DNA from: Escherichia phage PNJ-9
Strand: one strand, 5' to 3'
Length of the DNA: 64,000 bases
Sequence record: PQ100635.1
Shown: positions 1 to 64,000 of the stretch, one piece after another
Layout: each line of letters begins with the position of its first letter
Numbering within the stretch: the first letter of the stretch is position 1
The notes under the pieces: model-generated
What the model was told of the DNA's origin: nothing
Databases searched by the model: none
Seen by the model: the letters and a program-made list of their open reading frames with translations, nothing else
Translations under genes and position numbers: made by a program

Positions 1-2
1 AA

Positions 3-434
3 AAACGTATTCGCGAACTTGTTATTGAAAAGAATAAGCAAGCCGCTTCTAAGGAACGTGAAATTCGTAAGCTCTTGGCTGAAGGACAAGATGTTACCAT
101 GCATGCTAAGCTTGGTCTTCTGTATCGTCGAACTGCCGAACAACTTAATACAAAAGCCGACGGGTACGCTGCTATGCGAATTGAAATTGCTCGTAAGGTG
201 GTTGAACTTGATGATGCTCGTCAGAACCTGGCAATCAAACTTGAATACATTCGTGAAACTCGAGCGGCCAATGCCCTTGGTATCTCTACGGCTGATGATG
301 TAATTGAAATCGCTGCACTGACTAAGGTTGATATCGAAGACACTCTGACTCGTGTTGAAACGTTCAATGGCACTCCAGCTGGTGTCGAAACCACTTCTGC
401 TGATGTACAAGAATATATTAACTCTTTGAAATAA
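3..434 (+). CDS. hypothetical protein, 5' end truncated by window edge
   Basis: Open frame from window start to TAA at 432-434; followed by stem-loop/T-run terminator. Confidence 0.55.
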
Positions 435-442
435 AATAATAC

Positions 443-464
443 GGAGGACTCCGGTCCTCCTTTT
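443..464 (+). terminator. intrinsic terminator
   Basis: GGAGGAC-TCCG-GTCCTCC stem-loop then TTTT. Confidence 0.65.
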
Positions 465-483
465 GGATAATAAAGGAGTTAAC

Positions 484-1080
484 ATGCGAAACCAAAATAA
501 TGATATTGACTCAATGTTCGAAGAGTTCCGAGATAAGGTAAATCCACCTACGTCTTTAGTTGATTCATTACGATATGTTGCAACTGGACGTAAATGGTAC
601 TGGTCGTCTTCTTATGAGACAACTGAATATGCAAATAACCGAAAATCTTTATTAGCCCCAGGTATTATGATTCATGATATCGGAGCTATTGCTAAACTAG
701 TTGCAGACCATGATATTAGATTCACTGATTTCGTTGCTCCTACGTGGTCTGTTTGTTGTTTAAACACTGAATGGGAATATATCAGCGAACGCTCTGAAGA
801 TTATTATGGTTTTAGAGACAAGCTTTTAAGGTCTAACATGTTTTATATTGATACAGAAGTTCTGGTCAATAATAAAAAATATTACTTTACGTTAATCGTC
901 GATTCTGAAACTATGTATGAAGGCAAGCCTTTGCTTAAAAGAGTTGATGCTTTAAGTGCTATTGATGCGCTTTATGAAACTATGGTTGTTAGTCCTAATT
1001 TCACTAACAATTTAATCCTTGAGCAATTTATTATGGAATGTAGAGAATATGTCAAAGCCAACCCTATACATGCCAAGTAA
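484..1080 (+). CDS. hypothetical protein
   Basis: ORF track 463-1080; first ATG at 484 preceded by AAGGAG. Confidence 0.6.
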   Translation: MRNQNNDIDSMFEEFRDKVNPPTSLVDSLRYVATGRKWYWSSSYETTEYANNRKSLLAPGIMIHDIGAIAKLVADHDIRFTDFVAPTWSVCCLNTEWEYISERSEDYYGFRDKLLRSNMFYIDTEVLVNNKKYYFTLIVDSETMYEGKPLLKRVDALSAIDALYETMVVSPNFTNNLILEQFIMECREYVKANPIHAK

Positions 1081-1444
1081 GCCCTGGGCGTATGAATACA
1101 AGCGTAAATTAATCCCAAATGAAGTACTATTTGGCCCTATTTTAGCTTTAGCGTTTTTAATCTTTATGATTATAGGAGCTATTTTAGATTCCAATAAAGT
1201 TATATCGTCTGATGCAGTGTTTTTACTTATTATACCCGGGTCGTTTATTGTACCATTTTTATTAATGCCTATTAACTGGGCAGGATATTGGTACCAAGGC
1301 CGTCATCACAGAGCTCGAGTTCGTGAGTGGAAAGTTCAGTGCGCAAAAGCCCAAGCTCAATATGATGAAGCTGTTAAAAAGTATGAATATGAAGAAGCTA
1401 TAGAATTCGTTAAGGAAATAAGATGCAAAAGCCTCAACTCTTAA
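1049..1444 (+). CDS. small membrane protein, C-terminal E-x-FhKEhRC tail family
   Basis: Hydrophobic helices; C-terminal EAIEFVKEIRCK resembles tails of ORFs at 1423, 4196, 5189; start ambiguous (1049 or 1070). Confidence 0.5.
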   Translation: MSKPTLYMPSKPWAYEYKRKLIPNEVLFGPILALAFLIFMIIGAILDSNKVISSDAVFLLIIPGSFIVPFLLMPINWAGYWYQGRHHRARVREWKVQCAKAQAQYDEAVKKYEYEEAIEFVKEIRCKSLNS

Positions 1445-1782
1445 CCGTATGGCCGTCTCTTGGTGAGAACATTCTAATTTTTATTATGAGTATTGGCATG
1501 GGATTTGCCTTTGGATTAGTTGGATTTCTTATTGACGGAGTTGTGTTAGGATTTATAGGGAATACAGGTGGATTCACAGACCAATGGCAGGACCTAAGAT
1601 ACACCCAAGCTTTTGCATCTATCGCATCATTTTGTACCGTAGTCTATTTTTACTACGATTTTATAAACCATAACAAGAAAAATAAAAAGGTTTACGCTTC
1701 TCAAATGATTAGTTATAATGAACTCCTAGCTAGACGTGAAAATGAAACAATAGAAAACTTTATTAAGGAATGTAGAAAATGA
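1423..1782 (+). CDS. small membrane protein, C-terminal ENFIKECR tail family
   Basis: Two predicted TM helices; C-terminus NETIENFIKECRK; AAGGA upstream of ATG. Confidence 0.6.
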   Translation: MQKPQLLTVWPSLGENILIFIMSIGMGFAFGLVGFLIDGVVLGFIGNTGGFTDQWQDLRYTQAFASIASFCTVVYFYYDFINHNKKNKKVYASQMISYNELLARRENETIENFIKECRK

Positions 1783-2084
1783 GTAAGATTATTGAAATTA
1801 AAGTACCAGAGTTTAATGATGCCAAATCCGCTTCAGATGCAATTTATAAACTTCTGAATCAAGCTGAACGCATCGAAGAAGAAGCAACAAAGATCGCAGA
1901 CCAATATGCTGTATCATTTTCTGTAGGTGATTATGGTAGCGGTCGTACTTATTATCCTAAGGGTGAAATTGTATCCCAGTGGATGAAAGATGAAATTGAA
2001 AATAATGGTGGTGATGTTAAACGTGAAGGTAATGGTTACGTTATTACTGAAGGTGCTTGGGTTTCTTCTTCTGCGATGTGCTAA
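1779..2084 (+). CDS. hypothetical protein, tandem paralog 1 (GWxSSxxC tail)
   Basis: ATGA overlap with upstream stop; C-terminus GAWVSSSAMC. Confidence 0.6.
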   Translation: MSKIIEIKVPEFNDAKSASDAIYKLLNQAERIEEEATKIADQYAVSFSVGDYGSGRTYYPKGEIVSQWMKDEIENNGGDVKREGNGYVITEGAWVSSSAMC

Positions 2085-2093
2085 GGAATCATT

Positions 2094-2366
2094 ATGTCTA
2101 AAGAACAAACCGAACTGGCTGAAGCCGTAGCAAAAATCTATGCAGCTATTGAGGCTGCCAAAGAAATTGCTGATAAACAAAACACAACATTCGACTTGTA
2201 TCCAGCTTATGGTATGGGTGGAACCTATCATTCACCCGGACAACTTAAAGCCGATCTTGAACGTTGTACAAAAAACGGCTATGCTGAATGGGCTGACGTT
2301 TACCAATACGACTACAACCTGAGCCTCGAAACTGGTGGTTGGATTGCATCTTCTCACACTTGCTAA
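2094..2366 (+). CDS. hypothetical protein, tandem paralog 2 (GWxSSxxC tail)
   Basis: C-terminus GGWIASSHTC; AAGGAA upstream. Confidence 0.6.
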   Translation: MSKEQTELAEAVAKIYAAIEAAKEIADKQNTTFDLYPAYGMGGTYHSPGQLKADLERCTKNGYAEWADVYQYDYNLSLETGGWIASSHTC

Positions 2367-2375
2367 GGAAACCAT

Positions 2376-2573
2376 ATGTCTCGTGAATTAGATTGTGCTG
2401 TACGTACGGCAGTAGCTGCTCTGGAAAACCTGTTCCAAATTGCAACAGAAGAACGCGAAGAAGTTACATTGTGGATTGAAGATAACGCAGGTCTGAATCT
2501 CCAGGACGCGATCTCATTATCCAATAATAGCATTACTGTTCAAGGCTGGGTATCATCTAGTTATTCTTGCTAA
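2376..2573 (+). CDS. hypothetical protein, tandem paralog 3 (GWxSSxxC tail)
   Basis: C-terminus QGWVSSSYSC; AAGGAA upstream. Confidence 0.55.
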   Translation: MSRELDCAVRTAVAALENLFQIATEEREEVTLWIEDNAGLNLQDAISLSNNSITVQGWVSSSYSC

Positions 2574-2577
2574 AACA

Positions 2578-2616
2578 GTTTACAACAAGATAGGGCTATG
2601 TTATAGTAGTCCTATC
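2578..2616 (+). promoter_or_regulatory. early-promoter-like cassette with flanking inverted repeat
   Basis: GTTTAC, 18 bp, TATAGT; IR GATAGGGCTA/TAGTCCTATC around -10. Confidence 0.5.
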
Positions 2617-2635
2617 AAATTAAATGGAGTCCACA

Positions 2636-2875
2636 ATGATTTATTACGAAAGTGTTGGAACTAAAGTGGTTGCTAAAACCATTACTCGTGAAAAGTTTGC
2701 AAAGATATTCGATATGCGTTATAAAAAATCTGAACACAAAGGCATCCGATTCGAAGATGCGCACTGTACAATTTGTCCTTATAATGAAGACATAAACGGT
2801 ACAATCGTTCCATTGGTAGAGGCTTCACATGACGACCTCTGGGATGAATATAATATCGCATGTCGCGAAATTTAA
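2636..2875 (+). CDS. hypothetical protein
   Basis: ORF track 2624-2875; ATG at 2636 with GGAG 6 nt upstream, just downstream of an early-promoter cassette. Confidence 0.55.
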   Translation: MIYYESVGTKVVAKTITREKFAKIFDMRYKKSEHKGIRFEDAHCTICPYNEDINGTIVPLVEASHDDLWDEYNIACREI

Positions 2876-2900
2876 GTAATCTAAATTCGAGGAAATTATT

Positions 2901-3857
2901 ATGATGTTAGTTATTGGTTCTCGTGCACTTCACTATCACAGTCTTATTGATTCTAACGCTATCAAAAATAGTGACTGGGACTTTATTGCAGACCAAGGTT
3001 CTTGGAATGCATTCAAAAATCAAATGATGGGTGTATATGTTCATCAAGATAACCCTGATGTCCAAGTTTTCAAATGCTTCCATAATGGACGCGAAACTCA
3101 TTTTGAAGCATATATTGTTCCGGCAATCACTAATGTCCGTGAATTAGTCGGTGAACTCACTCCTGAAGATTTCACGTCTTCTTATGACCTTTTAAAATAC
3201 GCCAAGAAAAATTTGACTAAAGACCGTTTGAACGGGTTTTACTGGGCAACTCCTGAGATATGTCTTGCAATTAAAATGTCTCATCGTTTCAAGAAAAATA
3301 ATCCATTCTTTTTAAAGACTATGAACCATATTCAGTATCTTCGTGGTAAAGGTGTTACACTGAACGATGAACTTACTGAAATTATGCTGAAACGCCAGAA
3401 AGAAACTTTGAACTATGCTCACCCAGTTCTTGACACTTCTAAAAGTGCGTTCTTTAAAGATGACATCTATACATATGACCATGATACTATTCACGAAGCC
3501 ATTGCACTAACAGACCGTCCGGCTTATACGTTTTACATGAAAGACGGTTCTGAAGTCATGACCTCACGCGAGAAGTTCGAATCGTTACCAGAAATGGTCA
3601 AATTGGCCGGCGTATATGAAGAATCATGTGTACTAGCGTTAGAACGTTCTCAGATTCCTAATAACTTTGAAATTAACCCTGAAGCCAGTTTCATGATGGC
3701 ATTAGAAAAAGTCTGCACAAGCATCACCTCCGGTTGGTTCCGTGAGTTCGCTTGGGAAAATTATAGCAAAGTAGTAAGTATGTATCAAAGCTTAGGACAC
3801 GACGATTACGTCAAGCGTTTCAAACAAAATTTTCATATGGTAAAACCTTTCAAATAA
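2901..3857 (+). CDS. hypothetical protein (318 aa)
   Basis: Long ORF with GAGGAAA upstream; no family assigned. Confidence 0.65.
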   Translation: MMLVIGSRALHYHSLIDSNAIKNSDWDFIADQGSWNAFKNQMMGVYVHQDNPDVQVFKCFHNGRETHFEAYIVPAITNVRELVGELTPEDFTSSYDLLKYAKKNLTKDRLNGFYWATPEICLAIKMSHRFKKNNPFFLKTMNHIQYLRGKGVTLNDELTEIMLKRQKETLNYAHPVLDTSKSAFFKDDIYTYDHDTIHEAIALTDRPAYTFYMKDGSEVMTSREKFESLPEMVKLAGVYEESCVLALERSQIPNNFEINPEASFMMALEKVCTSITSGWFREFAWENYSKVVSMYQSLGHDDYVKRFKQNFHMVKPFK

Positions 3858-3869
3858 TTTCACCAAACT

Positions 3870-3904
3870 GTTTACAAGGTCTGTAGTTGTTGATACTATA
3901 GACC
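3870..3904 (+). promoter_or_regulatory. early-promoter-like cassette with inverted repeat
   Basis: GTTTAC, 18 bp, TACTAT; IR GGTCTGTAG/CTATAGACC. Confidence 0.45.
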
Positions 3905-3936
3905 TATCAAAACAAATGAGTGAATGGAGATACAAA

Positions 3937-4137
3937 ATGACTACTTTGAATAAACGTTTCGGTAAAGCTAAACCTGGCTGTGCAGCAGAACGTCGTTACA
4001 TTTTCGCTCAGTTAGAAGATGTAGAGTATCAGATTAATCAAGTTCACATTACTGGCATCGAGCCTATGTGTGGCCTTGAAGCTCTTCGTGAAGTTCGTGA
4101 CGGGTATCGTCGTGATATCGAAGAAATGTCAAAATAA
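3937..4137 (+). CDS. hypothetical small protein
   Basis: ORF track 3916-4137; ATG at 3937 has better spacing to GGAG. Confidence 0.5.
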   Translation: MTTLNKRFGKAKPGCAAERRYIFAQLEDVEYQINQVHITGIEPMCGLEALREVRDGYRRDIEEMSK

Positions 4138-4176
4138 GTGTACAAACTGATAGGGCTATGTTATAGTAGTCCTATT
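4138..4176 (+). promoter_or_regulatory. early-promoter-like cassette with inverted repeat
   Basis: GTGTAC, 18 bp, TATAGT; same GATAGGGCTA...TAGTCCTAT module as at 2589. Confidence 0.45.
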
Positions 4177-4195
4177 AAAACATGAGGAGAATATT

Positions 4196-4501
4196 ATGAA
4201 ATTAACAGAAACCAACCGAATTGGTCTTTTAACAATACTTGCATCACCTTTTTACGCAGCCCTTTCTGTTGCAGTATTACAAAAGGCTTACGATATGGAT
4301 GGTGTTCCTGGTTTTATATTCTTATCGCCGTTTTTGCTATTCGTTGGAGCATTGTTATTATATGCCACGACTGGTTTCGACCATAATGTCTGGGTCAATT
4401 ATAAATGTAAATTGTCTGAAGAAGAACACGCAGAAGCTCGTAAAAAAGCTATTGAATCTACCAATCTAGAAAATTTCATTAAAGAATGTCGAGGAAAATA
4501 A
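4196..4501 (+). CDS. small membrane protein, C-terminal ENFIKECR tail family
   Basis: TM helices; C-terminus STNLENFIKECRGK; GAGGAG upstream. Confidence 0.6.
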   Translation: MKLTETNRIGLLTILASPFYAALSVAVLQKAYDMDGVPGFIFLSPFLLFVGALLLYATTGFDHNVWVNYKCKLSEEEHAEARKKAIESTNLENFIKECRGK

Positions 4502-4502
4502 T

Positions 4503-5189
4503 ATGAATAGTTCTAAAGTGTTTAATAGTCAAGCTCGTGCAGTAGGTGGTTTTGCCGGCGGTATTTCTAATGATAAAATCAAGAACGAGCCTATGTTCTT
4601 CAACTGTAGTTTAGAATTTGCTTATAATAATGGCGGTCCTATTACTCGCTCTTTCATTATGAACTTGCCGGATGATTGGAACACCGACCAGGTTGTATTT
4701 GATTCACGAGTCCACATGCTGATGCCTGGTTGGTATCCTGCTATTCCTGGATATCACCATGATGACGTACCACGCCCAGATATTCCAACAGGACAACATT
4801 TTATTACTGCAGGACAACCTGATTATGACAACCCTCGTTACCATTCTGAACATATTCTTGGTCTTGTTAACGCTGATGTGTGTCCTACTCATTTTGCAAC
4901 AGGAACTGCAGAGTTCAGTCAGATTCCTGATGGCGAACTTATCTATCGCCAGTGGCACAAAGAAGTCCTCGAAAAAATCGAAAAAGGCGAACTAGAGAAA
5001 TGGGAAGCTCCGGACCGTACTCTTCTTCAGTTTGATTGGCAAACATGGCACACTGGTTCTCGTGCAATTAGTAATGGATGGCGGTGGTTCGGACGTGTAT
5101 CTCGTAATACAGACCGAGTTAAAAAGATTACCAATGAAATTCGTGTCAACGCCCAAGTTTATCTGGAATTCCCTATGGAAGGCTGGTAA
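4503..5189 (+). CDS. hypothetical protein (228 aa)
   Basis: ORF track; starts 2 nt after upstream stop. Confidence 0.6.
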   Translation: MNSSKVFNSQARAVGGFAGGISNDKIKNEPMFFNCSLEFAYNNGGPITRSFIMNLPDDWNTDQVVFDSRVHMLMPGWYPAIPGYHHDDVPRPDIPTGQHFITAGQPDYDNPRYHSEHILGLVNADVCPTHFATGTAEFSQIPDGELIYRQWHKEVLEKIEKGELEKWEAPDRTLLQFDWQTWHTGSRAISNGWRWFGRVSRNTDRVKKITNEIRVNAQVYLEFPMEGW

Positions 5190-5668
5190 TGATTAACAAT
5201 AATATAGACGATGGCAATGAAGGTATTTCATACTATTCAGTAGATTGGACAGGATGTCCATCCTACTTAGTGAAACATATTTGCCAAGAATTTAAAATCG
5301 ACCAGCCAGCAGGTATTATCGTGAACAGATACATTAATGGATATCAACCTATCGATGAAGTAATACGAACAACTCAAGCTGAGCTTGAAAAGTTTTTCAA
5401 TAAGTGCCAATGGATAACAGGATGGATTATATTTGTACCGTCAGTGTGGTTTTTTAGTACTAAGGTGAGTTCTTTCGGTTTTGTTGATATTATTGCTATC
5501 TTATTAGCATCTAGTATCATAAGTGTTGTTGGTGGCATCATTGGCGGCGGTACCGCCGCCATCATTATTAATCTTGTTAAAAGTAGTTTACAGGAACGTA
5601 AAGACAAGATAAAGGCCAAGAATAATGAAGTTGAACGTTTTATTACCGAATGCAGGAATTTGAGATGA
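5189..5668 (+). CDS. membrane protein, C-terminal ERFITECR tail family
   Basis: TAATG overlap; Gly-rich TM segment; C-terminus NNEVERFITECRNLR. Confidence 0.6.
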   Translation: MINNNIDDGNEGISYYSVDWTGCPSYLVKHICQEFKIDQPAGIIVNRYINGYQPIDEVIRTTQAELEKFFNKCQWITGWIIFVPSVWFFSTKVSSFGFVDIIAILLASSIISVVGGIIGGGTAAIIINLVKSSLQERKDKIKAKNNEVERFITECRNLR

Positions 5669-5901
5669 GTATAGCAATTTACATTAAATCGGAATCGTGT
5701 GATAGTTATCTGTACACATACGATAAAGATGTGTCAGAAGAAAAAATCAAAGACGACCTTAATATGGACCTTGATATGTTCCGTCCTATTGCAGATTACA
5801 AACTTGCGGTCTCTAATAGTGAAAGTCCATCTAAAGAAACGCGCATTGAAGAATTTATGTCCGAATTAATGGCCAAATCATGGGACCGAGATGATGAGTA
5901 A
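5665..5901 (+). CDS. hypothetical acidic protein
   Basis: ATGA overlap with upstream stop; ORF track 5650-5901. Confidence 0.5.
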   Translation: MSIAIYIKSESCDSYLYTYDKDVSEEKIKDDLNMDLDMFRPIADYKLAVSNSESPSKETRIEEFMSELMAKSWDRDDE

Positions 5902-6349
5902 GAAAAATAAAGTGAAAGAACTATCAGCAGGTATTATTTTCCTTACCGAAGATAAAGAATTATTCATGGGGCGTGTAACTGGTTCTCGTCCTAAAGGTGC
6001 ATTAGCTCATCGGTGGGATATTCCTAAAGGTCGTGTCGAGCCCGGTGAATCTCCTATCGAAGCCGCTATTCGTGAATGCGAAGAAGAAACTGGGTTTACA
6101 CAATATGACCCTGCCTTCCTGAAAGACCTAGGTGAACATCATTACTCAGACAATAAGAATATTCATCTGTTCCTATATACCATCCCTGTAGAGCACGAGC
6201 AATTCAGAAACAGTGTTTGTAATTCCTATCATACGTTCCCAGACGGACGACAGATTCCTGAATTTGATGCATTCGCTTTAATTAAACCTTCTCAGTGGGA
6301 ATATGTAATGGGCAAATCATTATATAAGGTGCTCACTACCATCCTATAA
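5891..6349 (+). CDS. nudE: Nudix hydrolase NudE
   Basis: Nudix box GRVEPGESPIEAAIRECEEETG; matches T4 NudE (e.1) position next to lysozyme. Confidence 0.9.
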   Translation: MMSKKNKVKELSAGIIFLTEDKELFMGRVTGSRPKGALAHRWDIPKGRVEPGESPIEAAIRECEEETGFTQYDPAFLKDLGEHHYSDNKNIHLFLYTIPVEHEQFRNSVCNSYHTFPDGRQIPEFDAFALIKPSQWEYVMGKSLYKVLTTIL

Positions 6350-6351
6350 GT

Positions 6352-6382
6352 AATAAATACCTCCTATAAACGTGGGAGGTAT
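6352..6382 (+). promoter_or_regulatory. RBS-sequestering hairpin with late-promoter-like TATAAA in loop, upstream of e
   Basis: ATACCTCC (6357-6364) pairs with GGAGGTAT (6375-6382) covering the SD; loop TATAAACG. Confidence 0.5.
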
Positions 6383-6383
6383 T

Positions 6384-6872
6384 ATGAATATATTTGAAAT
6401 GCTTCGTAATGACGAAGGTCTTAGACTGACTTTATACAAAGACACTGAAGGCTTTTGGACAATTGGCATAGGTCATTTAGTAACAAAGAACCCGTCTTTA
6501 GCTGTAGCTAAAGCTGAACTTGACAGAATGATCGGGCGTAAATGCAACGGTACAATTACCCTTGATGAGGCTGAAAAGTTATTTAATGAAGACGTTGATA
6601 AAGCTGTTCGCGGAATCTTGGGTAATGCTAAACTTAAACCGGTATATGATTCTTTAGATGCGGTTCGTCGATGTGCATTGGTCAATATGGTCTTCCAAAT
6701 GGGTGTAGCAGGCGTCGCTGGTTTTACTAATTCTCTTCGTATGCTTCAACAGAAACGTTGGGATGAAGCGGCAGTAAATCTAGCACAATCTAAATGGTAT
6801 CGTCAGACACCTAATCGCGCGAAACGCGTAATCTCAACATTTAAAACAGGAACTTGGAAAGCGTATATATGA
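6384..6872 (+). CDS. e: endolysin (T4 lysozyme)
   Basis: [31 protein letters not shown]... near-identical to T4 lysozyme incl. catalytic E11/D20/T26 region; GGGAGG SD. Confidence 0.95.
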
Positions 6873-7150
6873 AAACATATAGCGAATTTTTATCAGAATC
6901 TATTCTTAACGAAGCTACTGACACATTTGCAACTAAGCTAGGTGCAGCTTTGGTTGAAGCTGAAAGTCTATTAGCACGTATTTCTGAACTTGCTAGTAAG
7001 ATAGATACTCGCAAATTTGAACGTACCAGCGATATCGTTAAGCTTGAAGCCTTGTTGCGTATGTGCGATAAACCGGAAGAAATCGCTAAGAACGGCTCGC
7101 TGATGAAACAACGTCTTGAAAAATATATTTCAGGCGCTTCAGAAAAATAG
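6869..7150 (+). CDS. capsid-targeting-sequence (CTS) protein, internal-protein-like
   Basis: N-terminus [10 protein letters not shown] resembles T4 internal-protein CTS MKTYQEFIAEA; ATGA overlap with e. Confidence 0.55.
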
Positions 7151-7151
7151 T

Positions 7152-7203
7152 GTTTACTTCCTCCAAGGACTTTGATACTATACATTCATCAACTACTTGG
7201 AGG
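7152..7203 (+). promoter_or_regulatory. early-promoter-like cassette; inverted repeat includes denV SD
   Basis: GTTTAC, 18 bp, TACTAT; IR CCTCCAAG/CTTGGAGG. Confidence 0.5.
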
Positions 7204-7208
7204 AAATT

Positions 7209-7622
7209 ATGACCCGTATCAATTTAACACTTGTTTCTGAACTGACCGACCAACATCTTATGGCTGAGTATCGTGAATTACCACGCGTATTTGGTGCAGT
7301 CCGTAAACATGTTCAAAACGGTAAACGTGTAAAGGATTTTAAAATCTCTCCAACATTTATCTTAGGCACAGGTCATGTAACATTCTTTTACGACAAACTC
7401 GAATTTTTACGTTTACGTCAAATCGAGCTAATCGCCGAATGCTTGAAACGTGGTTTCAAAATCAAGGACACGACTGTCCAAGATATTTCCGACATCCCTG
7501 CCGAATTTCGTAATAATTATGTCCCGTCCGAAGCGTCCATTGCGATAAGTCAAGCACGCTTAGATGAAAAAATTGCTCAGCGCCCGACTTGGTACAAATA
7601 CTATGGTAAATCAATTTACTAA
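7209..7622 (+). CDS. denV: endonuclease V, pyrimidine-dimer DNA glycosylase
   Basis: [31 protein letters not shown] matches T4 DenV N-terminus; 138 aa. Confidence 0.93.
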
Positions 7623-7628
7623 GGAAAA

Positions 7629-7889
7629 ATGAAAATGTATCAAGAATTTATCGCTGAAGCAGATGCCAAAGGTCATAAATTTAAAGTTAAAGCTTTCATT
7701 GGTGATGCGGAAGACTTTGGCTCATTAAAACGTAATGGGTATTTTTTCTTAGGTGGCGATGGTAAAGAAATCAACACCTATGCAAAACGTAGTGAAATTG
7801 CTTATGTTGTAGCAAGCCCTAAAGTAGATGTTGACGATATTGGATACGATTTTAACAACTTCGGAATTATTTCTGGCGGTAAAGCTTAA
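7629..7889 (+). CDS. internal protein (CTS-bearing head cargo)
   Basis: N-terminal MKMYQEFIAEA CTS motif. Confidence 0.7.
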   Translation: MKMYQEFIAEADAKGHKFKVKAFIGDAEDFGSLKRNGYFFLGGDGKEINTYAKRSEIAYVVASPKVDVDDIGYDFNNFGIISGGKA

Positions 7890-7892
7890 ACG

Positions 7893-7922
7893 GTTTACGC
7901 TTAAGTATTAATATGGTATAAT
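7893..7922 (+). promoter_or_regulatory. early-promoter-like element
   Basis: GTTTAC, 18 bp, TATAAT. Confidence 0.45.
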
Positions 7923-7952
7923 TACTCTATCAAAACAAACAAGGAAACAAAA

Positions 7953-8255
7953 ATGAAAACTTATCAAGAATTTATCACCGAAGCGCGAGTAAGTGCAGGT
8001 AAATTAGAAGCCGCTATAAATAAAAAGGCCCATTCATTTCATGATTTGTCCGATAAAGACCGTAAGAAACTTGTAAGCCTTTATATTGACAAAGAGCGTA
8101 TTCTCGCTCTTCCTGGCGCTAATGAAGGTAAACAGGCCAAGCCTTTGAATGCTGTCGAAAAGAAAATTGATAACTTTGCTTCTAAATTCGGTATGTCTAT
8201 GGATGACCTTCAGCAAGCGGCTATCGAAGCAGCTAAAGTAATTAAAGGTAAATAA
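7953..8255 (+). CDS. internal protein (CTS-bearing head cargo)
   Basis: N-terminal MKTYQEFITEAR CTS motif; 100 aa, lysine-rich. Confidence 0.75.
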   Translation: MKTYQEFITEARVSAGKLEAAINKKAHSFHDLSDKDRKKLVSLYIDKERILALPGANEGKQAKPLNAVEKKIDNFASKFGMSMDDLQQAAIEAAKVIKGK

Positions 8256-8257
8256 CA

Positions 8258-8287
8258 GTTTACTTTCTCCTAGAATTGTGATAGTAT
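8258..8287 (+). promoter_or_regulatory. early-promoter-like element
   Basis: GTTTAC, 18 bp, TAGTAT. Confidence 0.4.
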
Positions 8288-8345
8288 ATTCATAATTACT
8301 TGGAGTGGTAAATACAGAAATGGACAATTCATAGGTCATTCCATA

Positions 8346-8364
8346 GCCCCAACCTTAAGAGAAA
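8346..8364 (+). repeat. repeated leader motif GCCCCAACCTTAAGAGAAA (copy 1)
   Basis: Immediately upstream of ATG 8369; second copy at 8848-8868. Confidence 0.5.
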
Positions 8365-8368
8365 CTAA

Positions 8369-8698
8369 ATGAAAACATATCAAGAGTTTATCACTGAAGT
8401 TACATTATCTGCGGAACAGAAAGCTGCTATCGAAGAAGCTAAAAATCCCAAAGTAACATATAAAGTAAATAGTAAAGGCGTTTTTGATGGCTTGGTTCAA
8501 GACCCTGAATTGAAAAAAGCTCTTTCTAAAACTAATGCGTACTTTGCTCCTAAATTTAACACAGCCGGCGTACTTATTGGATTGGATGTATTCAACTCTA
8601 AAGGTGTTCTATCTAATGCCTTTGGTTATGCCGCTAACAAAATTACCAAAGCCGCATGGGAATCCAATACCAAACAAGCTCAAAAGCCTAGAGTATAA
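8369..8698 (+). CDS. internal protein (CTS-bearing head cargo)
   Basis: N-terminal MKTYQEFITEV CTS motif. Confidence 0.7.
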   Translation: MKTYQEFITEVTLSAEQKAAIEEAKNPKVTYKVNSKGVFDGLVQDPELKKALSKTNAYFAPKFNTAGVLIGLDVFNSKGVLSNAFGYAANKITKAAWESNTKQAQKPRV

Positions 8699-8847
8699 TT
8701 CTTGCCTAATAAAGGGAAACGCAACCTCTCCTTATGAACGTCGAGTCCTCTGAGTGATGTACCTTTTCCAACCTGTAATAAGGTCGAGCCCAAGTGCGGT
8801 AATGGGTTTACATAGCGAGTCGAAGGACCTAACATGTGCCACGGAAT

Positions 8848-8868
8848 GGCCCCAAACCTTAAGAGAAA
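8848..8868 (+). repeat. repeated leader motif GCCCCAAACCTTAAGAGAAA (copy 2)
   Basis: Immediately upstream of ATG 8873. Confidence 0.5.
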
Positions 8869-8872
8869 TAAT

Positions 8873-9412
8873 ATGAGAACATTTTTAACTGGACCTTATC
8901 TATCCCTGATGAATGCTTTTACACACCATTCTGATGCTAGAGTAGAAGAAATTTGTAAGAACGGTTATGTCCCACCATTTGAAGACGTACTCAAGCAGTA
9001 CTGTACACTTCGTTTAGACGGTGGCAGACAATCAGGTAAATCGACCGCAGTAACTAATTTTGCTGCTAATTGGCTGTATGACGGTGGAACAGTTATTGTT
9101 CTTTCTAATACTTCAGCTTATGCTAAAATTTCTGCTGGCAACATTGAAAAAGAATTTTCTCGTTATTCTAGCGACGATATTCGATTCCGTTTATTTACTG
9201 ATTCTGTCCGTAGTTTTATTGGCAATGAAGGTTCTAAATTCCGTGGATTAACGCTTTCTCGTATTCTGTATATAATTGACGAGCCTATTAAAGCTCCTGA
9301 TATGGATAAGATTTACAACATACATATTAAAACAGTCCAACACTGTTGCAAAAGCAAATATTGCATCGGCGGTATTGCTCGTCCTCAATTTTTTGTGATT
9401 GGAATGCAATGA
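8873..9412 (+). CDS. hypothetical protein with Walker-A-like GGRQSGKST
   Basis: ORF track 8834-9412; ATG 8873 follows repeated GCCCCAAACCTTAAGAGAAA element. Confidence 0.5.
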   Translation: MRTFLTGPYLSLMNAFTHHSDARVEEICKNGYVPPFEDVLKQYCTLRLDGGRQSGKSTAVTNFAANWLYDGGTVIVLSNTSAYAKISAGNIEKEFSRYSSDDIRFRLFTDSVRSFIGNEGSKFRGLTLSRILYIIDEPIKAPDMDKIYNIHIKTVQHCCKSKYCIGGIARPQFFVIGMQ

Positions 9413-9717
9413 TGACCACTATTGAAGTTTTTGAGTATTGTTATAACAGCCCAGTATGCAATAAAAGGGCTCTTGTAGAAAATTACGAGATTTACCATTT
9501 TAAACCTAAACGATATCGTTTGACTAAAGGTCCGTTCGCAGGGCAGCAGGTTCTTTGTACTGCTCCTAATGCACGGTTGATGACTAGTATTCCGCATTTC
9601 AAAATGGAATTTACTGATGGGCCATTTAAGGGATTAATCACTCAAAGTTTAATGGCGTTTAATTCCGACCCATTTTTGATTAAAGAAAAATCTTGGATAA
9701 ATTTATTTTCTAATTGA
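9409..9717 (+). CDS. hypothetical protein
   Basis: ATGATGA overlap with upstream stop. Confidence 0.5.
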   Translation: MMTTIEVFEYCYNSPVCNKRALVENYEIYHFKPKRYRLTKGPFAGQQVLCTAPNARLMTSIPHFKMEFTDGPFKGLITQSLMAFNSDPFLIKEKSWINLFSN

Positions 9718-9723
9718 GGTTAT

Positions 9724-10086
9724 ATGAAAGCATATCAAATTCTTGAAGGTGAACATAAAGGCACTATTTATTTTGAAGACGGTACTCAAGCCCGGATTAT
9801 TGTCTCTAAGACTTTTAAAGAAGACGCTATTGTAGATCCAGAAATTTTCTACGGTTTGAATGCTCGTGAAATTGAAATTGAACATCAACCTAAAGTTAAA
9901 ATTGAAGGTGGTCAGCACCTGAACGTTAACGTTCTGCGTCGTGAAACTCTGGAAGATGCAGTTAAGCATCCGGAAAAATATCCGCAGCTGACCATCCGTG
10001 TATCCGGATATGCAGTTCGCTTTAACTCTCTGACTCCGGAACAGCAGCGCGACGTTATCGCTCGTACCTTTACTGAGAGTCTATAA
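9724..10086 (+). CDS. hypothetical protein
   Basis: ORF track; GAGG upstream. Confidence 0.6.
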
Positions 10087-10310
10087 TGGCTAAATTGATT
10101 ATAGAAGGGTCTGAAGATGTTTTAAAATGTTTTGCCGCCTGGTTTAGTTGCTCAGGCGAGCAATCATTCATTGAAGCATTTAGAATGGGTGATATTACTG
10201 GAAACTATCCGGCAACTGATATCACTGTACGTGGATATGGTATTAATGAGCCTATCCAATTGGTCGAATATGACCTTGCCACCGATGAGGAAATTCCTTA
10301 TGTCGATTGA
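10086..10310 (+). CDS. hypothetical protein
   Basis: TAATG overlap. Confidence 0.55.
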   Translation: MAKLIIEGSEDVLKCFAAWFSCSGEQSFIEAFRMGDITGNYPATDITVRGYGINEPIQLVEYDLATDEEIPYVD

Positions 10311-10545
10311 AGACATCAAAGGCTACAAGCCACATACCGATGATAAAATCAGTAAAGTGAACGCTATTAAAGACGCAGAAGTTCGTTTAGGACTTATTCT
10401 GGACGCCCTGGCAGAAGAAGCATTATCAGCAAATACTCCTGAAGCTCTGACGGCTTTGTCCCAATTGAACTGTGCTAAAGAACGCCTAAAGGAAGCTAGT
10501 ATGTGGGCTTGTCGTGCGGTATTTCGACCAGAGGAAAAATACTAA
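10300..10545 (+). CDS. hypothetical protein
   Basis: Internal ATG of ORF 10132-10545 overlapping upstream stop. Confidence 0.5.
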
Positions 10546-10844
10546 TGGCTCAAATCCTATCAGGCTTTGGAACTCATTATGAAGCATCTCGACGCATAAC
10601 TGAAAGCAATCCTTTTGGCCTTGTTCCGAAGCACAAGAAAATTCAAAGCCTTGATGACTTTGAGAATCGCCTATGGGCCCTCTTTAATGAGTACAAGGCA
10701 TATCTGAAAGAAGACGCTGACGATTGTCTTGAAGAAGATGAGATTGCGTATTACGAACAACGCCTTGAACAGCTCAAGAACTTCCACCAGGTTCGTGACG
10801 AAGTATCTAAAGCAGTTAAAAAGTTAATTCCTTTCAAAGAGTAG
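10545..10844 (+). CDS. hypothetical protein
   Basis: TAATG overlap; ORF track 10503-10844. Confidence 0.5.
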
Positions 10845-10894
10845 TTTACTTCTCCTCTAGTTGTGTTACTATAGACCTGTCAACTAGAGGAGAA
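10844..10894 (+). promoter_or_regulatory. early-promoter-like cassette; 14-bp inverted repeat includes regB SD
   Basis: GTTTAC, 17 bp, TACTAT; IR TTCTCCTCTAGTTG/CAACTAGAGGAGAA. Confidence 0.5.
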
Positions 10895-10901
10895 ATCAAA
10901 A

Positions 10902-11360
10902 ATGACTATCAATTCTGACGTTTTTATCCGCCGTAATAAACTCCGTCGAATCTTTGAAACGGAGTTCCGCAAAATAAATGCCGGTATAAAAGATGCTGCA
11001 AAGTCTCTTGGACTACCAGGCTTTCATATCAAGTATTCTCAACATCTCTTAGATCGTGCTATCCAGAGAGAAATAGATGAGAACTACGTTTTTGAATTAT
11101 TTCGTAAAGTAAAAAATCATGTTAAAGAAGTTGCAGAATTTTTATCAATGCCGGCACGTCCAGATGTTGATGAAGATTTTGTCGAAGGTGTCGAATATCG
11201 CCCAGGCCGTTTAGAAATAACTGATGGAAATCTTTGGTTAGGACTTACAGTTTGTCGCGAAAATCCAGCATTCAAAATGAAGACTCTTCAATGCAGAATG
11301 GCTATTATTAACAATAAACGACTACCAGGAAAAGCTTCTAAAGCAGTGATTAAAATCTAG
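10902..11360 (+). CDS. regB: endoribonuclease RegB
   Basis: MTINSDVFIRRNKLRR...SQHLLDRAIQREIDE...RPGRLEITDGNLWLG matches T4 RegB along whole length. Confidence 0.93.
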   Translation: MTINSDVFIRRNKLRRIFETEFRKINAGIKDAAKSLGLPGFHIKYSQHLLDRAIQREIDENYVFELFRKVKNHVKEVAEFLSMPARPDVDEDFVEGVEYRPGRLEITDGNLWLGLTVCRENPAFKMKTLQCRMAIINNKRLPGKASKAVIKI

Positions 11361-11368
11361 AGGTAAAC

Positions 11369-11911
11369 ATGAGAAAAGCACTACTCGCTGGTCTATTTGC
11401 TCTTTCATTATCAGCACATAGCTCCGAGCATACTTTTAGTAATGTCCAACTCGATAACTTGAATTATGCTTATCAGTTTGGGGAACAGTTTTCTAAGGAT
11501 GGAAAATTTAAAACGCATGAAAATATGCATAAGAAAGGACTTGGATACATAATGGCCGCAATACTATGGCAGGAATCATCTGCCGGTATTAATCTTAAAG
11601 ATAAGAAAGGTCACCATGCGTATGGAATGTTCCAAAACTATCTACCAACAATGAGGGCAAGAATTAACCAGCTTGGTTATAATATGACTGATGCCCAAAT
11701 TAAGAAAATGCTATCTAAGCGGTCTAATTCAACCAGATGGGCTTATATCGAATTTTCTTATTGGTTAAATATACATAACGGGGATATAAGAAAAGCTATA
11801 TCCTCATATAATGCGGGATGGAAGACAAGTGCTGGAAGTAAATATGCTTCTGAAGTCCTAGAAAAGGCTAATTACCTTAAATCAAATAAACTACTGGAAA
11901 TAAAAGAATGA
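11369..11911 (+). CDS. secreted lytic-transglycosylase-like (SLT-domain) protein
   Basis: Signal peptide MRKALLAGLFALSLSA; SLT-like motif WQESSAG...AYGMFQ. Confidence 0.6.
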   Translation: MRKALLAGLFALSLSAHSSEHTFSNVQLDNLNYAYQFGEQFSKDGKFKTHENMHKKGLGYIMAAILWQESSAGINLKDKKGHHAYGMFQNYLPTMRARINQLGYNMTDAQIKKMLSKRSNSTRWAYIEFSYWLNIHNGDIRKAISSYNAGWKTSAGSKYASEVLEKANYLKSNKLLEIKE

Positions 11912-12255
11912 CCAAAGTGTTGGCTTTAATAGTTGGCTTGGTTTCATTTAACGCTCTTGCTAATACTACATATACTGATGTAACGGAGTATACAAATAGA
12001 ACGGCGTCTGATTATTGTGGTAAAAGTCAAGAGTGTAAAGTAGATTTTTCACAAAAATTGTTATATGCGTATAAAGACGGAGAAAAAGATGGGGCGTCTA
12101 GTAGGTTCAAGGCGTCTACCTTAATTAAAAGATACTATAAAAAATGGCAAATATTAGAATGCTCGGTGGCGGAACCTAAAGATAAGGCAGCATGCAATTC
12201 TATGGTGGACCGTCTAGTTGACTCTTATAATAGAGGACTTGCAGCAAGTGATTAA
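11908..12255 (+). CDS. secreted/periplasmic hypothetical protein
   Basis: Signal peptide MTKVLALIVGLVSFNALA; ATGA overlap. Confidence 0.6.
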   Translation: MTKVLALIVGLVSFNALANTTYTDVTEYTNRTASDYCGKSQECKVDFSQKLLYAYKDGEKDGASSRFKASTLIKRYYKKWQILECSVAEPKDKAACNSMVDRLVDSYNRGLAASD

Positions 12256-12715
12256 AAACTATATCAAGGGCGATATTGTCGCCCTGTTTTCTAAAGGTAA
12301 TAATATTGCTCATGGGTGTAATTGTTTTCATACAATGGGCGCTGGTGTGGCAGGACAATTAGCAAAGGCTTATCCAAAAATTTTAGAAGCCGATAAACTT
12401 CAAACCGAATTCGGTGATGAGACTAAACTCGGGACTTATTCGGTTTATGAAAAATATTTTAAGACCCATAAAGCTTATTGCTTTAATCTTTATACACAGT
12501 TTGAGCCGGGACCTAATTTTGAGTACTCTGCTTTAATGAATTGTATAATAGAATTAAATGAATTCGGAAAGAATAAGATAACAAAGCCTGTAATTTATAT
12601 GCCAAGAATTGGTGCAGGTATCGGTGGTGGAAACTGGGATGTCATCGAAGAGATTTTAGATACGTATTCCACTAAACTAGAAATTGTGATTGTTGATTGG
12701 GAACCGTTATTATGA
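12218..12715 (+). CDS. macro-domain protein (ADP-ribose binding/processing)
   Basis: Macro signature NIAHGCNCFHTMGAGVAGQLAKAYP and GAGIGGG; non-ATG (TTG) start on track, true start uncertain. Confidence 0.6.
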   Translation: MTLIIEDLQQVIKNYIKGDIVALFSKGNNIAHGCNCFHTMGAGVAGQLAKAYPKILEADKLQTEFGDETKLGTYSVYEKYFKTHKAYCFNLYTQFEPGPNFEYSALMNCIIELNEFGKNKITKPVIYMPRIGAGIGGGNWDVIEEILDTYSTKLEIVIVDWEPLL

Positions 12716-12924
12716 ATATACATTATCCACATCCATATGACCCAAAGAATAAGGTAGTAATTATTCGTCAATGGGAACGCATTTGTCGTACCAAATGTCC
12801 AATTAATAGTCCACATGATGTAGATAAAGACTACATCGGAACATTCGTTGAATATACCTTTATTGATAAGAAAGGTCGTAAACAGCATGTAGAAGAATAC
12901 TGCTTAAAGGTGACATGGTTATGA
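12712..12924 (+). CDS. hypothetical protein
   Basis: ATGA overlap. Confidence 0.5.
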   Translation: MNIHYPHPYDPKNKVVIIRQWERICRTKCPINSPHDVDKDYIGTFVEYTFIDKKGRKQHVEEYCLKVTWL

Positions 12925-13106
12925 GTTTAAGTAAAGAACAAAAAGACAAACTCTTTTCTCTTATCCACGAAGTTATGGATAAAAATAGTGAATTGGAAAA
13001 AGTTTGTAATGAATGCGGTCCTTTTAGTGCAAACGAGTACGAAGAACTTTCTAAAGAATTCGATAATAAAGAACAAGAACTTATTAATTATATAAATTCC
13101 TTATGA
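12915..13106 (+). CDS. hypothetical small acidic protein (paralog pair)
   Basis: ORF track; resembles next ORF (EQK..LF.L..E pattern). Confidence 0.5.
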   Translation: MVMSLSKEQKDKLFSLIHEVMDKNSELEKVCNECGPFSANEYEELSKEFDNKEQELINYINSL

Positions 13107-13291
13107 TTACTCGCGAACAAAAGAACGAAATATTATTTTTAGTTGGTGAAATTATTAGTTTAGAAAAGGATTTGTCTTTTGAAATATCTTCTGAATATGG
13201 AGATGCCGAAACATATTACGAATTAGTAAAATCTATCGATAAAGCTGAAAATGATTTAAAAACATATTTAGAAAATTTAACTAAGGATTAA
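13103..13291 (+). CDS. hypothetical small acidic protein (paralog pair)
   Basis: ORF track; ATGA overlap. Confidence 0.5.
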   Translation: MITREQKNEILFLVGEIISLEKDLSFEISSEYGDAETYYELVKSIDKAENDLKTYLENLTKD

Positions 13292-13292
13292 A

Positions 13293-13874
13293 ATGGCTAG
13301 TTTAATTTTTACATATGCCGCTATGAACGCTGGTAAGTCTGCTTCATTACTTACAGCCGCACATAACTATAAAGAACGTGGCATGGGTGTATTAGTTCTT
13401 AAACCGGCTATTGATACTCGCGATTCAAAAGGTGAAATAGTCTCTCGTATTGGTATTCGTCAGGACGCCAATATAATTACAAAAGACATGGATATCTTTG
13501 AATTCTATAAATGGGCTGCAGCACAAAAGGATATTCATTGTGTATTTGTTGACGAAGCTCAATTCTTAACTACTGAAAAGGTGTATCAACTTAGTCGTAT
13601 TGTTGACGTATACAATGTGCCGGTAATGGCATATGGACTACGAACAGATTTTAAAGGTAATCTATTTGAAGGTTCTCAAGCATTAATGGCTATTGCCGAT
13701 AAGCTTGTTGAACTTAAAGGTGTCTGTCATTGCGGTAAAAAGGCCACAATGGTAGCTAGAGTCACGGAAGACGGACTTCCAATTACAGATGGCAGTCAAA
13801 TTGAAATTGGTGATACTGATAGATATGTGTCATTATGCCGGAAGCATTGGAATGATTTGACAGGGTTGTTATAA
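13293..13874 (+). CDS. tk: thymidine kinase
   Basis: P-loop AAMNAGKS, FVDEAQF Walker B, C-terminal CxCG...C zinc site; 193 aa as T4 Tk. Confidence 0.93.
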   Translation: MASLIFTYAAMNAGKSASLLTAAHNYKERGMGVLVLKPAIDTRDSKGEIVSRIGIRQDANIITKDMDIFEFYKWAAAQKDIHCVFVDEAQFLTTEKVYQLSRIVDVYNVPVMAYGLRTDFKGNLFEGSQALMAIADKLVELKGVCHCGKKATMVARVTEDGLPITDGSQIEIGDTDRYVSLCRKHWNDLTGLL

Positions 13875-13901
13875 ATACTAATATCTAACCAAGAGGTATA
13901 T

Positions 13902-14114
13902 ATGCAGCAATTAAACGAAAGACAACTTCGTAATCTTACTGTAACCCAACTGGATGAAATCCGAAGAGAATTAGGACATTCTATTTCTCATTTAAACGAG
14001 GATATCCGTCAAACTGGTTCTAAAGCTGATTATACACGCAAGCGCAAGCTGGAAAAATACCTCACAGATGTTAAGGCCGTCCAAAGGCGAAAAATAAATA
14101 CTGGCCAAAATTAA
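13902..14114 (+). CDS. hypothetical protein
   Basis: ORF track; GAGG upstream. Confidence 0.55.
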
Positions 14115-14126
14115 CAGGAGGCCTAT

Positions 14127-14429
14127 ATGGCCTTAAGAGCGATAGCTGTCATGGCGATGCTGGGGTTTTTTGCAGCAACAACTCCTATCGTTGGTACTGC
14201 GTACACTGACCCATATTTTGATAACTTTATGGAATCAGGGATTAAAAACGTATATACTTTGTTTGAAATTCAAAATGTCGAGAATTCTGAAAAATTCTAT
14301 AAGTATATGGTAAAGCATTACAAAAATAGCCCCTGTGATGATGCATTTGAATGTCATGAACAAGGCATAAAAACTGCCAGACAATTTGCCGAGTTCATGA
14401 AAATAAAATTAGAGCCTACATCTATCTAA
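14127..14429 (+). CDS. rI: lysis inhibition regulator RI
   Basis: MALRAIAVMAMLGFFAATT...DPYFDNFMESGIKNVYTLFE matches T4 RI; signal-anchor; AGGAGG SD; terminator downstream. Confidence 0.9.
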   Translation: MALRAIAVMAMLGFFAATTPIVGTAYTDPYFDNFMESGIKNVYTLFEIQNVENSEKFYKYMVKHYKNSPCDDAFECHEQGIKTARQFAEFMKIKLEPTSI

Positions 14430-14436
14430 TTTACTA

Positions 14437-14463
14437 GCCCCTTCCTTATGGTTGGGGCTTTTT
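14437..14463 (+). terminator. intrinsic terminator-like hairpin after rI
   Basis: GCCCC ... GGGGC stem then TTTTT. Confidence 0.5.
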
Positions 14464-14474
14464 GGCATCTATCA

Positions 14475-14526
14475 GTTTACTTCTCCTCAGGTTGTGTTAT
14501 AGTAGTCCTTACTTACTAGAGGAGAA
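14475..14526 (+). promoter_or_regulatory. early-promoter-like cassette with inverted repeat
   Basis: GTTTAC, 17 bp, TATAGT; IR TCTCCTC/GAGGAGA. Confidence 0.45.
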
Positions 14527-14530
14527 CGTT

Positions 14531-14710
14531 ATGTCACGTAAAGAAAAAATTTCTAAGTTAATGTTTTTGATTGAAGAGTACGCTAATGCGGTATCTGATT
14601 GGGAAAATGCTCATGGTTGCGAAGATGGAGACATCGACATTAACAGAGCTATGAAAAAGATGGCCGAAGCCCACTCCGAATTGCAAATGTATGTTAACGA
14701 GATTATGTGA
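14531..14710 (+). CDS. hypothetical protein
   Basis: ATG at 14531 after GAGGAG inside promoter cassette. Confidence 0.5.
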   Translation: MSRKEKISKLMFLIEEYANAVSDWENAHGCEDGDIDINRAMKKMAEAHSELQMYVNEIM

Positions 14711-14717
14711 GGATATT

Positions 14718-14927
14718 ATGCTTTACGATTATACTGGAAAATCTGAAGACGGTGTACTTGAACTTTTACCTGAAAGCGCTGAAGATGACGATATGACGAC
14801 GGTGATGTTTTGTAAAAATGGTCCTGGGGATAAGGGATGGATTTATCTTCGTCAAGAAAATGACCTAATTGTTTTGGACCCTAAACAAGTTGAAGAACTT
14901 TATCAACATTTAAAACACAATCGGTAG
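14718..14927 (+). CDS. hypothetical protein
   Basis: ATG after GAGGA; ORF track 14691-14927. Confidence 0.5.
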   Translation: MLYDYTGKSEDGVLELLPESAEDDDMTTVMFCKNGPGDKGWIYLRQENDLIVLDPKQVEELYQHLKHNR

Positions 14928-14961
14928 TTTACATCTTGGTAGGACTATGTTATAGTAGTCC
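14927..14961 (+). promoter_or_regulatory. early-promoter-like cassette with inverted repeat
   Basis: GTTTAC, 18 bp, TATAGT; IR TAGGACTA/TAGTCCTA. Confidence 0.45.
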
Positions 14962-14984
14962 TATCAAAACAAACGGAGAACAAA

Positions 14985-15095
14985 ATGAAACTTTTGCTTA
15001 TCGCTTATGTTGTAGTACAATACAATTATCCGATGTTTACTTATAACATGGTAAACGGCATAGTGAATCTTATTGAAACGAGTATGGTAAAATGA
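14985..15095 (+). CDS. small hydrophobic peptide (36 aa), not on ORF track
   Basis: ATG preceded by GGAG (7 nt), downstream of promoter cassette; ATGA-coupled to next small ORF. Confidence 0.35.
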   Translation: MKLLLIAYVVVQYNYPMFTYNMVNGIVNLIETSMVK

Positions 15096-15271
15096 CCCGT
15101 GAACAAGCTAATAAATTGATGGACCTTATCCATGACTTACGTGAAGCTGATTCAGATTTAAATGATGTAGCTTATCATGCAGTAAATGACTGTGGAGACT
15201 TTTATGAAAAACAAGTTGATTCTCGTCAGAATGATTTGGTGAATTTTGTTGAAACTTTAATTGGTGAATAA
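15092..15271 (+). CDS. small acidic protein (59 aa), not on ORF track
   Basis: Fills gap between promoter and 15273 ORF; stop 1 nt before next ATG. Confidence 0.4.
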   Translation: MTREQANKLMDLIHDLREADSDLNDVAYHAVNDCGDFYEKQVDSRQNDLVNFVETLIGE

Positions 15272-15272
15272 T

Positions 15273-15803
15273 ATGAAAACTGTAATTGAAACAACCGAAC
15301 TGTTCGGTGATTTGACTATCGAAAAACGTGGTAATGTATACGTTCTGACTCAGGAAGATGATGGTATTACTATTTGTCCTATGGAACTAGACGAGATTTT
15401 GAAACTCAATCCGCCTGGTCATGCATCGGCAATTAATATTGGTGGAGACCTTCAGGCTCGTTTTTATCATGGGCTTTATAACGGTGCTAATATCGAAACT
15501 GAAGACAAATGCCTTTCTATCGATAACTGGAAAACATTCGTTGCTAAGGTGAAAGAATTCTTGGAATCCGAACCACCTGAAAAGGCTAAACTTAAATGGG
15601 GTATCAGTCGTGGTGCTTACATTATTAATCCAATAGCTCCAAACTATACCACGACTTTGGCAGTCATGAATTCTTATGAAGATGGTGATGTCGTAACTAT
15701 TCGCCAAAATGATGATTTACGTTCACATGTTACTACATTTACCAAAGACGAAGCTGTAGCTCTTAAAGCTTATCTTGATTCTATTATCCCGACTTTGAAA
15801 TAA
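15273..15803 (+). CDS. hypothetical protein
   Basis: ORF track 15261-15803; ATG at 15273. Confidence 0.6.
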   Translation: MKTVIETTELFGDLTIEKRGNVYVLTQEDDGITICPMELDEILKLNPPGHASAINIGGDLQARFYHGLYNGANIETEDKCLSIDNWKTFVAKVKEFLESEPPEKAKLKWGISRGAYIINPIAPNYTTTLAVMNSYEDGDVVTIRQNDDLRSHVTTFTKDEAVALKAYLDSIIPTLK

Positions 15804-15812
15804 GGAATTATT

Positions 15813-16286
15813 ATGATTATCAATGAAAACTCTTGGCACTTTAAAATTTATGCCGCGTTCAATAGTACATGGAATCGCCCTAAAACGTTGTGTGCTTATT
15901 TTTGGAAAACGTTAATCCCGGTATTGTCTGTTTCAATTATCGGATTTGCGATTTTAGCAGCAGTAACAATCATTGGCCAGGAAATTTTAACTAGATTCTT
16001 TGTTTTTAGCAGTCTATGGACATTAGTTCCAGCCTCAATTGGCGTAGGCATTTTAATGGTAGCAGTCATGGCTTTTATTTCTGCCGGGTTGGTAATTGGT
16101 CCGTCTTGGTTGTTAGACAAATATAACGACAGAAAATATTATAAAGAAATTGAGTTCATTGCACAAAACCAAGAACGAATTAAAAATGGACTTGAACCTA
16201 TTGAACGTAAGAAATCATTAATAGGTGAATACATTAAAGCTCGTAAAGAAAAAGTCTGTCCTACTCTTGAATATAAGGCTAAATGA
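15813..16286 (+). CDS. membrane protein
   Basis: Multiple hydrophobic helices. Confidence 0.6.
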   Translation: MIINENSWHFKIYAAFNSTWNRPKTLCAYFWKTLIPVLSVSIIGFAILAAVTIIGQEILTRFFVFSSLWTLVPASIGVGILMVAVMAFISAGLVIGPSWLLDKYNDRKYYKEIEFIAQNQERIKNGLEPIERKKSLIGEYIKARKEKVCPTLEYKAK

Positions 16287-17272
16287 TGAAAACAATTATG
16301 AAAGGCTACTTTGGTAGCCACCTTTATGGAACGTCTACTCCTGAATCTGACGTCGATTTTAAAGAAATTTATGTCCCTCATGCTCGTGATATCTTGACCG
16401 GTAACGTTAAAGAACACATGAGCAAGAACACGAATAACACATCTTCTAAGAACACAAAAGACGACGTGGACCATGAGTTGTATAGTCTCAAATATTTCTT
16501 TAAACTAGCTGCGGACGGTGAAACAGTCGCATTAGATATGCTTCACACTCCACCAAGTTTAGTAGTTAAATCTGATTTGCCTGATGTATGGAAGTATATT
16601 CAAGATAACAGGTCTCGTTTCTATACCACTAACATGAAATCTTATTTAGGGTATGTCCGTAAGCAAGCTTCTAAATATGGTGTCAAGGGTTCTCGACTAG
16701 CTGTTCTTCGTCAAGCCCTTAAACGTTCTAATGAATGGGGACAATACTTTGATAATGGTGCAGTAATTCGTTTATCACATATGAAGAATGTTCTGCCTGT
16801 AGGTGAATTTGCTTCGTGGGTTGAAACTGAAAACGAGAAAACAGGTAAGCAAACATTCTATAATCTGTTAGACCGTAAATTCCAAGACACGTTAACCAAT
16901 AAAGAGTTCAATGCCATCCTTGTTAAACTGGAAGAGAACTATGGCGAACGTGCTCGTAAGGCAGAAGCTAACGAAGGTATTGACTGGAAAGCATTGAGTC
17001 ATGCATGTCGTGGTGGACTTCAATTATTGGAAATTTACAAAACAGGCGACCTGGTTTACCCACTTCAGGATGCTCCATTTATTCTCGATGTTAAGCTTGG
17101 TAAACATACGTTTAAAACTGTACAAGAATTCCTAGAAGATATCGTTGACCAAGTTGAACATGCGTCAGAACAAGCTGCCAAGAACGGTATGCAACAAAAA
17201 GTAGATATGAGTTTCTGGGATGATTTCCTTGAGCAAGTCTATCTCGAAAATCATAATTCTTACTATAAATAA
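16283..17272 (+). CDS. Pol-beta-superfamily nucleotidyltransferase-fold protein
   Basis: GS-x9-DVD motif in YFGSHLYGTSTPESDVDF near N-terminus. Confidence 0.6.
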   Translation: MMKTIMKGYFGSHLYGTSTPESDVDFKEIYVPHARDILTGNVKEHMSKNTNNTSSKNTKDDVDHELYSLKYFFKLAADGETVALDMLHTPPSLVVKSDLPDVWKYIQDNRSRFYTTNMKSYLGYVRKQASKYGVKGSRLAVLRQALKRSNEWGQYFDNGAVIRLSHMKNVLPVGEFASWVETENEKTGKQTFYNLLDRKFQDTLTNKEFNAILVKLEENYGERARKAEANEGIDWKALSHACRGGLQLLEIYKTGDLVYPLQDAPFILDVKLGKHTFKTVQEFLEDIVDQVEHASEQAAKNGMQQKVDMSFWDDFLEQVYLENHNSYYK

Positions 17273-17303
17273 ATAGATAAATAACCATTCACTTGAGGTA
17301 AAT

Positions 17304-17573
17304 ATGAAAAAATTAGTAATTGGTTTATTCGCAGTAATGATTGCGTTCTCTGTTGGTGCAGCCAGCGGTAGTGCAGGAGCTGGTGGTAACCAAACTTCTG
17401 GGCCTTCTAATGGTTCGGTAAATGCATCACATTCTCAGGGTATTGAGAACATTAAATCAAGCTATATTAATAGCACGGCCGGACAAGCAACTGAAGCATG
17501 GTCAAAGGGACGAGTAGTTACTCGCTCCGTATTCTGTGATATGCCTAATTATGTTGCTAAGTGCGATAAGTAA
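17304..17573 (+). CDS. secreted small protein
   Basis: Signal peptide MKKLVIGLFAVMIAFSVGAA; terminator downstream. Confidence 0.6.
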   Translation: MKKLVIGLFAVMIAFSVGAASGSAGAGGNQTSGPSNGSVNASHSQGIENIKSSYINSTAGQATEAWSKGRVVTRSVFCDMPNYVAKCDK

Positions 17574-17576
17574 ATG

Positions 17577-17597
17577 TGGGGACCTTCGGGTCCCTTT
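17577..17597 (+). terminator. intrinsic terminator-like hairpin
   Basis: GGGACC-TTCG-GGTCCC then TTT. Confidence 0.5.
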
Positions 17598-17624
17598 AGG
17601 GGGTTAAAATATTTTTAAAAAGTA

Positions 17625-17656
17625 GTGTACATGCTTTTAGGATATGTTATTATAGA
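17625..17656 (+). promoter_or_regulatory. early-promoter-like element
   Basis: GTGTAC then TATTATAGA. Confidence 0.4.
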
Positions 17657-17691
17657 CCTATCAAAACGAAATGAGTAAATTGGAGAATAAA

Positions 17692-18672
17692 ATGTTCAAC
17701 GTTCAAATCAAAAAAGGTATCTATCGTAATAACGAAATCTCTGGTTCTTATGTTGCCACAAAGACCTGGTTCCCAGCAAAGCTTAATCCTGAATGTTCCC
17801 ACTTAGGTGATGGTAAAATTTTCGTTATGATTGATGGTTCTGAACGCGGAGTATGGGTCTTCAAATCAGACATCGTAATGGAAGGAGTTGAGACGTCACC
17901 AGTTGCAGTTGTTGAAAGCACTGAAGATATGAAAACTCGTATCAACAAACGTTTTAAAGTAATGAACATGATGACGAATGGCATTATCGATGGCAAAATT
18001 CGTTCACTCATTATTTCAGGTGCAGCTGGTATTGGTAAGACGTATTCTCTGGATAAAGCACTTAATAATGCTAATGATAACGGTTTCATCAAATACAAAA
18101 GCATTAATGGTAAAATCTCTGGTATTGGCCTTTACGAACAACTTTGGCTCAACCGTGATGCGGACAGCGTTCTCTTAATCGACGACGTTGACGTATTCTC
18201 AGATATGGACATCTTGAACCTTCTTAAAGCAGCATTAGATACTGGAGATAAACGCAAAGTTTGCTGGAGCACTGCGTCATCTTATCTCGATGATAAGGGT
18301 ATTGATAAAGAATTTGAGTTTGAAGGTACTATCGTTTTCATTACAAACGTTGATATCGATAAAGAGTTAGAACGCGGTTCGAAACTTGCCCCACACCTTC
18401 AAGCTTTAGTATCTCGTTCAGTGTATCTCGACCTTGGAGTACACTCTAATGAAGAGATTATGGTTCGAGTTGAAGATGTAATATTATCTACTGACATGAT
18501 GCAGAAACGTGGTCTGACAGATGCAGAAACGTATAAAGCCTTGTCCTGGATGAAGGCTAACGTATCTCGTCTTCGCAATGTATCATTACGTACGGCTCTT
18601 TACGTAGCAGATTTTATTTCAACTGATAAAGATGGTTGGGAAGAAATCTCGGAAGTTACTTTACTGAAATAA
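17692..18672 (+). CDS. P-loop ATPase (AAA-like)
   Basis: Walker A GAAGIGKT, Walker B LLIDDVD; ATG 17692 with GGAG upstream. Confidence 0.65.
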   Translation: MFNVQIKKGIYRNNEISGSYVATKTWFPAKLNPECSHLGDGKIFVMIDGSERGVWVFKSDIVMEGVETSPVAVVESTEDMKTRINKRFKVMNMMTNGIIDGKIRSLIISGAAGIGKTYSLDKALNNANDNGFIKYKSINGKISGIGLYEQLWLNRDADSVLLIDDVDVFSDMDILNLLKAALDTGDKRKVCWSTASSYLDDKGIDKEFEFEGTIVFITNVDIDKELERGSKLAPHLQALVSRSVYLDLGVHSNEEIMVRVEDVILSTDMMQKRGLTDAETYKALSWMKANVSRLRNVSLRTALYVADFISTDKDGWEEISEVTLLK

Positions 18673-18810
18673 GCTTATAGGAAGTTCTGAGGTAACAAAA
18701 GCCATAAAGATGAATAATCATATGGCTTACCTCAAAGAAGGACACCAGGAACCTACTGAGGGCATAGAAATATTTAAAAATAATGATGTACAAATCAAAG
18801 AGGATATGTT

Positions 18811-19098
18811 ATGGATTTTATGCAAAAAATTAAAGCCGCAGTAGAACTCTATGCTCATCGTATGGTTAGTTCTACGATGCAATATAGCGAGGAGGTTCGC
18901 CAGGACTCTTCCTTGAAAGGAAAAACTAAAGCCTTAATTACCTTAGACCGTCTACAAAAGAATGCCCTAGAGTTGTTCCAGTACGACAAGGATGCATATA
19001 AGAAAGAACAGGAAGAGAAACTTAAATCCGAAAAATTACAGAAAATTCCGAAGTCGGTTTGGTTCAGTGGAAAAAATACCGAAAAAAGTTTCTTTTAG
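18811..19098 (+). CDS. hypothetical protein
   Basis: ORF track. Confidence 0.55.
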   Translation: MDFMQKIKAAVELYAHRMVSSTMQYSEEVRQDSSLKGKTKALITLDRLQKNALELFQYDKDAYKKEQEEKLKSEKLQKIPKSVWFSGKNTEKSFF

Positions 19099-19100
19099 TT

Positions 19101-19136
19101 GTTTACAAGGTCTATGGTTGTGTTATTATAGACCTA
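19101..19136 (+). promoter_or_regulatory. early-promoter-like cassette with inverted repeat
   Basis: GTTTAC, 17 bp, TATTAT; IR AGGTCTAT/ATAGACCT. Confidence 0.45.
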
Positions 19137-19156
19137 TCAACTACTGGAGGTAAAAC

Positions 19157-19684
19157 ATGAACGCTAAAGATATTTTCAACCTGGTAAATTATAACGACGG
19201 TAAATTTAAATCTGAAGCACAAAGCAAGTTCTTTAATGACGTTGCTTATGGTAACGAGATTACCGTGGACGGAGGTCAGATTTTCAAATCTCGCTGGAAT
19301 TGGATTGCTATCATCGATTCAGTTGGAATTGTGGAAGTCTACAAAAACACTAACAAAAAACGTACATTATTCTGGTCTCGTGAAACTAACGAGCAGTACA
19401 AAAAGGATAAAGCATCTCGTTTATCTAAAGTAACCCAGGAAGATATCGAGTTTATCAAGAAAGATATCGAGATGTACGAAAATTTAATCGCTGAAGACCA
19501 GGCAGTACTCGATAAGTTTGATGAAATTAAAGCTTCTCGTGAAATCCCTGACTTCATGAAAGAAACAGTAAATGAACGATACGCTCTCACTTCAGAACGT
19601 ATTGCAAACTATACAAAACAGAAAGCAGAACGTATTAGTACTCTTCGGAAATTTGAAGAACGTTTAAAGACGGTTCACGCATAA
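19157..19684 (+). CDS. hypothetical protein
   Basis: GGAGG upstream. Confidence 0.6.
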   Translation: MNAKDIFNLVNYNDGKFKSEAQSKFFNDVAYGNEITVDGGQIFKSRWNWIAIIDSVGIVEVYKNTNKKRTLFWSRETNEQYKKDKASRLSKVTQEDIEFIKKDIEMYENLIAEDQAVLDKFDEIKASREIPDFMKETVNERYALTSERIANYTKQKAERISTLRKFEERLKTVHA

Positions 19685-19711
19685 ACGCTTTACCCAAGGA
19701 CGGGTTATAAT
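19684..19711 (+). promoter_or_regulatory. middle-promoter-like element (MotA box + -10)
   Basis: AACGCTTTA, 13 bp, TATAAT upstream of 19747 ORF. Confidence 0.45.
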
Positions 19712-19746
19712 GGTTTTGAGTTCCAATTCAATCTGAGGAAATAGTT

Positions 19747-20742
19747 ATGAGCATTACATCTGATGCGGTAAAACATGAAATTAACGGTTTATGTGCTTCA
19801 CAGATTAAAGTGTGGTTTAAAGACCATAATGATCGCAGAGCACTTAATTATGAGCAAATTGCTATCCAAGTTCATCAATTACTGACTAGTAAATTTGATT
19901 TTCATATGCCGTCTGAAATCTATACTAATCTACCGCGAGCGCTTATTAAAGCGTGTAAAGGTTACGGAAAATCAATGGCCGATGGAATCTTCAGCGCGCT
20001 GAATAAACTTAACGTTCTGTCGATGATTAACTCTAACAACATCCTGCGTAATCTAGGACGTACTGATTTGTTCGGTCGGGAACAGTGTAAAATGCCTTTG
20101 AAATGGATTGTTGCTCATCTTAACGAGAACCAAACACGTTTTATGGCCGTATCAGCACGCTTACAAATGGGCCTAGATCGTCAGATGAACTTTAAAACTC
20201 ATCCACGTTATTCAGGTTCAACAGACTTTTATAAATGTGAGCTTCAAAAGGTTGCAGGTAAAACTGTCTTAGTAGTTCGTGTAACGTTTGAAGGACGACG
20301 ACAAGGATATTTTGACCTAATCGGCTCTGGTCTTAAACATTGCGGATTTATTGACGAAGTTGATATCAAGCGAGACAGCATTGGATACCGTATTGGATAT
20401 GTTTGTACTCTTAAAGAAGAGATTTCAGGACCAGTACCAGGACTAAAAGACGTTAGATATAAAGACGAGCTCGTTGAAGAAATAAAAGAAGTTGAATATG
20501 ATATCAACCAAGAAGATGCTCTTAAAGACCTTATTGATGAACTGAACCAAGACGTTATTCCGGTTCAGAAATTTGAATCAAAACATGCTGAGCAAATCAA
20601 ATACTTTGAAGCTTTGATTAACGAACTTAATGTAACTATTCAACAGACTGACGATGAAATCTCGCGATTAGCAGGCTTAAACGGTAAAAATAAAACAGAA
20701 CGAGCTAATCTTATTCAGGTAGTAAAACTTCTTAAGGAATGA
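19747..20742 (+). CDS. hypothetical protein with C-terminal coiled coil
   Basis: 331 aa; predicted coiled-coil tail; MotA-box middle promoter upstream. Confidence 0.6.
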   Translation: MSITSDAVKHEINGLCASQIKVWFKDHNDRRALNYEQIAIQVHQLLTSKFDFHMPSEIYTNLPRALIKACKGYGKSMADGIFSALNKLNVLSMINSNNILRNLGRTDLFGREQCKMPLKWIVAHLNENQTRFMAVSARLQMGLDRQMNFKTHPRYSGSTDFYKCELQKVAGKTVLVVRVTFEGRRQGYFDLIGSGLKHCGFIDEVDIKRDSIGYRIGYVCTLKEEISGPVPGLKDVRYKDELVEEIKEVEYDINQEDALKDLIDELNQDVIPVQKFESKHAEQIKYFEALINELNVTIQQTDDEISRLAGLNGKNKTERANLIQVVKLLKE

Positions 20743-20771
20743 TGTACAACCAAGGATGGTTGGAGTATAAT
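20742..20771 (+). promoter_or_regulatory. early-promoter-like cassette (duplicate of 21762)
   Basis: TGTACAACCAAGGATGGTTGGAGTATAAT. Confidence 0.45.
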
Positions 20772-20797
20772 AAATTTTTCAACATGAGGAATATAAA

Positions 20798-21757
20798 ATG
20801 GCTTCTATTACACGTAGAGAACTTATCAAAGAATTTACCTCGAACGCATATACCCCAGGACCTAATCCTATCCGTATGCCTGTAAAGACTCCTGAAGAGA
20901 TTGAGGAAATCTGTTCATATTATGGGATTAATTCTCGTAAGTTTACTCAATTTGAATGCGTTACTAACACACCCGTTAAAGAGTTCATTAAAAATGGTGA
21001 GTTCAGCCGTTTATTGGCCAAACAGAAACTTCGTAATTTTTGTATCGGCGGCAACGGACAATATTTTGCTAAACAGTTCAGAAATAACCTTAACAATCTG
21101 ATGGCCATTGCTTCTCGTATTCGTCCTCAAGCAATTAACATGAAACATTTGAAATATACTTACGATAAGTTAGAAATCATGGTTATCAGTGAGAACGAGT
21201 TCACTCTTACGTATAAACCTAAGAATGATAACGTTGCTCGTGTATTCCACCAAGCGTTGGAAGTTTTAGGTGATAATATCCACCAGATTAAAGCAATTTA
21301 TTCTCGTGAGCTTAATATTATCAACCCTATCAAGAATAAGGGCCATATCGCTATCCAGGCTCGTGTATCTGTTGGTAAAAAGGTTCCTGCGCCATGGTGG
21401 CACAAAGACTCTGAATACTATCAAAATCTTAAAAAGGAAAATGCAACGTTCGAAGCATCGCTTACTGGGACCCCAATTGAACAGGCCGAAGTCCTAAGTG
21501 CTTATTCTACTTCGGGTAAATCAATGTTTAAAGGTTTGCCAAATGTGTGCAAACTGTCTGCAGTAAAACTAAATGTTTCTAATGACCTTCTTCCGGCCGA
21601 AGATTACCATTACAATCAAATCAAGGCCACTATGGACCAACTGTCTGTTGAACTTGACAAAGCACAAGCTAAGCTTCGTGATGCTCAAAGTGTTGTAACG
21701 AATCTCCAGTTGCAGTATTCTAAACTTTTTAACGCAATGAATGCATTAAAATCATAA
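20798..21757 (+). CDS. hypothetical protein with C-terminal coiled coil
   Basis: 319 aa; near-identical promoter cassette to next gene. Confidence 0.6.
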   Translation: MASITRRELIKEFTSNAYTPGPNPIRMPVKTPEEIEEICSYYGINSRKFTQFECVTNTPVKEFIKNGEFSRLLAKQKLRNFCIGGNGQYFAKQFRNNLNNLMAIASRIRPQAINMKHLKYTYDKLEIMVISENEFTLTYKPKNDNVARVFHQALEVLGDNIHQIKAIYSRELNIINPIKNKGHIAIQARVSVGKKVPAPWWHKDSEYYQNLKKENATFEASLTGTPIEQAEVLSAYSTSGKSMFKGLPNVCKLSAVKLNVSNDLLPAEDYHYNQIKATMDQLSVELDKAQAKLRDAQSVVTNLQLQYSKLFNAMNALKS

Positions 21758-21761
21758 ATCA

Positions 21762-21791
21762 GTTTACAACCAAGGATGGTTGGAGTATAAT
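21762..21791 (+). promoter_or_regulatory. early-promoter-like cassette (duplicate of 20742)
   Basis: GTTTACAACCAAGGATGGTTGGAGTATAAT. Confidence 0.5.
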
Positions 21792-21819
21792 GAATCTATC
21801 TTAACGAGAGGAAAATATT

Positions 21820-22770
21820 ATGACACGTTCACATTACATTGATTATTTTGCAGGTCTTATCGCTAATGTTCATGCCCAACGTGCTTCTGGTTCATTAGGA
21901 TTTGATGTTCCACACCGAGATGTAGTAAGTGGTATTCTTCGCGATTTTGGTACATATACCGGCCAAGAAAATCATATCTGTAAAGATACTCAAAATGCGT
22001 ATTCTCATTCATTAGGGACACTGCTTCAATGGTTCAAACGTTCTCGTTTATTATCTTCTACTGTAGCTCGCGATAACATTAAAAACTTTATGAAGCCGAG
22101 CTTTATTAAATCTGTGACATCTAAAACCGATTTGGTTGAATTCACTATTGTTAATGATGTTAAAAAGACTCATTTGGCTGATTGGTTATCTACCATTCCT
22201 GAAACTAAATTTGCTGATAAATTTGCTTGTGAATTCAATAACCAAGTGAATATGCTTTTTAAACATTCTCGTAAATTATTCACAGGTGGCGATGATCGTA
22301 CAAATACAGTTCATGTTAAAGATTGGGTTACTGCAGTATTCAAACCAACCGGTAATGGTAACGCATCATTATCAATTGATATCCAGGTTCCTTATTACTA
22401 CTCACGTAATCTCGGTACCATGAAAGCCGAAGAAATTAATAAGCACAACAAAACCATTCGTTCGCTGTCTTATAAACTTCGCATGATGTTAAGAATCATG
22501 GACGTGGTAGAAATGTATGATGAAACCGAAGATAACGGTTCGATGTTATTCAGTTCTCGTATTCAAATTAAGCTGAAGAATCCTAACGAGTATAAGCCTA
22601 AGCCTATTAAAGAACCTAAAGCAGAAAAGGTTGATATCATGGCTGAAGAACGTGAGTACCTCAAATCTCGTCTGAAAGAAGTCGAAGCCCAGATTGCAGA
22701 ACAAACTAAATCGTTAAAAGCTCTGAATGCGAAAGCGGACGGTTTACGAAATGCCATTGAGGTTTTATAA
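21820..22770 (+). CDS. hypothetical protein with C-terminal coiled coil
   Basis: 316 aa; coiled-coil tail. Confidence 0.6.
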   Translation: MTRSHYIDYFAGLIANVHAQRASGSLGFDVPHRDVVSGILRDFGTYTGQENHICKDTQNAYSHSLGTLLQWFKRSRLLSSTVARDNIKNFMKPSFIKSVTSKTDLVEFTIVNDVKKTHLADWLSTIPETKFADKFACEFNNQVNMLFKHSRKLFTGGDDRTNTVHVKDWVTAVFKPTGNGNASLSIDIQVPYYYSRNLGTMKAEEINKHNKTIRSLSYKLRMMLRIMDVVEMYDETEDNGSMLFSSRIQIKLKNPNEYKPKPIKEPKAEKVDIMAEEREYLKSRLKEVEAQIAEQTKSLKALNAKADGLRNAIEVL

Positions 22771-23075
22771 TGAAACTACGTCTTTTAGAGGATATTGATA
22801 TGAGCACTAATCACGGCTTGGTTAAGTTTATTGACGATAGTTCAAAGATTGAATTTGTTCAGCGAGATAAAATCCACGGTGAAGAAGAGTTCGTTCCTCC
22901 AGCATGGAACGAAATCATGAAAATGGTTGAACGACGTGAAAATGCTGCCAAATCGGCAGCAAAACATCCATGTCCGGAATGTGGAACTATCCAAGTCCAA
23001 CTGGTTAACTGGACCACTGATAACTTGAAATTGAAATGCCGTAAATGCTTCCACAAATTTGAGAGAACATTATAA
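22770..23075 (+). CDS. zinc-ribbon protein
   Basis: CPECG...CRKC four-Cys motif; TAATG overlap. Confidence 0.55.
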   Translation: MKLRLLEDIDMSTNHGLVKFIDDSSKIEFVQRDKIHGEEEFVPPAWNEIMKMVERRENAAKSAAKHPCPECGTIQVQLVNWTTDNLKLKCRKCFHKFERTL

Positions 23076-23488
23076 TGAGATATAGCCTTCGTTGTTTTAT
23101 CGCAGCTTTAGTTTTTGCTATTATTCCATTCATTTGGAACAGCCAGAATACTTACATGGAAACTAAAGTAATTCCTGTGGAGGTAGTGGAATTAATCTCA
23201 GGCCAATCTACAGGAAAATATTCTAAATTGGAATTTATTGCAGTTTATAAAGATGAACAAGGTCGAGTTTTTGACAGGCATGTATCACCGTCGTTTTATA
23301 CGCTTCTGAATAAAGGTGATACGATAGCTATAGAAATTCGTGAGATGGATATCAAACAAACTACTAAAGATAACTTGATTTGGTTCTTTGGTACAGTGTT
23401 GTTGGTTTCTATCTGTATCACAGGTTTTATTACATGTATTGTATTTGGCATTGCATATTTAATCGATGAAAGGAAAAATAATGTTTAA
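23075..23488 (+). CDS. membrane protein
   Basis: N- and C-terminal TM helices. Confidence 0.55.
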   Translation: MRYSLRCFIAALVFAIIPFIWNSQNTYMETKVIPVEVVELISGQSTGKYSKLEFIAVYKDEQGRVFDRHVSPSFYTLLNKGDTIAIEIREMDIKQTTKDNLIWFFGTVLLVSICITGFITCIVFGIAYLIDERKNNV

Positions 23489-23744
23489 AGTGTACGGGTA
23501 CGACTCTACTATTCATAAATGCATTTATTGCGATAATGCGAAACGATTGCTGACTGTTAAGAAACAGCCATTCGAATTCATTAATGTTATGCCAGAAAAA
23601 GGTGTTTTTGATGATGAGAAAATTGCTGAGCTTCTGGTTAAGCTTGGACGTGAATCACAAGTCGGATTGACTATGCCTCAAGTGTTTGCTCCTGATGGAA
23701 CTTCGATCGGTGGCTTTGACCAACTACGAGAATATTTTAAATGA
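23481..23744 (+). CDS. nrdC: glutaredoxin/thioredoxin NrdC
   Basis: MFKVYGYDSTIHKCIYCDNAKRLL... near-identical to T4 NrdC; CxxC active site. Confidence 0.93.
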   Translation: MFKVYGYDSTIHKCIYCDNAKRLLTVKKQPFEFINVMPEKGVFDDEKIAELLVKLGRESQVGLTMPQVFAPDGTSIGGFDQLREYFK

Positions 23745-24097
23745 CATATTCATTAAATCTTAAAGATTTCCAAGATGTATACGAAGTTTGTGCCAATGAA
23801 CTTGGTCCTGATGCTCCAACTATTATTGAAGTTTTAAATGTGCTCCCTTCATCATTAGCTTACGAAGCCAAATCATGGGGTTGGAACGACACTGTCGTTC
23901 GTGATGACCTTTACGTCCTGATGAACGATATGATGCTTAAAAAGGCAGAACCGGTTGCACCAATGGTTACCATTACCGTTGAAGAATATAATCGCCTGCA
24001 AGCCATTGAAGAGCTTCTGTGGAACATTGAATGTGACCTGCCATCCGGACTAGAATCCTGGATTGATTATGAAGAGCTCAATAAACTCCGGGGTTAA
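23741..24097 (+). CDS. hypothetical protein
   Basis: ATGA overlap. Confidence 0.55.
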   Translation: MTYSLNLKDFQDVYEVCANELGPDAPTIIEVLNVLPSSLAYEAKSWGWNDTVVRDDLYVLMNDMMLKKAEPVAPMVTITVEEYNRLQAIEELLWNIECDLPSGLESWIDYEELNKLRG

Positions 24098-24146
24098 ACC
24101 GTGGTATTCGGCTCGATGGGAGACAGTCGAGCCAGACGTCGAAACA

Positions 24147-24176
24147 GTTTACAATGACGAAGAAACGTGTTATGAT
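24147..24176 (+). promoter_or_regulatory. early-promoter-like element
   Basis: GTTTAC, 18 bp, TATGAT. Confidence 0.4.
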
Positions 24177-24225
24177 GAACCTTCAATAAATGAATTAATT
24201 GATATGGAAATGGGAAGAGATTATT

Positions 24226-24396
24226 ATGCAAGTTAAATTATTGTACCGTTTATTAAAAAATGGCAAGCATGATTGGTATTTGCTTATTAAAACCGATCCG
24301 AATTTTTTCTCTGGACAACCATTTACAGTTCGTCCTACTAAACGTCAGCTTCGCAAAGCTAAACGTTCCCATCGTAACTTTTATAGAGAATATTGA
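24226..24396 (+). CDS. small basic protein, RPTKRQ-tail family
   Basis: C-terminus VRPTKRQLRKAKRSHRNFYREY. Confidence 0.45.
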   Translation: MQVKLLYRLLKNGKHDWYLLIKTDPNFFSGQPFTVRPTKRQLRKAKRSHRNFYREY

Positions 24397-24397
24397 T

Positions 24398-24811
24398 ATG
24401 AATATTTCTGAAACTCGCGGTAAATGGTTCAAGATTGTTAAAGAAGACGAAGAACTCCAAGATAAGTTTCCTGAATTAAAGAAAGATACGATCATCAAGG
24501 TAATTGGTACTACTACCGAAGATGGTTATGGCGACCATGGCATTATCGAAGTGATGTTGAACACAGGTGAGAAACTTTGCATCTATGACCGTGATACTTC
24601 TCTTTGGTGCTTCTGGGAATCCCATTCAATAGATGAACTCGAAGAAATTGACCAAGTAGTTTGTGATGGTGGACTTGGCGAATTCGAAGGTGAACGTATT
24701 TCTTATGCTTTAGCTAAATTAGCCGCCCAAGAAAATAATGACGGTTATGAAGGTAATCTGATGCAAGCCGCAGCGGAATACATTGAATATTTAGAAAGAC
24801 GTTTAAGTTAA
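24398..24811 (+). CDS. hypothetical acidic protein
   Basis: ORF track 24260-24811; ATG at 24398. Confidence 0.55.
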   Translation: MNISETRGKWFKIVKEDEELQDKFPELKKDTIIKVIGTTTEDGYGDHGIIEVMLNTGEKLCIYDRDTSLWCFWESHSIDELEEIDQVVCDGGLGEFEGERISYALAKLAAQENNDGYEGNLMQAAAEYIEYLERRLS

Positions 24812-24820
24812 GGGCTTATT

Positions 24821-25000
24821 ATGAAAACTGCATTATTTTTTGGCGAAAGAACAAACGGTCAAAAATCTTGGAAATTTGTTATAATTGGTGCTCCAAACAA
24901 TCCGAACATGAGGACTTCAATCATTTCGGTAACACGTCCTACTAAAAGAATGATTCGCCAATACAAACGTTTCCATCGTGACTTTTATAACATTTATTAA
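24821..25000 (+). CDS. small basic protein, RPTKR-tail family (59 aa), not on ORF track
   Basis: C-terminus TRPTKRMIRQYKRFHRDFYNIY paralogous to 24226 ORF. Confidence 0.4.
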   Translation: MKTALFFGERTNGQKSWKFVIIGAPNNPNMRTSIISVTRPTKRMIRQYKRFHRDFYNIY

Positions 25001-25002
25001 AT

Positions 25003-25034
25003 TATAAATACCCTTATCTAATATGGTAAGGGTT
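25003..25034 (+). promoter_or_regulatory. late promoter TATAAATA plus RBS-sequestering hairpin upstream of gene 49
   Basis: TATAAATA at 25003-25010; CCCTTA/TAAGGG inverted repeat with 3' arm overlapping the SD. Confidence 0.55.
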
Positions 25035-25038
25035 TATT

Positions 25039-25512
25039 ATGTTATTATCTGGCAAATTATACAAAGAAGAAAAACAAAAATTTTATGATGCACAGAATGG
25101 TAAGTGTCCTATTTGCCACCGTGAATTAGACCCTGATGTTCAAGGTAACCATCTTGACCACGACCACGAATTAAACGGGCCAAAAGCAGGTAGAGTTCGT
25201 GGGTTACTCTGTAATCTGTGCAACGCAGCAGAAGGCCAAATGAAGCATAAGTTCAACCGTTCCGGTCTTAAAGGACGTGATGTCGACTACCTCGAATGGC
25301 TTGAAGCTCTTCTTGCTTATTTGAAACAAGATTATTCTGATAATAATATCCATCCTAATTTTGTTCCAGACAAAACTAAAGAGTTCTCAAGACTAGGTAA
25401 AGAGGAAATGATGGCTGAGATGCTTCAAAGAGGATTTGAATATAATGAATCTGATACCAAAACACAATTAATAGCTTCATTCAAAAAGCAGCTTAGAAAG
25501 AGTTTAAAATGA
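25039..25512 (+). CDS. 49: endonuclease VII (Holliday junction resolvase)
   Basis: MLLSGKLYKEEKQKFYDAQNGKCPIC...HLDHDHELNG matches T4 gp49; 157 aa. Confidence 0.95.
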   Translation: MLLSGKLYKEEKQKFYDAQNGKCPICHRELDPDVQGNHLDHDHELNGPKAGRVRGLLCNLCNAAEGQMKHKFNRSGLKGRDVDYLEWLEALLAYLKQDYSDNNIHPNFVPDKTKEFSRLGKEEMMAEMLQRGFEYNESDTKTQLIASFKKQLRKSLK

Positions 25513-26046
25513 AAATTGAAAAAGAAATTGAAGGATTAATTCATAAAACTAATAAAGATCTTTTGAACGAGAATGCTAATAAAGATTCTCGTGTTTTTCC
25601 AACTCAACGGGACCTTATGGCTGGTATTGTGTCTAAGCACATTGCCAAAAATACGGTCCCGTCTTTTATTATGAAAGCACATGAAAGCGGAATTATCCAT
25701 TTCCATGATATTGATTATTCTCCTGCTCTTCCATTTACTAATTGCTGTTTAGTCGATTTAAAGGGGATGCTTGAGAATGGATTTAAATTAGGCAATGCTC
25801 AAATTGAAACGCCTAAATCGATTGGTGTTGCTACTGCAATTATGGCACAAATTACTGCGCAGGTTGCTTCCCATCAATACGGTGGAACTACATTTGCGAA
25901 TGTAGATAAAGTCCTTTCTCCTTATGTTAAACGCACCTACGCAAAACATATTGAAGATGCAGAAAAATGGCAAATCTCTGATGCGTTGAATTATGCCCAA
26001 TCTAAAACAGAAAAAGATGTCTATGACGCGTTCCAGGCGTATGAGT
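25509..26046 (+). CDS. nrdD: anaerobic ribonucleotide reductase NrdD, exon 1
   Basis: Class III RNR N-terminal region; frame interrupted at 26046 by group I intron. Confidence 0.85.
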
Positions 26047-27079
26047 TAATTTAATTCAGGCTCATGTAAAACCGGTCTAAACGGGGAACCTCTCTAGTAG
26101 ACAATCCCGTGCTAAATGTTCTTTTGAACTAAATGCCTAACGACTAACCGTGATGAATGTAGCGGTGTAGAATAGAAGCTAATGCTATTCGAAACGGCCG
26201 GCATCGAAAGATGAAGATATAGTCTAATCTGCATGGCGACATGCAGCAGTCATCTTGTATAAATAAGATTATCTTATGAATACGAGGTGAAACAATGAAA
26301 TGGATAAAAAGACGTTGTACTAAAATAAAAGATAAAGACGCATTTACATACTTAGTTAAGTTTTCTAATGGTGACATTTATATCGGTTATAAAAAATTTA
26401 GAACAATTAAAAACAAGCCCACAAACTGGAAAACTTACACAACGTCATCTAAGTATATAAATGAACGCTTAAAAACTGATACACCTACTAAATGGATAAT
26501 TTTAAAAACATTTGATAGTTATAAAGATGCATTAAAACATGAAGAAGAGGTCATACGTAAATATTTTTATAGCAAAAAATGTTTAAATAAATCCATAGGC
26601 GGTAAAAAGTTTTATAAGCATCCGGATACTGAAGAACATATTCAAAAATTAAGAGATGCTCATAAGGGTAAAGTGTTATCCGAATCTCATAAAAACAATA
26701 TAAAATCTTCTGTAGCTGAATATTATGCTAAAAACGGAAGATCTAAGGAACATGTGCAAAATAATATCAATAGTCGAAAAAGTAAAAAACAAGTATCGAT
26801 AAAGCTTAAAAATAAAACTTTTAGAAGTTTTAAAAAAGCAGCGGAATATTTAAATTGCACTGAAAGTGAAGTCGAAACTCATCCTCTTGTTTTGAGTATT
26901 AAGACTACTATTCATAAAGTTCCTGAATATGTGGTTGTTGACGGTATTAAGTATACGTCTTATATAGAAGCAGCTAAAGCGCTAAATTTTCATCCTAGCA
27001 CTATAAAAGAACGTTGCATATCTATGGACTATCCAAATTTTGTTGTTTCATATAAACGGGCATGAATTTGCGACTCATG
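26047..27079 (+). mobile_element. group I self-splicing intron in nrdD (T4 sunY/nrdD-type), 1033 nt
   Basis: P1: exon UAUGAGU pairs with GCUCAUG with U.G at splice site; conserved core CTAAACGGGGAACCTCTCTAGTAGACAATCCCGTGCTAAAT; P10 CUGAAU pairs with AUUCAG; omega G at 27079. Confidence 0.85.
26295..27065 (+). CDS. intron-encoded GIY-YIG homing endonuclease (I-TevII-like)
   Basis: GIY-YIG-like FTYLVKFSNGDIYIGY; lysine-rich, AT-rich; located 3' of intron core. Confidence 0.8.
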   Translation: MKWIKRRCTKIKDKDAFTYLVKFSNGDIYIGYKKFRTIKNKPTNWKTYTTSSKYINERLKTDTPTKWIILKTFDSYKDALKHEEEVIRKYFYSKKCLNKSIGGKKFYKHPDTEEHIQKLRDAHKGKVLSESHKNNIKSSVAEYYAKNGRSKEHVQNNINSRKSKKQVSIKLKNKTFRSFKKAAEYLNCTESEVETHPLVLSIKTTIHKVPEYVVVDGIKYTSYIEAAKALNFHPSTIKERCISMDYPNFVVSYKRA

Positions 27080-28371
27080 CTGAATATAATGATGAAGTAA
27101 ATACACTTTTCAGCTCTAATGGACAAACGCCTTTTGTAACAATTACATTTGGCACGGGAACTGACTGGACTGAACGAATGATTCAGAAAGCAATTCTGAA
27201 AAATCGTATTAAAGGTCTTGGCCGTGACGGGATAACTCCTATTTTCCCTAAACTTGTTATGTTCGTTGAAGAGGGTGTCAATCTTTATAAAGACGACCCG
27301 AACTACGATATTAAGCAGCTTGCTTTAGAATGCGCAAGCAAAAGAATGTATCCTGATATTATTTCAGTTAAGAACAATAAAGCTATTACTGGTTCTTCAG
27401 TTCCTGTTTCTCCGATGGGCTGTCGTAGTTTCTTGAGCGTATGGAAAGATTCGACTGGTAATGAAATTCTTGATGGACGTAATAATCTTGGTGTTGTAAC
27501 ACTGAATCTTCCTCGTATTGCATTAGATTCTTATATTGGAACACAATTCAATGAACAGAAATTTGTTGAGCTATTTAATGAACGAATGGATCTGTGTTTT
27601 GAAGCTTTGATGTGTAGAATTAGTTCTTTAAAGGGTGTTAAAGCAACTGTAGCTCCTATTCTTTACCAAGAAGGTGCATTCGGGGTTCGTCTTAAACCTG
27701 ATGACGATATAATTGAGTTATTTAAAAATGGTAGAAGTTCAGTGTCCCTAGGATACATTGGTATTCACGAATTGAATATTCTTGTCGGACGTGATATTGG
27801 ACAGGAAATTTTAACTAAAATGAATGCTCGTCTTAAGCAGTGGACTGAAAGAACCGGTTTTGCTTTTAGTTTATATTCTACTCCTGCTGAAAACCTTTGT
27901 TATCGCTTCTGTAAACTTGATACAGAAAAATATGGAAGTGTAAAAGATGTCACCGATAAAGGCTGGTACACTAACAGTTTCCACGTTTCAGTAGAAGAAA
28001 ATATTACTCCATTTGAAAAGATTTCTCGTGAAGCCCCATATCATTTCATTGCAACAGGCGGTCACATTTCTTATGTTGAACTTCCAGATATGAAAAATAA
28101 CTTAAAAGGTCTTGAGGCTGTCTGGGATTATGCTGCACAACATTTAGATTATTTTGGTGTTAATATGCCAGTAGATAAATGTTTTACATGTGGAAGTACT
28201 CATGAAATGACTCCTACTGAAAACGGATTTGTTTGTTCAGTTTGTGGAGAAAGTGATCCTAAAAAGATGAACACCATAAGAAGAACATGTGGTTATTTGG
28301 GAAATCCGAACGAACGCGGATTTAATCTCGGTAAAAATAAAGAAATCATGCATAGGGTTAAACACCAATGA
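27080..28371 (+). CDS. nrdD: anaerobic ribonucleotide reductase NrdD, exon 2
   Basis: Continues frame after intron; C-terminal Zn site CxxC...CxxC and glycyl-radical region RTCGYLG. Confidence 0.85.
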
Positions 28372-28838
28372 ATTATGATAGATTTTATCCTTGCGATTTT
28401 GTGAATGGCCCTGGTTGCAGGGTCGTTCTTTTCGTTACAGGTTGTTTGCATAAATGCGAAGGGTGTTATAATAAATCAACATGGAACGCTAGAAATGGTA
28501 TTCCATTCACTGGTGAAACACTAGAACAATTGATTGAATGTTTGAATAATGATTATATAGAAGGATTAACTATAACCGGAGGAGATCCTCTCTATCCTGA
28601 TAACCGAGATGTTATTCATCGCATTGCTCAAACAGTAAAAAATCTTTATCCCAATAAAAGCATTTGGTTGTGGACAGGATATAAGTTTGAAGATATTAAA
28701 CAACTAGAAATGCTTAAATATGTTGATGTTATTATTGATGGGAAGTATGAGAAAAATCTTCCGACTAAAAAGATGTGGCGAGGATCAGATAATCAGCGAC
28801 TTTGGTCAAATACCGATGGGGTGTGGAAACATGATTAA
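28368..28838 (+). CDS. nrdG: anaerobic RNR activating enzyme NrdG (radical SAM)
   Basis: CLHKCEGC radical-SAM cluster motif; ATGA overlap with nrdD. Confidence 0.92.
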   Translation: MNYDRFYPCDFVNGPGCRVVLFVTGCLHKCEGCYNKSTWNARNGIPFTGETLEQLIECLNNDYIEGLTITGGDPLYPDNRDVIHRIAQTVKNLYPNKSIWLWTGYKFEDIKQLEMLKYVDVIIDGKYEKNLPTKKMWRGSDNQRLWSNTDGVWKHD

Positions 28839-28948
28839 ATTGAATTACATTATGGATACTATAAATGATATGATTTTTCGTTTTGGTCCAGAATTTTATT
28901 CGCAGTATAGTTTGGTGTTTATCAATGCTTAGTTAATTAAGGGTAAAT

Positions 28949-29164
28949 ATGTATAAATTTCGTAAAGGTTTAGCTGATTTTCTTACAACTGTAACGTTCT
29001 TTTTGTTTATGGCAGTTGGAGCTATTTTTCTTATTCCTTTTACTGTTGTATTTTTCTTGATTAGTTTAATTTCTCCGGAAAAGGGTTTATCCTCCAGCGA
29101 ATTCAATGAACGTTTGGACAAAATTACTAATAAACTGAATTCTGTTCTTGATAAAAAGGCTTAA
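28949..29164 (+). CDS. small membrane protein
   Basis: Hydrophobic core FFLFMAVGAIFLIPFTVVFFLISLI. Confidence 0.55.
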   Translation: MYKFRKGLADFLTTVTFFLFMAVGAIFLIPFTVVFFLISLISPEKGLSSSEFNERLDKITNKLNSVLDKKA

Positions 29165-29166
29165 TT

Positions 29167-29484
29167 ATGATTAGTTTTGAGCGGTATGTGGTAGAGAGTT
29201 GGAAAGGTTTTGATATGTTCGGTAATGACTATTATTTTTACGAATGTAATCTAAATCCTAGTTTTTGGGCTGGACGTGAACGAGATCTCGAAGAAATTAG
29301 TGTTCGCGCCGAATTGTTAGGTGAACTGCCTACGGTTTATTTTACCTTTGATGAATCTGGATTTGTTATCCAGGTTTATTTTCCTGAAGAAAACTCTGGT
29401 GAGGATTCTGTTAATCCTCCTTATTGGGCTTACCAAGGAATTATTTCTCGTGGAACAAAACTCGAACTTAAAGAACAAGATTGA
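29167..29484 (+). CDS. hypothetical protein
   Basis: ORF track. Confidence 0.55.
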   Translation: MISFERYVVESWKGFDMFGNDYYFYECNLNPSFWAGRERDLEEISVRAELLGELPTVYFTFDESGFVIQVYFPEENSGEDSVNPPYWAYQGIISRGTKLELKEQD

Positions 29485-29773
29485 AATTTATGGCATCCCT
29501 GAAGAAGTAGGACGTTGTCCCGGATGTTATACTGTTACAAAACTTTTAAAGGAGCTCAATGCTCCTTATACATTTTATAAAGTCCTCACTAATAATGGTA
29601 AGATTGAATATGACCGTCCTTTAATCGTATCTCTTGCTAAACGTGCAGGATTCACTTCACTTAATATTCGTTATCCTGTCATATTTTTAAATGATAAGAA
29701 ACAAAGGAATATTGCAGAGTTTAAAAAGTCCTTGATTTCATTAGGATACGACTCTGATATCATAGAAGATTGA
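29450..29773 (+). CDS. glutaredoxin/NrdH-like redoxin
   Basis: KIEIYGIPEEVGRCPGCY with CPGC active site; in-frame GTG at 29450; terminator downstream. Confidence 0.5.
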   Translation: MEQNSNLKNKIEIYGIPEEVGRCPGCYTVTKLLKELNAPYTFYKVLTNNGKIEYDRPLIVSLAKRAGFTSLNIRYPVIFLNDKKQRNIAEFKKSLISLGYDSDIIED

Positions 29774-29796
29774 CCAGGTGCCGCCTGGTCTTCTTT
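29772..29796 (+). terminator. intrinsic terminator-like hairpin
   Basis: GACCAGG-TGCCG-CCTGGTC then TTCTTT. Confidence 0.5.
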
Positions 29797-29882
29797 ATCT
29801 CATTTCTAATATAATCCATTGGAATCTTCACTTCACTATCTCCTTGTGCCCCTCTCAAATCGAAAATATTTTCATAAAACAG

Positions 29883-29910
29883 TTTACATCCTCAATAGAT
29901 GTGTTAAGAT
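29883..29910 (+). promoter_or_regulatory. early-promoter-like element
   Basis: GTTTAC then GTGTTAAGAT; similar to element at 59292. Confidence 0.4.
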
Positions 29911-29938
29911 TAAACCATCTACTATAGAGGAAAATAAA

Positions 29939-30121
29939 ATGACAATTGAAGATAAAGAAATTAAGGTCGACCAGTACTATTCTGTCAATGGTAATGCAAT
30001 ACAGATAACCAGAGTTTCAAGCCTGGATGTTTGGTACCGTTCAATCAAATATCCAGAAATTGGTGAAATGCTTTGTGACCGTGGTATCTTCTGTTCAATT
30101 GCGAAGGAAATTAAGCCATGA
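29939..30121 (+). CDS. hypothetical protein
   Basis: ATG after AGAGGAAAA; ORF track 29819-30121. Confidence 0.5.
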   Translation: MTIEDKEIKVDQYYSVNGNAIQITRVSSLDVWYRSIKYPEIGEMLCDRGIFCSIAKEIKP

Positions 30122-30366
30122 TTAGTTTAGATTCAAAGAAAGTTGTTCTAACTCTTAATGTAAACAACGAACGTCCAGTATTCGTTACCATTTCCGATTT
30201 GCATGTTGAAATTGCTAATGGCGTCCGTACTTATCAAACGTCTAAAACACATTGGGACTATATCCCAATGTTGACGCTTACTCAGCGTTTAGAATCAATC
30301 GGTCTTAAAGACCTTTCAGTAAGTGAAATGAATTTTATCAAACGCATTGTATCAATCAACCTCTGA
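30118..30366 (+). CDS. hypothetical protein
   Basis: ATGA overlap. Confidence 0.55.
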   Translation: MISLDSKKVVLTLNVNNERPVFVTISDLHVEIANGVRTYQTSKTHWDYIPMLTLTQRLESIGLKDLSVSEMNFIKRIVSINL

Positions 30367-30373
30367 GGTACTT

Positions 30374-30667
30374 ATGGGTAAAACGTATCGTCGTAAAGAT
30401 TTGAAAGTTCGTGATTACGACTATTTTGGTAAACGTAAAGCTCCTGACGGTGTTAGCCACAAAGACATGGTTGAAAACATTTTCCGCTCAGATAAATGGA
30501 AACGTATGAAAGGCGTTGATTCTGAAGTCAAGAACGAAATGAATCGACAACTCCGCAAAGAAGTTCGTAAGTTGAAAAAAGATGTTTACAGTAAAGAAGA
30601 TTATGATTATAATACTTCTCATACTGAAGCCAAACGTAAAGCTAATGAATGTTATCGTTACAGTTGA
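30374..30667 (+). CDS. hypothetical basic protein
   Basis: ATG after GAGG; Lys/Arg-rich. Confidence 0.5.
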   Translation: MGKTYRRKDLKVRDYDYFGKRKAPDGVSHKDMVENIFRSDKWKRMKGVDSEVKNEMNRQLRKEVRKLKKDVYSKEDYDYNTSHTEAKRKANECYRYS

Positions 30668-30674
30668 GGAAATT

Positions 30675-30809
30675 ATGAATATCAAACGAATGCTTTTTAA
30701 GCAGGGATTATATACTTTAAATGCTAATCCAAAGGGTGATACAACTAAATGGTCTGTAAATGACTGGATTAAGTTCATCGATGAAAATGGGGCGTGGAAC
30801 ACAAAATGA
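30675..30809 (+). CDS. hypothetical small protein (44 aa)
   Basis: ATG after GAGGAAA. Confidence 0.35.
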   Translation: MNIKRMLFKQGLYTLNANPKGDTTKWSVNDWIKFIDENGAWNTK

Positions 30810-31006
30810 ATCCTGAAAATATTGTGTCATGGCAACTTCGTGAAGAACGTGCCGAATTCTTTGCCAATATGAAACTCAACGGCGTTGAGGATGAAGACTT
30901 TTTACGTTGGTTCTGGATTTACAAATACAAAGAATGTCAACATGCTGTGCTATTGACTTGCGCAACTATGTACGAAGGCTGGAAAGGCGCTAAAAAGTTC
31001 GGTTAA
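30806..31006 (+). CDS. hypothetical protein
   Basis: ATGA overlap. Confidence 0.5.
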   Translation: MNPENIVSWQLREERAEFFANMKLNGVEDEDFLRWFWIYKYKECQHAVLLTCATMYEGWKGAKKFG

Positions 31007-31017
31007 TAATATACAAC

Positions 31018-31051
31018 GATAGGAAGACGAATGTTATTATCTTCCTATCGT
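31018..31051 (+). promoter_or_regulatory. perfect 12-bp inverted repeat (hairpin) upstream of 31072 ORF
   Basis: ACGATAGGAAGA ... TCTTCCTATCGT, 10-nt loop containing TGTTATTAT; no T-run. Confidence 0.4.
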
Positions 31052-31071
31052 CTTAAAATGAGGAAAATATC

Positions 31072-31311
31072 ATGGCCCAAGAATTAGATTTTATCAAATT
31101 CAAAAAACACCTCGACGTTAAAATTGGGGATTCAATTGTTAGGATTGAGTATGACATTTTAACAGATGCTATTACTGTTAGTTGTGATGGAAATAGTTTC
31201 AGCTTCGATACAACCGAAAATAAATACCCAATCTATAAAGGCATCTTTGATATGGGTGTTGATATTACTCCACGTGATACAAATTACTTACTTTTCATGC
31301 TTAAAAAATAG
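31072..31311 (+). CDS. hypothetical protein
   Basis: GAGGAAAA upstream. Confidence 0.55.
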   Translation: MAQELDFIKFKKHLDVKIGDSIVRIEYDILTDAITVSCDGNSFSFDTTENKYPIYKGIFDMGVDITPRDTNYLLFMLKK

Positions 31312-31377
31312 TATATAAACTCTTGAGAGCAGAGTATAATTCTCTCATTGGATAATAAAATAACCGAGGAAAATAAT

Positions 31378-31710
31378 ATGTCTACTAAAATCAAAAACGT
31401 AGTTAATTCTTTCGCTTTCGATAAAGTTGTTGCTCTTCTGGAATCCGGCAATATTGTTACTCCTCAAGTCCTTGACGCGTGGGAATTCCGTCTTTATGAA
31501 ATTATGCAAAAACACGACCAGAAAATTGGACGTAATTCTATTCGTGAAATTCTAGTACAATATATTCTTTCTGAATTTGACGTTGCTGCATTTGGTGTTG
31601 AATCTAAAGCTTATCAGAAACATGAAATCTCTGAAAAGACTATCCGTCGTATGAAAAATCAACGTAAGAAAAAATTCGTTGACCTGAAAATTGTTAAGGC
31701 GGTAAAATGA
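31378..31710 (+). CDS. hypothetical protein
   Basis: GAGGAAAA upstream. Confidence 0.55.
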   Translation: MSTKIKNVVNSFAFDKVVALLESGNIVTPQVLDAWEFRLYEIMQKHDQKIGRNSIREILVQYILSEFDVAAFGVESKAYQKHEISEKTIRRMKNQRKKKFVDLKIVKAVK

Positions 31711-31934
31711 GCGTATTAACAGAAACTTTGATTAATGACCTGCGTCTAGCTGGTTATGAAGTTGGTACAAATAGTCTAGGTCTTTCTCAGATTGAAGGGC
31801 TTGGATTTATCCTAGAATATGAATTCAAACAATGGTGGCTATATACTACGGCTGACGATGCGTTGAATATCGATTTCGTTGACCAATTTGATTCGTTGGA
31901 TGATGCTCTTGAAGCAGCAAAGGAACTAGAATGA
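31707..31934 (+). CDS. hypothetical acidic protein
   Basis: ATGA overlap. Confidence 0.55.
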   Translation: MSVLTETLINDLRLAGYEVGTNSLGLSQIEGLGFILEYEFKQWWLYTTADDALNIDFVDQFDSLDDALEAAKELE

Positions 31935-32200
31935 AATTAACTCGAATCAGTATAACTGAAGAAAAGCTGGGCGAATTTTATGTTGACGAATATATGAAAG
32001 TCACGTATTTTCCATTCGTTAAAGGTGTTGGTTTTTGGGAAACTCATGTATCTCAATTAAACGAAGGCGACTATAACGAAACACATGAGAACTTTTTAGA
32101 TTTTCTTTATAATGCCGGTCTTACTGAGCTTTATATCGATATCCATGAGTTCAAACGTTTAATGGAAAAAGTGTTTCAGGCTTATTGTTTGCTCCGATAG
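31931..32200 (+). CDS. hypothetical protein
   Basis: ATGA overlap. Confidence 0.55.
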   Translation: MKLTRISITEEKLGEFYVDEYMKVTYFPFVKGVGFWETHVSQLNEGDYNETHENFLDFLYNAGLTELYIDIHEFKRLMEKVFQAYCLLR

Positions 32201-32207
32201 TATCTCG

Positions 32208-32251
32208 TGCTTTAAGATAGGTCTCTAAATATTATGATATAATAGACCTAT
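32208..32251 (+). promoter_or_regulatory. promoter-like region upstream of gene 55
   Basis: TGCTTTA MotA-box-like, TGATATAAT -10, IR ATAGGTCT/AGACCTAT; box to -10 spacing long. Confidence 0.35.
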
Positions 32252-32272
32252 GAATTGAGCTAAGAGGTACTT

Positions 32273-32830
32273 ATGACTGAACAAAAACCTAAAAATAACT
32301 ATGTGAATAATAAAGAGCTTCTCGCCGCTATAATCGAGTGGAAAAAGGAGCTCTTAAATAATAAAGACCCAAACAAAATTATTCGTCAGAATGATACCAT
32401 CGGTTTAGCAATTATGCTTATCGCCGAAGGCCTGTCCAAACGTTTCAACTTTTCAGGATATACCCAGTCTTGGAAGCAGGAGATGATTGCAGATGGGATT
32501 GAAGCCTCTATTAAGGGACTTCATAATTTCGACGAAACTAAGTACAATAACCCACATGCATACATAACTCGAGCTTGTTTTAATGCTTTTGTCCAACGTA
32601 TCAAAAAAGAGCGTAAGGAAGTTGCAAAGAAATATAGTTACTTCGTTCATAACGTCTACGACAGTCATGACGATGATATGGTAGCGTTGGTAGATGAAAC
32701 GTTTATTCAAGACATCTACGATAAAATGACGCATTATGAAGAATCCGCTTATAAAGCTCCTGGGGCTGAAAAGAAGGAAGTTGTTAGCGATTCGCCTAGT
32801 TTGGATTTTTTATATGAGGATGACAATTGA
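32273..32830 (+). CDS. 55: late-transcription sigma factor gp55
   Basis: [35 protein letters not shown]...[29 protein letters not shown] matches T4 gp55; 185 aa. Confidence 0.93.
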
Positions 32831-33029
32831 CATCTCTAACTACTTAGAAGAACCTTTTGACGAAGCAATCCCTTATTTGGTAAAACTGTTGGGTCGTGAA
32901 TTTAAAATTAATTTTGACATCGACCCTTTGAACCCACATGACGTGTCATTTTCGATAAATGGGACTCCGGTTGAGTATGAGTTCTGTATTGAAGAGGATG
33001 GACGTTTTTATTTTAATTTAATGAGATAA
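32814..33029 (+). CDS. hypothetical protein
   Basis: Internal ATG of ORF 32736-33029 overlapping end of 55. Confidence 0.45.
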
Positions 33030-33030
33030 T

Positions 33031-33354
33031 ATGACTACCGAGATTATTGAAAATAAAGAAGCAGAAGATGCAGTAGCTAAAATGCTACAAGAAATCCAAA
33101 AGAAAAATGAAGCTGAAGCACGTAAAAAATCCGAAAAGATTCTTAAAAAGAATCGTTTTGAGCTAAACCGTCTTTATGCTCATGCTCAAGAAGCAGCAAT
33201 TCAAAACAACTTCGAAGCTTACGAATATGCTATTAAGAAATCTCGGGATATTCTACGACAACCATATAATGACAAGTTAATTAAAATCCAGTGGGTTACT
33301 ACTCGTCAGGCTATTGAGGACATCATTAATGGCGCTAGTTCAAACAAAGTTTAA
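33031..33354 (+). CDS. hypothetical coiled-coil protein
   Basis: Lys/Glu-rich. Confidence 0.5.
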   Translation: MTTEIIENKEAEDAVAKMLQEIQKKNEAEARKKSEKILKKNRFELNRLYAHAQEAAIQNNFEAYEYAIKKSRDILRQPYNDKLIKIQWVTTRQAIEDIINGASSNKV

Positions 33355-33535
33355 ACGTCTTAATCTGAACGCAGGATTCACCCTTAAATTGGGAGGTCCT
33401 CTTTGTGTTAAAATTTCCGAAAAGGAATATCACGACGGTTCTATTACAGAAATTTGTCCGCCTATTGTAAAGGCAGACCCAAAACAACTCGTGTGGGTCG
33501 ATTCATTTCAAGTTAAGAAATGGTGGAAACGATGA
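33329..33535 (+). CDS. hypothetical protein
   Basis: ATG 33329 with GAGGA upstream; ORF track 33314-33535. Confidence 0.4.
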   Translation: MALVQTKFKRLNLNAGFTLKLGGPLCVKISEKEYHDGSITEICPPIVKADPKQLVWVDSFQVKKWWKR

Positions 33536-33574
33536 GAGAAATCGATTTAGGCATTTTCTGAGAGGTGCTTATGC

Positions 33575-33748
33575 ATGACGAACATCCCGACTTCTGAAAA
33601 TTTCGATAAAATCCGTAAAGGCAAAGCAGAAAGAATGAGACGTTTTAAAGAGTCTTATGATAAAGCTAAAGCCGAAGGAACTATTACATACAAGCCCATT
33701 CGATTTAAAAGTTCAAATGAGCCTCTGTACGGTGTACTATGTGGATAG
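33575..33748 (+). CDS. small basic protein (57 aa), not on ORF track
   Basis: ORF ends at the stem of a strong intrinsic terminator. Confidence 0.35.
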   Translation: MTNIPTSENFDKIRKGKAERMRRFKESYDKAKAEGTITYKPIRFKSSNEPLYGVLCG

Positions 33749-33771
33749 GAACTCTTCGGAGTTCCTTTTTT
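33748..33771 (+). terminator. intrinsic terminator
   Basis: GGAACTC-TTCG-GAGTTCC then TTTTTT. Confidence 0.7.
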
Positions 33772-33817
33772 GCTTTATAAACGGATGATAGAATGAATTA
33801 ACTAATGAGGAAATAAT

Positions 33818-34837
33818 ATGAAAATTTTAAATTTAGGTGATTGGCATTTAGGCGTTAAAGCTGATGATGAGTGGGTTCAATCAATCCAGTTGGATGGAAT
33901 TAAGCAGGCGATAGAATATTCTAAGAAAAATGGAATTACTACATGGATTCAATACGGCGATATTTTTGATGTGCGAAAAGCAATCACGCATAAAACTATG
34001 GAGTTCGCACGTGAAATAGTTCAAATGCTTGATGATGCTGGTATTACCCTACATACTGTTGTAGGAAACCATGATATGCACTTTAAAAATACTTTAACTC
34101 CAAACGCTTCTACTGAGCTTTTAGCTAAATATCCTAATGTTAAAGTATATGATAAGCCTACTACAGTAGATTTTGACGGATGTTTGATTGATTTAATTCC
34201 TTGGATGTGCGAAGAAAATACTGGTGAAATTCTTGAACATATCAAAACTTCATCTGCTTCTTTTTGTGTTGGGCACTGGGAACTGAATGGTTTTTATTTC
34301 TATAAAGGAATGAAGTCTCATGGGCTTGAACCTGATTTTTTAAAGACCTATAAACAAGTCTGGTCCGGCCACTTCCACACAATCTCTGAAGCTGCTAACG
34401 TCAAGTATATTGGGACACCATGGACCCTTACTGCAGGTGATGAAAACGACCCGCGCGGATTCTGGGTATTTGACACTGATGTTGAACGTATGGAATTTAT
34501 TCCTAATGAAACAACATGGCATCGACGAATCACTTATCCGTTTAAAGGCAAAATCAATTATTCTGATTATACTAATCTAGCCTTACGTGTTATAGTATCA
34601 GAAATTGATTCAGAGTTGACTAAGTTTGAATCTGAACTTGAAAAAGTAGTTCACTCTCTTCGTATGGTTTCTAAAGTTGATAACAGTGTTGAATCTGATG
34701 ACGACCAGGAAATCGAGATTAAATCACTTCAAGATATCATTAAAGAATATATTGACGCGATTCCAGATATCTCAGACGAAGACAGAGAAGCGCTGGTCAA
34801 ATATTCCAACGAACTTTATATTGAGGCAACACAATGA
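33818..34837 (+). CDS. 47: recombination nuclease subunit gp47 (Mre11-like)
   Basis: Calcineurin-like phosphoesterase motifs LGDWHLG, GDIFD, GNHD; 339 aa as T4 gp47. Confidence 0.92.
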   Translation: MKILNLGDWHLGVKADDEWVQSIQLDGIKQAIEYSKKNGITTWIQYGDIFDVRKAITHKTMEFAREIVQMLDDAGITLHTVVGNHDMHFKNTLTPNASTELLAKYPNVKVYDKPTTVDFDGCLIDLIPWMCEENTGEILEHIKTSSASFCVGHWELNGFYFYKGMKSHGLEPDFLKTYKQVWSGHFHTISEAANVKYIGTPWTLTAGDENDPRGFWVFDTDVERMEFIPNETTWHRRITYPFKGKINYSDYTNLALRVIVSEIDSELTKFESELEKVVHSLRMVSKVDNSVESDDDQEIEIKSLQDIIKEYIDAIPDISDEDREALVKYSNELYIEATQ

Positions 34838-35085
34838 CTTTAGATGAATTTAACAATGCTGGACTCAGGCTTGAAGTTGAAATGGACGTTAAAGATGATG
34901 ATGGATTCGAGAACACTATCAAGTATTGGATTGAGCCATTACGCGTTGAAGGCAATGAAGTTAAAGCAGTTCATGTCTGCACTGACTGGGCTATTGAATT
35001 TAGCTTTAATATAATGGACAACGATACTCCTGGCTCTATTCTTAAAATGGCTGAAGCGTGTATTGAGGATGCATATAATGACTAA
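34834..35085 (+). CDS. hypothetical acidic protein
   Basis: ATGA overlap. Confidence 0.55.
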   Translation: MTLDEFNNAGLRLEVEMDVKDDDGFENTIKYWIEPLRVEGNEVKAVHVCTDWAIEFSFNIMDNDTPGSILKMAEACIEDAYND

Positions 35086-35938
35086 GACTGATTATGAAAC
35101 TCAAATTTATAAAATTCTTAAAACCTCCTTCCCTTCGTGGGAAGGACTTGATGAGTATTTAAACTTTATAAAAACTAATTCCACTAATAAAGTAAAAGGA
35201 CTGACTCAGGTTCACCATATACTACCAAAATCTATTTTTCCAGATTTTAAAACATGTAAATGGAACTTGTGTCATTTAAGTCATTATAACCATTTTATTG
35301 CACATAGCATTTTGGCAAAAACTGGCAACCACAAGATGATTAACGCGCTTCAAAGAATGTATACCGGGCGATTTAATTTAAATTGTACAACGCATGAACT
35401 AAATAATATAGCCGAGGCGTATTCTTTAGAATTCGAAAATGTTTGTAAAGTTAATTCTATAAAAATGACATTATACTATTCCAATCAGGATAATAGAATT
35501 AAGATTAGTCAAGCTTTAAAAGCATGGTTTAAAAATCCGGAAAATTTAAAGAAACACAGAATTATGACAAGTTCAAAGGAATTTAAAGAAACCGTCTCTA
35601 TTATGACCCAAAAGTGGTTTAGTGACCCTATTAATAAACAAAAACATTTGGATGCTTGTCGTAAAATATCTAAAACAGCCGAATATAGAGAATCATTATC
35701 GGCTGGAGTTTCACGCAGTTGGAAAAATCCTAAAGTTAGAGACACTCATTTGAAATCTAGAAGAAAAGGATATCATTGGGAAAATTTTGATATGCTTTAC
35801 GTTGAATGGGTTAAAATGAACAAACCTAAATATGTGACTTTTTCTAAAAATTTAGTCAATTTAGGATATCCTATACAAAGTTCTTTACAGGCTTTAGTTT
35901 CTGAATTCATGAGGAAAAATTTAAGTGAAAACATTTAA
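35078..35938 (+). CDS. freestanding HNH homing endonuclease (Mob-like)
   Basis: HNH motif VHHILPKS...N...H..H; repeated W-x-NP-x-K modules; AT-rich; inserted between 47 and 46. Confidence 0.75.
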   Translation: MTKTDYETQIYKILKTSFPSWEGLDEYLNFIKTNSTNKVKGLTQVHHILPKSIFPDFKTCKWNLCHLSHYNHFIAHSILAKTGNHKMINALQRMYTGRFNLNCTTHELNNIAEAYSLEFENVCKVNSIKMTLYYSNQDNRIKISQALKAWFKNPENLKKHRIMTSSKEFKETVSIMTQKWFSDPINKQKHLDACRKISKTAEYRESLSAGVSRSWKNPKVRDTHLKSRRKGYHWENFDMLYVEWVKMNKPKYVTFSKNLVNLGYPIQSSLQALVSEFMRKNLSENI

Positions 35939-37613
35939 ATTAAATCGTGTTCGTTATAAAAATATAATGTCTGTTGGGCAAAATTTTATCGATATCCAAT
36001 TAGATAAAGTCCAAAAGACCTTAATCACAGGTAAAAATGGTGGTGGTAAATCTACGATGTTAGAAGCCATTACTTTCGGACTTTTCGGTAAACCATTTCG
36101 TGATGTTAAGAAAGGGCAAATCGTTAACAGCACGAACAAGAAAGAGCTCTTAGTTGAGCTTTGGATGGAATTCGATGGTAAAAAATACTTCATTAAACGT
36201 GGCCAAAAGCCCAATATTTTCGAAATCTCCGTTGACGGTGTTCGTCTTGATGAATCTGCCAGCAGTCGTGACTTCCAAGAAGAATTTGAACGCAGCATCG
36301 GAATGTCATACGCGTCTTTTAAACAAATCGTTGTGCTTGGGACGGCAGGGTATACCCCTTTCATGGCTCTTAGCACCCCTGCTCGTAGAAAACTTGTCGA
36401 AGACCTTTTAGAAGTCGGCACACTCGCTGAAATGGATAAAATCAATAAGTCTCAAGTTCGAGAACTTAATTCCCAGGGACAAGTTCTCGATGCCAAGAAA
36501 GATGGCGTTATCCAACAAATTAAGATTTATAACGAGAATATCGAACGTCAAAAGAAATTATCTGGTGATAATGTAGCGCGCCTACAGAATATGTATGACG
36601 ACCTAGCCAAAGAAGCTCGTTCATTAAAAGCAGAAATCGAAGAAGCTAATGAGCGACTACTTAATATCGTTCTTGATGAAGACCCTACTGAGGCATTCAA
36701 CAAGATAGGACAAGAAGCATTCTTGATTAAATCTAAAATTGACTCGTATAACAAAGTTATTAAGATGTATCATGACGGTGGTACATGTCCTACTTGTGCG
36801 TCGCAATTGCACCAGGGTGATCCTATTGTCTCTAAGATTACCGATAAGCTTCACGAATGTAATCACTCATTCGAGCAACTTACATGTCACAGAGATAATC
36901 TGAGTGTCCTAGTGGACGAATATAGAGCTAATGTTAAGACTAAACAGGACCTTGCATCTGATATTCGTACCAAGAAACAAGCAATGATTGCCACTATTGA
37001 TAAAGCTAAGAAAGTTAAAGCTGCAATAGAGCAAGCCTCAGCAGAATTTATCGACCATGCCGATGAGATAGCTTTGCTTCAAAAAGAACTTGATAAAATC
37101 ATTAAAACAAAATCTGATATCGTTCTTGAAAAATACCATCGTGGTATTATCACAGATATGTTAAAAGATTCTGGTATTAAAGGTGCTATCATTAAAAAAT
37201 ATGTGCCTCTGTTCAACAAGCAGATTAACTATTATCTTAAAATCATGGAAGCTGATTACGTGTTTTCTATTGACGAAGAATTCAATGAATCTATAAAATC
37301 ACGTGGTCGTGAAGATTTTAGTTATGCTTCATTTAGTCAAGGTGAAAAGGCACGTATCGATATCGCATTGTTGTTTACATGGCGAGATATTGCTGAAAAA
37401 GTCTCCGGTGTTAAAATCAACACTCTGATTCTTGATGAGGTTTTTGATGGTGCTGTCGATTCTGAGGCTGTTAAGGCTATAGATACCATTCTTGGAAGTT
37501 TACAAAATACTAATGTGTTCATTATCTCTCATCGAGACCATGACCCTCAGCGGTATGGACAACATCTTCAGATGAGCAAAGTTGGACGATTTACGGTAAT
37601 GACTGTTTCATAA
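35925..37613 (+). CDS. 46: recombination ATPase gp46 (Rad50/SbcC-like)
   Basis: Walker A GKNGGGKST, long coiled coil with CPTC zinc hook, Walker B LILDEVFD; N-terminus as T4 gp46. Confidence 0.93.
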   Translation: MKTFKLNRVRYKNIMSVGQNFIDIQLDKVQKTLITGKNGGGKSTMLEAITFGLFGKPFRDVKKGQIVNSTNKKELLVELWMEFDGKKYFIKRGQKPNIFEISVDGVRLDESASSRDFQEEFERSIGMSYASFKQIVVLGTAGYTPFMALSTPARRKLVEDLLEVGTLAEMDKINKSQVRELNSQGQVLDAKKDGVIQQIKIYNENIERQKKLSGDNVARLQNMYDDLAKEARSLKAEIEEANERLLNIVLDEDPTEAFNKIGQEAFLIKSKIDSYNKVIKMYHDGGTCPTCASQLHQGDPIVSKITDKLHECNHSFEQLTCHRDNLSVLVDEYRANVKTKQDLASDIRTKKQAMIATIDKAKKVKAAIEQASAEFIDHADEIALLQKELDKIIKTKSDIVLEKYHRGIITDMLKDSGIKGAIIKKYVPLFNKQINYYLKIMEADYVFSIDEEFNESIKSRGREDFSYASFSQGEKARIDIALLFTWRDIAEKVSGVKINTLILDEVFDGAVDSEAVKAIDTILGSLQNTNVFIISHRDHDPQRYGQHLQMSKVGRFTVMTVS

Positions 37614-37650
37614 ACGCTTTAACATGATGTGGTTATAATGACCACATCAA
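37613..37650 (+). promoter_or_regulatory. middle-promoter-like element (MotA box + -10) with inverted repeat
   Basis: AACGCTTTA, 12 bp, TATAAT; IR GATGTGGT/ACCACATC. Confidence 0.5.
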
Positions 37651-37667
37651 ATTAAATGGAGAACAAC

Positions 37668-37856
37668 ATGGAGTATTCAACCGGGCAACATCTTCTCGTT
37701 GTCCCTGAAATTAAAAAATATGTTTTGACCAATACGTTTTCAGGTGAAGAACATATTGTTACCGAACAAATGCTCAAATCTGCTTTTAAAGATGAGTATA
37801 ATAAAATAATGTCTAATCGCAATTCCGCATGGACAGTTACCGACTTCTACGAATAA
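37668..37856 (+). CDS. hypothetical protein (T4 45.2 position, 62 aa)
   Basis: ATG after GGAG; size and position fit T4 45.2. Confidence 0.55.
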   Translation: MEYSTGQHLLVVPEIKKYVLTNTFSGEEHIVTEQMLKSAFKDEYNKIMSNRNSAWTVTDFYE

Positions 37857-37868
37857 GAGAGAAATAAT

Positions 37869-38285
37869 ATGTTTACTACTGCTAAAGGTTTCACTGCTGC
37901 TGATCTGAAAGTTACTTCTATCCGTACTGACGCTAACCCACATAACCATAATCGTGTTCGTAAAGCATGGGTCCTGCATTGTGATGACGCAAGTGCTAAA
38001 AAACTCCAATCTTTGCCACAAGAAACTCGTTTTATGATTTATGGTTTTATTGATAATGATGTATCTGATATGTGGATTCATCTGATGCGTAAGCACTATA
38101 AAGATTCTATTGAAGCCGGCGGAAAAATCGTTCTTGATAAAGATGGTTCTGAACGTCTGGAAGATTTCTATTGTGTTGATGCCGACGAACAACTAATTGC
38201 AGCTGGCGAAATTGTTGCTTCTAAAATTCCAGAATATATTGAATCACTGCCTGAAGCTATTAAAAAGCAAATGGTTGCTGCATAA
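37869..38285 (+). CDS. hypothetical protein (position of T4 rpbA)
   Basis: GAGAGAAA upstream; function assigned by synteny only. Confidence 0.5.
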   Translation: MFTTAKGFTAADLKVTSIRTDANPHNHNRVRKAWVLHCDDASAKKLQSLPQETRFMIYGFIDNDVSDMWIHLMRKHYKDSIEAGGKIVLDKDGSERLEDFYCVDADEQLIAAGEIVASKIPEYIESLPEAIKKQMVAA

Positions 38286-38325
38286 TAAATTTGTTAAACT
38301 TTGAATTGTCTTGAAAGGAAATAAA

Positions 38326-39012
38326 ATGAAACTGTCTAAAGATACTATCGCTATTCTGAAAAACTTTGCCTCTATTAACTCTGGCATTCTGCTGAGTCAA
38401 GGTAAATTTATTATGACTCGTGCAGTTAATGGTACCACTTATGCGGAAGCAAATATCTCTGATGAAATTGATTTTGACGTAGCACTTTATGATTTGAATA
38501 GCTTCTTAAGCATTTTGAGTCTAGTGTCTGATGATGCTGAAATTTCAATGCACACCGATGGCAATATTAAAATTGCAGATACACGTTCCACGGTTTATTG
38601 GCCTGCCGCTGACAAGAGCACCATTGTTTTTCCTAATAAGCCAATTCAATTCCCAGTGGCTTCTGTGATTACTGAAATTAAAGCTGAAGACCTTCAACAA
38701 TTGCTTCGAGTTTCACGTGGTCTTCAGATTGATACAATTGCTATTACAAATAAAGATGGTAAAATTGTTATCAATGGCTATAATAAAGTTGAAGATTCCG
38801 GACTAACTCGTCCTAAGTATTCTTTGACTCTTACCGATTATGATGGTTCTAACAACTTTAACTTCGTAATCAATATGGCTAATATGAAAATTCAGCCGGG
38901 TAATTATAAAGTAATGTTGTGGGGAGCTGGTGATAAAGTTGCAGCCAAGTTTGAAAGCCCTCAAGTAAGTTATGTTATTGCGATGGAAGCCGATTCTACT
39001 CACGACTTCTAA
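38326..39012 (+). CDS. 45: sliding clamp gp45
   Basis: MKLSKDTIAILKNFASINSGILL... near-identical to T4 gp45. Confidence 0.95.
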   Translation: MKLSKDTIAILKNFASINSGILLSQGKFIMTRAVNGTTYAEANISDEIDFDVALYDLNSFLSILSLVSDDAEISMHTDGNIKIADTRSTVYWPAADKSTIVFPNKPIQFPVASVITEIKAEDLQQLLRVSRGLQIDTIAITNKDGKIVINGYNKVEDSGLTRPKYSLTLTDYDGSNNFNFVINMANMKIQPGNYKVMLWGAGDKVAAKFESPQVSYVIAMEADSTHDF

Positions 39013-39015
39013 GTC

Positions 39016-39042
39016 AAAGCTTTACGTTTATTGTGATACGAT
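39016..39042 (+). promoter_or_regulatory. middle-promoter-like element upstream of gene 44
   Basis: AAAGCTTTA MotA-box-like, 12 bp, TACGAT. Confidence 0.35.
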
Positions 39043-39087
39043 TATGGAGGAGAAATCCTCCAGTTTAATGATAATGAGGAAAATTAC

Positions 39088-40050
39088 ATGATTACTATCA
39101 ATCCCAAAGAACACATTCTAGAACAGAAATATCGTCCTTCTTCCATTGACGAATGTATTCTGCCTGCGTATGACCATGAAACATTCAAGTCTTTAGTATC
39201 TAAAGGAAAACTTCCTCATATTATTTTGCACTCTCCTTCTCCTGGTACAGGTAAAACAACTGTAGCAAAAGCATTATGTAATGATATCAACGCTGAAATG
39301 ATGTTCGTCAACGGTTCCGATTGTAAAATTGATTTTGTACGCGGTCCGTTAACCGCATTCGCTCGTTCAGTCTCAATGGAAGGCAAGCCTAAAGTTATTG
39401 TTATTGATGAATTTGACCGTAGTGGTCTCGCCGAATCACAACGTCACCTTCGTACGTTTATGGAAGAATTCTCTAGTAACTGTTCTATTATTATTACTGC
39501 TAACAACATCGATGGAATTATTGAACCATTACGTAGTCGTTGTCGAGTTATCGAATTCGGACGTCCAACCGAAGAAGATAAAATCTCGATGATGAAGAAA
39601 ATGATTCATCGTATGGTTGAAATCTGTAAGAACGAAAATATCGAAATCGCTGATATGAAAGTTGTTGCAGCTCTGGTTAAAAAGAACTTCCCGGACTTTC
39701 GTCGTACAATTGGTCAATTAGACCAGTACTCGTCTAAAGGTGTTCTTGATGCGGGTATTTTGTCTATCGTAACTAATGACCGTGGCACAGTCTCTGATGT
39801 TATTGAAGCAATGAAGAACAAAGATATCAAACAGCTTCGTGCATTAGCTCCAAAATATGCTGCTGATTATTCATGGTTCATCGATAAATTAGTTTCAGAA
39901 TGTTATGACCAAGTTGCACCTGGTAAAAGTATTATTTCGCTTTATGAAATTGCAGGCGAAAACAATAAGTTTCATGGATTAGCAAGTAATATTGAATTAC
40001 ATGTTATGTATATGCTTCTTCAACTGACCTGCGAACTGACTTGGAAATAA
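39088..40050 (+). CDS. 44: clamp loader large subunit gp44
   Basis: [18 protein letters not shown]...[10 protein letters not shown] Walker A; matches T4 gp44. Confidence 0.95.
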
Positions 40051-40051
40051 T

Positions 40052-40615
40052 ATGAACTTATTCGATGATGACGTCCGGCTTAACGAGCACCAAATTGCAT
40101 GGAAGTCTAATGACGCTGATGCGATTCAAAAATGTGCTGATATGTTTAAAGAAAAACCTGAGAATGAATTCTTTAAAATCATTAATGCTATTAATGAAAA
40201 GAAATCTATGTCAATTGCTCAGGTCGACTACTCAAAATTTATGGTTGAGAACTCATTATCCCAGTTCCCAGAATGTATGCCAGCTGTTTACATGATGAAC
40301 TTAGTCGGTTCTGAATTAAGTGATGAAGCGCACTTCAACTATATGATGGCGGCAATTCCGCGTGGTCGTCGATTCTCTAAATGGGCTAAACTAGTCGAAG
40401 ACACTTCAGAGTTACTAGTTATCAAACTGTTGATGAAACATTACACAATCAACATGAATGATGCTACTGAGTATAAGCGGCTCCTTGAAAAAAATAACAA
40501 GTTGCCAATAGTCCTTAAAGAACTGAAGGCCATGGTCACTGATGAGTTTCTCAAAGAAGTTACAAAAAATGTGAAAGAACAAAAACAATTTAAAAAATTA
40601 GCATTGGAATGGTAA
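40052..40615 (+). CDS. 62: clamp loader small subunit gp62
   Basis: Position and size (187 aa) as T4 gp62. Confidence 0.88.
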
Positions 40616-40617
40616 AA

Positions 40618-40986
40618 ATGATTGAAATTAAATTGAAGAACCCTGAAGATTTTCTGAAAGTCAAAGAGACTTTGACCCGTATGGGCATCGCTAATAACAA
40701 GGATAAAGTCCTTTACCAGTCTTGTCATATCCTCCAAAAGCAGGGTAAATATTACATCGTCCACTTTAAAGAAATGTTGCGTATGGACGGACGTCAGGTT
40801 GATATTGATGGTGAAGACTATCAGCGACGTGATTCGATTGCTCAGTTGCTTGAAGACTGGGGATTGATTGTTATTGAAGACTCTGCTCGTGAAGATCTGT
40901 TTGGCCTGACTAATAACTTCCGTGTTATCTCTTTTAAACAGAAAGATGACTGGACTTTGAAAGCAAAATATACAATTGGTAATTAA
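40618..40986 (+). CDS. regA: translational repressor RegA
   Basis: MIEIKLKNPEDFLKVKETLTRMGIANNKDKVLYQSCHILQK matches T4 RegA. Confidence 0.93.
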   Translation: MIEIKLKNPEDFLKVKETLTRMGIANNKDKVLYQSCHILQKQGKYYIVHFKEMLRMDGRQVDIDGEDYQRRDSIAQLLEDWGLIVIEDSAREDLFGLTNNFRVISFKQKDDWTLKAKYTIGN

Positions 40987-40990
40987 AGCA

Positions 40991-41010
40991 ATGGGACTTC
41001 GGTCCCATTT
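40991..41010 (+). terminator. intrinsic terminator-like hairpin between regA and 43
   Basis: ATGGGAC-TTCG-GTCCCAT then TTT. Confidence 0.5.
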
Positions 41011-41067
41011 GGAGTATAATAAGTTCATCAACAAACAAAAGACAATAACTCGTCTAAAGGAAATTAA

Positions 41068-43779
41068 ATGAAAGAATTTTACTTAACGGTTGAACAGATT
41101 GGTGATTCAATTTTTGAACGTTACATCGATTCTAACGGCCGTGAACGTACTCGTGAAGTAGAATATAAACCATCACTGTTTGCTCATTGTCCAGAAAGTC
41201 AGGCCACGAAATATTTTGATATCTATGGTAAGCCGTGCACTCGTAAGTTGTTCGCTAATATGCGTGATGCCTCCCAATGGATTAAACGCATGGAAGATAT
41301 CGGACTTGAAGCACTTGGCATGGACGATTTCAAATTGGCGTATTTGTCTGACACTTATAACTATGAAATCAAATACGACCATACAAAAATTCGTGTGGCT
41401 AACTTCGACATCGAAGTAACATCTCCGGACGGGTTCCCTGAGCCGTCACAAGCAAAACATCCGATTGATGCTATCACCCATTATGACTCAATTGATGACA
41501 GGTTTTATGTATTTGACCTTTTGAATTCTCCATATGGTAATGTAGAAGAATGGTCTATTGAAATCGCTGCTAAGCTTCAAGAACAAGGCGGTGATGAAGT
41601 TCCATCCGAAATTATCGATAAAATCATTTATATGCCGTTCGATAACGAAAAAGAATTGTTGATGGAATATCTCAACTTCTGGCAGCAGAAAACTCCTGTC
41701 ATTTTGACTGGATGGAACGTTGAGTCATTTGATATTCCATATGTGTATAACCGAATCAAGAATATTTTTGGCGAATCTACTGCGAAACGTTTATCACCAC
41801 ATCGCAAGACTCGTGTTAAAGTTATCGAAAACATGTATGGTTCTCGTGAAATCATTACATTGTTCGGTATCTCTGTTCTTGATTACATTGACCTTTACAA
41901 AAAATTCTCTTTTACCAATCAACCATCGTATTCTCTGGATTATATTTCAGAATTTGAATTGAACGTTGGTAAACTGAAATATGACGGCCCTATTTCTAAG
42001 CTTCGTGAAAGCAATCATCAACGATATATTTCTTATAACATCATCGACGTATATCGGGTATTGCAAATTGATGCTAAACGTCAGTTCATCAACTTGAGTT
42101 TAGACATGGGTTATTATGCTAAGATACAGATTCAATCTGTGTTTAGCCCAATTAAAACATGGGATGCTATTATTTTTAATAGCCTTAAAGAGCAGAACAA
42201 GGTGATTCCACAAGGTCGTTCTCATCCGGTTCAACCTTATCCCGGCGCTTTTGTTAAGGAACCTATTCCAAATCGATACAAATATGTAATGAGTTTCGAC
42301 CTTACATCTCTGTATCCAAGTATTATTCGCCAAGTGAATATTAGCCCAGAAACAATAGCAGGAACGTTTAAAGTAGCTCCATTGCATGATTATATTAACG
42401 CTGTTGCTGAACGTCCTTCTGATGTGTACAGTTGTTCTCCTAACGGCATGATGTATTATAAAGACCGTGACGGTGTTGTTCCAACTGAAATCACTAAAGT
42501 CTTTAATCAACGTAAAGAACATAAAGGTTACATGCTTGCAGCTCAACGTAACGGTGAAATAATTAAAGAGGCATTGCATAATCCTAATCTTTCTGTTGAT
42601 GAACCATTAGATGTTGATTATCGTTTCGACTTCAGTGATGAGATTAAAGAAAAGATTAAAAAGTTGTCTGCTAAATCTCTTAATGAAATGTTGTTTAGAG
42701 CTCAACGTACTGAAGTTGCAGGTATGACTGCCCAAATTAACCGTAAATTGCTTATCAACTCACTTTATGGTGCGCTTGGCAACGTTTGGTTCCGTTATTA
42801 TGATTTGCGTAATGCTACTGCAATCACAACATTTGGTCAAATGGCTTTACAGTGGATTGAACGTAAAGTTAATGAATATCTGAATGAAGTTTGTGGTACA
42901 GAAGGTGAAGCTTTCGTTCTTTATGGTGATACAGACTCTATTTACGTATCTGCTGATAAAATTATCGATAAGGTTGGTGAATCTAAATTCCGTGATACCA
43001 ACCATTGGGTAGACTTCTTAGATAAGTTTGCACGTGAACGTATGGAACCAGCTATTGATAGGGGTTTCCGTGAAATGTGTGAATACATGAACAATAAACA
43101 ACACTTAATGTTCATGGACCGAGAAGCTATCGCTGGGCCTCCACTCGGTTCTAAAGGTATTGGTGGATTCTGGACTGGTAAGAAACGTTATGCATTAAAC
43201 GTGTGGGATATGGAAGGTACTCGTTACGCTGAGCCTAAACTCAAAATTATGGGTCTAGAGACTCAGAAATCTTCGACTCCTAAAGCAGTACAGAAAGCTC
43301 TTAAAGAATGTATTCGTCGTATGCTTCAAGAAGGTGAAGAATCATTACAAGAATATTTTAAAGAGTTTGAAAAAGAATTCCGTCAATTGAATTATATTAG
43401 CATCGCGTCGGTATCTTCTGCGAATAACATTGCTAAATATGATGTAGGTGGATTCCCTGGTCCCAAATGCCCGTTCCATATTCGTGGAATTCTGACGTAT
43501 AACCGGGCTATCAAAGGTAATATCGATGCACCGCAAGTTGTAGAAGGTGAAAAAGTATATGTTCTGCCTTTACGTGAAGGAAACCCATTCGGTGATAAAT
43601 GTATCGCATGGCCTTCTGGTACTGAAATCACAGATTTAATTAAAGACGACGTACTTCATTGGATGGACTACACTGTTCTCCTTGAGAAGACATTTATTAA
43701 ACCACTTGAAGGATTCACATCAGCAGCGAAACTCGATTACGAGAAGAAAGCATCTCTTTTCGATATGTTCGATTTTTGA
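41068..43779 (+). CDS. 43: DNA polymerase gp43 (family B)
   Basis: 903 aa; exo motifs FDIE, YNIIDV; pol motifs DxxSLYPS, YGDTDS. Confidence 0.96.
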   Translation: MKEFYLTVEQIGDSIFERYIDSNGRERTREVEYKPSLFAHCPESQATKYFDIYGKPCTRKLFANMRDASQWIKRMEDIGLEALGMDDFKLAYLSDTYNYEIKYDHTKIRVANFDIEVTSPDGFPEPSQAKHPIDAITHYDSIDDRFYVFDLLNSPYGNVEEWSIEIAAKLQEQGGDEVPSEIIDKIIYMPFDNEKELLMEYLNFWQQKTPVILTGWNVESFDIPYVYNRIKNIFGESTAKRLSPHRKTRVKVIENMYGSREIITLFGISVLDYIDLYKKFSFTNQPSYSLDYISEFELNVGKLKYDGPISKLRESNHQRYISYNIIDVYRVLQIDAKRQFINLSLDMGYYAKIQIQSVFSPIKTWDAIIFNSLKEQNKVIPQGRSHPVQPYPGAFVKEPIPNRYKYVMSFDLTSLYPSIIRQVNISPETIAGTFKVAPLHDYINAVAERPSDVYSCSPNGMMYYKDRDGVVPTEITKVFNQRKEHKGYMLAAQRNGEIIKEALHNPNLSVDEPLDVDYRFDFSDEIKEKIKKLSAKSLNEMLFRAQRTEVAGMTAQINRKLLINSLYGALGNVWFRYYDLRNATAITTFGQMALQWIERKVNEYLNEVCGTEGEAFVLYGDTDSIYVSADKIIDKVGESKFRDTNHWVDFLDKFARERMEPAIDRGFREMCEYMNNKQHLMFMDREAIAGPPLGSKGIGGFWTGKKRYALNVWDMEGTRYAEPKLKIMGLETQKSSTPKAVQKALKECIRRMLQEGEESLQEYFKEFEKEFRQLNYISIASVSSANNIAKYDVGGFPGPKCPFHIRGILTYNRAIKGNIDAPQVVEGEKVYVLPLREGNPFGDKCIAWPSGTEITDLIKDDVLHWMDYTVLLEKTFIKPLEGFTSAAKLDYEKKASLFDMFDF

Positions 43780-43819
43780 TATAATGTCATGGACGGTAAA
43801 CTAATTAAACGAGAGAAAT

Positions 43820-44455
43820 ATGAAAACTACTCCTATTACTATCGCTATTGACGCAATCATAAAACAATCTTCTTCTTTGGCCGCTATGGCCAAAGTAATT
43901 AGTCAAAACCCTGCTCGTTATAATGCTATTCTAGAAACTCTTCGACGCCCGGGACTTAGTAATTATGAAAGCCGAGTAATTATTACAGGTGTTGGTAAGA
44001 ATGCTAATATTGCAACTAAAGCTTCTGAGACATTTGCTTCACTCGGTATCCCGAGTATGTACTTGAACACTGGGCATTATTCTCACGGTGATGCAGGATT
44101 CATTGCGCCTAATGATGTGTTGATTCATATTAGTCGTTCTGGTAAAACTGAAGAAATGATAGGCGTGGCTAAGCATCTTAAAATGATTCGTCCGAACGTC
44201 AAACAGATTCTGTTGCATTGTAACCCAGACATTCCACAAGAATACGAAGCTCTTTTTGATTATACGTTCTGTACAGGCATCGCAGTAGAGGTTGATGAGA
44301 ATTCTCTGGCTCCGACCATGTCCACTACATTGTTGTTAGCGCTTATCGATACGTTTGCTATCAACCTTTCGTCTGAACGTGGATTTACCTCTAATGACTT
44401 CCTTAAGTTCCACCCTGGCGGTGCACTAGGTGCCATGTTACGAGGCGAACAATGA
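43820..44455 (+). CDS. SIS-domain sugar-phosphate isomerase (KdsD/GmhA-like; arabinose-5-phosphate isomerase candidate)
   Basis: GVGKNANIATKASETFASLGIPS...HGDAGFI...DVLIHISRSGKTEE follows KdsD-type SIS pattern; single SIS domain, 211 aa. Confidence 0.7.
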   Translation: MKTTPITIAIDAIIKQSSSLAAMAKVISQNPARYNAILETLRRPGLSNYESRVIITGVGKNANIATKASETFASLGIPSMYLNTGHYSHGDAGFIAPNDVLIHISRSGKTEEMIGVAKHLKMIRPNVKQILLHCNPDIPQEYEALFDYTFCTGIAVEVDENSLAPTMSTTLLLALIDTFAINLSSERGFTSNDFLKFHPGGALGAMLRGEQ

Positions 44456-44595
44456 AAGCAATAACAATAGGACTTTTACTATTGATGCTTGTCATGACTA
44501 TCTACTGGAGCTTAACGGCTCCAGTAATGATTCCGACTCTTATAATCGGATGGATTATGATTGGACTACAAGCAAAGTATGAATGCTTTAACTAG
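44452..44595 (+). CDS. small membrane peptide (47 aa), not on ORF track
   Basis: ATGA overlap with SIS gene stop; hydrophobic. Confidence 0.4.
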   Translation: MKAITIGLLLLMLVMTIYWSLTAPVMIPTLIIGWIMIGLQAKYECFN

Positions 44596-44636
44596 AATAG
44601 TGTACAATACTCCTACTTACCAATGAGGACCACAAC

Positions 44637-46325
44637 ATGAAAAAAGCTGTTATTCTTGGTGCTGGACTGGCAACTCGTTTGTATCCAATAACGCATCATA
44701 TTCCTAAGGTGCTTGTTAACTATAAACAAGACACTATTCTGAGCAATTTGTATACAATTTATTCTGACCTTGGCGCAGATGAAATTATTGTAGTAGTTCA
44801 TTCAAAATTTGCTGAAACTGTTCGAGCTTATTGTGAGCAAGAAGGGTTCAATGTGACTATTCGTACAGTTGATGAAGCGTATGGTTCTGCTTATGCTCTT
44901 GCTAAATTGCACAAAGATTTAGACGGCCATAATGTAATTGTTAACTGGTGTGATATTATTCCTGATTTTGGTTCGTGGTCTTGGAATGTTAACGCAATCT
45001 ATGTTAAGGGTGACGAATGTCGATATAATTTCGACGGTGAAAATATCACTAATGTAGGTTCAACAGGTGGTAATGTTGTAGGAATTTATCAGTTCAAAGA
45101 CTGGGAATTCTATATGGGTTCTACTGATGAGGAAATTCATGAATACTGCAAAGGACGTGATTTCGTAGAATTCCTTTACGGCAGCGCATTCAATAAATCA
45201 GAGCTTATGAATATCATCGACCTTGGTGATATGCCTAAACTTGAAAAAGCTCATGAAGTTCGTGAACTTAATCGTAGTTTTAATGCAGTTGAAATTGGCG
45301 AAGAAACGGTAACAAAGATTGCTTTAACAGAACAGGGCGTTGCACTTCAAAAAGATGAAGTCAATTGGTATAAGAAAGTTAAATCAGATTCAGTTCCACG
45401 GATTGTAAGTTATCATCCTGGCGGCCACTTTATTATGGAACGTATTAAAGGTAAGCCAGCATTTGAATATATTAAATCCAAATCAAGTCTTGCTCGTCCA
45501 CAAATTGTTGATGCAATTTTAGATGCACTGAAATTCAGCACAGACACTTATTTTGTAAGTCCTGAAACTGTTCGTCGTGATTTCACTAAAGAATTCTATA
45601 CTAAAGTTATTGATCGTTGTGAAAGTATTCAACCATTGATTGATTCATTTGGTAAAATCACACATGTGAACTACACTAAGATTGGGCGTCTGAAGCCAAT
45701 GTTGAAACAAGCTTTAGAACACCTTATTCGTTATCATAACCGTTCTCAGGGACAGTACTCTGTTATTCATGGTGACCCGAACTTCAGTAATACTATGATT
45801 ACTGATAATGGTGAAGTCAAGTTTATCGACCCTCGTGGATATTTTGGTGAAACCAAGATTTATGGGCCAAAATTGTATGATGAAGCTAAAGTGCTTTACG
45901 CTGTTTCAGGTTATGATGAATTCAACGCTAATCCGACTTGGGGACAGTTTACTATTGATGAAACAACTTGTAATGTGACTATTAACATCAATCCGTTAGT
46001 TTACAAATATGGAAAGATGAGTTCGTTTAATGAGTATCATCATTTGGCTGTAGCAATTATCTGGATTGCATTAGGTGGTTATTTCAAGAATAATCCACTT
46101 AAAGCGGTAGCCGCATATTATAAAGGTATGGAACTTCTGACTAAGCAATTACGTAATATGGGCCGTGTACTTCAAGACGGCTCTATTAGTTATGATGTAG
46201 CAGAACCTGTAACGGCTACTCTGATTACAAAAAATCCTGGTAAATGGGTACTAACTGATAAAGAAACTGGTGTTTCTTATCGTCCAATCGGTGGCGATAT
46301 CACTCATCAATGGGAACGAATCTAA
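44637..46325 (+). CDS. bifunctional sugar-1-phosphate nucleotidyltransferase / APH-type kinase
   Basis: N-terminal NTase motif ILGAGLATRLYP; C-terminal kinase motifs IHGDPNFSN and FIDPRG (Brenner motif). Confidence 0.7.
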   Translation: MKKAVILGAGLATRLYPITHHIPKVLVNYKQDTILSNLYTIYSDLGADEIIVVVHSKFAETVRAYCEQEGFNVTIRTVDEAYGSAYALAKLHKDLDGHNVIVNWCDIIPDFGSWSWNVNAIYVKGDECRYNFDGENITNVGSTGGNVVGIYQFKDWEFYMGSTDEEIHEYCKGRDFVEFLYGSAFNKSELMNIIDLGDMPKLEKAHEVRELNRSFNAVEIGEETVTKIALTEQGVALQKDEVNWYKKVKSDSVPRIVSYHPGGHFIMERIKGKPAFEYIKSKSSLARPQIVDAILDALKFSTDTYFVSPETVRRDFTKEFYTKVIDRCESIQPLIDSFGKITHVNYTKIGRLKPMLKQALEHLIRYHNRSQGQYSVIHGDPNFSNTMITDNGEVKFIDPRGYFGETKIYGPKLYDEAKVLYAVSGYDEFNANPTWGQFTIDETTCNVTININPLVYKYGKMSSFNEYHHLAVAIIWIALGGYFKNNPLKAVAAYYKGMELLTKQLRNMGRVLQDGSISYDVAEPVTATLITKNPGKWVLTDKETGVSYRPIGGDITHQWERI

Positions 46326-46711
46326 TGCACCGTGTAAAAAACATGCTTAATCTTTGTTTTGATGTCGATGATTGCATCACGGAATGGAATAACAATCGTG
46401 ATTACGTGAACTTCAAACCAGACGTCGAAATGGTGTCTGCCATTAATGCCCTATATGATGCAGGGCATACAATAACGCTTTACACTGCTCGCGGTATGAA
46501 GTCAGTCGGTCCTGGTCGTATAGCAATTGACATTCTCCCAAGTCTGATTCAGAACTTGGCAAACATTGGATTGAAGTACCATAATTTGCTAACACATAAA
46601 CCAGTATATGATTGGATTATCGACGACAAAGCTATGCGTCCTGACGAATTCAAAGCTCTTATGAATAAAGGCGAATTCGAAACATTTAAATCATATAAAC
46701 CGAATCTATAA
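46325..46711 (+). CDS. HAD-superfamily phosphatase
   Basis: HAD motif I FDVDDCIT near N-terminus, motif IV WIIDDK; TAATG overlap. Confidence 0.65.
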   Translation: MHRVKNMLNLCFDVDDCITEWNNNRDYVNFKPDVEMVSAINALYDAGHTITLYTARGMKSVGPGRIAIDILPSLIQNLANIGLKYHNLLTHKPVYDWIIDDKAMRPDEFKALMNKGEFETFKSYKPNL

Positions 46712-46765
46712 TAATTTAAGTAAGACCTGCAAAAACCATCGCAACAATTAACGCGAGATGCAAAA

Positions 46766-47926
46766 ATGAATACCTTTAAAATCGGAACGAATTTTGATTT
46801 AGCTCTTCTTGATAAAATCGTAGAGCTCAATAAAACTTATCCTAATAGCTTGATAAACGAAGTATACGGCTCTACCAGAGAAATGGCTTTTGTAGCAGCC
46901 AGACCTGATTTTAGGCTTCCTGACGTTGACAAAAAGATGTTAGAAGATTACGTTAAACGTTGTAACGAATTAGGTATTTGCTTTAACTATACACTCAACA
47001 CGATAAATCCTGGTTCAAAAAGAGAACTAGTTGAGTGGAAGAAGAAAGCTATTCAGGATTATGTTCAGTATCTTTGGTCAATAGGCGTATGGCGTATTAC
47101 TATCGCTAACCCTGTTGTTATGGAAATTGTTCGTGAAGTCAATAAAGACATTGAGATTGAAGTTTCAACAATTCTACATGTCGATGCTGTAACTCAAATC
47201 AAATACTTGCATGACCAATATAATATCAAAAAGGTCTGCTGTGGAATTCATAAGAACCGTTCAGTTTCTTTCCTGAAGCGTGCAGCAGAGTTTTGTAATA
47301 AGAACAATATAATATTTGAAGTTCTTGTAAATGAGTTCTGTTCTAATGCTGGTAAAGGGTATACAACACATTGTAGCTATCGTGACTCTTGCTATATTTT
47401 CCATAGCACCGATGTTACAGTAGATGATGCTAAATCCTTAAACGGATATCCAATGCAGCACTGTATTAAAGCTCGTGATACAGACCCATTTAACTGGTTG
47501 AGAACTCGTTTTGTTCGTCCTCAAGATTTGAAACTTTATAATGATATTGGTATCACTCAATTCAAAGTTTCAGGACGTACAGGTAGCACAGACTACATTT
47601 TGAAAGTTCTTGAAGCTTATGCTTCCGAAAAATTTGAAGGTAATTTGTTGGAATTGTGGAAGCCTTTAGAGACCATTTTCACTCTTGAAAATGAGACCGA
47701 GTTTTCACATACGGTAAATATTGAAACCTCTTTGTTAGATGGCTTTTTAGAAAAAAGGTGGTTCAGACATCCAGATTTCGATTGTGCTAATGAAATCTGC
47801 GGGACGACGTGTACATATTGTGAAAGATATTATAAACGTCAATTATCTAAAAACGGGTTAGCAGAAAACTCTATATCTATTATTGATATAACTAACTCTG
47901 ATGACGCTTTGAGGTACCCGGAATGA
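46766..47926 (+). CDS. Cys-rich protein of unknown function (candidate metal/Fe-S enzyme)
   Basis: 386 aa; C-terminal CANEICGTTCTYC (Cx4Cx3Cx2C) plus Cys pairs; no family assigned. Confidence 0.6.
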   Translation: MNTFKIGTNFDLALLDKIVELNKTYPNSLINEVYGSTREMAFVAARPDFRLPDVDKKMLEDYVKRCNELGICFNYTLNTINPGSKRELVEWKKKAIQDYVQYLWSIGVWRITIANPVVMEIVREVNKDIEIEVSTILHVDAVTQIKYLHDQYNIKKVCCGIHKNRSVSFLKRAAEFCNKNNIIFEVLVNEFCSNAGKGYTTHCSYRDSCYIFHSTDVTVDDAKSLNGYPMQHCIKARDTDPFNWLRTRFVRPQDLKLYNDIGITQFKVSGRTGSTDYILKVLEAYASEKFEGNLLELWKPLETIFTLENETEFSHTVNIETSLLDGFLEKRWFRHPDFDCANEICGTTCTYCERYYKRQLSKNGLAENSISIIDITNSDDALRYPE

Positions 47927-48066
47927 TTTCTAGAAAAACTTTTAACCACCAACTTAACGAAGAGATTTTGACTATGAAAATTAACAGCAACGAACAAATT
48001 CTTAAAAAGGCCCTGATGGGCCTTTTTAAAACTAAAGCGGCTAAAGTGATTAAAGAACCTGTTTAA
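47923..48066 (+). CDS. possible small ORF (47 aa), not on ORF track
   Basis: ATGA overlap with upstream stop; contains a terminator-like hairpin, so may be non-coding. Confidence 0.25.
   Translation: MISRKTFNHQLNEEILTMKINSNEQILKKALMGLFKTKAAKVIKEPV
48009..48027 (+). terminator. terminator-like hairpin in 47927-48204 gap
   Basis: GGCCC-TGAT-GGGCC flanked by A-run and T-run. Confidence 0.45.
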
Positions 48067-48160
48067 TTGGAATACTACGCTGATGCATTTCTTCATAGTG
48101 TTCTTGGAAGTATCGATGCTGAAGCTTTACGTTATATCAACATTGTCAAGAAATTCAAAT

Positions 48161-48185
48161 AAGCTTTACGAATTGAGTATATAAT
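48161..48185 (+). promoter_or_regulatory. middle-promoter-like element upstream of 42-like gene
   Basis: AAGCTTTA, 11 bp, TATAAT. Confidence 0.45.
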
Positions 48186-48204
48186 AAATTGTATTGAGGT
48201 AAAC

Positions 48205-48921
48205 ATGGGAAAACATAACACAATGAAATATATCAAAGCCGCAGATTTTCAAACCGCATTTAAAGCAGTCAATCGTGAAATTTTAGAAAACCCGGAATTC
48301 GTAACTGATTCTCGTATTGGACGTTGTAATGAAATTGGGTCTATGACAGTAGTTGTTGATACCCCTTCATCATTCAAAATGACCGACCCACGTATTAACC
48401 GCATCTCTTATGAATATGCCGAAGACTTCTGGAAATTTATGATTTCTGGTGGTACTGATGCAGAAGAAGCATTTAAGGCATATCCTAATGTCGCTAAATT
48501 TATTTCTAAACCAAAATCAGATGCTTTGCCTGCGAACTTCAACACTTTCTATGGTCCTCGCATTGCGGCCCAATTACCAACTCTTCTAAAAGAACTTAAA
48601 GAGAAACCTAACTCTCGAAGAGTTGTGTTCCAAATTCTAGAAAGTTCTGATCAGGCTTTGCTTGATTCGGATGAAACGCTTGAATATCCATGTACTGACT
48701 CAGTGACTTATTATATTCGTGATGGTAAGCTTTATACCCACTGTCATATGCGTTCTCAGAACTGTGCTGTTGTTATGCAGTTGGATTTTTATCTCCAAGG
48801 AAAATTACTTCATTATATCGCTAACGAATGTGGTGTAGAAGTTGGTGATTATACTCATACCATGGTAAGTGCCCATGTGTTTGAACGTGATTTTGATTAT
48901 GTTAAAGGATTCCTTGACTAA
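48205..48921 (+). CDS. 42: thymidylate-synthase-fold pyrimidine hydroxymethylase (divergent gp42-like)
   Basis: PNSRRVVFQI, catalytic-Cys segment PCTDSVTYYIRD, MRSQN...DFY align to T4 gp42; much more divergent than neighbours. Confidence 0.65.
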   Translation: MGKHNTMKYIKAADFQTAFKAVNREILENPEFVTDSRIGRCNEIGSMTVVVDTPSSFKMTDPRINRISYEYAEDFWKFMISGGTDAEEAFKAYPNVAKFISKPKSDALPANFNTFYGPRIAAQLPTLLKELKEKPNSRRVVFQILESSDQALLDSDETLEYPCTDSVTYYIRDGKLYTHCHMRSQNCAVVMQLDFYLQGKLLHYIANECGVEVGDYTHTMVSAHVFERDFDYVKGFLD

Positions 48922-49820
48922 TGGCTATTTTCCGCGTACCTATCTTGAGTATGCGGTCTTATGAAACTGGTCAGTATGCTATCCTTAAGGATGGCAACTT
49001 CCAACTTCATTTGCACCGTGCTAATCCAGGTGATGTAATTACATATCCACGTAATGCATCTGATATTAAAGAATGTGAACGTCTTTTCCCAGAATTTAAG
49101 TTTGTTCCATTATGGTATAAAGATAACGCATATAACACTCGTAAATATTTCTGGTCTGAAAATGAATTTGTGGTTGATTCATTAATTGCTTATTATGATT
49201 GTGATTTTCTAATCACAGATATCACTGGATATGACGGCGCTTTTGATGTGGAATTCAATTTCAATATCACTGCAGACCCTAATAAACCACGTTTTTATAT
49301 TGACGAATTCTTAAAAACCGATATGTTGTCGGTTAATCGTTCACTTCAAACTACTGTGTTGAATAAACGTCAAAAGGAAGTGCTGGTTAACGCTGGTGCC
49401 GATGGTAATAAGATTATCGTAACCCAGAAAGTTATACGTCCTTCCATCATGCAGCGTCTTGTAGGTGATTTGGCTCCTATTCATCTAGATGGTATTTTTC
49501 ATCCATTTCGAATTAGTGACCCGTGCTATCGTTTTGAACAAGTGGTTGAATGTGCAATTCAATTAGGTCAACCGCTTTATATAACCGATCCAAATAATAG
49601 CTTCGACAGAAATAAGTATCCTGAAGAAGCGCTGATTCGAATTTTTAAACCAACTAAAACTGAGTACTATCAAATTCTTAAAGGACGTCCGAAGATTCAA
49701 TATTTCGAAAATCCTGAAGAAGTATTTCATCCAGGTCTTGGCGAGTTCATCTACTTTAACGCTTTAATTTCTTCGCCGTATAATATACCTAAATATGAAG
49801 ATGTTGTAATCGAGGAATAA
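48921..49820 (+). CDS. hypothetical protein at beta-gt locus (candidate DNA sugar transferase)
   Basis: 299 aa; TAATG overlap with 42-like; no similarity to T4 beta-gt noted. Confidence 0.55.
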   Translation: MAIFRVPILSMRSYETGQYAILKDGNFQLHLHRANPGDVITYPRNASDIKECERLFPEFKFVPLWYKDNAYNTRKYFWSENEFVVDSLIAYYDCDFLITDITGYDGAFDVEFNFNITADPNKPRFYIDEFLKTDMLSVNRSLQTTVLNKRQKEVLVNAGADGNKIIVTQKVIRPSIMQRLVGDLAPIHLDGIFHPFRISDPCYRFEQVVECAIQLGQPLYITDPNNSFDRNKYPEEALIRIFKPTKTEYYQILKGRPKIQYFENPEEVFHPGLGEFIYFNALISSPYNIPKYEDVVIEE

Positions 49821-49821
49821 A

Positions 49822-50370
49822 ATGGCTAAAATTATTTTAGTAGATGGCCCGGATAATGCTGGTAAAACAACTTTCATTAATGACATAATGGAAATTAGTG
49901 AAAGATATGTAAAGATTGATTTCCCTAAACGAACAGTTGATGGACGTTTCGATGTTAAGTCTCGAAATGAAGTTGGCTGTTTCGAAACGATGTTGAATTA
50001 TTTAGACCCTACTAAGATTTATCTGTTAGACCGTGGATATATTAGTAACTGGGTTTATGGACGTATTCGACAAGATGCGGACTCGGTTCTTGACGTTTAT
50101 GAACAGGATTATGTTCGTCTTTGCCAAAACCATGATGTGTTCACAATTATTTTAACACGTAACGAAATGACTGAAAGTTTTGAAGACGACCTTATTACTT
50201 TGTCTTCGTTCGGTTTTAATACAGTCATTTCATATTTTGAAGAGTTTGCAATTCATAACGAAATCCAAACGTATCAATTACTTAATCATGATGGTGCTAA
50301 CAAAGTTATAGGATTTAATGCAAGCGAACGTAATAATTTGATTACAGAAATTATCAAATGGGCTCGTTAA
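49822..50370 (+). CDS. thymidylate-kinase-like P-loop nucleotide kinase
   Basis: P-loop VDGPDNAGKTT and DRGY (DRY-like) motif. Confidence 0.6.
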   Translation: MAKIILVDGPDNAGKTTFINDIMEISERYVKIDFPKRTVDGRFDVKSRNEVGCFETMLNYLDPTKIYLLDRGYISNWVYGRIRQDADSVLDVYEQDYVRLCQNHDVFTIILTRNEMTESFEDDLITLSSFGFNTVISYFEEFAIHNEIQTYQLLNHDGANKVIGFNASERNNLITEIIKWAR

Positions 50371-50469
50371 GAGCCTGTTTAAAGTTTTAAATGCTGTATA
50401 ACCCTTAGTATATAATCGTCTTATCTTTTAAACATGAGTAAAATATAATGATGCCTATGGAAAAATACA

Positions 50470-51642
50470 ATGTCTGATTTAAAATCTCGTCTGATTAAAG
50501 CTTCTACTTCTAAAATGACTGCAGACTTGACTAAGTCTAAGCTGTTTAATAATCGTGATGAAGTCCCTACTCGTATTCCGATGTTGAATATTGCATTAGG
50601 TGGTGCACTGAATGCCGGGTTGCAATCAGGCTTAACTATTTTTGCTGCTCCTTCTAAACACTTTAAAACGTTGTTTGGACTGACCATGGTTGCAGCATAT
50701 ATGAAGAAATATAAAGATGCAATCTGTTTGTTCTATGATTCAGAATTTGGTGCTTCAGAATCTTATTTTCGTTCAATGGGTGTTGATTTAGACCGTGTAG
50801 TTCATACACCAATTCAGTCAGTCGAACAACTTAAAGTTGATATGACTAATCAGCTTGACGCGATTGAACGCGGTGATAAAGTTATTATCTTTATCGATTC
50901 AATCGGTAATACTGCATCTAAGAAAGAAACTGAAGATGCATTGAACGAGAAAGTTGTAGGTGATATGTCTCGTGCTAAGGCACTTAAATCTCTTTTCCGT
51001 ATTGTGACCCCGTATCTGACTATTAAAGATATTCCGTGTGTTGCAATTAACCATACCGCAATGGAAATTGGCGGATTGTATCCTAAAGAGATTATGGGCG
51101 GTGGTACAGGTATTCTTTATTCTGCTAACACTGTATTCTTTATCTCTAAACGTCAGGTTAAAGAAGGTACAGAATTGACCGGTTACGACTTCACGTTGAA
51201 AGCAGAAAAATCTCGTACAGTTAAAGAGAAATCTACTTTCCCGATCACGGTTAATTTCGATGGTGGTATCGACCCATTCAGTGGCTTGTTAGAAATGGCA
51301 ACTGAAATTGGTTTTGTAGTTAAGCCTAAAGCTGGTTGGTATGCTCGTGAATTCCTTGACGAAGAAACAGGTGAAATGATTCGTGAAGAAAAATCATGGC
51401 GTGCTAAAGCTACTGATTGTGTAGAATTCTGGGGACCGTTGTTTAAACACAAACCTTTCCGAGATGCAATTGAAACTAAATATAAACTAGGTGCTATCTC
51501 TTCTATTAAAGAAGTTGATGACGCTGTTAACGACCTTATTAATTGCAAAGCAACAACTAAAGTTCCGGTTAAAACTTCTGATGCTCCGTCTGCAGCAGAT
51601 ATAGAAAACGACCTTGACGAAATGGAAGATTTCGATGAATAA
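50470..51642 (+). CDS. uvsX: recombinase UvsX (RecA-like)
   Basis: 390 aa; MSDLKSRLIKAST...; RecA-fold P-loop; acidic C-terminus. Confidence 0.95.
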   Translation: MSDLKSRLIKASTSKMTADLTKSKLFNNRDEVPTRIPMLNIALGGALNAGLQSGLTIFAAPSKHFKTLFGLTMVAAYMKKYKDAICLFYDSEFGASESYFRSMGVDLDRVVHTPIQSVEQLKVDMTNQLDAIERGDKVIIFIDSIGNTASKKETEDALNEKVVGDMSRAKALKSLFRIVTPYLTIKDIPCVAINHTAMEIGGLYPKEIMGGGTGILYSANTVFFISKRQVKEGTELTGYDFTLKAEKSRTVKEKSTFPITVNFDGGIDPFSGLLEMATEIGFVVKPKAGWYAREFLDEETGEMIREEKSWRAKATDCVEFWGPLFKHKPFRDAIETKYKLGAISSIKEVDDAVNDLINCKATTKVPVKTSDAPSAADIENDLDEMEDFDE

Positions 51643-51976
51643 TCTCGATGATTTAAATCTAGAAATCGTTGATGAATCCCCTTCTTCGGAAGGGGAAGAC
51701 ATTCGCAAAGAACGAGTGTTTAATGAATCTCTTAAAATTATCCGTTCAGCAATGGAAAATGTCATTCAAGAGATTCTGATTACGCTTGAAGATGGTTCTC
51801 ATCATATAGTCTATATTACAAAACTAGACTGGGTTGATGGTAAAATCGTAATGGACTTTGCAGTTCTTGACCAGGACAGAAAAGCAGAACTTGCACCGCA
51901 TGTTGAAAAATGTGTTACAATGCAAGTACAACAAGCTTTTAATGAACGGACCAAGAAAAAATTTAAATTCTTTTAA
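51635..51976 (+). CDS. 40: gp40-like protein
   Basis: ATGAATAA overlap with uvsX stop; position between uvsX and 41 as in T4. Confidence 0.55.
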   Translation: MNNLDDLNLEIVDESPSSEGEDIRKERVFNESLKIIRSAMENVIQEILITLEDGSHHIVYITKLDWVDGKIVMDFAVLDQDRKAELAPHVEKCVTMQVQQAFNERTKKKFKFF

Positions 51977-51985
51977 GGAGTTATC

Positions 51986-53428
51986 GTGGTAGAAATTATT
52001 TTGTCTCATCTAGTATATGACCAGGCTTATTTTTCTAAGGTCTGGCCTTATATGGATTCTGAGTATTTTGAGCGTGGACCGGCAAAAAACGTCTTTAAAA
52101 TTATAAAGAGCCACGTTAACGAATATAATGCAATGCCGTCTATCAACGCATTAAAGGTGGCTTTAGATAACAGTTCTTTAACTGAAGCCGAATATAAAGG
52201 AACTTCAGATCTAATTGAAAAATTGGCTGATACTCCTGAAGACCACGAATGGTTGGTTAAAGAAACTGAGAAATATGTCCAGCAAAAAGCGATGTATAAT
52301 GCTACATCCAAAATCATTGAGATTCAGTCTAATGCTGAACTACCTCCAGAACAACGTAACAAGAAAATGCCTGACGTAGGAGCTATTCCTGATATTATGC
52401 GTCAAGCACTTTCAATTTCGTTTGATAGTTATGTTGGGCATGACTGGATGGAAGACTATGAAGCACGCTGGCTTTCTTATCTGAACAAAGCACGTAAGGT
52501 CCCGTTCAAATTAAACATTCTGAATAAAATCACTAAAGGTGGTGCTGAAACCGGTACACTGAATGTTTTAATGGCTGGTGTTAACGTTGGTAAATCTTTA
52601 GGCCTTTGTTCACTTGCTGCAGATTATCTTCAAACAGGTCATAATGTTCTTTATATTTCCATGGAAATGGCTGAAGAAGTTTGTGCTAAGCGTATAGATG
52701 CAAACATGCTTGACGTATCACTTGATGATATCGATGATGGTAACGTATCTTATGCCGAATATAAAGCCAAGATGGAAAAATGGCGTTCAAAATCCACATT
52801 AGGACGTTTAGTAGTTAAACAGTATCCTACTGGTGGAGCTAATGCTAATACATTCCGTGCATTGCTTAATGAATTGAAACTCAAGAAGAACTTTGTGCCA
52901 TCTGTAATCATGGTTGATTACTTAGGTATTTGTGGGTCTTGTCGTATCAGAGTTTACACTGAAAATAGCTACACATTAGTTAAAGCTATCGCAGAAGAAC
53001 TTCGTGCATTAGCAGTAGAATCTGAAACAGTTCTATGGACTGCAGCTCAAGTAGGACGTGCAGCATGGGATGCTTCGGATATGAACATGAGCGATATTGC
53101 AGAATCAGCAGGTTTACCAGCAACGGCAGATTTCATGTTGGCCGTAATTGAAACCGAAGAACTTGCACAAGCTGAACAACAACTTATCAAACAAATCAAA
53201 TCACGATACGGTGATAAGAATAAGTGGAATAAATTCCTGATGGGTGTACGTAAAGGCAACCAGAAATGGGTTGAGATTGAGCAAGAAGGCATGAACACAC
53301 CTAACACAGTAAATGAAAACGCAGGTGCTCAGATGCGTCAGGCAGAGGTGAATCGTACGGAACGCGTAGGTAAAGCCAAAACAACCCGTGCTGACCTAGA
53401 TAGCTTAGCCAATGAGTTAAAATTTTAA
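51986..53428 (+). CDS. 41: replicative helicase gp41 (DnaB-like)
   Basis: MVEIILSHLVYDQAYFSKVWPYMDSEYFE...; Walker A GVNVGKS; apparent GTG start after AAGGAG. Confidence 0.95.
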   Translation: MVEIILSHLVYDQAYFSKVWPYMDSEYFERGPAKNVFKIIKSHVNEYNAMPSINALKVALDNSSLTEAEYKGTSDLIEKLADTPEDHEWLVKETEKYVQQKAMYNATSKIIEIQSNAELPPEQRNKKMPDVGAIPDIMRQALSISFDSYVGHDWMEDYEARWLSYLNKARKVPFKLNILNKITKGGAETGTLNVLMAGVNVGKSLGLCSLAADYLQTGHNVLYISMEMAEEVCAKRIDANMLDVSLDDIDDGNVSYAEYKAKMEKWRSKSTLGRLVVKQYPTGGANANTFRALLNELKLKKNFVPSVIMVDYLGICGSCRIRVYTENSYTLVKAIAEELRALAVESETVLWTAAQVGRAAWDASDMNMSDIAESAGLPATADFMLAVIETEELAQAEQQLIKQIKSRYGDKNKWNKFLMGVRKGNQKWVEIEQEGMNTPNTVNENAGAQMRQAEVNRTERVGKAKTTRADLDSLANELKF

Positions 53429-53433
53429 TAAAA

Positions 53434-53453
53434 AGGAGACTTCGGTCTCCTTT
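53434..53453 (+). terminator. intrinsic terminator after gene 41
   Basis: GGAGAC-TTCG-GTCTCC then TTTCGGGGTTT. Confidence 0.55.
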
Positions 53454-53516
53454 CGGGGTTTACATCTCCCTCTAGGCATGATATGATGTACTTACACTAA
53501 CCGAGAGGAAAACATT

Positions 53517-53891
53517 ATGAATATGTCTCAAGCAATTTTTACTGCAATCACCGAAAACACAACTGTTGAAGTAGTTTCTCCGCTGGCAACCTACGTTATT
53601 CTTGCTCCTAAAACTATTGTATCTCGTATGGAAAACATGGGCAAACGTATCGTACAAATTGTTGGAGCCGGAAATCAAAAACTTGATTATCTGCGAACCA
53701 TCAAAGCTTATGAACATTTCCAACTCGAAAAAGGTTCTCCTATCCAGGTAGAACTCGTAAATGGTGATATCGTTCGAGCAATGTTCCATCATTTCTATGC
53801 ATTGAATGACCCATCTAAAGCAGTTCGTTTAATTGCATACGACGCAAACCAAAACGAAATCAACGCAGATGTATCTAAATTACGTTTTTAA
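53517..53891 (+). CDS. hypothetical protein
   Basis: GAGAGGAAA upstream. Confidence 0.6.
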   Translation: MNMSQAIFTAITENTTVEVVSPLATYVILAPKTIVSRMENMGKRIVQIVGAGNQKLDYLRTIKAYEHFQLEKGSPIQVELVNGDIVRAMFHHFYALNDPSKAVRLIAYDANQNEINADVSKLRF

Positions 53892-53941
53892 GTTTACTTC
53901 TCCAGTAGTTGTGTTATTATAGACTTATCAACTACTGGAGA
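53892..53941 (+). promoter_or_regulatory. early-promoter-like cassette with 13-bp inverted repeat
   Basis: GTTTAC, 17 bp, TATTAT; IR TCTCCAGTAGTTG/CAACTACTGGAGA. Confidence 0.5.
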
Positions 53942-53946
53942 ACAAA

Positions 53947-54264
53947 ATGAAAACCATCGATTGTAAAGCAGAATTTAAGATTTTTTATCACGGTTCAAGT
54001 AGTTCAGCTAACATCGAAAACATGCTTTGTCCTCCTGAGGAAACAGGAGTTCTGTCTGAAACTGGACGTAAGAAAAACTTGGATCGTGTATTCTTTACTG
54101 AAGATATCGGTTTAGCAAAGATTTATGCAGGACGAGCAGCACGCTCTTATGGAGGTGAACCACGTCTCTATCGAGTAATTTCTCCGGTAGACGTAGTTCA
54201 AATGAATAATACTAAAGGTGCTACAGTTTATCACGCTGAATGGGCATTTTGCGAGGAAATATGA
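53947..54264 (+). CDS. hypothetical protein
   Basis: ORF track; downstream of promoter cassette. Confidence 0.6.
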   Translation: MKTIDCKAEFKIFYHGSSSSANIENMLCPPEETGVLSETGRKKNLDRVFFTEDIGLAKIYAGRAARSYGGEPRLYRVISPVDVVQMNNTKGATVYHAEWAFCEEI

Positions 54265-54452
54265 GCAAATTAACTAAAGTTACTTTTATCGGTTGGTTTA
54301 AAAGCGGCGAGATGTTCACTAAAGATATCATGTTATCAGGTGACCGTGAAGAAATCGAGTGGGTTACGGTACAACTTGCTGAAGTGAACAAAGCATTAGT
54401 TAAAGCATTTGTTAATGACGAGAAAGTTTTTGAAGCTGATTTCAGAGGATAA
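54261..54452 (+). CDS. hypothetical protein
   Basis: ATGA overlap. Confidence 0.5.
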   Translation: MSKLTKVTFIGWFKSGEMFTKDIMLSGDREEIEWVTVQLAEVNKALVKAFVNDEKVFEADFRG

Positions 54453-54453
54453 T

Positions 54454-54666
54454 ATGTATTCAACTGTGTTTAAACCATCAACATACGAATTTGCATCAAC
54501 TACACAATGGAAAGCTCTTATTCTGGAAGGATGGGAACTAATGATGGACTGTGAAGCATCTGAAAAGTTTCCACACGGCAAAGTGGACTTCGTTAAATTT
54601 GCTGTACGTCCGACTAAACGACAGATTCGTCAAGAAAAACGCAAATTTCGCAAAAGTTTAAAATAG
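54454..54666 (+). CDS. small basic protein, RPTKRQ-tail family
   Basis: C-terminus VRPTKRQIRQEKRKFRKSLK. Confidence 0.5.
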   Translation: MYSTVFKPSTYEFASTTQWKALILEGWELMMDCEASEKFPHGKVDFVKFAVRPTKRQIRQEKRKFRKSLK

Positions 54667-54668
54667 AT

Positions 54669-54698
54669 GTTTACAAGCATCGCATACTGTGTTACTAT
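54669..54698 (+). promoter_or_regulatory. early-promoter-like element
   Basis: GTTTAC, 18 bp, TACTAT. Confidence 0.45.
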
Positions 54699-54726
54699 CT
54701 TTCTATCAACTACAGAGGAAATTGAA

Positions 54727-55095
54727 ATGAAAAAATTAATCGCTTTAGCAATGGTATTTGGATTAACCGGATGTGGTGCCCACGGCTTTATCCCTAATAA
54801 CGTTGGCCAACTGATTTACAATCCGAATGTTAAACAGTATGACCAACCTAAAGTTGAAGTGGAAGACCCGGTTACTGTAGGTAATCGAATGATTCAAGCT
54901 GATGCCCATGCTCAACGTTATCGTGACTCTGATACTGTAGCATTATCAAAAGAACAACGCGTTAAAGAACATTGTCTACAGGCTACTGAAATCGCATTCA
55001 TTCGCTATGTTGAAACAACTGGTAAAGAGCCTACCCAGAAACAAATCGCGAATAACTACGTCCGGTGTATTGAACGTTTAAACAAATTTAATTAA
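54727..55095 (+). CDS. lipoprotein
   Basis: Signal peptide with lipobox LTGC. Confidence 0.6.
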   Translation: MKKLIALAMVFGLTGCGAHGFIPNNVGQLIYNPNVKQYDQPKVEVEDPVTVGNRMIQADAHAQRYRDSDTVALSKEQRVKEHCLQATEIAFIRYVETTGKEPTQKQIANNYVRCIERLNKFN

Positions 55096-55155
55096 TTGGT
55101 TACACCAAAGTTAAAACAAGATATTATAAACATAACAAATCAAGAGGAAATTAAC

Positions 55156-55404
55156 ATGGAATTATTCGTAGCTAGTTCAGTAGCAGTTTTAATCGCAGGT
55201 ATTGGTTCAATCGTCATTTATATGTTGCCTTGGGTAATCGCACTTATTCGTGGCACAAAAAGCACAACAGCAATCTTCTTTGTATCTTTACTCTTTAACT
55301 GGACGATGATTGGTTGGATTGGAACTTTAATTTGGTCTATCGTTGCCGAAAAGAAATCTGCTCAGCAGCCTCAACAAGTAATTATTATTCGCGAAAAAGA
55401 ATAA
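55156..55404 (+). CDS. small membrane protein
   Basis: Two TM helices. Confidence 0.55.
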   Translation: MELFVASSVAVLIAGIGSIVIYMLPWVIALIRGTKSTTAIFFVSLLFNWTMIGWIGTLIWSIVAEKKSAQQPQQVIIIREKE

Positions 55405-55407
55405 AGT

Positions 55408-55441
55408 TGTTTACATTATAGATGGACTATGGTATAGTAGT
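55408..55441 (+). promoter_or_regulatory. early-promoter-like cassette with inverted repeat
   Basis: GTTTAC, 19 bp, TATAGT; IR GGACTA/TAGTCC. Confidence 0.45.
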
Positions 55442-55467
55442 CCTATCAAATCAACTAAGGAGTTAAA

Positions 55468-55761
55468 ATGAAAAAGTTATCATTGGCAGCAATCTTACTT
55501 GCGGTATCATGTGCACCAGCTCCAGTTACAGCAGGTTATGATAAAGACCTCTGTGAGTGGTCAATGACTGCAAATCAAGAAGATGTTGAACAACAAATCT
55601 TCTCTGATATCATGAACATCACTAAACGAGACCGTCCTAATATGGTTAATAAAGTTGTTGAACAACTTAAGTCTGGTGGTATTATGCAGTACAATTATGT
55701 TTTGTATTGTGACCCTAATTTCGATAACAAAGATATCGTAACCGAAATCACAGGTGAATAA
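55468..55761 (+). CDS. periplasmic protein, spackle (Sp)-like by size and synteny
   Basis: 97 aa with signal peptide MKKLSLAAILLAVSCAPAPVTAG; between 41 and 61 as T4 sp. Confidence 0.5.
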   Translation: MKKLSLAAILLAVSCAPAPVTAGYDKDLCEWSMTANQEDVEQQIFSDIMNITKRDRPNMVNKVVEQLKSGGIMQYNYVLYCDPNFDNKDIVTEITGE

Positions 55762-55762
55762 T

Positions 55763-56413
55763 ATGATTTATTACATGCACAAAAACGCACCATTTAAATA
55801 TGGTAAATTTCCTAATGCACAATGTTATAATATAACGCCGAATGAAAATAATAACGGATACCATATTGGTGTAATTTTTGTAATTGTTAAAGATAACGAA
55901 ATCGTTGCCTGGGCAGATTTTAAAGGTACAACATATGATGTTAATCCTGTGCCTTTCACATATTACAATATAATGGATTTGGCATATGATTATAATTGGT
56001 TTACTCATGACACGTTGGCTCATATTGAAGGTGTAGGATTTGACATCTCTTATTCTAGCTATTCATTATGTCCTATGAGCCGAGCTCACGGTAAAGATGT
56101 ATCATATCTTTCAATTCGGAAACGTGTAAACTTCAAACGTAGTACAGAGTATGTTGGTGGACTCTTTGTTAAAGATAATAAAATAACCCGTATTAGTTAT
56201 CCTTTAAGTGTAGGTCAAAAAGATGTTGATGTTGATTTAGACTTAACTGAAAGTAACATTAATCGTATTGCTTCTGTATATTTTGATATCGATGAAAAAA
56301 TTGTAGTGTGTGGATACGAATTACCACCTGAAGAAAAGGCTGAAACAATTGAAGTCGAATTAGAAATTTCTGTTGATGACCAAATATTTAATGCATTTAT
56401 GAATCGAGGTTAA
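55763..56413 (+). CDS. hypothetical protein
   Basis: ORF track 55754-56413. Confidence 0.55.
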   Translation: MIYYMHKNAPFKYGKFPNAQCYNITPNENNNGYHIGVIFVIVKDNEIVAWADFKGTTYDVNPVPFTYYNIMDLAYDYNWFTHDTLAHIEGVGFDISYSSYSLCPMSRAHGKDVSYLSIRKRVNFKRSTEYVGGLFVKDNKITRISYPLSVGQKDVDVDLDLTESNINRIASVYFDIDEKIVVCGYELPPEEKAETIEVELEISVDDQIFNAFMNRG

Positions 56414-56414
56414 A

Positions 56415-56612
56415 ATGACTACTGCAATTTGCACTGGTTCTAAAATTAGTGTTTTTACAAGTTTTGAAGATTATGAAGTTGTTTCAAAACACCAATGCCA
56501 TATTAGCGTAAAAGCTAATGATGGTGTAATTTGGAATATTCCACAGTATGAAGGCACTACATATGAAGTCACAGATGTAAATGGTGACAAAGCAATCTTT
56601 GTAATTGATTAA
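56415..56612 (+). CDS. hypothetical small protein
   Basis: ORF track. Confidence 0.5.
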   Translation: MTTAICTGSKISVFTSFEDYEVVSKHQCHISVKANDGVIWNIPQYEGTTYEVTDVNGDKAIFVID

Positions 56613-56631
56613 ATATACTCAGGAGGTACCT

Positions 56632-57099
56632 ATGGGTATTATTAACACTGCAATAGATTCTGTTTACGCATATAAGTTTATTCGACTAATGCAAAAACCT
56701 TTTACCGAATGGAAAGCATACGAAGCCAAAATCATCGATGAACGTGGAAGTGTTCTTAAACGTCCTTCTACTCCCGAAGAGAAAGCTGCGTATACACCTT
56801 TTCATGCTTCAGTTCGTTCAATGAAGCGAATGATGAGCACCGTTCCAGGTCTTAATGGAATGGCCTCAATGATGTCTGCCTGGAGTGCTGTAGCTTCACG
56901 CTATAACATTACTGAAGAACAACAGAAAGAAATATTTAAAGAACTCCCTTTATTTGAGGATATGGTTGCTGGTGATTCAGGCGGTAGTCCTCAAGCTATT
57001 GCATCAGGAACAACTACAGGTGCAGTCGTAAATAAAGGTCCAGAACAAATTCCTTCCAAGAAAAGAAAGCGAATTAAAGTAAATATTAATAAGTTGTGA
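56632..57099 (+). CDS. hypothetical protein
   Basis: ATG after AGGAGG. Confidence 0.55.
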   Translation: MGIINTAIDSVYAYKFIRLMQKPFTEWKAYEAKIIDERGSVLKRPSTPEEKAAYTPFHASVRSMKRMMSTVPGLNGMASMMSAWSAVASRYNITEEQQKEIFKELPLFEDMVAGDSGGSPQAIASGTTTGAVVNKGPEQIPSKKRKRIKVNINKL

Positions 57100-57138
57100 T
57101 ATGATGGCCTTATTAATTTAAGGCCTCTGGAGAATACT

Positions 57139-58161
57139 ATGGCTGAATGGATAGATAATGAATTTGCTTATCGTGCGTTTTCTCACCTACCTCGTTTTAG
57201 ACAAATCAATAATTCAAGCACATTTAAATTAACATTTCGTTGTCCAGTTTGTGGCGACTCCCAGACAGATGCAATGAAAGCTCGCGGTTGGTATTATGGC
57301 GGTACTCCTGGTAATGTACATTGCTATAACTGCCAATACCACAATACAATTTCCGGATACTTAAAAGAGTATGATGAAGAGCTTTACCGCGAATATCTAA
57401 TGGAAGTTCGTAAAGAAAAAGCTAGAATGGAACCAAAGATTGAAAAGGTTCCTGAAGCTAAGCCGGAGCCAGAGAAAAAGACTATAAATTCTTTGCCGTC
57501 TTGTTCTCGTCTGGACAAGCTGCCTGAAGAGCATCCTATTGTGAAATATGTTAAGTCTCGATGCATTCCTAAAGAATCATGGAACAGATTATGGTTCACA
57601 TTAGAATGGCCTAAATTGGTCAACAAGATTCAACCTGGTACGTATAAGAAAGAGATTCCCGAACCACGTTTAGTGATTCCTATTTTTAATAAAGACGGGA
57701 AGGCTGAGTCATTCCAAGGACGTGCACTTCGTAAAGATGCTCCTCAGAAATATATCACTATTAAAGCGTTTGAGTCTGCAACAAAAATTTATGGTGTTGA
57801 ACGTGTTAAGGAAGGAGACGTCTGGGTAATGGAAGGCCCTATTGATAGTTTATTCATACCCAATGCAATCGCTATTACAGGCGGCTCAATAGATTTAGAT
57901 GTGGTACCATTTAAAGAACGTCGGGTATGGGTAATGGATAATGAACCTAGGCATCCGGATACTATAGCTCGCATGAAGCGATTAGTTGATGCAGGCGAAC
58001 GTGTCATGTTCTGGGACCGAGCTCCATGGAGATCAAAGGATGTGAATGATATGGTAATGAAAGAAAATGCAACACCACAAGAAATTTTAGAATATATGAA
58101 ACAGAATATTTCAAGTGGGTTGCATGCTAAAATGAGATTATCTCGTTATTCTAAGATTTAA
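57139..58161 (+). CDS. 61: DNA primase gp61
   Basis: Zinc ribbon CPVCGDS...CYNC; 340 aa; T4 gp61-like. Confidence 0.92.
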   Translation: MAEWIDNEFAYRAFSHLPRFRQINNSSTFKLTFRCPVCGDSQTDAMKARGWYYGGTPGNVHCYNCQYHNTISGYLKEYDEELYREYLMEVRKEKARMEPKIEKVPEAKPEPEKKTINSLPSCSRLDKLPEEHPIVKYVKSRCIPKESWNRLWFTLEWPKLVNKIQPGTYKKEIPEPRLVIPIFNKDGKAESFQGRALRKDAPQKYITIKAFESATKIYGVERVKEGDVWVMEGPIDSLFIPNAIAITGGSIDLDVVPFKERRVWVMDNEPRHPDTIARMKRLVDAGERVMFWDRAPWRSKDVNDMVMKENATPQEILEYMKQNISSGLHAKMRLSRYSKI

Positions 58162-58355
58162 ACAAGCCCTATAATAGCAAAGGCCAAATCAACTACAGTA
58201 TCTAATGGAACAGAAGGAACCATAACACCATGGGCAACTAACAATGGCGCAATACCGAAGTTCCATGAAATAATGCCACCTACAACTATTGCAGCGATAG
58301 CAGTTTTCTTTTTATTGCCTTTAATAGCGTTGATTAACGATGGAAGTTTAAACAT
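58158..58355 (-). CDS. small membrane protein on minus strand
   Basis: AAGGAG 6 nt upstream of ATG on minus strand; two hydrophobic segments; only convincing minus-strand gene. Confidence 0.55.
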   Translation of the reverse strand: MFKLPSLINAIKGNKKKTAIAAIVVGGIISWNFGIAPLLVAHGVMVPSVPLDTVVDLAFAIIGLV

Positions 58356-58445
58356 AATATCTCCTTAGTTACCTTATTATTTATTACGCTTTATAAAATT
58401 AATGTTAGAATTAACTTCTCTTATACTGAATTGAAAGGAAAAATA

Positions 58446-58967
58446 ATGGCACACTTTAACGAATGTTCACAACTTATTTCTGGTGTTGATAAAGCAGAAG
58501 AAGCTTATTTTAATGCTCTGATTCACGAAGATAAAGACCCTCTGCAGGTAATGCTTGATATGCAGAAATCTTTACAGGTTCGTCTGGCAAATGACAAGCC
58601 TGAACATAACAAACATCCTGATGAATTGGCTACTGCTGGTGATGTTGTTGATTGGCTGCGTAATCAGAAAGATTATATTGATGATGAATTCCGTGAACTG
58701 CTGACTTCACTTGGTGGTATGAGCAATGGTGAAAAAGCCGCTAGCTCTGTATGGAAGCCGTGGAAGGCACAACATGCTGAATATCGAAATCGTCGTATCG
58801 ATGAACTGTCTCCTGAAGACCAGCTTGAAATTAAATTTGAAATGATTGATATTCTGCATTTCGTTCTAAATATGTTCCAAGGTCTAGGACTTTCTGCTGA
58901 AGAAATCTTCAAACTGTATTACCTGAAAAACCAACACAACTTTGAACGCCAGGATAATGGTTACTAA
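58446..58967 (+). CDS. 56: dCTP pyrophosphatase gp56
   Basis: MAHFNECSQLISGVDKAEEAYFNALIHEDKDPLQVMLDMQ matches T4 gp56. Confidence 0.93.
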   Translation: MAHFNECSQLISGVDKAEEAYFNALIHEDKDPLQVMLDMQKSLQVRLANDKPEHNKHPDELATAGDVVDWLRNQKDYIDDEFRELLTSLGGMSNGEKAASSVWKPWKAQHAEYRNRRIDELSPEDQLEIKFEMIDILHFVLNMFQGLGLSAEEIFKLYYLKNQHNFERQDNGY

Positions 58968-58973
58968 TTAAGT

Positions 58974-58981
58974 TATAAATA
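58974..58981 (+). promoter_or_regulatory. late promoter TATAAATA upstream of soc
   Basis: Exact TATAAATA about 30 nt upstream of soc ATG. Confidence 0.55.
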
Positions 58982-59012
58982 CACCTGTAATTAAACAACA
59001 AAGGAGTTAATT

Positions 59013-59249
59013 ATGGGTGGTTATGTAAACATCAAAACCTTTACGCATCCTGCAGGTGAAGGCAAAGAAGTTAAAGGTATGGAAGTTTCTGTACCGTTTG
59101 AGATTTATTCAAACGAACATCGGATTGCAGATTCTCATTATCAGACTTTCCCGTCTGAAAAAGCTGCTTATACAACGGTAGTAACTGATGCCGCTGATTG
59201 GAAAACTAAGAACGCTGCAATGTTTACCCCTACACCAGTAAGTGGTTAA
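59013..59249 (+). CDS. soc: small outer capsid protein Soc
   Basis: GYVNIKTF...HYQTFPSEKAAYTTV matches T4 Soc; TATAAATA late promoter upstream; strong terminator downstream. Confidence 0.85.
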   Translation: MGGYVNIKTFTHPAGEGKEVKGMEVSVPFEIYSNEHRIADSHYQTFPSEKAAYTTVVTDAADWKTKNAAMFTPTPVSG

Positions 59250-59257
59250 TAATTCAA

Positions 59258-59282
59258 GGAATCCTTCGGGATTCCTTTTTTT
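59258..59282 (+). terminator. intrinsic terminator after soc
   Basis: GGAATCC-TTCG-GGATTCC then TTTTTTT. Confidence 0.75.
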
Positions 59283-59291
59283 GTTTCTACA

Positions 59292-59321
59292 GTTTACAAC
59301 CACTAAAAACTGTGTTAAGAT
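59292..59321 (+). promoter_or_regulatory. early-promoter-like element
   Basis: GTTTAC then TGTGTTAAGATA. Confidence 0.4.
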
Positions 59322-59349
59322 ATTCTTACTTACTCAAGAGGAGAACAAT

Positions 59350-59577
59350 ATGTTAAATCGTTGGATTAAACCTAATAACACATTAGGTGCTTTGATTGCT
59401 CAAGAAGTTTCATTGAAATACGGCCTTGGATATTATGATGATGTAGTCGTACACTCGTTCATGATGGATGGTGAAGACGTCAAATTTAATGCCGAAATCC
59501 GTTGGGATGACGGTGGTGTTCGTTTTGTTCGAGGAACAATTAATGCTTACGATGCTGAAGAAGTTGTTTGCTGTTAA
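59350..59577 (+). CDS. hypothetical protein
   Basis: ATG after AGAGGAGAA. Confidence 0.55.
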   Translation: MLNRWIKPNNTLGALIAQEVSLKYGLGYYDDVVVHSFMMDGEDVKFNAEIRWDDGGVRFVRGTINAYDAEEVVCC

Positions 59578-59590
59578 ACCAGGCGAAGGT

Positions 59591-59791
59591 ATGATGCCTA
59601 TTCCTGATACACACGAAAAAAGTTGGGAATATATCGGTGATGGAATGATGGAAGAAGTTGTTCGTCCAAAAACAAAACAGGTTAATGCTTCAAGCTCTTC
59701 CGATTATAATCATTCATACGTATCGTCTTGGCCTGGTGATTCCGGGTCAAGTTATTCTGATTGTGGTTCAAGCTCAGGGAGCTGTGAATGA
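59591..59791 (+). CDS. hypothetical Ser-rich protein
   Basis: Internal ATG of ORF 59468-59791; start uncertain. Confidence 0.4.
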   Translation: MMPIPDTHEKSWEYIGDGMMEEVVRPKTKQVNASSSSDYNHSYVSSWPGDSGSSYSDCGSSSGSCE

Positions 59792-59967
59792 ACAAAATAG
59801 TAAAATGGTTTAAAAGCTTGAATGATGGAGTCGAACCAGAAGATTGGCTGGATGTTCTTGAAGAGAATATGGCTAAAGAATTCCAGAAACACGAAGAGAA
59901 ACTCATCGAAGATGAAGGCGAACGTATTGTAAAACTTTATATGGGTGAACCATCGAGGAAATTATAA
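59788..59967 (+). CDS. small acidic protein (59 aa), not on ORF track
   Basis: ATGA overlap upstream and TAATG overlap downstream. Confidence 0.4.
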   Translation: MNKIVKWFKSLNDGVEPEDWLDVLEENMAKEFQKHEEKLIEDEGERIVKLYMGEPSRKL

Positions 59968-60431
59968 TGGATGCTATGTTATTTAAAATGTATTTGCTTG
60001 AAGCCAAATCGTTTAAACATATACCAGTAGAAGATAAGACTCCACTAGAAATAGCTATTCTCATTAACAAAAGTCTAAATAATCCGCAATATATCGTAGA
60101 AGAATTCTGTAAATTGCAGATTCCTAAAGGTTACAAAATTCGTGTAGAGCGAGTTGGAGCTATTACTCATTCTAAAAATTCTCCGTTTAGTCTTGAAGAA
60201 GGCATAAAGGACTTAGGTTATGAATCTACGGAAAATGCAGTTTATGTGAATCCTGAAAAGCGTTTAGACTTGTTTGAAAAGCGAGACCATAAGTATTTTG
60301 CCAAAAAATACTTTATTACATCATTAGCAGATTTAACCCATTTGCAACGAGCTATTTGGAAATTTTTTAAGACAAAAGGTGTAGCGCTAGAAACATTCTC
60401 TGAACCTGCTAGTTTTTATCTCGGTGAATAA
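59967..60431 (+). CDS. hypothetical protein
   Basis: ORF track. Confidence 0.6.
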   Translation: MDAMLFKMYLLEAKSFKHIPVEDKTPLEIAILINKSLNNPQYIVEEFCKLQIPKGYKIRVERVGAITHSKNSPFSLEEGIKDLGYESTENAVYVNPEKRLDLFEKRDHKYFAKKYFITSLADLTHLQRAIWKFFKTKGVALETFSEPASFYLGE

Positions 60432-60432
60432 T

Positions 60433-60612
60433 ATGGACTTGATGAGTATGTTTGATGAGCCTGAAGTTGAGGCTCCTAAAGTGCATCGTAGTGAACTTGT
60501 TGATGAACTAGATAGTATTATACAACGACACGGCTTTAGTTTACCTGTTGAAGCCCTGAAAGACCTTGCCTCTTATTATGACGACCCTCCACCATGGAGT
60601 CCTTGGAAATGA
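60433..60612 (+). CDS. hypothetical acidic protein
   Basis: ORF track 60424-60612. Confidence 0.45.
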   Translation: MDLMSMFDEPEVEAPKVHRSELVDELDSIIQRHGFSLPVEALKDLASYYDDPPPWSPWK

Positions 60613-60773
60613 AAGAGAAATTTAAAGAGAAATTCTTACTAGAAATCAAGGAAAAAGACTTTGAGACATGGTATCGAATGGTGAAAGGGTTGACGTTGCT
60701 TTTTAAAGCATCCTTATTCATGTTAGAACAACCTGGCCCTGATGGTCCTTTAGTAGGAAAGCTTAAAAAGTAG
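60609..60773 (+). CDS. possible small ORF (54 aa), not on ORF track
   Basis: ATGA overlap with upstream stop; reading not fully verified. Confidence 0.25.
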   Translation: MKEKFKEKFLLEIKEKDFETWYRMVKGLTLLFKASLFMLEQPGPDGPLVGKLKK

Positions 60774-60801
60774 TTTACATTCCCTCCTCTCGTGTTATGA
60801 T
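60774..60801 (+). promoter_or_regulatory. early-promoter-like element
   Basis: GTTTAC, 16 bp, TATGAT. Confidence 0.4.
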
Positions 60802-60901
60802 AGGCTTATCTTTAAATGGAGGTCTATCATGACATGTCAATCTGAACTTCAAGAACGCGAATACCTAACAAAATCATTCATTTAAAAATGTTGAATTTTT
60901 A

Positions 60902-60931
60902 GTGTACAAACTCTTCCGATGATGATACTAT
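60902..60931 (+). promoter_or_regulatory. early-promoter-like element
   Basis: GTGTAC, 18 bp, TACTAT. Confidence 0.4.
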
Positions 60932-60959
60932 ACCTTTATCAACCACAGGAGAAACCTAA

Positions 60960-61568
60960 ATGTTTATGCCGTATAACGAGTGTGAAATTGAAGAAATGGT
61001 TCGTCGTGCTCAATGCCCAGACTATCAGGATGAACTTCAGTACAAAATCGATGAGCAATTCAGCGACATTGAACAAAGTGTACTATGGCAATGTATGGAA
61101 AACAAGCCAGACAGCATCCAACAAGATTTAAGTGCAATTGTTCGTAGAAATTGGACGTCTTCTGTTCCTGAGACAATGTATCGTGGAATCTCTAAGAAAA
61201 CTATGGCCACACTCGATGATAAAGGCGTTGGTAGTATTATTAAATTTGATAGAGTAATGAGCTTTAGTCCGGTGTTTGGTGTAGCACGTAACTTCGCTTC
61301 GTATAATTTTTACGGAACATTTAATATGTTCTGCATCAAAGATGCACCATTTGCTTTCAACTTCCGTGAACATATGCTTAACATGATTCTGGCTGCGCCA
61401 TCTTGTGAGTTCAATGGAGCTTTCCCTGAAGCGACAAGACGGTCTAATGCTAGACTTATATCTGACGAATGTGAATTTATGCTCCCTATAGGGACTACAC
61501 TGCGTGTAGATTCTATTATTCAAGATGGACGTTATACAATCTGGAATCTGACTATTGTCAGTTACTGA
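60960..61568 (+). CDS. mono-ADP-ribosyltransferase (ModA/ModB-like)
   Basis: R-S-ExE order: YRG, SFSPV, ECEF; 202 aa; near srd/dda as T4 mod genes. Confidence 0.55.
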   Translation: MFMPYNECEIEEMVRRAQCPDYQDELQYKIDEQFSDIEQSVLWQCMENKPDSIQQDLSAIVRRNWTSSVPETMYRGISKKTMATLDDKGVGSIIKFDRVMSFSPVFGVARNFASYNFYGTFNMFCIKDAPFAFNFREHMLNMILAAPSCEFNGAFPEATRRSNARLISDECEFMLPIGTTLRVDSIIQDGRYTIWNLTIVSY

Positions 61569-61642
61569 CTGAATTGGAATAACCGGATGGAACTCAGAAC
61601 CATTATAACACATAAAAAATTAAAGCATTTTATGAAAAAGAG

Positions 61643-61670
61643 TGTACACTACCTGAGGGCATGATATTAT
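61643..61670 (+). promoter_or_regulatory. early-promoter-like element
   Basis: GTGTAC then GATATTATAGG. Confidence 0.4.
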
Positions 61671-61720
61671 AGGACATATCAGCTAAATGACCTAACGTCC
61701 GTAAGACAGAGGAAAATATT

Positions 61721-62467
61721 ATGTTATCAAATAATAAAATTAACAAAATCAATCGTCGTCTTGACCACACCAGAGCTTCTGCGAAGAGACGCTCTAAGGA
61801 TTTTAACTTAGACTTTAATTACCTTAAAAACATTCTTGATCAAAAGGTCTGCGCTTACTCAGGTGAATCTTTCAATAACTCTGTTGAAGGTGAGAAATTA
61901 TCCTTAGAACGTTTTAATAACGATATCGGCTACATTAAAGGTAATGTTATCCCAGTTAAGAAAAAATATAACACAGCTCGTTCTGATTTAACATTAGAAG
62001 AACTTATTGAGAAACGTGATGCCATTGCAAGACGTATCGCTAATCCTTCTGCTCGTAAAGTAGAGAAACTTAATCTCGACGAGAAGAAATGGGCCCAAAT
62101 TAAAAAGGTTTATGATACTATTTTAAAAATCCGAGCAAAACGTGAAAATCGTGTTAAGCATATGGCGAACATGATGAAAAATCAACCTTTATCTGACGAA
62201 GCTAAACTTAGAATTGTTGCTTTGAAAGCACGCATTAATGGCTCGCATCAAGCAGAAGGCCATGAACTTACTAAACTCAACGTTCTTCTTAAAGGCTCTG
62301 ACTGGAAAACTAAAACTAAATTAACTGACGCTGAATCGCTTTTCGATACATATGATAAAGTTATCAAAGGTCTGCAACGGTTTGAAAAGATTGGTTTCAT
62401 TGGTAAATTAAAATTGAAACGTGGCTTACCACTTAGCGCATCATTATTCCAACTGATTAAAGGTTAA
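61721..62467 (+). CDS. hypothetical basic protein (position of T4 srd)
   Basis: 248 aa; synteny only. Confidence 0.55.
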   Translation: MLSNNKINKINRRLDHTRASAKRRSKDFNLDFNYLKNILDQKVCAYSGESFNNSVEGEKLSLERFNNDIGYIKGNVIPVKKKYNTARSDLTLEELIEKRDAIARRIANPSARKVEKLNLDEKKWAQIKKVYDTILKIRAKRENRVKHMANMMKNQPLSDEAKLRIVALKARINGSHQAEGHELTKLNVLLKGSDWKTKTKLTDAESLFDTYDKVIKGLQRFEKIGFIGKLKLKRGLPLSASLFQLIKG

Positions 62468-62469
62468 TT

Positions 62470-62781
62470 ATGGTTTATGTATATGCAATAGTTTATCGAG
62501 ATATGGAAGGATTTACTGTCCCGGTTCCACTTGATGAGCATCGTCCTGCAGTATTTTTTAGAAAGGATATTGCAGATAAAGTTTTCGATACTTTGAAAAC
62601 ACAGTATAAAACAGATTTAAAAATGGGAGTTCTAAGAATGGTCGAAACTCCGCGTAAGTTCTGGTTTAATAAGCTTGAAATGAAACACGTTAAACTAGAT
62701 GCGGAGACGCAAAAATTGTATCAACGAATCCTGGACACAGGCCGTATTGTTAGTATTCCAATTGCAGGGACTTTACGATGA
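62470..62781 (+). CDS. hypothetical protein (dda.1 position)
   Basis: ORF track; ATGA overlap with dda. Confidence 0.55.
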   Translation: MVYVYAIVYRDMEGFTVPVPLDEHRPAVFFRKDIADKVFDTLKTQYKTDLKMGVLRMVETPRKFWFNKLEMKHVKLDAETQKLYQRILDTGRIVSIPIAGTLR

Positions 62782-64000
62782 CATTTGATGATTTGACTGA
62801 AGGCCAGAAAAACGCCTTCAACGTTGTTATGAACGCTATTAAAGAAAAGAAACATCACGTAACTATTAATGGGCCTGCCGGTACAGGTAAAACAACCCTT
62901 ACTAGATTCATCGTTGAAGCCCTTATTTCTTCTGGAGAATCAGGTATTATTTTAGCAGCCCCTACACATGCTGCTAAAAAGGTTCTAAGCAAACTTGCCG
63001 GTCAAGAAGCATCGACTATTCATAGCATTCTTAAAATCAACCCAACTACATACGAAGAAAACGTATTGTTTGAACAGAAAAAGGTTCCCGACTTAGCCTT
63101 GTGTCGTGTACTGTTATTTGATGAAGCGTCAATGTGCGACCGTTCTCTGTTTAAAATAATGTTAGCTAGTATCCCTAAATGGTGTACAGTAATTGGAATC
63201 GGCGACCGTTGCCAGATTCGTCCGGTAGACCCAGGCGAATCAACTGCGTATCTAAGTCCTTTCTTCACTCACAAAGACTTCGTGCAATGCAACCTTACAG
63301 AAGTTAAACGTAGCAATGCACCAATTATTGATGTTGCGACTGATATTCGTAATGGCAAATGGATTTATGATAAAGTAGTTGATGGACATGGTGTTCACGG
63401 ATATACAGACCTTAAATCGTATATGATGAACTATTTTAACGTCGTTAAAACTCCTGAAGACCTTTTCGAAAATCGAATGATGGCATTCACAAATAAGTCG
63501 GTGGACAAGTTAAATTCAATTATTCGCCGAAAACTTCTTGAAACAGAAAAACCATTTATTAAAGACGAAGTCATTGTTCTACAAGAGCCGTTTACTAAGA
63601 CATATAAGCTAGATGGTAAAAATATGACCGAAATGCTTTTCAATAACGGTCAATTCGTTCGTATTCGAGATGCTGTAGAAACGTCTACATTCGTTAAAGC
63701 ACGTGGTGTTTCAGGCGAATATATGATACGATACTGGAATCTTACAGTAGAAACGTATGGGGATGATGAAGAATACATCCGCGAAGATATAAAGGTTATT
63801 TCTTCTGAAGAAGAGCTTTATAAATTCAATTTGTTTTTGGCTAAGACCGCAGAAACATACAAATTTTGGAATAAAGGTGGTAAAGCTCCATGGAGCGAAT
63901 TCTGGGATGCTAAACGTATGTTCACTAAGGTGAAGGCACTACCAGTATCAACCTTCCATAAGGCCCAGGGTATGTCTGTTGACACGGCCTTTGTTTATAC
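62778..64000 (+). CDS. dda: DNA helicase Dda (SF1B), 3' end truncated by window edge
   Basis: MTFDDLTEGQKNAFNVVMNAIKEKKHHVTINGPAGTGKTT matches T4 Dda. Confidence 0.93.
   Translation, partial: MTFDDLTEGQKNAFNVVMNAIKEKKHHVTINGPAGTGKTTLTRFIVEALISSGESGIILAAPTHAAKKVLSKLAGQEASTIHSILKINPTTYEENVLFEQKKVPDLALCRVLLFDEASMCDRSLFKIMLASIPKWCTVIGIGDRCQIRPVDPGESTAYLSPFFTHKDFVQCNLTEVKRSNAPIIDVATDIRNGKWIYDKVVDGHGVHGYTDLKSYMMNYFNVVKTPEDLFENRMMAFTNKSVDKLNSIIRRKLLETEKPFIKDEVIVLQEPFTKTYKLDGKNMTEMLFNNGQFVRIRDAVETSTFVKARGVSGEYMIRYWNLTVETYGDDEEYIREDIKVISSEEELYKFNLFLAKTAETYKFWNKGGKAPWSEFWDAKRMFTKVKALPVSTFHKAQGMSVDTAFVY

What the first reader, a model, noticed from the sequence alone, without database searches (positions are those of the whole stretch)
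8699..8872. Longest GC-balanced non-coding gap, ending in a duplicated leader motif
This ~170-nt gap after the internal-protein genes has no SD-ATG pattern, contains several short complementary segments (GTCGAG...CTCGAC-like) and ends in GCCCCAAACCTTAAGAGAAA, which also precedes the ATG at 8369. It could be a small RNA, a processing site or a translational operator shared by two genes.
Basis: seen in the sequence. Interest (0 to 1): 0.4.

Follow-up and report, generated by a model that had tools for sequence, protein, structure and literature searches.

The report
Conserved phage RNA three-way junction
The GC-rich gap before gene vs.8 of this RB69-like phage is not junk: it holds one copy of a very conserved folded-RNA module with no Rfam family and no description in the literature I could search, which is shared by T4-like phages and several unrelated phage groups, where it sits among tRNA genes; its function is unknown.

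Summary
The window is an RB69-like Mosigvirus. The gap 8699-8872 is real and non-coding, with 46% GC against 37% overall. It lies between an internal-protein-like gene (RB69ORF123c homologue) and vs.8, whose start is ATG 8873. It contains a ~145-nt element (8706-8853). Its core (8764-8811) is a three-way junction: closing helix Pa, hairpin ACCU-GUAAnA-AGGU, a 2-3 bp hairpin Px, and an invariant GGUAA junction strand. Compensatory changes support all three helices across 50 diverse sequences. A covariance model scores true members at 45-72 bits and controls at 24 bits or less. No Rfam family, tRNA or paper matches it. BLAST finds the gap sequence in about 1000 phage records, mostly T4-like. The core also occurs in rV5-like, lambdoid and Kagunavirus-like phages and in a 360-kb contig. 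In most of those loci it lies 46-577 nt from same-strand tRNA genes, and some copies are followed by a terminator. In T-even phages it carries an extra 3' module with two GGA motifs 17-19 nt apart, a CsrA-like arrangement, just before the vs.8 ribosome site. The "duplicated leader" is the tail of a second, truncated copy at 8307-8368. Function is unknown. My best guess is a factor-binding structured RNA that is also used as the vs.8 leader.

The parts
8706..8853 (+). Full 'type B' copy of the conserved RNA element: 5' hairpin domain, three-way-junction core and 3' module
   Evidence: Aligned end to end with 30 relatives (A1). BLAST finds the gap sequence in 1023 phage records.
8711..8766 (+). 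5' hairpin domain. Outer stem AAAGG 8711-8715 / CCTTT 8762-8766. Inner helices CTTA 8731-8734 / TGAG 8751-8754 and GAAC 8736-8739 / GTCC 8745-8748. Invariant CCTCTCC lies in the 5' internal loop.
   Evidence: The outer stem covaries (GC 21 / CG 8 / AU 1 at one pair). Other phage families have a different hairpin domain at the same position.
8767..8806 (+). Three-way-junction core. Pa TCCA 8767-8770 / TGGG 8803-8806. P3 ACCT 8771-8774, loop GTAATA 8775-8780, AGGT 8781-8784. Junction CGA 8785-8787. Px GCC 8788-8790 / TGC 8795-8797, of which only the outer two pairs are supported (the third is C-U here). Junction GGTAA 8798-8802.
   Evidence: Model R1 scores 71.9 bits, E = 2e-20, and this is the only hit in the window. 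RNAalifold finds P3 and Px independently.
8807..8835 (+). Weak sigma-70 / T4-early-type promoter-like site, TTTACA-17-TAACAT
   Evidence: 9 of 12 consensus matches. The -10 hexamer is not kept in many relatives (by eye on the type-B alignment), so function is doubtful.
8825..8850 (+). 3' module. First GGA at 8825-8827. Hairpin GCCA 8838-8841 / loop CGGAA 8842-8846 / TGGC 8847-8850 carries the second GGA at 8843-8845.
   Evidence: Both GGA motifs are invariant in A1. Their spacing is 17-19 nt in 45 of 47 distinct T-even elements.
8849..8872 (+). Leader tail and weak ribosome site of vs.8 (GCCCCAAACCTTAAGAGAAATAAT); the start codon is ATG 8873-8875
8307..8368 (+). Truncated second copy (3' part of a T4-type element) in front of the ORF123c homologue. 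GGTAAATACAGAAATGGACAATTCAT, then an inverted version of the terminal hairpin (8334-8347), then the same leader tail.
   Evidence: Alignment with T4, PKO111 and L032 (A3). The inverted hairpin matches on the minus strand.
8258..8287 (+). T4-early-type promoter-like sequence GTTTAC-18-TAGTAT after the ipII-like gene. It probably drives the transcript that carries ORF123c, the element and vs.8.
   Evidence: 39 nt identical to the ipII-downstream sequence of Klebsiella phage PKO111. The promoter assignment is inference from T4 early-promoter consensus as I recall it; the scan did not list it (8 of 12 matches).

Best explanation
Shown: the gap encodes, on the + strand, one full copy of a widespread phage structured-RNA module that has no Rfam family and that I did not find in the literature searched. 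It is transcribed as part of the early polycistronic message between the ORF123c homologue and vs.8. Its core folds into a small three-way junction: helix Pa closes a GUAAnA-capped hairpin (P3) and a very short hairpin (Px). The loop and junction nucleotides (GUAA-A, C, GGUAA) are invariant, while the helices covary. A variable hairpin domain precedes the core. Inferred: such a pattern is typical of an RNA whose folded surface is recognised by a partner. In most copies found outside T-even phages the module lies 46-577 nt from same-strand tRNA genes. In one locus (L253) a promoter-like and a terminator-like site flank it, and by eye terminators follow it in L249 and L254. I therefore think its primary role is as a discrete, factor-binding RNA connected with tRNA or translation biology, possibly a decoy or sponge for a conserved enterobacterial or phage protein, and not a gene-specific switch. 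In T-even phages the module has been built into the vs.8 leader. There it gained a 3' add-on with two GGA motifs 17-19 nt apart, the second in the loop of a 4-bp hairpin, ending 22 nt before the start codon. This fits the published rules for dual-site binding by the host regulator CsrA, so it may tune vs.8 translation. The 'duplicated leader' upstream of ATG 8369 is the tail of a second, truncated copy left by recombination around an internal-protein gene cassette.
For: Identity and conservation: the window is 100% identical to phage PNJ-6 and about 98% to RB69. BLAST finds the gap sequence in 1023 phage records; 39 nt of the core are 97-100% identical in the rV5-like phage MaxTheCat and in the record named Campylobacter phage A140, and 88-95% in other rV5-like phages. 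Non-coding: the PHROG profile starts at ATG 8873; RB69 and others carry 1-nt indels inside the core; the 8834 extension is not conserved. Structure, on 50 diverse sequences: Pa first pair AU 28 / UA 11 / CG 6 / UG 4 / GC 1 with none unpaired; Px pair CG 37 / UA 10 / GC 2; P3 pair AU 48 / GC 2; covariation score 0.226 against 0.094 in shuffles (0 of 500 reach it). Cognate Pa strands form at least 4 bp in 40 of 44 distinct cases, against a mean of 1.4 bp for non-cognate pairs. RNAalifold finds P3 and Px on its own. The 5' domain stem covaries. Specificity: model R1 gives 45-72 bits for members and at most 24 bits for 100 control loci that share part of the sequence pattern; it has no hit in the E. 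coli rrn operon, and its only hit in the 13.5-kb T4 locus that holds the tRNA/rnaC/rnaD region is the vs.8-upstream copy. Context: same-strand tRNAs lie within 46-577 nt in most non-T-even loci (20 of the 26 non-T-even loci in the hit list). A promoter-like and a terminator-like site flank the element in L253. Tandem copies occur in L025, L231 and L228. 3' module: both GGA motifs are invariant and 17-19 nt apart in 45 of 47 elements. CsrA rules (GGA in the loop of a short hairpin; bridging of two sites 10-63 nt apart, optimum about 18) come from PMC7652899. No known family: Rfam at gathering and at E up to 10; ARAGORN; literature.
Against: No transcript, probing or binding data exist, so every functional step is inference. 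Predicted folding energy is no better than for shuffled sequence. Apart from the covarying pairs, most core positions never vary, so they say nothing about pairing. The inner Pa pairs need a 1-nt bulge in many sequences and RNAalifold does not call Pa. Extreme sequence conservation could partly reflect recent horizontal spread. In T-even phages the nearest tRNA cluster is about 6 kb away, so the tRNA link is not universal. The second GGA hairpin ends 22 nt upstream of the start codon and the SD itself has no GGA in this phage, which is not the classical CsrA repression geometry. The T4 segment vs.3-denV, which contains the element, can be deleted without loss of viability (PMC9825161), so the role is accessory at best under laboratory conditions.
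Confidence: 0.5

Rival explanations
1. Cis-acting sensor. The three-way junction is an aptamer (riboswitch-like, for a small molecule or ion) or a protein-dependent operator that controls the genes downstream of it, here vs.8 and the vs/regB operon.
For: It lies in a 5' leader in all T-even phages. Invariant junction nucleotides with covarying helices are the classic aptamer signature. In L253 a terminator-like site follows the element before the next ORF. By eye a terminator also follows it in L249, in L254 and after the first L228 copy, but the scans of L249 and L254 did not call one.
Against: The downstream partners are unrelated to each other: vs.8, ipII, an Arg-rich small protein, tRNAs, assorted ORFs. 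It also occurs between two tRNAs and at the end of tRNA arrays. I could find no consistent alternative pairing with a terminator or SD. In rV5-like phages a promoter-like sequence separates it from the next gene.
Confidence: 0.2
2. RNA-processing element: a new self-cleaving ribozyme, or a docking site for a cellular RNase, that separates tRNAs or mRNA segments from long phage transcripts.
For: In L249, L200 and L197 the element starts within a few nucleotides of a tRNA 3' end, with the core 46-53 nt downstream. It is small, with an invariant junction. From memory, HDV-like 'theta' ribozymes flank phage tRNAs, which is a lead and not a test.
Against: No match to any ribozyme family in Rfam, even at E up to 10. 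In T-even phages no tRNA is nearby. It is also found hundreds of nucleotides upstream of tRNAs with an ORF in between.
Confidence: 0.12
3. Processive antitermination (nut- or put-like) signal that lets RNA polymerase read through Rho-dependent or intrinsic terminators in poorly translated tRNA or early regions.
For: P3 (ACCU-GUAAAA-AGGU) resembles lambda boxB (CCCU-GAAAA-AGGG, recalled from memory). The lambdoid contigs carry repeated TGCTCTT boxA-like sequences around it. The rV5-like phages encode a 112-aa protein with an Arg-rich N-terminus right after it. Untranslated tRNA arrays are natural Rho targets.
Against: No boxA is part of the conserved core. The hairpin has a hexaloop, not a pentaloop. 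Some copies sit at the very end of a unit, immediately before a terminator (L249, L253). No N-like gene accompanies it in T-even phages.
Confidence: 0.08
4. Mostly DNA-level. The gap is a recombination cassette and promoter region (like the PeSL cassettes of T4-type phages) that shuffles internal-protein genes, and the RNA fold is incidental.
For: Two copies flank ipII in PKO111, and a truncated copy plus a full copy flank ORF123c here. A promoter-like site lies at 8807-8835. The internal-protein locus is known to be hypervariable.
Against: Compensatory base changes preserve pairing. The element is always on the transcribed strand. It is kept in phage families that have no internal-protein genes. 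There are only one or two copies per genome. The -10 hexamer is not conserved.
Confidence: 0.07
5. Protein-coding: an N-terminal extension of Vs.8 (as annotated in T4 RefSeq and in PNJ-6) or a small upstream ORF.
For: T4 vs.8 is annotated as 219 aa running through the element. PNJ-6 starts it at window 8834. A 40-codon GTG ORF 8754-8876 exists.
Against: The PHROG profile begins at ATG 8873. 1-nt indels inside the most conserved block occur in RB69, L031, L036, L188 and others. Variation does not follow codon positions. Stops or frame changes are seen in PKO111, L013 and L020 (by eye from the sequences printed).
Confidence: 0.02

Closest known systems
T4 stable RNAs rnaC and rnaD (species 1 and 2) in the tRNA cluster
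   Same: Phage-encoded small structured RNAs of unknown function that travel with tRNA genes and are probably processed with them.
   Different: No sequence or structure relation. Model R1's only hit in the 13.5-kb T4 locus that contains rnaC and rnaD is the copy upstream of vs.8 (sequences). In T-even phages the new element lies about 6 kb from the tRNA cluster.
CsrA/RsmA-binding mRNA leaders and CsrB-type sponges
   Same: The T-even 3' module has two GGA motifs 17-19 nt apart, one of them in the loop of a 4-bp hairpin (GCCA-CGGAA-UGGC), close to a ribosome-binding site. These features match the published site rules (PMC7652899).
   Different: The conserved junction core has no GGA. The SD of vs.8 in this phage has no GGA. 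Binding is untested. The other phage families lack this module.
Lambda nut site (boxA + boxB) and HK022 put RNAs
   Same: A short purine-rich-loop hairpin resembling boxB in phage transcripts that must traverse terminators.
   Different: Hexaloop instead of a GNRA-like pentaloop; embedded in a three-way junction; no conserved boxA; no N-like partner in T-even phages.
Small three-way-junction aptamers and ribozymes (purine riboswitch, hammerhead)
   Same: Size and architecture, with invariant junction nucleotides and covarying stems.
   Different: The junction sequences differ; there is no Rfam hit at E up to 10; no consistent expression platform or cleavage site.
PeSL promoter-stem-loop cassettes of T4-type phages (Arbiol et al. 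2010, recalled from memory)
   Same: An intergenic module in the plastic early region, duplicated around variable genes, that can mediate cassette exchange.
   Different: PeSLs are many near-identical copies per genome of a simple stem-loop plus early promoter. Here there are one or two copies, a complex covarying fold, presence in unrelated phage families, and no conserved promoter.
GOLLD and ROOL large RNAs
   Same: Structured RNAs of unknown function, often in phages next to tRNA arrays (PMC12286853).
   Different: Those are 500-800 nt and form multimeric cages. This core is 40 nt in an element of 60-190 nt. No Rfam match.

Membership tests
tRNA / tmRNA | Cloverleaf detectable by ARAGORN or Rfam RF00005 | tested here: not met
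   No tRNA in the 64-kb window. Rfam tRNA hits in other loci lie beside the element, not on it.
Any Rfam 15 family | Covariance-model score at or above the gathering threshold, or a suggestive E-value | tested here: not met
   Nothing at gathering. Only noise at E up to 10 on the window and L003. Nothing relevant at E up to 1 on L012.
T4 rnaC / rnaD | Homology to the T4 species 1 or species 2 RNA | tested here: not met
   R1's only hit in L198 is the vs.8-upstream copy at 2856-2903. The sequences are dissimilar.
New three-way-junction family defined here (model R1) | Pa, P3 (GUAAnA loop), Px and a GGUAA junction strand, scoring far above controls | tested here: met
   71.9 bits, E = 2e-20, at 8764-8811. 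Members score 45-67 bits and controls at most 24 bits.
CsrA-regulated leader | GGA in the loop of a short (4 bp or fewer) hairpin | tested here: met
   GCCA-CGGAA-TGGC at 8838-8850, invariant GGA. The rule is from PMC7652899.
CsrA-regulated leader | Second GGA site 10-63 nt away (optimum about 18) | tested here: met
   GGA at 8825 and 8843, 18 nt apart; 17-19 nt in 45 of 47 elements.
CsrA-regulated leader | A site overlapping the Shine-Dalgarno sequence; actual CsrA binding and regulation | tested here: inconclusive
   No GGA in the SD region 8860-8872 of this phage, although by eye several relatives have a GGA-type SD. Binding cannot be tested with these tools.
Lambda-type nut site | boxA consensus next to a boxB hairpin with a GNRA-like pentaloop | tested here: not met
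   Hexaloop GUAAnA. No boxA in the conserved core (A2). boxA-like repeats occur only in the lambdoid contigs.
PeSL cassette | Many near-identical copies per genome, each a stem-loop plus a functional early promoter | tested here: not met
   One full copy and one remnant in 64 kb. The promoter-like site is weak and its -10 is not conserved.
Riboswitch | Aptamer with conserved pocket plus an expression platform, and a consistent class of regulated genes | tested here: inconclusive
   The aptamer-like core is met. A terminator-like site is called after the copy in L253 and others are seen by eye in L249 and L254. The downstream genes are heterogeneous. Ligand binding is not testable here.
Self-cleaving ribozyme | Site-specific self-scission | not testable with these tools
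   Only a negative Rfam result for the known classes.
rRNA mimic (16S 3' end / 530 loop, 23S H44) | Similarity to rRNA beyond chance | tested here: not met
   Best local alignments are 8-9 nt, at chance level. R1 has no hit in the rrn operon L259.

The most novel reading that the evidence does not exclude
The three-way junction is a new functional RNA class carried by many unrelated enterobacterial phages, T4 included. It could be a new self-cleaving or processing ribozyme used in tRNA-array maturation. It could be an aptamer for a cellular signal. It could also be a decoy that neutralises a host factor acting on tRNA: the invariant loop CUGUAA resembles the tRNA-Tyr anticodon loop, so a decoy for tRNA-targeting defence nucleases is conceivable.
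Probability: 0.2. Interest if true: 0.9.

Novelty: new variant of a known kind. Interest (0 to 1): 0.7.

Why it matters
T4 and RB69 are among the best-studied viruses, yet this element is unannotated. In the T4 reference genome it is even buried inside an over-extended vs.8 ORF. It is a 40-nt core with 18 invariant positions and clear compensatory changes, shared by at least five very different phage groups and habitually placed among tRNA genes. That points to a common, still unknown interaction with the host or with phage RNA metabolism. It offers a compact, experimentally tractable target in T4, where the surrounding segment is already known to be deletable. It may help explain what phage tRNA arrays carry besides tRNAs. 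It also corrects gene-start annotations for vs.8 and explains the mosaic structure of the internal-protein locus.

Tried and rejected
(1) tRNA, tmRNA and Rfam families: no match. (2) Thermodynamic stability: z-scores are not significant on either strand or in any of 8 representatives, so stability was dropped as evidence. (3) Helix GAGCCC/GGGTTT, my first guess for the third stem: 12 of 31 sequences are unpaired at one pair and there are no double changes. It was replaced by Pa and Px. (4) Coding hypotheses: rejected. (5) Host homology: no BLAST match in 5,426 E. coli genomes. rRNA look-alikes (16S 1497 GUAACAAGGU, 16S 530 GCGGUAAU, 23S H44 GUAAUA loop) are at chance level. (6) Antisense targets within the window: only chance 11-12-mers inside coding regions. 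(7) The genome-contig scan was wasted on a pattern that was too loose. All 120 hits are chance matches in GC-rich genes. They served only as negative controls, so nothing can be said about bacterial chromosomes. (8) A look-alike group, CCTGTAAAAAGGTGGGAATGTTGCGGTAA plus terminator, scores about 16 bits and was not counted as a member. (9) Literature: no paper mentions the core sequence or an RNA upstream of vs.8. The Pas sRNA and Hfq/T2 papers were checked and are unrelated. (10) A consistent riboswitch-type anti-terminator pairing: seen only in L249, not in L253 or the T-even phages.

Full report
WHERE WE ARE. The window is an RB69-like Mosigvirus. It is 100% identical over the tested 1.3 kb to Escherichia phage PNJ-6 and about 98% to RB69. 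On the + strand the order is nudE, lysozyme e, an internal-protein (IP)-like ORF, denV, three more IP-like ORFs (the last is 8369-8698, the RB69ORF123c homologue), the gap, then vs.8, vs.7, vs.6 and on towards regB.

THE OBSERVATION. The gap 8699-8872 is real. Vs.8 starts at ATG 8873: the PHROG family profile (positions 2-177 of 177) aligns from residue 3 of that protein. Three public records use three other starts: T4 RefSeq, PNJ-6 and RB69. GC is 46% in the gap and 50% in the element, against 36.8% overall. The terminal 20-mer recurs before ATG 8369 with a 1-nt indel, and no shuffle produced a match. Two details are wrong. GTCGAG is a direct repeat and has no complementary CTCGAC. The gap is also not the longest ORF-free stretch. 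Single-sequence folding is no better than for shuffled sequence.

IT IS CONSERVED FAR BEYOND THIS PHAGE. BLAST finds the gap sequence in 1023 phage records. These cover most enterobacterial T-even genera, including T4, where the matching stretch lies between denV and vs.8. A 39-nt piece is 97-100% identical in the rV5-like phage MaxTheCat and in the record named Campylobacter phage A140, and 88-95% identical in other rV5-like phages. Pattern scans of viral and metagenomic contigs recovered more carriers. These include 46-kb lambdoid contigs whose leader region partly matches HK620, Kagunavirus-like siphoviruses, a 360-kb contig, and contigs of 75-97 kb. E. coli genomes have no match. My bacterial-genome scan used too loose a pattern and returned only chance hits, so it is uninformative.

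IT IS NOT CODING. Several phages, RB69 included, carry a 1-nt deletion in the middle of the most conserved block while both sides stay conserved. Variation does not follow codon positions. The ATG-8834 extension and the T4 219-aa version are interrupted or out of frame in relatives. The family profile starts at 8873.

STRUCTURE. T-even phages have two versions of the element that differ in the 5' hairpin domain: type A (T4) and type B (this window). In type B the outer stem AAAGG/CCTTT covaries: GC 21, CG 8, AU 1 at one pair.

The divergent members revealed the core architecture. The 3-6 nt just 5' of ACCUG pair with the nucleotides just 3' of CGGUAA; this is helix Pa. ACCU-GUAAnA-AGGU is hairpin P3. 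The G of UCNAG pairs with the C of CGGUAA, and the next pair covaries; this is Px.

I counted pairs on 50 diverse sequences (A2). The first Pa pair is AU 28, UA 11, CG 6, UG 4, GC 1, with none unpaired. The Px pair is CG 37, UA 10, GC 2. One P3 pair is AU 48, GC 2. The covariation score is 0.226 against 0.094 for shuffles, and 0 of 500 shuffles reach it.

When one bulged nucleotide is allowed, cognate Pa strands form at least 4 bp in 40 of 44 distinct cases. Non-cognate combinations average 1.4 bp. RNAalifold independently calls P3 and Px but not Pa. Eighteen of the 48 aligned columns are invariant. They include the loop GUAA-A and the junction strand GGUAA.

A covariance model (R1) finds exactly one copy in the window (8764-8811, 71.9 bits, E = 2e-20). 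It scores the other members tested at 45-67 bits. It scores at most 24 bits on 100 control loci that share part of the pattern. It finds nothing in the E. coli rrn operon, and its only hit in the 13.5-kb T4 locus that holds the tRNA/rnaC/rnaD region is the vs.8-upstream copy.

CONTEXT. In most loci outside T-even phages a same-strand tRNA gene lies close to the core (tRNAs also):
- rV5-like phages: 519-577 nt downstream.
- Lambdoid contigs: 133-363 nt away in most of them.
- L197, L200 and L249: the core begins 46-53 nt after a tRNA 3' end.
- L238: the element lies between two tRNAs.

Among the 26 non-T-even loci in the hit list, 20 have a same-strand tRNA within 600 nt. The others show none in the DNA held, and several of those loci are short.

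In L253 a promoter-like site and a terminator-like site flank the element. By eye, terminators also follow it in L249 and L254, but the scans of those loci did not call them. Tandem copies occur in L025, L231 and L228. In T-even phages the tRNA cluster is about 6 kb upstream, and the element always sits immediately before vs.8. Where a second copy exists, it sits before an IP gene, as in PKO111.

THE T-EVEN 3' MODULE. Downstream of the core, T-even elements share two invariant GGA motifs. They are 17-19 nt apart in 45 of 47 distinct sequences. The second lies in the loop of GCCA-NGGAA-UGGC (8838-8850), which ends 22 nt before the start codon. These features match the published CsrA site rules: GGA in the loop of a hairpin of 4 bp or fewer, and bridging of two sites 10-63 nt apart with an optimum of about 18 (PMC7652899). 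Binding itself is untested, and the SD of vs.8 in this phage has no GGA.

THE DUPLICATED LEADER. Window 8256-8371 was aligned with PKO111, T4 and L032 (A3). It consists of four pieces. First comes the same promoter-like 39 nt that follow ipII in PKO111. Then there is a deletion of the whole 5' domain and core. Then comes the T4-type 3' module GGTAAATACAGAAATGGACAATTCAT. Last come an inverted version of the terminal hairpin and the same leader tail. So the shared 20-mer marks a truncated second copy. An IP-like gene cassette lies between one remnant and one full element.

WHAT IT DOES. Nothing here measures function. The fold, the invariant unpaired nucleotides, the spread across unrelated phages of enterobacteria and the company of tRNA genes argue for an RNA that is recognised by a conserved partner. 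I favour a discrete factor-binding RNA that T-even phages have merged with the vs.8 leader, perhaps adding CsrA control.

The rivals are a cis-acting aptamer or operator, a processing element or ribozyme, an antitermination signal, a DNA-level recombination cassette, and coding sequence. They are weighed in their own sections. The T4 segment vs.3-denV, which contains the element, is dispensable in the laboratory (PMC9825161). That fits an accessory or host-specific role.

COMPARISON WITH THE KNOWN. There is no Rfam family and no tRNA. There is no relation to T4 rnaC/rnaD. The element is not a nut site, not a PeSL cassette and not an rRNA mimic. Full-text searches found no description of the sequence or of an RNA upstream of vs.8. 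Subscription-only literature was not searchable.

VERDICT. What is there is a new, well-supported RNA family of unknown function.

Noticed in passing
window 8834 / 8873 / 8909; L198 2254-2913 (T4 NC_000866 64253-64912): Public records give vs.8 three other starts than 8873: T4 RefSeq (219 aa, running through the RNA element), PNJ-6 (window 8834) and RB69 (internal ATG 8909). The PHROG profile supports 8873.
   Followed up: yes
window 8334-8347: The terminal hairpin of the truncated upstream copy is an inverted (reverse-complement) version of GCCACGGAATGGCC. This looks like a hairpin-inversion event, and it removes the GGA from the RNA.
   Followed up: partly
window 6854-7150, 7629-7889, 7953-8255, 8369-8698: Four small ORFs contain an MKTY(Q/S)EF or MKMYQEF motif at or near their N-terminus. 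From memory this resembles the capsid-targeting N-terminus of T4 internal proteins. They form a tandem, mosaic IP locus interrupted by denV.
   Followed up: no
L202, L204-L206, L211, L212, L217, L225, L236, L241, L242, L247, L248, L256: A look-alike motif ...CGAG-CCTGTAAAAAGG-TGGGAATGTTG-CGGTAA... followed by a strong intrinsic terminator recurs in small viral contigs. The loci that model R1 reports score only 13-17 bits, and the two I scanned (L202, L204) gave no Rfam hit. It may be a separate unknown small RNA.
   Followed up: partly
L012 5100-5960 (- strand): Lambdoid 46-kb contigs have a non-coding leader of about 900 nt with a promoter, repeated TGCTCTT (boxA-like) sequences that form long spacer hairpins, the three-way-junction module closed by an 8-bp stem, and then four tRNAs. 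Part of the leader is shared with HK620 15817-16094, which is unannotated. There is a weak permuted-tmRNA hit at 5625-5750.
   Followed up: partly
L003 2674-3012; L037 about +57..465 after the core: In rV5-like phages the small gene after the element (phrog_3330, 112 aa) has an arginine-rich N-terminus, MADTTKKRRRRGRP, and an acidic tail, reminiscent of N-type antiterminators.
   Followed up: no
L037 60-205; L003 2426-2460: A sub-motif (C)CCYUAGAGGGCUUGAWAGUGC occurs upstream of the core in rV5-like phages and a second time downstream in the L037 subgroup. In MaxTheCat its GGCUUGA can pair with the invariant UCGAGCC of the core.
   Followed up: no
L025 5101-5242; L231 9021-9180; L228 830-962: Some phages carry two tandem copies of the three-way junction. 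In L025 and L231, from T4-like genomes of 172-178 kb, the two copies are diverged from each other.
   Followed up: partly
L238 4112-4333 (- strand): A group I intron (Rfam 90.9 bits) lies about 2.4 kb from the element in this viral contig.
   Followed up: no
window 8720-8735: The type-B 5' domain contains an invariant CCUCUCCU(U/C)A that resembles the 16S rRNA 3' end (CACCUCCUUA). No partner for it was found within the element.
   Followed up: partly

Follow-up and report, generated by a model that had tools for sequence, protein, structure and literature searches.

Results

Gene order and translation start

The DNA analyzed here, a window of 64,000 nucleotides from Escherichia phage PNJ-9 (record PQ100635.1), can be assigned by sequence comparison to Mosigvirus, the RB69-like T-even phages of the Tevenvirinae. 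Its bases 11000-14000 share 99.5% identity with Escherichia phage PNJ-6 and 98% with phage moskry, both of them Mosigvirus, RB69-like Tevenvirinae. Local gene order is that of the T4 early region (record X04567) and comprises regB (10902-11360), an ORF of the T4 vs.1 type (11369-11911), vs (11908..12255, plus strand, read from the ORF list and the sequence; PHROG 1256, E 2.2e-35), the macrodomain ORF that corresponds to tk.4, a DUF7202 gene of the tk.3 type, two small ORFs, tk (13293-13874) and rI. The succession regB, vs.1, vs, tk.4, tk.3 ... tk is common to the window and to T4.

The initial annotation had drawn attention to the position of the macrodomain gene next to secreted lytic-transglycosylase-like and periplasmic proteins. 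In outline the description of these neighbors stands, as the N-terminus of the vs.1 ORF resembles a signal peptide and the ORF at 11908-12255 likewise has a signal-like N-terminus. However, the SLT match of the former is weak (E 7.8e-4, 19.4 bits) and lies under the cut-off of 21.3, and the latter belongs to the family of the T4 "vs" modifier of valyl-tRNA synthetase. The adjacency has no evident functional meaning; it reproduces the conserved T-even gene order. The TAA stop codon of vs (12253-12255) falls 5 nt inside tk.4, an overlap which suggests that the two genes may be translationally coupled.

The tk.4 gene itself extends over positions 12248..12715 on the plus strand, from a GTG start to a TGA stop, and encodes a single-domain macrodomain protein of 155 amino acids. 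The mechanically called ORF is longer (12218-12715, 165 codons) and opens on a TTG, a start that had been doubted from the outset, and with good reason. GTG 12248 aligns exactly on the ATG of T4. In T4, an in-frame TAG immediately precedes this ATG and, due to a 1-nt indel upstream of the start, the window and T4 have no common upstream frame; the TAG and the indel together rule out TTG 12218. GenBank records of near-identical phages carry a 468-nt CDS annotated from the position equivalent to 12248. In addition, a Shine-Dalgarno sequence, GAGGA, can be read 10 nt upstream of the GTG (12233..12237, plus strand); it is conserved in T4, where the record has a ribosome-binding site annotated at the equivalent place. 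On the strength of these observations the protein is taken to have 155 residues, and the upstream part of the mechanical ORF (12218..12247, plus strand) to represent solely the 3' end of vs. Annotations of this gene should adopt the GTG start accordingly. A scan around tk.4 returned 12 promoters, as against 13.5 in shuffled sequence, and 4 terminators, as against 2.1, which was counted as no excess in either case. Since these counts were judged no higher than in shuffled sequence, we make no claim as to the transcription unit.

The product of tk.4 is a conserved macrodomain

The tk.4 product matches the Pfam Macro family (PF01661) over 115 residues with 28.5 bits (curated cut-off 22; E 1.6e-6) and PHROG 335 with an E value of 1.2e-66. 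An AlphaFold2 model built with 62 homologues has a mean pLDDT of 95.6 and shows the macro fold in its three layers (alpha/beta/alpha), with two glycine-rich loops for the ligand. The macrodomain assignment, already made in the initial annotation, is thus secure.

The gene is real but it has been described before, as T4 tk.4 or adfM, and the near-identical phages annotate a macro domain protein. Compared with T4 ORF 60.5 (Tk.4), which is the gene between vs and tk.3, the window protein is identical at 132 of 155 residues (85%), with no gaps (E 2e-105). The gene at the equivalent position is named tk.4 in the annotation of phage IME08. Length, position and all conserved family residues are common to the two proteins, which differ by 23 substitutions. 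One of these lies in the phosphate loop, where T4 has K127, an unusual state, whereas the window protein has the family-consensus G127; the start codons differ as well, GTG in the window and ATG in T4. Together, sequence and synteny identify the gene at 12248-12715 as the orthologue of T4 tk.4 in Mosigvirus. Between the two genes dN/dS is 0.07 (dS ~1.2), a ratio indicative of strong purifying selection on tk.4. Fourteen positions are invariant in an alignment of 62 family members (G23, N25, C26, G33, A35, D49, G62, N80, Y82, Q84, P119, I121, G122 and G124) and another 17 are conserved to 90% or more; at all 14 and all 17, the window protein agrees with the consensus. For phage T2, the Tk.4 protein is among those seen by proteomics.

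The family reaches well beyond the T-even group. Of 50,697 phage records searched with tblastn, 2848 contain a family member, among them phages of Pseudomonas, Vibrio, Acinetobacter, Campylobacter, Bacillus, Streptomyces and other hosts, and in 1002 Escherichia phage records. One homologue labeled as bacterial (P0113, from a Nitrospirae MAG) sits on a short, phage-like contig whose context is uninformative.

The active site is of the SCO6735/BT1257 type

The segment H22-G23-C24-N25-C26-F27 ... M30-G31-A32-G33 (12311..12346, plus strand) contains the active-site asparagine (codon at 12320-12322) and the first glycine-rich loop. H22, C24, F27, M30 and G31 are each conserved in at least 90% of the 62 family members, H22 being present in 60 of the 62 sequences and N25 and Q84 in all of them. 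The asparagine equivalent to N25 is needed in the Streptomyces protein SCO6735 (N27S) and in the AdfM protein of phage PhiKZ (N23A). The strand N80-L-Y82-T83-Q84 (12485..12499, plus strand) ends with the invariant glutamine (12497-12499), at the position taken by K84 in TARG1 and K80 in DarG; in HMM profile alignments, Q84 pairs with TARG1 K84 and with BT1257 Gln82. The phosphate-binding loop, P119-R-I-G-A-G-I-G-G-G-N-W130 (12602..12637, plus strand), was aligned to TARG1 and BT1257. At least 90% of the 62 members agree at I125, G127, G128 and W130, and profile alignment puts G126 in the column of TARG1 Asp125 and BT1257 Ala128, where all family members have either Ala or Gly. These correspondences in the catalytic strand come from HMM profile alignments, which were used in place of a MAFFT alignment with TARG1, DarG, PhiKZ gp104, Poa1p and BT1257; the latter was discarded, as the catalytic strand was shifted by 1-2 residues between families.

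Such a constellation recalls the SCO6735/BT1257 subgroup of ALC1/TARG1-like macrodomains (PDB 5E3B, 2FG1, 2AFC). As in the window protein, the catalytic Lys is replaced by Gln in this subgroup, a small residue stands at the TARG1 Asp125 position, and the His and Asn of an H-x-x-N motif are present. The papers on SCO6735 identify its Gln85/Ala130, and Gln82/Ala128 of BT1257, as the structural equivalents of TARG1 Lys84/Asp125 and DarG Lys80. Moreover, BT1257 is the best PDB match of the tk.4 product both by sequence (E 5.9e-11; profile 5e-17) and by structure. The combination of H22, N25 and Q84 with this match places the tk.4 product, as far as sequence and model go, in the lysine-free SCO6735/BT1257 subgroup rather than with macrodomains of the DarG/TARG1 type. 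The equation of SCO6735 H24/N27 with H22/N25 rests on the H-x-x-N motif and on numbering, and that of SCO6735 Gln85 with Q84 on BT1257 and the published structural superposition; when the C-terminal 94 residues were compared with the PDB, the alignment to SCO6735 spanned the phosphate loop only, with the Gln region outside it. There are differences, too. SCO6735 and BT1257 are cellular rather than phage proteins, with ~30% identity to the tk.4 product, and the loop that follows the Gln is shorter in the latter. By numbering offset from the Asn and the Gln, the SCO6735 lysines that position DNA, K34 and K89, seem to be replaced by A32 and G88. A count of charged residues puts the net charge of the tk.4 product near -3, so that it is not obviously a DNA-binding protein.

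Comparison with DarG, TARG1 and the PhiKZ protein

The macrodomains of DarG and of PhiKZ gp104, the latter also named AdfM, resemble the window protein in fold, in the conserved Asn and in the proposed task of reversing the action of DarT2. In vitro, PhiKZ gp104 frees an oligonucleotide of the ADP-ribose attached by DarT2, and the N23A variant is impaired (Cell Rep 2026, PMC13309987). However, the resemblance to the window protein does not extend to the remainder of the active site. DarG has its catalytic lysine in an FPTK motif, where the window protein reads LYTQ, and the Lys84/Asp125 dyad of human TARG1/OARD1 becomes Gln84/Gly126. The FPTK lysine motif is present in gp104, which matches Mycobacterium tuberculosis DarG with an E value of 9e-25. 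With the PADLOC DarG model, gp104 scores 132.9 bits as against 34.1 for the window protein, and the NCBIfam DarG model NF048014 gives the window protein 33 bits (cut-off 250), covering positions 4-146 of 338. A BLASTP comparison of the tk.4 product with gp104 aligned 23 residues only. A C-terminal DarT-binding domain and a neighboring darT gene are further attributes of DarG; the window has neither at this locus, where the neighbors are vs and the DUF7202 gene. The missing defining residues and the sub-threshold scores rule out filing the tk.4 product as a DarG or a TARG1. Judging from these comparisons, the AdfM proteins of T-even phages and of PhiKZ represent separate recruitments of the macro fold, apparently for one and the same task.

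The tk.4 gene and the Mod-type transferase

The ADP-ribosyltransferase that the initial annotation had placed at 60960-61568 is indeed there. The ORF matches PHROG 832 (E 7e-39) and, in tblastn searches, genes annotated as modA or modB, with ~33% identity to these T4-type matches; it is therefore of the Mod type. The presence of such an enzyme in the same window, combined with the fact that macrodomains are general erasers and readers of ADP-ribose, makes it worth considering that the tk.4 product reverses or reads the modifications introduced by the phage's own Alt and Mod proteins, namely arginine-linked ADP-ribose on host proteins including RNA polymerase, or the RNAylation catalyzed by ModB. 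The distribution of the two genes speaks against this idea. Mod homologues are found in 1080 phage records, essentially T4-like phages of enterobacteria, and the macro family, with its 2848 records, is far wider and occurs in phage groups that lack Mod. The two genes lie ~48 kb apart, and a second, ModB-like transferase of the sister phage moskry has been lost from the window with the macro gene left intact. T4 Alt and Mod modify arginine, and TARG1-class macrodomains are not known to cleave the arginine-ADP-ribose linkage. Finally, the sole phenotype reported for T4 tk.4 is specific to DarTG2. The functional pairing that had been implied was therefore rejected on grounds of distribution and distance, and we regard a role of tk.4 in Alt/Mod metabolism as very improbable.

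A small protein that binds ADP-ribose derivatives could also degrade or sequester immune signals made from them, such as the cyclic ADPR isomers of Thoeris systems. The likelihood of this appears slimmer still: no known signal sponge or degrader was seen to be homologous, and the closest relatives of the tk.4 product are hydrolases of 1''-linkages.

Discussion

The tk.4 gene of PNJ-9 adds nothing categorically new to the phage repertoire, being the copy, in the RB69 group, of a T4 gene for which a role against DarTG2 was reported in 2025. What the present analysis contributes is the placement of the protein in the Gln-type SCO6735/BT1257 subgroup as opposed to the DarG lineage, the recognition that Adpp (see below) belongs to the same broad family, and the finding that T5 has no family member.

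The work on T4 provides the best guide to the function of the gene. When a T4 transposon library was challenged on a DarTG2 host, tk.4 emerged as the single significant match of the screen; a clean tk.4 knockout became DarTG2-sensitive, leading to the renaming of the gene as adfM, for anti-DarT factor Macrodomain, and removal of ADP-ribose from DNA by the protein was proposed on the basis of this genetic evidence (bioRxiv 10.1101/2025.11.20.689424, a November 2025 preprint). DarT2 ADP-ribosylates thymidine in single-stranded DNA. The T4 NADAR protein AdfN counters only the guanosine-specific DarTG1, and phages T2 and T4 lacking adfN remain DarTG2-resistant. Among the activities envisaged in the initial annotation, reversal of ADP-ribosylation is thus the most likely job of the tk.4 product, given that its T4 orthologue, 85% identical and syntenic, is required against DarTG2. 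This requirement further indicates that the target would be a DNA modification made by the host rather than a protein modification made by the phage.

Considered together, these observations lead us to favor, as the likelier though by no means assured reading, a cytoplasmic macrodomain hydrolase encoded in the early region that strips ADP-ribose from phage DNA and so protects the phage from DarTG2. Upon infection of a DarTG2 host, release of DarT2 would result in ADP-ribosylation of thymidine N3 in single-stranded DNA and in a block to replication. The MGAG and GAGIGGG loops form the macrodomain cleft that would bind the ADP-ribose moiety, and hydrolysis of the C1''-N glycosidic bond would release ADP-ribose and restore thymidine. 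Gln84, held by Asn25, would position the distal ribose, the chemistry being left to water; a catalytic lysine is absent. In effect, the tk.4 product would act as an orphan antitoxin devoid of the DarT-binding domain. The Mosigvirus allele may be presumed to do what T4 tk.4 does, and to act enzymatically on DNA. A simple consistency check comes from T5, a phage restricted by DarTG2. No ORF in the three parts of the T5 genome matches the family profile up to an E value of 10, a search in which the positive controls scored 217 (window), 214 (T4) and 118 bits (a Vibrio phage); lack of a family member fits the DarTG2 sensitivity of T5. The presence of tk.4 would predict resistance of Mosigvirus phages to DarTG2, a point of relevance to phage-host matching.

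Properties of SCO6735 lend plausibility to a mechanism of this sort. The protein cleaves thymidine-linked ADP-ribose on DNA and shields Streptomyces from DarT. Its activity is abolished by the Q85A or Q85E change and nearly abolished by N27S, and the authors of that work propose that water initiates the reaction, with the Gln keeping the distal ribose in position. SCO6735 can in addition block DarT through binding, which means that catalysis need not account for all of the protection. In vitro, DarT is inhibited by catalytically dead SCO6735, most strongly, and likewise by dead DarG and TARG1, and it might be argued on these grounds that the tk.4 product blocks DarT2 mainly through stoichiometric binding, with catalysis being dispensable. 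We consider this quite unlikely: the strict conservation of N25, Q84 and the glycine loops in phages of very different hosts points to selection on chemistry, and the 155-residue protein has no counterpart of the C-terminal DarT-binding domain of DarG.

The placement of the T-even protein has a practical corollary. Since T-even AdfM falls in the lysine-free SCO6735/BT1257 subgroup and PhiKZ AdfM in the DarG lineage, neither mechanistic conclusions nor inhibitors should be transferred from one to the other.

A different activity has been described for a more distant relative. RES-domain NADases produce ADPR-1''-phosphate, from which Adpp, the macro protein of Vibrio phage Gary, removes the phosphate, after which NARP1 can rebuild NAD+; along with Adps and Namat, Adpp is needed to beat aRES (bioRxiv 10.64898/2026.01.28.702374, a January 2026 preprint). 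Adpp and yeast Poa1p share with the window protein the broad PHROG 335 family, which is in fact labeled "phosphatase", the H-x-C-N-C motif and a chemistry directed at the 1'' carbon. The homologue from Vibrio phage Cody is 36-37% identical to the tk.4 product, scores 118 bits against the family profile, and lies between PRPP-synthetase-like and nicotinamide phosphoribosyltransferase-like genes, in what appears to be an Adps-macro-Namat operon; we treat it as Adpp-type on the basis of operon layout. This protein retains N80, Y82 and Q84, and has both the H-x-C-N-C and the N-x-Y-x-Q constellation of the tk.4 product, the second of which is not found in Poa1p. It follows that active-site residues do not separate the DarTG2 and phosphatase functions and that the substrate is not fixed by sequence alone.

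Could the tk.4 product, then, be mainly a phosphatase of the Poa1p/Adpp type, converting the ADPR-1P produced by RES-domain NADases (aRES defense) to ADP-ribose? The family label, the activity of Gary Adpp and the conserved residues of the Cody protein would all be in keeping with this. However, Adpp acts on a small molecule, is encoded inside an Adps-Namat operon, and works by feeding NARP1, and a tblastn search of the 64,000-nt window with Cody Adps and Namat detected no homologue of either. Namat-like genes occur in 189 Escherichia phage records as against the 1002 with the macro gene, implying that most T-even phages do without the partner enzymes. Furthermore, identity to the Adpp-type relative is only ~36%, compared with 85% for the syntenic T4 protein that has the DarTG2 phenotype. 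A phosphatase role is therefore the weaker reading for the window gene, and an unlikely one as its main function; the database label is probably misleading for T-even phages. The proposal of the initial annotation that ADP-ribose-derived molecules might be degraded is to this extent echoed, in part, by the distant Adpp, but the NARP1 operon with which Adpp works is absent from the window.

The two activities need not be mutually exclusive. Since each reaction takes a substituent off C1'' of ADP-ribose, one enzyme could conceivably perform both, and phosphatase activity may represent a second function of the one site rather than an alternative to the removal of ADP-ribose from DNA. Extending this line of thought, one may speculate that the Tk.4-type macrodomain is a general "ADP-ribose-1''-X" hydrolase, in which a single lysine-free, Gln-based site removes thymine-N3 and phosphate alike. 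We hold this to be a tentative idea, and on balance a doubtful one. If it were true, one small early protein, present in ~5% of sequenced phages, would constitute a counter-measure to several defenses at once. It would have been recruited independently of the DarG-like macrodomain of PhiKZ, and the name AdfM would hide two convergent solutions.

A minor feature of the locus, of uncertain significance, concerns the beginning of the gene. Codons 7-13 of tk.4 (12267..12285, plus strand) can form an 8-bp hairpin, followed by a U-rich run able to pair with the Shine-Dalgarno sequence; the hairpin was picked up as a terminator-like match. The predicted RNA fold of this region has an energy of -19.1 kcal/mol (z -2.65). 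The equivalent hairpin forms in T4, but there the fold falls short of significance (z -1.63) and the Shine-Dalgarno sequence is paired differently. The window, T4 and MLF4 have an identical block of 26 nt in common here.

Start and Allelic Variation of the tk.4 Gene

The macro gene of PNJ-9, the tk.4/adfM orthologue (12248-12715, plus strand, GTG start), carries an 8-bp hairpin just within its coding sequence (12267-12285). When the region 12225-12305 was considered, a GUUUUCU segment 3' of this hairpin was found to be able to pair with the Shine-Dalgarno sequence GAGGA, in a predicted fold of -19.1 kcal/mol (z -2.65). Around the hairpin, a block of 26 nt shows no differences among the window, T4 and Escherichia phage MLF4. 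In T4, however, the predicted Shine-Dalgarno pairing is unlike that of the window and the fold is not significant. Judging from sequence, one could envision that the hairpin and its pairing exert translational control of the macro gene; alternatively, the block could be nothing more than a run of conserved codons.

The comparison of MLF4 (L011, 1201-1680) with T4 reveals two types of tk.4 allele inside the genus Tequatrovirus. Upstream of tk.4, and over roughly the first few dozen nucleotides of its coding sequence, the two phages have almost the same DNA. Overall, the two Tk.4 proteins share just 58% identity, residues 1 to ~40 being much better conserved than the remainder. At the level of aligned sequences, this pattern looks like a recombination junction within the gene, and it also looks like what an anti-defence gene undergoing diversification would produce.

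Tk.4 Relatives in Other Phages

In Vibrio phage Cody, a gene of the Tk.4 macro family is flanked by Adps-like and Namat-like genes (2629-5635 of Cody). Judged by gene order, this locus has the layout of the NARP1-AP operon, whose macro protein was recently demonstrated to be an ADPR-1''-phosphate phosphatase (bioRxiv 10.64898/2026.01.28.702374). A profile search of the whole T5 genome (L007, L009 and L010 together) detected no member of the family. DarTG2, against which T4 needs Tk.4, restricts T5, and two T5 genes, T5.102 and T5.105, carry a Sir2-like annotation. As for T2, its tk.4 mRNA was captured on Hfq together with the host sRNA ArcZ (2026 preprint), and its Tk.4 protein has been detected by proteomics (2026 preprint). 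The T2 gene is wrongly labelled a putative thymidine kinase in the 2026 ArcZ/Hfq preprint.

Other Loci in the Window

The products of the two genes upstream of the macro gene, vs.1 (11369-11911) and vs (11908-12255), have signal-peptide-like N-termini (MRKALLAGLFALSLSAHS... and MTKVLALIVGLVSFNALA..., respectively). Such an N-terminus is odd for Vs, which is annotated as modifying the valyl-tRNA synthetase, a cytoplasmic enzyme. According to the HIDEN-SEQ preprint, the vs gene gains importance in minimal medium.

The window encodes a single Mod-type ADP-ribosyltransferase (60960-61568). Relative to the sister phage moskry, approximately 500 nt, amounting to most of the ModB-like gene moskry_38, are absent at a junction at about 60868-60872, and nothing but short ORFs lies between mrh and the remaining transferase gene.

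At 25509-28371, nrdD, the gene for the anaerobic ribonucleotide reductase, is split in two; the sister phage moskry is without insertion at this site. The first piece (25509-26054) matches positions 1-141 of Pfam NRDD and the second (27040-28371) positions 145-562. The two pieces are separated by a group I intron (26015-26246; Rfam RF00028, 74 bits), detected solely under the 'evalue' threshold and missed in the 'gathering' run, and by a GIY-YIG/NUMOD1 homing-endonuclease ORF (26295-27065).

Follow-up and report, generated by a model that had tools for sequence, protein, structure and literature searches.

Location and gene content

The window, as the whole analyzed stretch of 64,000 nucleotides is called here, contains three consecutive genes of similar size on its + strand: ORF A (19747..20742, 331 aa), ORF B (20798..21757, 319 aa) and ORF C (21820..22770, 316 aa). 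Their products are homologues of T4 NrdC.6, NrdC.5 and NrdC.3, respectively, and are assigned to these types. The genes lie in the nrdC-mobD hyperplastic region of an RB69-like coliphage of the T4 type, and the window region is 100% identical to Mosigvirus Escherichia phage PNJ-6. The first-pass annotation of this DNA had reported three consecutive ORFs of about 320 residues, and these are indeed present and co-oriented.

The array is syntenic with that of T4, having NrdC.8 on one side and NrdC.2 on the other. A 175-aa NrdC.8 homologue (19157..19684, + strand), 83% identical to T4 NrdC.8, forms the conserved border to the left of the variable segment. It is preceded by an early-promoter-like site at 19102..19129 (+ strand; TTTACA-16 nt-TATTAT with TG before the -10 element, 10/12 in the consensus scan), which is kept at the same position in all relatives and is likely to be the promoter of a joint transcript of NrdC.8 and ORF A. 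Downstream of ORF C, on the + strand, are an NrdC.2-like gene (22770-23075), the relocated gene of an NrdC.7-like membrane protein (23075-23488) and the gene of the genuine NrdC, a thioredoxin of 92 aa (23466-23744). The corresponding T4 interval holds four paralogues and NrdC.7, whereas the window holds three, and NrdC.7 has moved downstream of NrdC.2. Copy number and sequence of the array vary strongly among close relatives, and gene content differs between relatives. The region is ordinary for a T-even-type phage: it is made up of ORFs without known function, interspersed with PeSL (promoter-early stem-loop) cassettes, the regulatory cassettes of T4-type phages, and both kinds of element have been described before (Arbiol et al. 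2010, PMC2839356; Comeau et al. 2014, PMC4122927).

Family assignment of the proteins

ORF A is 29% identical to T4 NrdC.6 (E 8e-19) and gives a full-length match to members of phrog_2257 (E 3e-127). A single-sequence indexed search found only 4 close homologues of it. Its assignment to PF26899 is based on the presence of this family in all 108 of its homologue clusters. ORF B matches Pfam DUF7235 (PF23882) over residues 15-318 with E 9.3e-122 and 406.7 bits, the gathering cutoff being 30. It is 96% identical to RB69 NrdC.5 across 247 aa and 25% identical to T4 NrdC.5 (E 1e-10). ORF C gives a full-length match to members of phrog_1435 (E 5e-105), shares 58% identity with T4 NrdC.3 and matches T4 NrdC.4 with E 4e-5. 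The databases hold the three types apart, in PHROGs 2257, 2351 and 1435 and in Pfam families PF26899 (A) and PF23882 (B), with none for C. Searches of the PDB (at the sequence level), NCBIfam and PADLOC gave nothing meaningful and no enzyme match, and the proteins are without enzyme-like features.

In GenBank, most genes of the array in PNJ-6 and its relatives bear the product name 'thioredoxin', and several records would thus relate ORF A-C to thioredoxin or nucleotide reduction. Such labels can hardly be correct. The proteins have no thioredoxin or glutaredoxin match at E <= 1 in Pfam or 0.1 in NCBIfam, the predicted fold of ORF A, helical with a small β/α domain, is unlike thioredoxin, and the real NrdC is the separate 92-aa ORF mentioned above. 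The name has evidently been copied over from the locus name nrdC.x.

Domain organization

In the AlphaFold2 model of ORF A (pLDDT 71.5), residues 1-145 form an N-terminal helical domain and residues 160-222 a small β/α domain. A disordered linker rich in indels (225-277) then leads to a pair of C-terminal helices (281-330), at 281-308 and 314-330. The model of ORF B failed (pLDDT 39.6), its sole confident part being a 54-residue helix (265-318), because the alignment of ORF B stayed shallow; this was due to the combined B+C alignment search, which gave only relatives of the first and last rows. The coiled-coil tails predicted by the first-pass annotation for all three proteins are borne out at the level of prediction. 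A crude heptad scan places the best amphipathic heptad segment in the last 40-50 residues of each protein (at about 267-307 in ORF C), where the score exceeds the 95% threshold from shuffles. The models of ORF A and ORF B have long helices at the C-terminus. Pfam matches in the tails are weak, and all are to coiled-coil families. Profile alignments, and for ORF A the model, indicate one common plan that runs from an N-terminal helical domain through a small β/α domain and a variable linker to a C-terminal amphipathic helix. This predicted helix probably mediates oligomerization.

Relationship among the three proteins

The first-pass annotation had proposed that the three genes arose by local duplication followed by divergence, and had named a lack of pairwise similarity, together with promoter similarity due to the early-promoter consensus alone, as evidence against this. 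By BLASTP no similarity is found in any pairwise comparison of ORF A, B and C (E 0.18-7.2), and their identity is roughly 12-18%, so that at this level the first of these objections formally applies. Similarity is nevertheless visible with profiles, in a structural search and through a bridging sequence. An initial HHalign comparison with shallow profiles gave no link for ORF A, which was connected only when enriched profiles were used. ORF A then aligns with ORF C over 207 collinear columns (E 2.8e-5) and with the C+c87 profile over columns 7-157 (E 1e-6, probability 91%). ORF C matches the c87 family with E 8e-9, and ORF B matches it with E 2e-4. The link between ORF B and ORF C is the weakest (E 4e-4, 35% probability, roughly 130 central columns). 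ORF B matches the C+c87 profile with E 2e-7, over the C-terminal 47 columns only, which correspond to the C-terminal helix. The profile signal is located in shared motifs. The probabilities are moderate (35-94%), the family links lie at about E 1e-4 to 1e-7, and the best of 45 control comparisons reached E 0.024.

Coiled-coil composition can inflate the score of the strongest link of ORF B, which lies in the C-terminal helix.

A Foldseek search with the model of ORF A finds full-length proteins of about 300-335 aa from many T4-like phages (E 7e-8 to 7e-5), among them members of the ORF C superfamily and other proteins of the array. TM-scores are only 0.2-0.4, as the model has several domains and is flexible. 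The structural support comes from ORF A, since the model of ORF B is usable only in its C-terminal helix and ORF C is without a model. One of the matches is a 326-aa protein of Klebsiella phage Mineola, almost certainly Mineola_080, which is a member of the c87 family (HMM E 5e-106) and sits in the NrdC.3 position. The bridging sequence, gp94 of fHe-Yen9-01, is matched both by the profile of ORF A (3e-6) and by the C+c87 profile (1e-6). T4 NrdC.3 and NrdC.4 join one cluster via intermediate sequences. An exhaustive HMMER search with a B/C/c87 profile found 11 representatives among 1.84 billion proteins. The distant matches P0146 and P0147 come from metagenomes only, and no cultured phage could be traced for them.

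It could be argued that ORF A-C are three unrelated ORFans that resemble each other in size and have acquired C-terminal coiled coils by convergence, the likeness of their promoters reflecting no more than the early-promoter consensus. The BLASTP result and the separate PHROGs and Pfam families agree with this, and coiled coils can yield spurious profile matches, a caveat that applies to the best link of ORF B with its 47 C-terminal columns. However, the A-C, A-C+c87 and B-C matches are collinear and lie outside the tails, and the E-values of the links are 100 to 10,000 times better than that of any of the 45 controls. Moreover, the model of ORF A matches a protein of the c87/C superfamily, one sequence is matched by both profiles, and the other early promoters in the window lack the spacer identity and the hairpin described below. 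Independent origin is therefore highly unlikely. ORF A-C appear to be a tandem array, anciently duplicated and strongly diverged, of one fast-diverging superfamily specific to T4-like phages, comprising the NrdC.3,.4,.5 and.6 types and a Klebsiella-phage branch, as judged from sequence profiles and the model of ORF A. The union of these types, which databases keep separate, appears from the profile comparisons made here. Of the original proposal, paralogy is thus supported, but the duplication is ancient, and the shared promoter segment does not stem from it.

Functional implications

The only member of the superfamily with a tested function is T4 NrdC.5. The T4 gene nrdC.5 restores infection on cells bearing Dsr1, a defense system of the Sir2 type, and this anti-Dsr1 action was established genetically (Srikant, Guegler and Laub 2022, PMC9391042). 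The neighboring proteins Gp49.2 and NrdC.1 inhibit the OLD and Septu systems, and nrdC.1-6 are dispensable, having been lost in viable T4 mutants. T4 NrdC.5 and ORF B share the Pfam family DUF7235, the position in the array, the C-terminal helix motif and the character of an early, dispensable gene. They differ in that their identity is only 25%, and for this reason the transfer of function is weak; the anti-Dsr1 data concern the T4 protein alone, not RB69 NrdC.5.

The first-pass annotation had suggested a family involved in receptor binding, anti-defense or host interaction. Receptor binding can be set aside, as ORF A-C are early-region genes without similarity to structural proteins. We infer an anti-defense role for all three as the best explanation, in view of the action of the T4 homologue of ORF B against Dsr1. 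These early accessory proteins would bind and neutralize host factors, most probably anti-phage defense systems, with separate paralogues covering separate targets. They might instead be host-takeover factors that act outside immunity, for example as early modulators of host transcription, nucleoid or metabolism. This is unlikely, given that the sole tested family member acts on a defense system, that several of the surrounding genes encode proven anti-defense factors, that the array is dispensable on laboratory hosts and that copy number and sequence vary between close relatives in the manner typical of arms-race genes. On the anti-defense reading, joining the NrdC.3,.4,.5 and.6 types, including a proven anti-Dsr1 factor, makes ORF A and ORF C, as well as T4 NrdC.3, NrdC.4 and NrdC.6, candidates for counter-defense proteins. 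Membership of a single superfamily would also hint at a common way of acting, which could be examined comparatively.

The predicted promoter cassettes

ORF B and ORF C are preceded by a nearly identical DNA segment, as the first-pass annotation had reported. The 26-mer that it quoted occurs exactly twice, at 20746 and 21766, where none is expected (100 shuffles, with up to 3 mismatches allowed). Identity is perfect over 27 nt (20745-20771 and 21765-21791), extends to 33 of 36 nt and constitutes the longest direct repeat in the region. By its sequence the segment is a PeSL-type cassette, that is, a predicted sigma-70 early promoter with a hairpin in the spacer. The cassette before ORF B (20743..20771, + strand) adjoins the stop codon of ORF A (20740-20742). 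It consists of a -35 element TGTACA (20743-20748), a 17-nt spacer and a -10 element TATAAT (20766-20771), scores 10/12 in the promoter scan and contains the hairpin CAACC-AAGGAT-GGTTG (20747-20762). The cassette before ORF C (21763..21791, + strand) has the same spacer length and the same hairpin (21767-21782) between TTTACA (21763-21768) and TATAAT (21786-21791), and scores 11/12; the equivalent site in phage NBG1 is annotated as 'promoter'. Both full cassettes are intergenic and lie ahead of the Shine-Dalgarno sequence and start codon of their ORF. We infer promoter activity for both.

The duplicated cassette had been attributed to two of the three ORFs. This holds for B and C, but a related element stands before ORF A as well, a compact or 'half' cassette at 19689..19711 (+ strand) with TTTACC, the hairpin ACCC-AAGGAC-GGGT (19692-19705) and TATAAT (19706-19711). 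This copy, which was missed by the promoter scan, has a stem different from that of the B and C copies and a spacer of only 11 nt, so that it probably could not serve as a sigma-70 promoter by itself. A scan of the 64-kb window for the hairpin gives just three occurrences, one ahead of each of ORF A, B and C. The suggestion that the likeness might reflect the general early-promoter consensus alone does not hold: other T4-type early-promoter-like sites in the window have both hexamers in common with the cassettes, but not the spacer.

The two copies agree at 27 of 27 nt although the genes around them have diverged almost beyond recognition, and so the cassette cannot be a relic of the gene duplication. 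It is best described as a separately maintained, portable element. In sibling genomes it also precedes unrelated genes, among the matches listed. Of 123 matches listed in a scan of viral contigs for the cassette core, which were mostly chance matches, 13 passed the hairpin and -35 filter; these are examples rather than a census. T4 and JS98-type phages have the compact form also after nrdC.8, with a different complementary stem, and no cassette of this kind precedes the NrdC.5 gene in genomes of the T4 or JS98 type.

The hairpin

Among 9 distinct cassettes, pairing is seen in 95.6% of cells and four of the five pairs show compensatory changes, a covariation score reached by none of 500 shuffles. 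The stems covary while the AAGGAY loop is invariant. The hairpin appears in the minimum-free-energy folds of all three leaders. Its stems, which are followed by GAGTATAAT or TATAAT, comprise 4-6 pairs, with RNA ΔG values between -4.9 and -8.2 kcal/mol, and lack a U-tract. The folds of the whole leaders do not exceed those of shuffled sequences in stability (z = -0.9 to +1.3), and an Rfam scan gave no match.

The cassettes do not qualify as Rho-independent terminators, which have a GC-rich stem of at least 5 pairs ahead of a U-run: there is no U-run, the stems are weak and a scan of the + strand in the three intergenic regions found no terminator-like site. The terminator role of the GC-rich stems of RB49 PeSLs thus probably does not apply to these weak hairpins without a U-tract.

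It is possible, though not probable, that the hairpin owes its conservation mostly to a role in RNA, within early transcripts that read through, rather than primarily to one as a recombination linker. It might then be an attenuator, a stabilizer of the 3' end of the upstream cistron or a processing site, all compatible with the conclusions about the proteins. The hairpin lies directly 3' of the upstream stop codon, and covarying stems around an asymmetric invariant loop indicate a single-stranded fold, not a dimeric protein operator. GGA, the core motif of RegB/S1 targets, is exposed in the loop, and in most full cassettes the stem is followed by GGAG. RegB recognizes single-stranded GGA in an A-rich 3' context (PMC1702504), and RB49 PeSL stem-loops cut read-through in a reporter (PMC2839356). 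On the other hand, the sequence 3' of the loop GGA is the G-rich stem, unlike the A-rich RegB consensus, and single-stranded DNA hairpins would covary identically. The short stems, the negative terminator scan, the ordinary stability of the leaders and the empty Rfam scan also speak against an RNA role.

Homology breaks and probable exchange of modules

Nucleotide homology to T4-type genomes runs from 19059 to 19715, stops there and resumes at 21763. The breaks fall at the outer cassettes, the cassette before ORF C being the right boundary. Compared with JS98-type genomes, the cassettes and their short flanks are the only homologous islands across the segment. The coincidence of breakpoints and cassettes fits recombination mediated by the cassettes, although it does not prove it.

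The segment is thus probably a diverged array of paralogous accessory anti-defense genes placed behind portable PeSL-type cassettes. Host RNA polymerase would start at the full cassettes before ORF B and ORF C right after infection, and ORF A would probably be transcribed from the promoter of NrdC.8. The conserved cassettes would act as short islands of homology at which related phages exchange, gain or lose gene modules.

Comparison with known systems

The PeSLs of RB49 and phi1 have promoter and terminator or attenuator activity and give rise to mini-circles when adjacent cassettes recombine (PMC2839356, PMC4122927). The cassettes of the window are PeSLs by sequence alone, the activities being known from RB49 and phi1. 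Like PeSLs, they combine an early promoter of the sigma-70 type (T-even TTTACW-N17-TAYWAT) with a stem-loop, and the Shine-Dalgarno sequence and ATG come next. They too recur ahead of one uncharacterized ORF after another in a hyperplastic region and lie at the edges of modules that have been replaced or inserted, and the position of the stem-loop between the -35 and -10 elements is the commonest arrangement in RB49 and phi1. 'Half' or degraded copies occur in the same region of PST and T4, and the copy before ORF A belongs to the 'half PeSL' category (PMC4122927). The stems, however, are different. T-even (PST/T4) PeSLs have AGNA-loop-TCNT stems just upstream of the promoter, and those of RB49 are GC-rich and terminator-like, whereas the cassettes described here have 4-5 strict Watson-Crick pairs within the spacer and an invariant C-AAGGAY-G loop, too weak for an obvious terminator. 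A hairpin with such clean covariation around an invariant loop, located exactly at mosaic junctions, is a sharply defined test element for the questions left by the PeSL papers, namely whether a dedicated mechanism or general recombination is at work and whether the role is at the RNA or the DNA level.

There is a functional analogy with integron attC gene cassettes and the 'morons' of lambdoid phages, where short conserved elements sit on either side of accessory genes that are expressed one by one. What attC sites conserve is the folding of the stem, not its sequence. It is conceivable by analogy, though quite unlikely, that the AAGGAY hairpin is a structure-specific signal for recombination or template switching that is read as folded single-stranded DNA, like attC, and that the superfamily is a modular anti-defense scaffold. 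The NrdC.3-.6 array and other tandem arrays of paralogues would then make up a genuine system of gene cassettes in a phage that is strictly lytic, and a common C-terminal coiled coil would carry divergent N-terminal domains, each directed against another immune system. No integrase is known for the cassettes, and none was found. The analogy also differs in that each cassette here brings a promoter with it, and modules are presumably exchanged by general homologous recombination.

Genomic setting and gene identity

The stretch is 100% identical to Escherichia phage PNJ-6. Many relatives at about 97% identity are classed as Mosigvirus, the RB69 group among the T4-like phages. Three co-oriented plus-strand ORFs, A (19747-20742, 331 amino acids), B (20798-21757, 319 aa) and C (21820-22770, 316 aa), are present exactly where the first-pass annotation had placed them. 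NrdC.8, NrdC.11 and NrdC.10 lie upstream, homologues of NrdC.2, NrdC thioredoxin, Pin, endonuclease VII and NrdD lie downstream, and the locus is the nrdC-mobD early region. A resembles T4 NrdC.6 (29% identity, E 8e-19), B resembles T4 NrdC.5 (25%, E 1e-10) and C resembles T4 NrdC.3 (58%, E 2e-123). B also matches Pfam DUF7235 (E 9e-122), and over 247 residues it has 96% identity to RB69 NrdC.5. The three proteins belong to three different PHROGs, all of unknown function.

The GenBank label 'thioredoxin' on these genes was propagated from the locus name; searches of Pfam and NCBIfam gave no thioredoxin-type match for A, B or C. In PNJ-6 (OQ076693.1) and several relatives the label is carried by nearly every gene of the nrdC.x array (19747-23744 in the window), in which the only true thioredoxin is the 92-aa ORF at 23466-23744. 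An NrdC.7-like membrane protein of 137 aa, 41% identical to T4 NrdC.7, is encoded at 23075-23488. Its gene is a relocated module: here it is downstream of NrdC.2, whereas in T4 it immediately follows the compact cassette, in the interval from nrdC.8 to nrdC.6. The NrdD frame (25509-26054 and beyond) stops after 181 aa, and the PNJ-6 annotation has a homing endonuclease just downstream. A mobile element appears to split nrdD here, as the I-TevII intron does in T4.

Relationship of the three proteins

Heptad segments were found in all three C termini, in line with the predicted coiled-coil tails noticed earlier. A crude heptad scan put the strongest amphipathic segment of A, B and C within the last 40-50 residues, above the 95% shuffle threshold, and weak Pfam matches in the tails are solely to coiled-coil families. 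The AlphaFold2 model of A ends in two helices (residues 281-308 and 314-330) and that of B in one 54-residue helix (265-318).

Similarity between the proteins is absent by BLASTP and present in profile-profile comparisons. Pairwise BLASTP among A, B and C detected nothing (E 0.18-7.2). Nevertheless, the matches of C to T4 NrdC.4 (E 4e-5), of T4 NrdC.3 to T4 NrdC.4 (E 0.008) and of A to T4 NrdC.3 (E 0.025) hint at a deeper link. All ORFs of 24 syntenic loci anchored on NrdC were clustered, and the families were enriched with database homologues. A matches C with an E-value of 2.8e-5 (probability 74%, 207 collinear columns). C matches c87, a related Klebsiella-phage family, at 8e-9 (96%, 275 columns), and A matches the joint profile of C and c87 at 1e-6 (91%, 136 columns). 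B matches C (4e-4, 35%) and c87 (2e-4, 44%) in its central region, and the joint profile (2e-7, 94%) in the C-terminal helix only. The best of 45 control comparisons, made with unrelated families of ~300 aa from the same loci, reached 0.024 (2%).

Recognisable motifs account for the profile signal. The B and C types have M(K)TRxxYI at the N terminus, and LSxxNxxxILRN of A aligns with SRLLSxxVAxDxIKNF of C. A further motif aligns in all three: LNENQxRxxAxxARL in A, FRNNLNNLMAIASRI in B and EFNNQVNMLFKHSRKL in C. A beta/alpha segment and a terminal (K/R)LxxAxxxLK helix are also common.

The model of A (mean pLDDT 71.5) matches its own family in a viral structure library and, beyond it, full-length uncharacterised proteins of ~300-335 aa (E 7e-8 to 2e-3) from T4-like phages of Enterobacter, Klebsiella, Yersinia, Serratia, Acinetobacter and Aeromonas. 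The match in Klebsiella phage Mineola, of 326 aa, is almost certainly CPT_Mineola_080, the sole protein of that length in the region examined, which occupies the NrdC.3 position and matches the c87 family model (E 5e-106). Gp94 of Yersinia phage fHe-Yen9-01 is matched by the profile of A (3e-6) and by the joint profile (1e-6). Predicted structure would thus lend independent support to the link of A to proteins of the C superfamily type, with low TM-scores of 0.2-0.4. The links of B are the weakest, and its model was unusable for this comparison. Common ancestry of A, B and C is likely rather than proven. It would newly unite the NrdC.3 to NrdC.6 types in one superfamily, which likely includes the anti-Dsr1 factor described below. 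The superfamily has a narrow distribution and evolves fast: when 1.84 billion proteins were searched exhaustively with HMMER and a B/C/c87 profile, only 11 representatives were returned.

In fHe-Yen9-01, gp94 (292 aa; 14459-15337, minus strand) is accompanied by gp111 (313 aa; 21382-22323, minus strand), a structural match of model A that matches the B profile weakly and adjoins an NrdC.11 homologue. Their placement indicates that superfamily members fill different slots of the region in Tegunavirus. T4 NrdC.6 as annotated (10067-10894 of the compared T4 sequence, minus strand; 275 aa) has a C terminus unlike that of all relatives. The conserved tail (...RLSGLSSKAKSEREKLIKIVDLLKS) is in another frame, which reaches the start of nrdC.5. 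This points to a frameshift in T4, either real or a sequencing error, so that the annotation hides the C-terminal helix. The disordered linker of A (residues ~225-277; 20419-20577) is a hot spot for insertions and deletions in close relatives. In this phage it contains an additional acidic stretch, LKDVRYKDELVEEIK, which relatives at 87-91% identity do not have, and the NrdC.6 types of T4 and JS98 lack the whole linker.

Probable function

The T4 gene nrdC.5, described as an 'uncharacterized early gene', lets a deletion phage again infect cells carrying the Sir2-domain defence Dsr1 (PMC9391042). Gp49.2, encoded nearby, inhibits OLD (PMC13096335), and NrdC.1 inhibits Septu (bioRxiv 10.1101/2025.11.20.689424). 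T4 mutants that have lost nrdC.1-6 are still viable (PMC9825161). The array has four paralogues in T4, three in this phage and JS98-type phages and one in Klebsiella phages; its sequence also varies between relatives, and B in its present form occurs in only 132 phage records. The homology to T4 NrdC.5 and the anti-defence neighbours partly support the anti-defence role suggested by the first-pass annotation. The best reading, which we infer from homology and context, is that the three proteins act early and without enzymatic activity, binding and neutralising host defence or other factors of the host. Their C-terminal helix would be used for oligomerisation or docking. Transfer of the tested function to B would be limited by its 25% identity to T4 NrdC.5.

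The putative promoter cassettes

The nearly identical ~30-nt segment reported before the second and third ORFs is real. A 26-mer from it is present at two positions only, 20746 and 21766; chance predicts none, even with three mismatches allowed. The copies are identical over 27/27 nt (20745-20771 and 21765-21791) and over 33/36 nt when extended, making this the longest direct repeat in the region. Both are full cassettes in which 17 nt separate early-promoter hexamers of the T4 type: TGTACA and TATAAT in the copy before B, TTTACA and TATAAT in the copy before C; the site equivalent to the latter is annotated 'promoter' in phage NBG1. Other early-promoter-like sites in the window have the hexamers in common but not the spacer, so the repeat is more than the early-promoter consensus. 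One such site, TTTACG-17-TATAAT (10/12 matches), is at the end of ORF C (22743-22771). Its -10 overlaps the stop codon of C and the start codon of NrdC.2, and therefore it cannot serve NrdC.2 in the usual way.

The spacer of the full copies holds an inverted repeat whose arms flank a constant loop, CAACC-AAGGAT-GGTTG. The compact version before A reads ACCC-AAGGAC-GGGT and is directly followed by TATAAT. The N4-AAGGAY-N4' architecture occurs three times in the 64-kb window, always on the plus strand and once per ORF. Equivalent positions in T4, JS98-type and sibling genomes have the same loop with other complementary stems (TACC/GGTA, CCAC/GTGG, AGCC/GGCT and CATCC/GGATG). In nine distinct cassettes 95.6% of cells are paired, compared to 67% in shuffles, and four of the five pairs have changed on both sides. 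The covariation score was reached by 0/500 shuffles and collapsed in slid controls. This covariation-defined AAGGAY hairpin is new.

The hairpin is weak (RNA dG -4.9 to -8.2 kcal/mol) and has no U-tract. A terminator scan did not detect the cassette hairpins, the leaders fold no more stably than shuffles, and an Rfam scan gave no match. The covariation and the asymmetric, invariant loop argue for a single-stranded fold, of either RNA or DNA. As RNA, the hairpin is a candidate attenuator or processing signal in read-through transcripts; as single-stranded DNA, it is a candidate structure favouring template switching or recombination.

The identical core (TTTACAACCAAGGATGGTTGGAGTATAAT) or its CATCC/GGATG variant also precedes each gene of a tandem pair of ~165-aa paralogues in sibling Mosigvirus (among the matches listed, compared sequences L106 at 1331 and 1888 and L109 at 1682). 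The pair is unrelated to A, B and C, has the common C-terminal motif GWV(T/S)DQWVEDG...GDF.VV and is absent from the window. Other phage contigs, one of 363 kb, contain cassettes with a TTGACA -35, a complementary stem and a C-AAGGAT-G loop before TATAAT (L049 at 8297, L085 at 1136 and L147 at 2058, among the matches listed).

Mosaic junctions and comparison with PeSLs

Nucleotide homology to T4-type genomes extends through NrdC.8 and ends at 19715, four bases past the first -10 (19706-11). It is absent across A and B and returns at 21763, where the -35 of the third cassette begins. Homology to JS98-type genomes across A, B and C is confined to islands formed by the three cassettes and their short flanks. 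That mosaic junctions fall on the cassettes almost to the base is a new observation, and these breakpoints suggest that the cassettes behave as linkers. No cassette precedes NrdC.5 in T4-type or JS98-type genomes, which makes the copy before B a lineage-specific duplicate of the copy before C, unconnected with the ancient duplication of the genes. The proposal of local duplication followed by divergence is thus retained for the genes, which are likely ancient diverged paralogues, but not for the promoter segment, which was duplicated separately.

Promoter-early stem-loop cassettes (PeSLs) of T4-type phages have the stem-loop mostly between the -35 and -10. In hyperplastic regions they recur in front of ORFs whose function is unknown, and they have been proposed to mediate modular shuffling, with mini-circle evidence in RB49/phi1; 'half' copies have been reported in the same region of PST/T4 (PMC2839356, PMC4122927). 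[quoted passage not shown] Overall, the earlier reading of duplication, divergence and anti-defence holds in part, and the locus is explained by two known kinds of element, a hyperplastic NrdC.x accessory array and PeSL regulatory cassettes.
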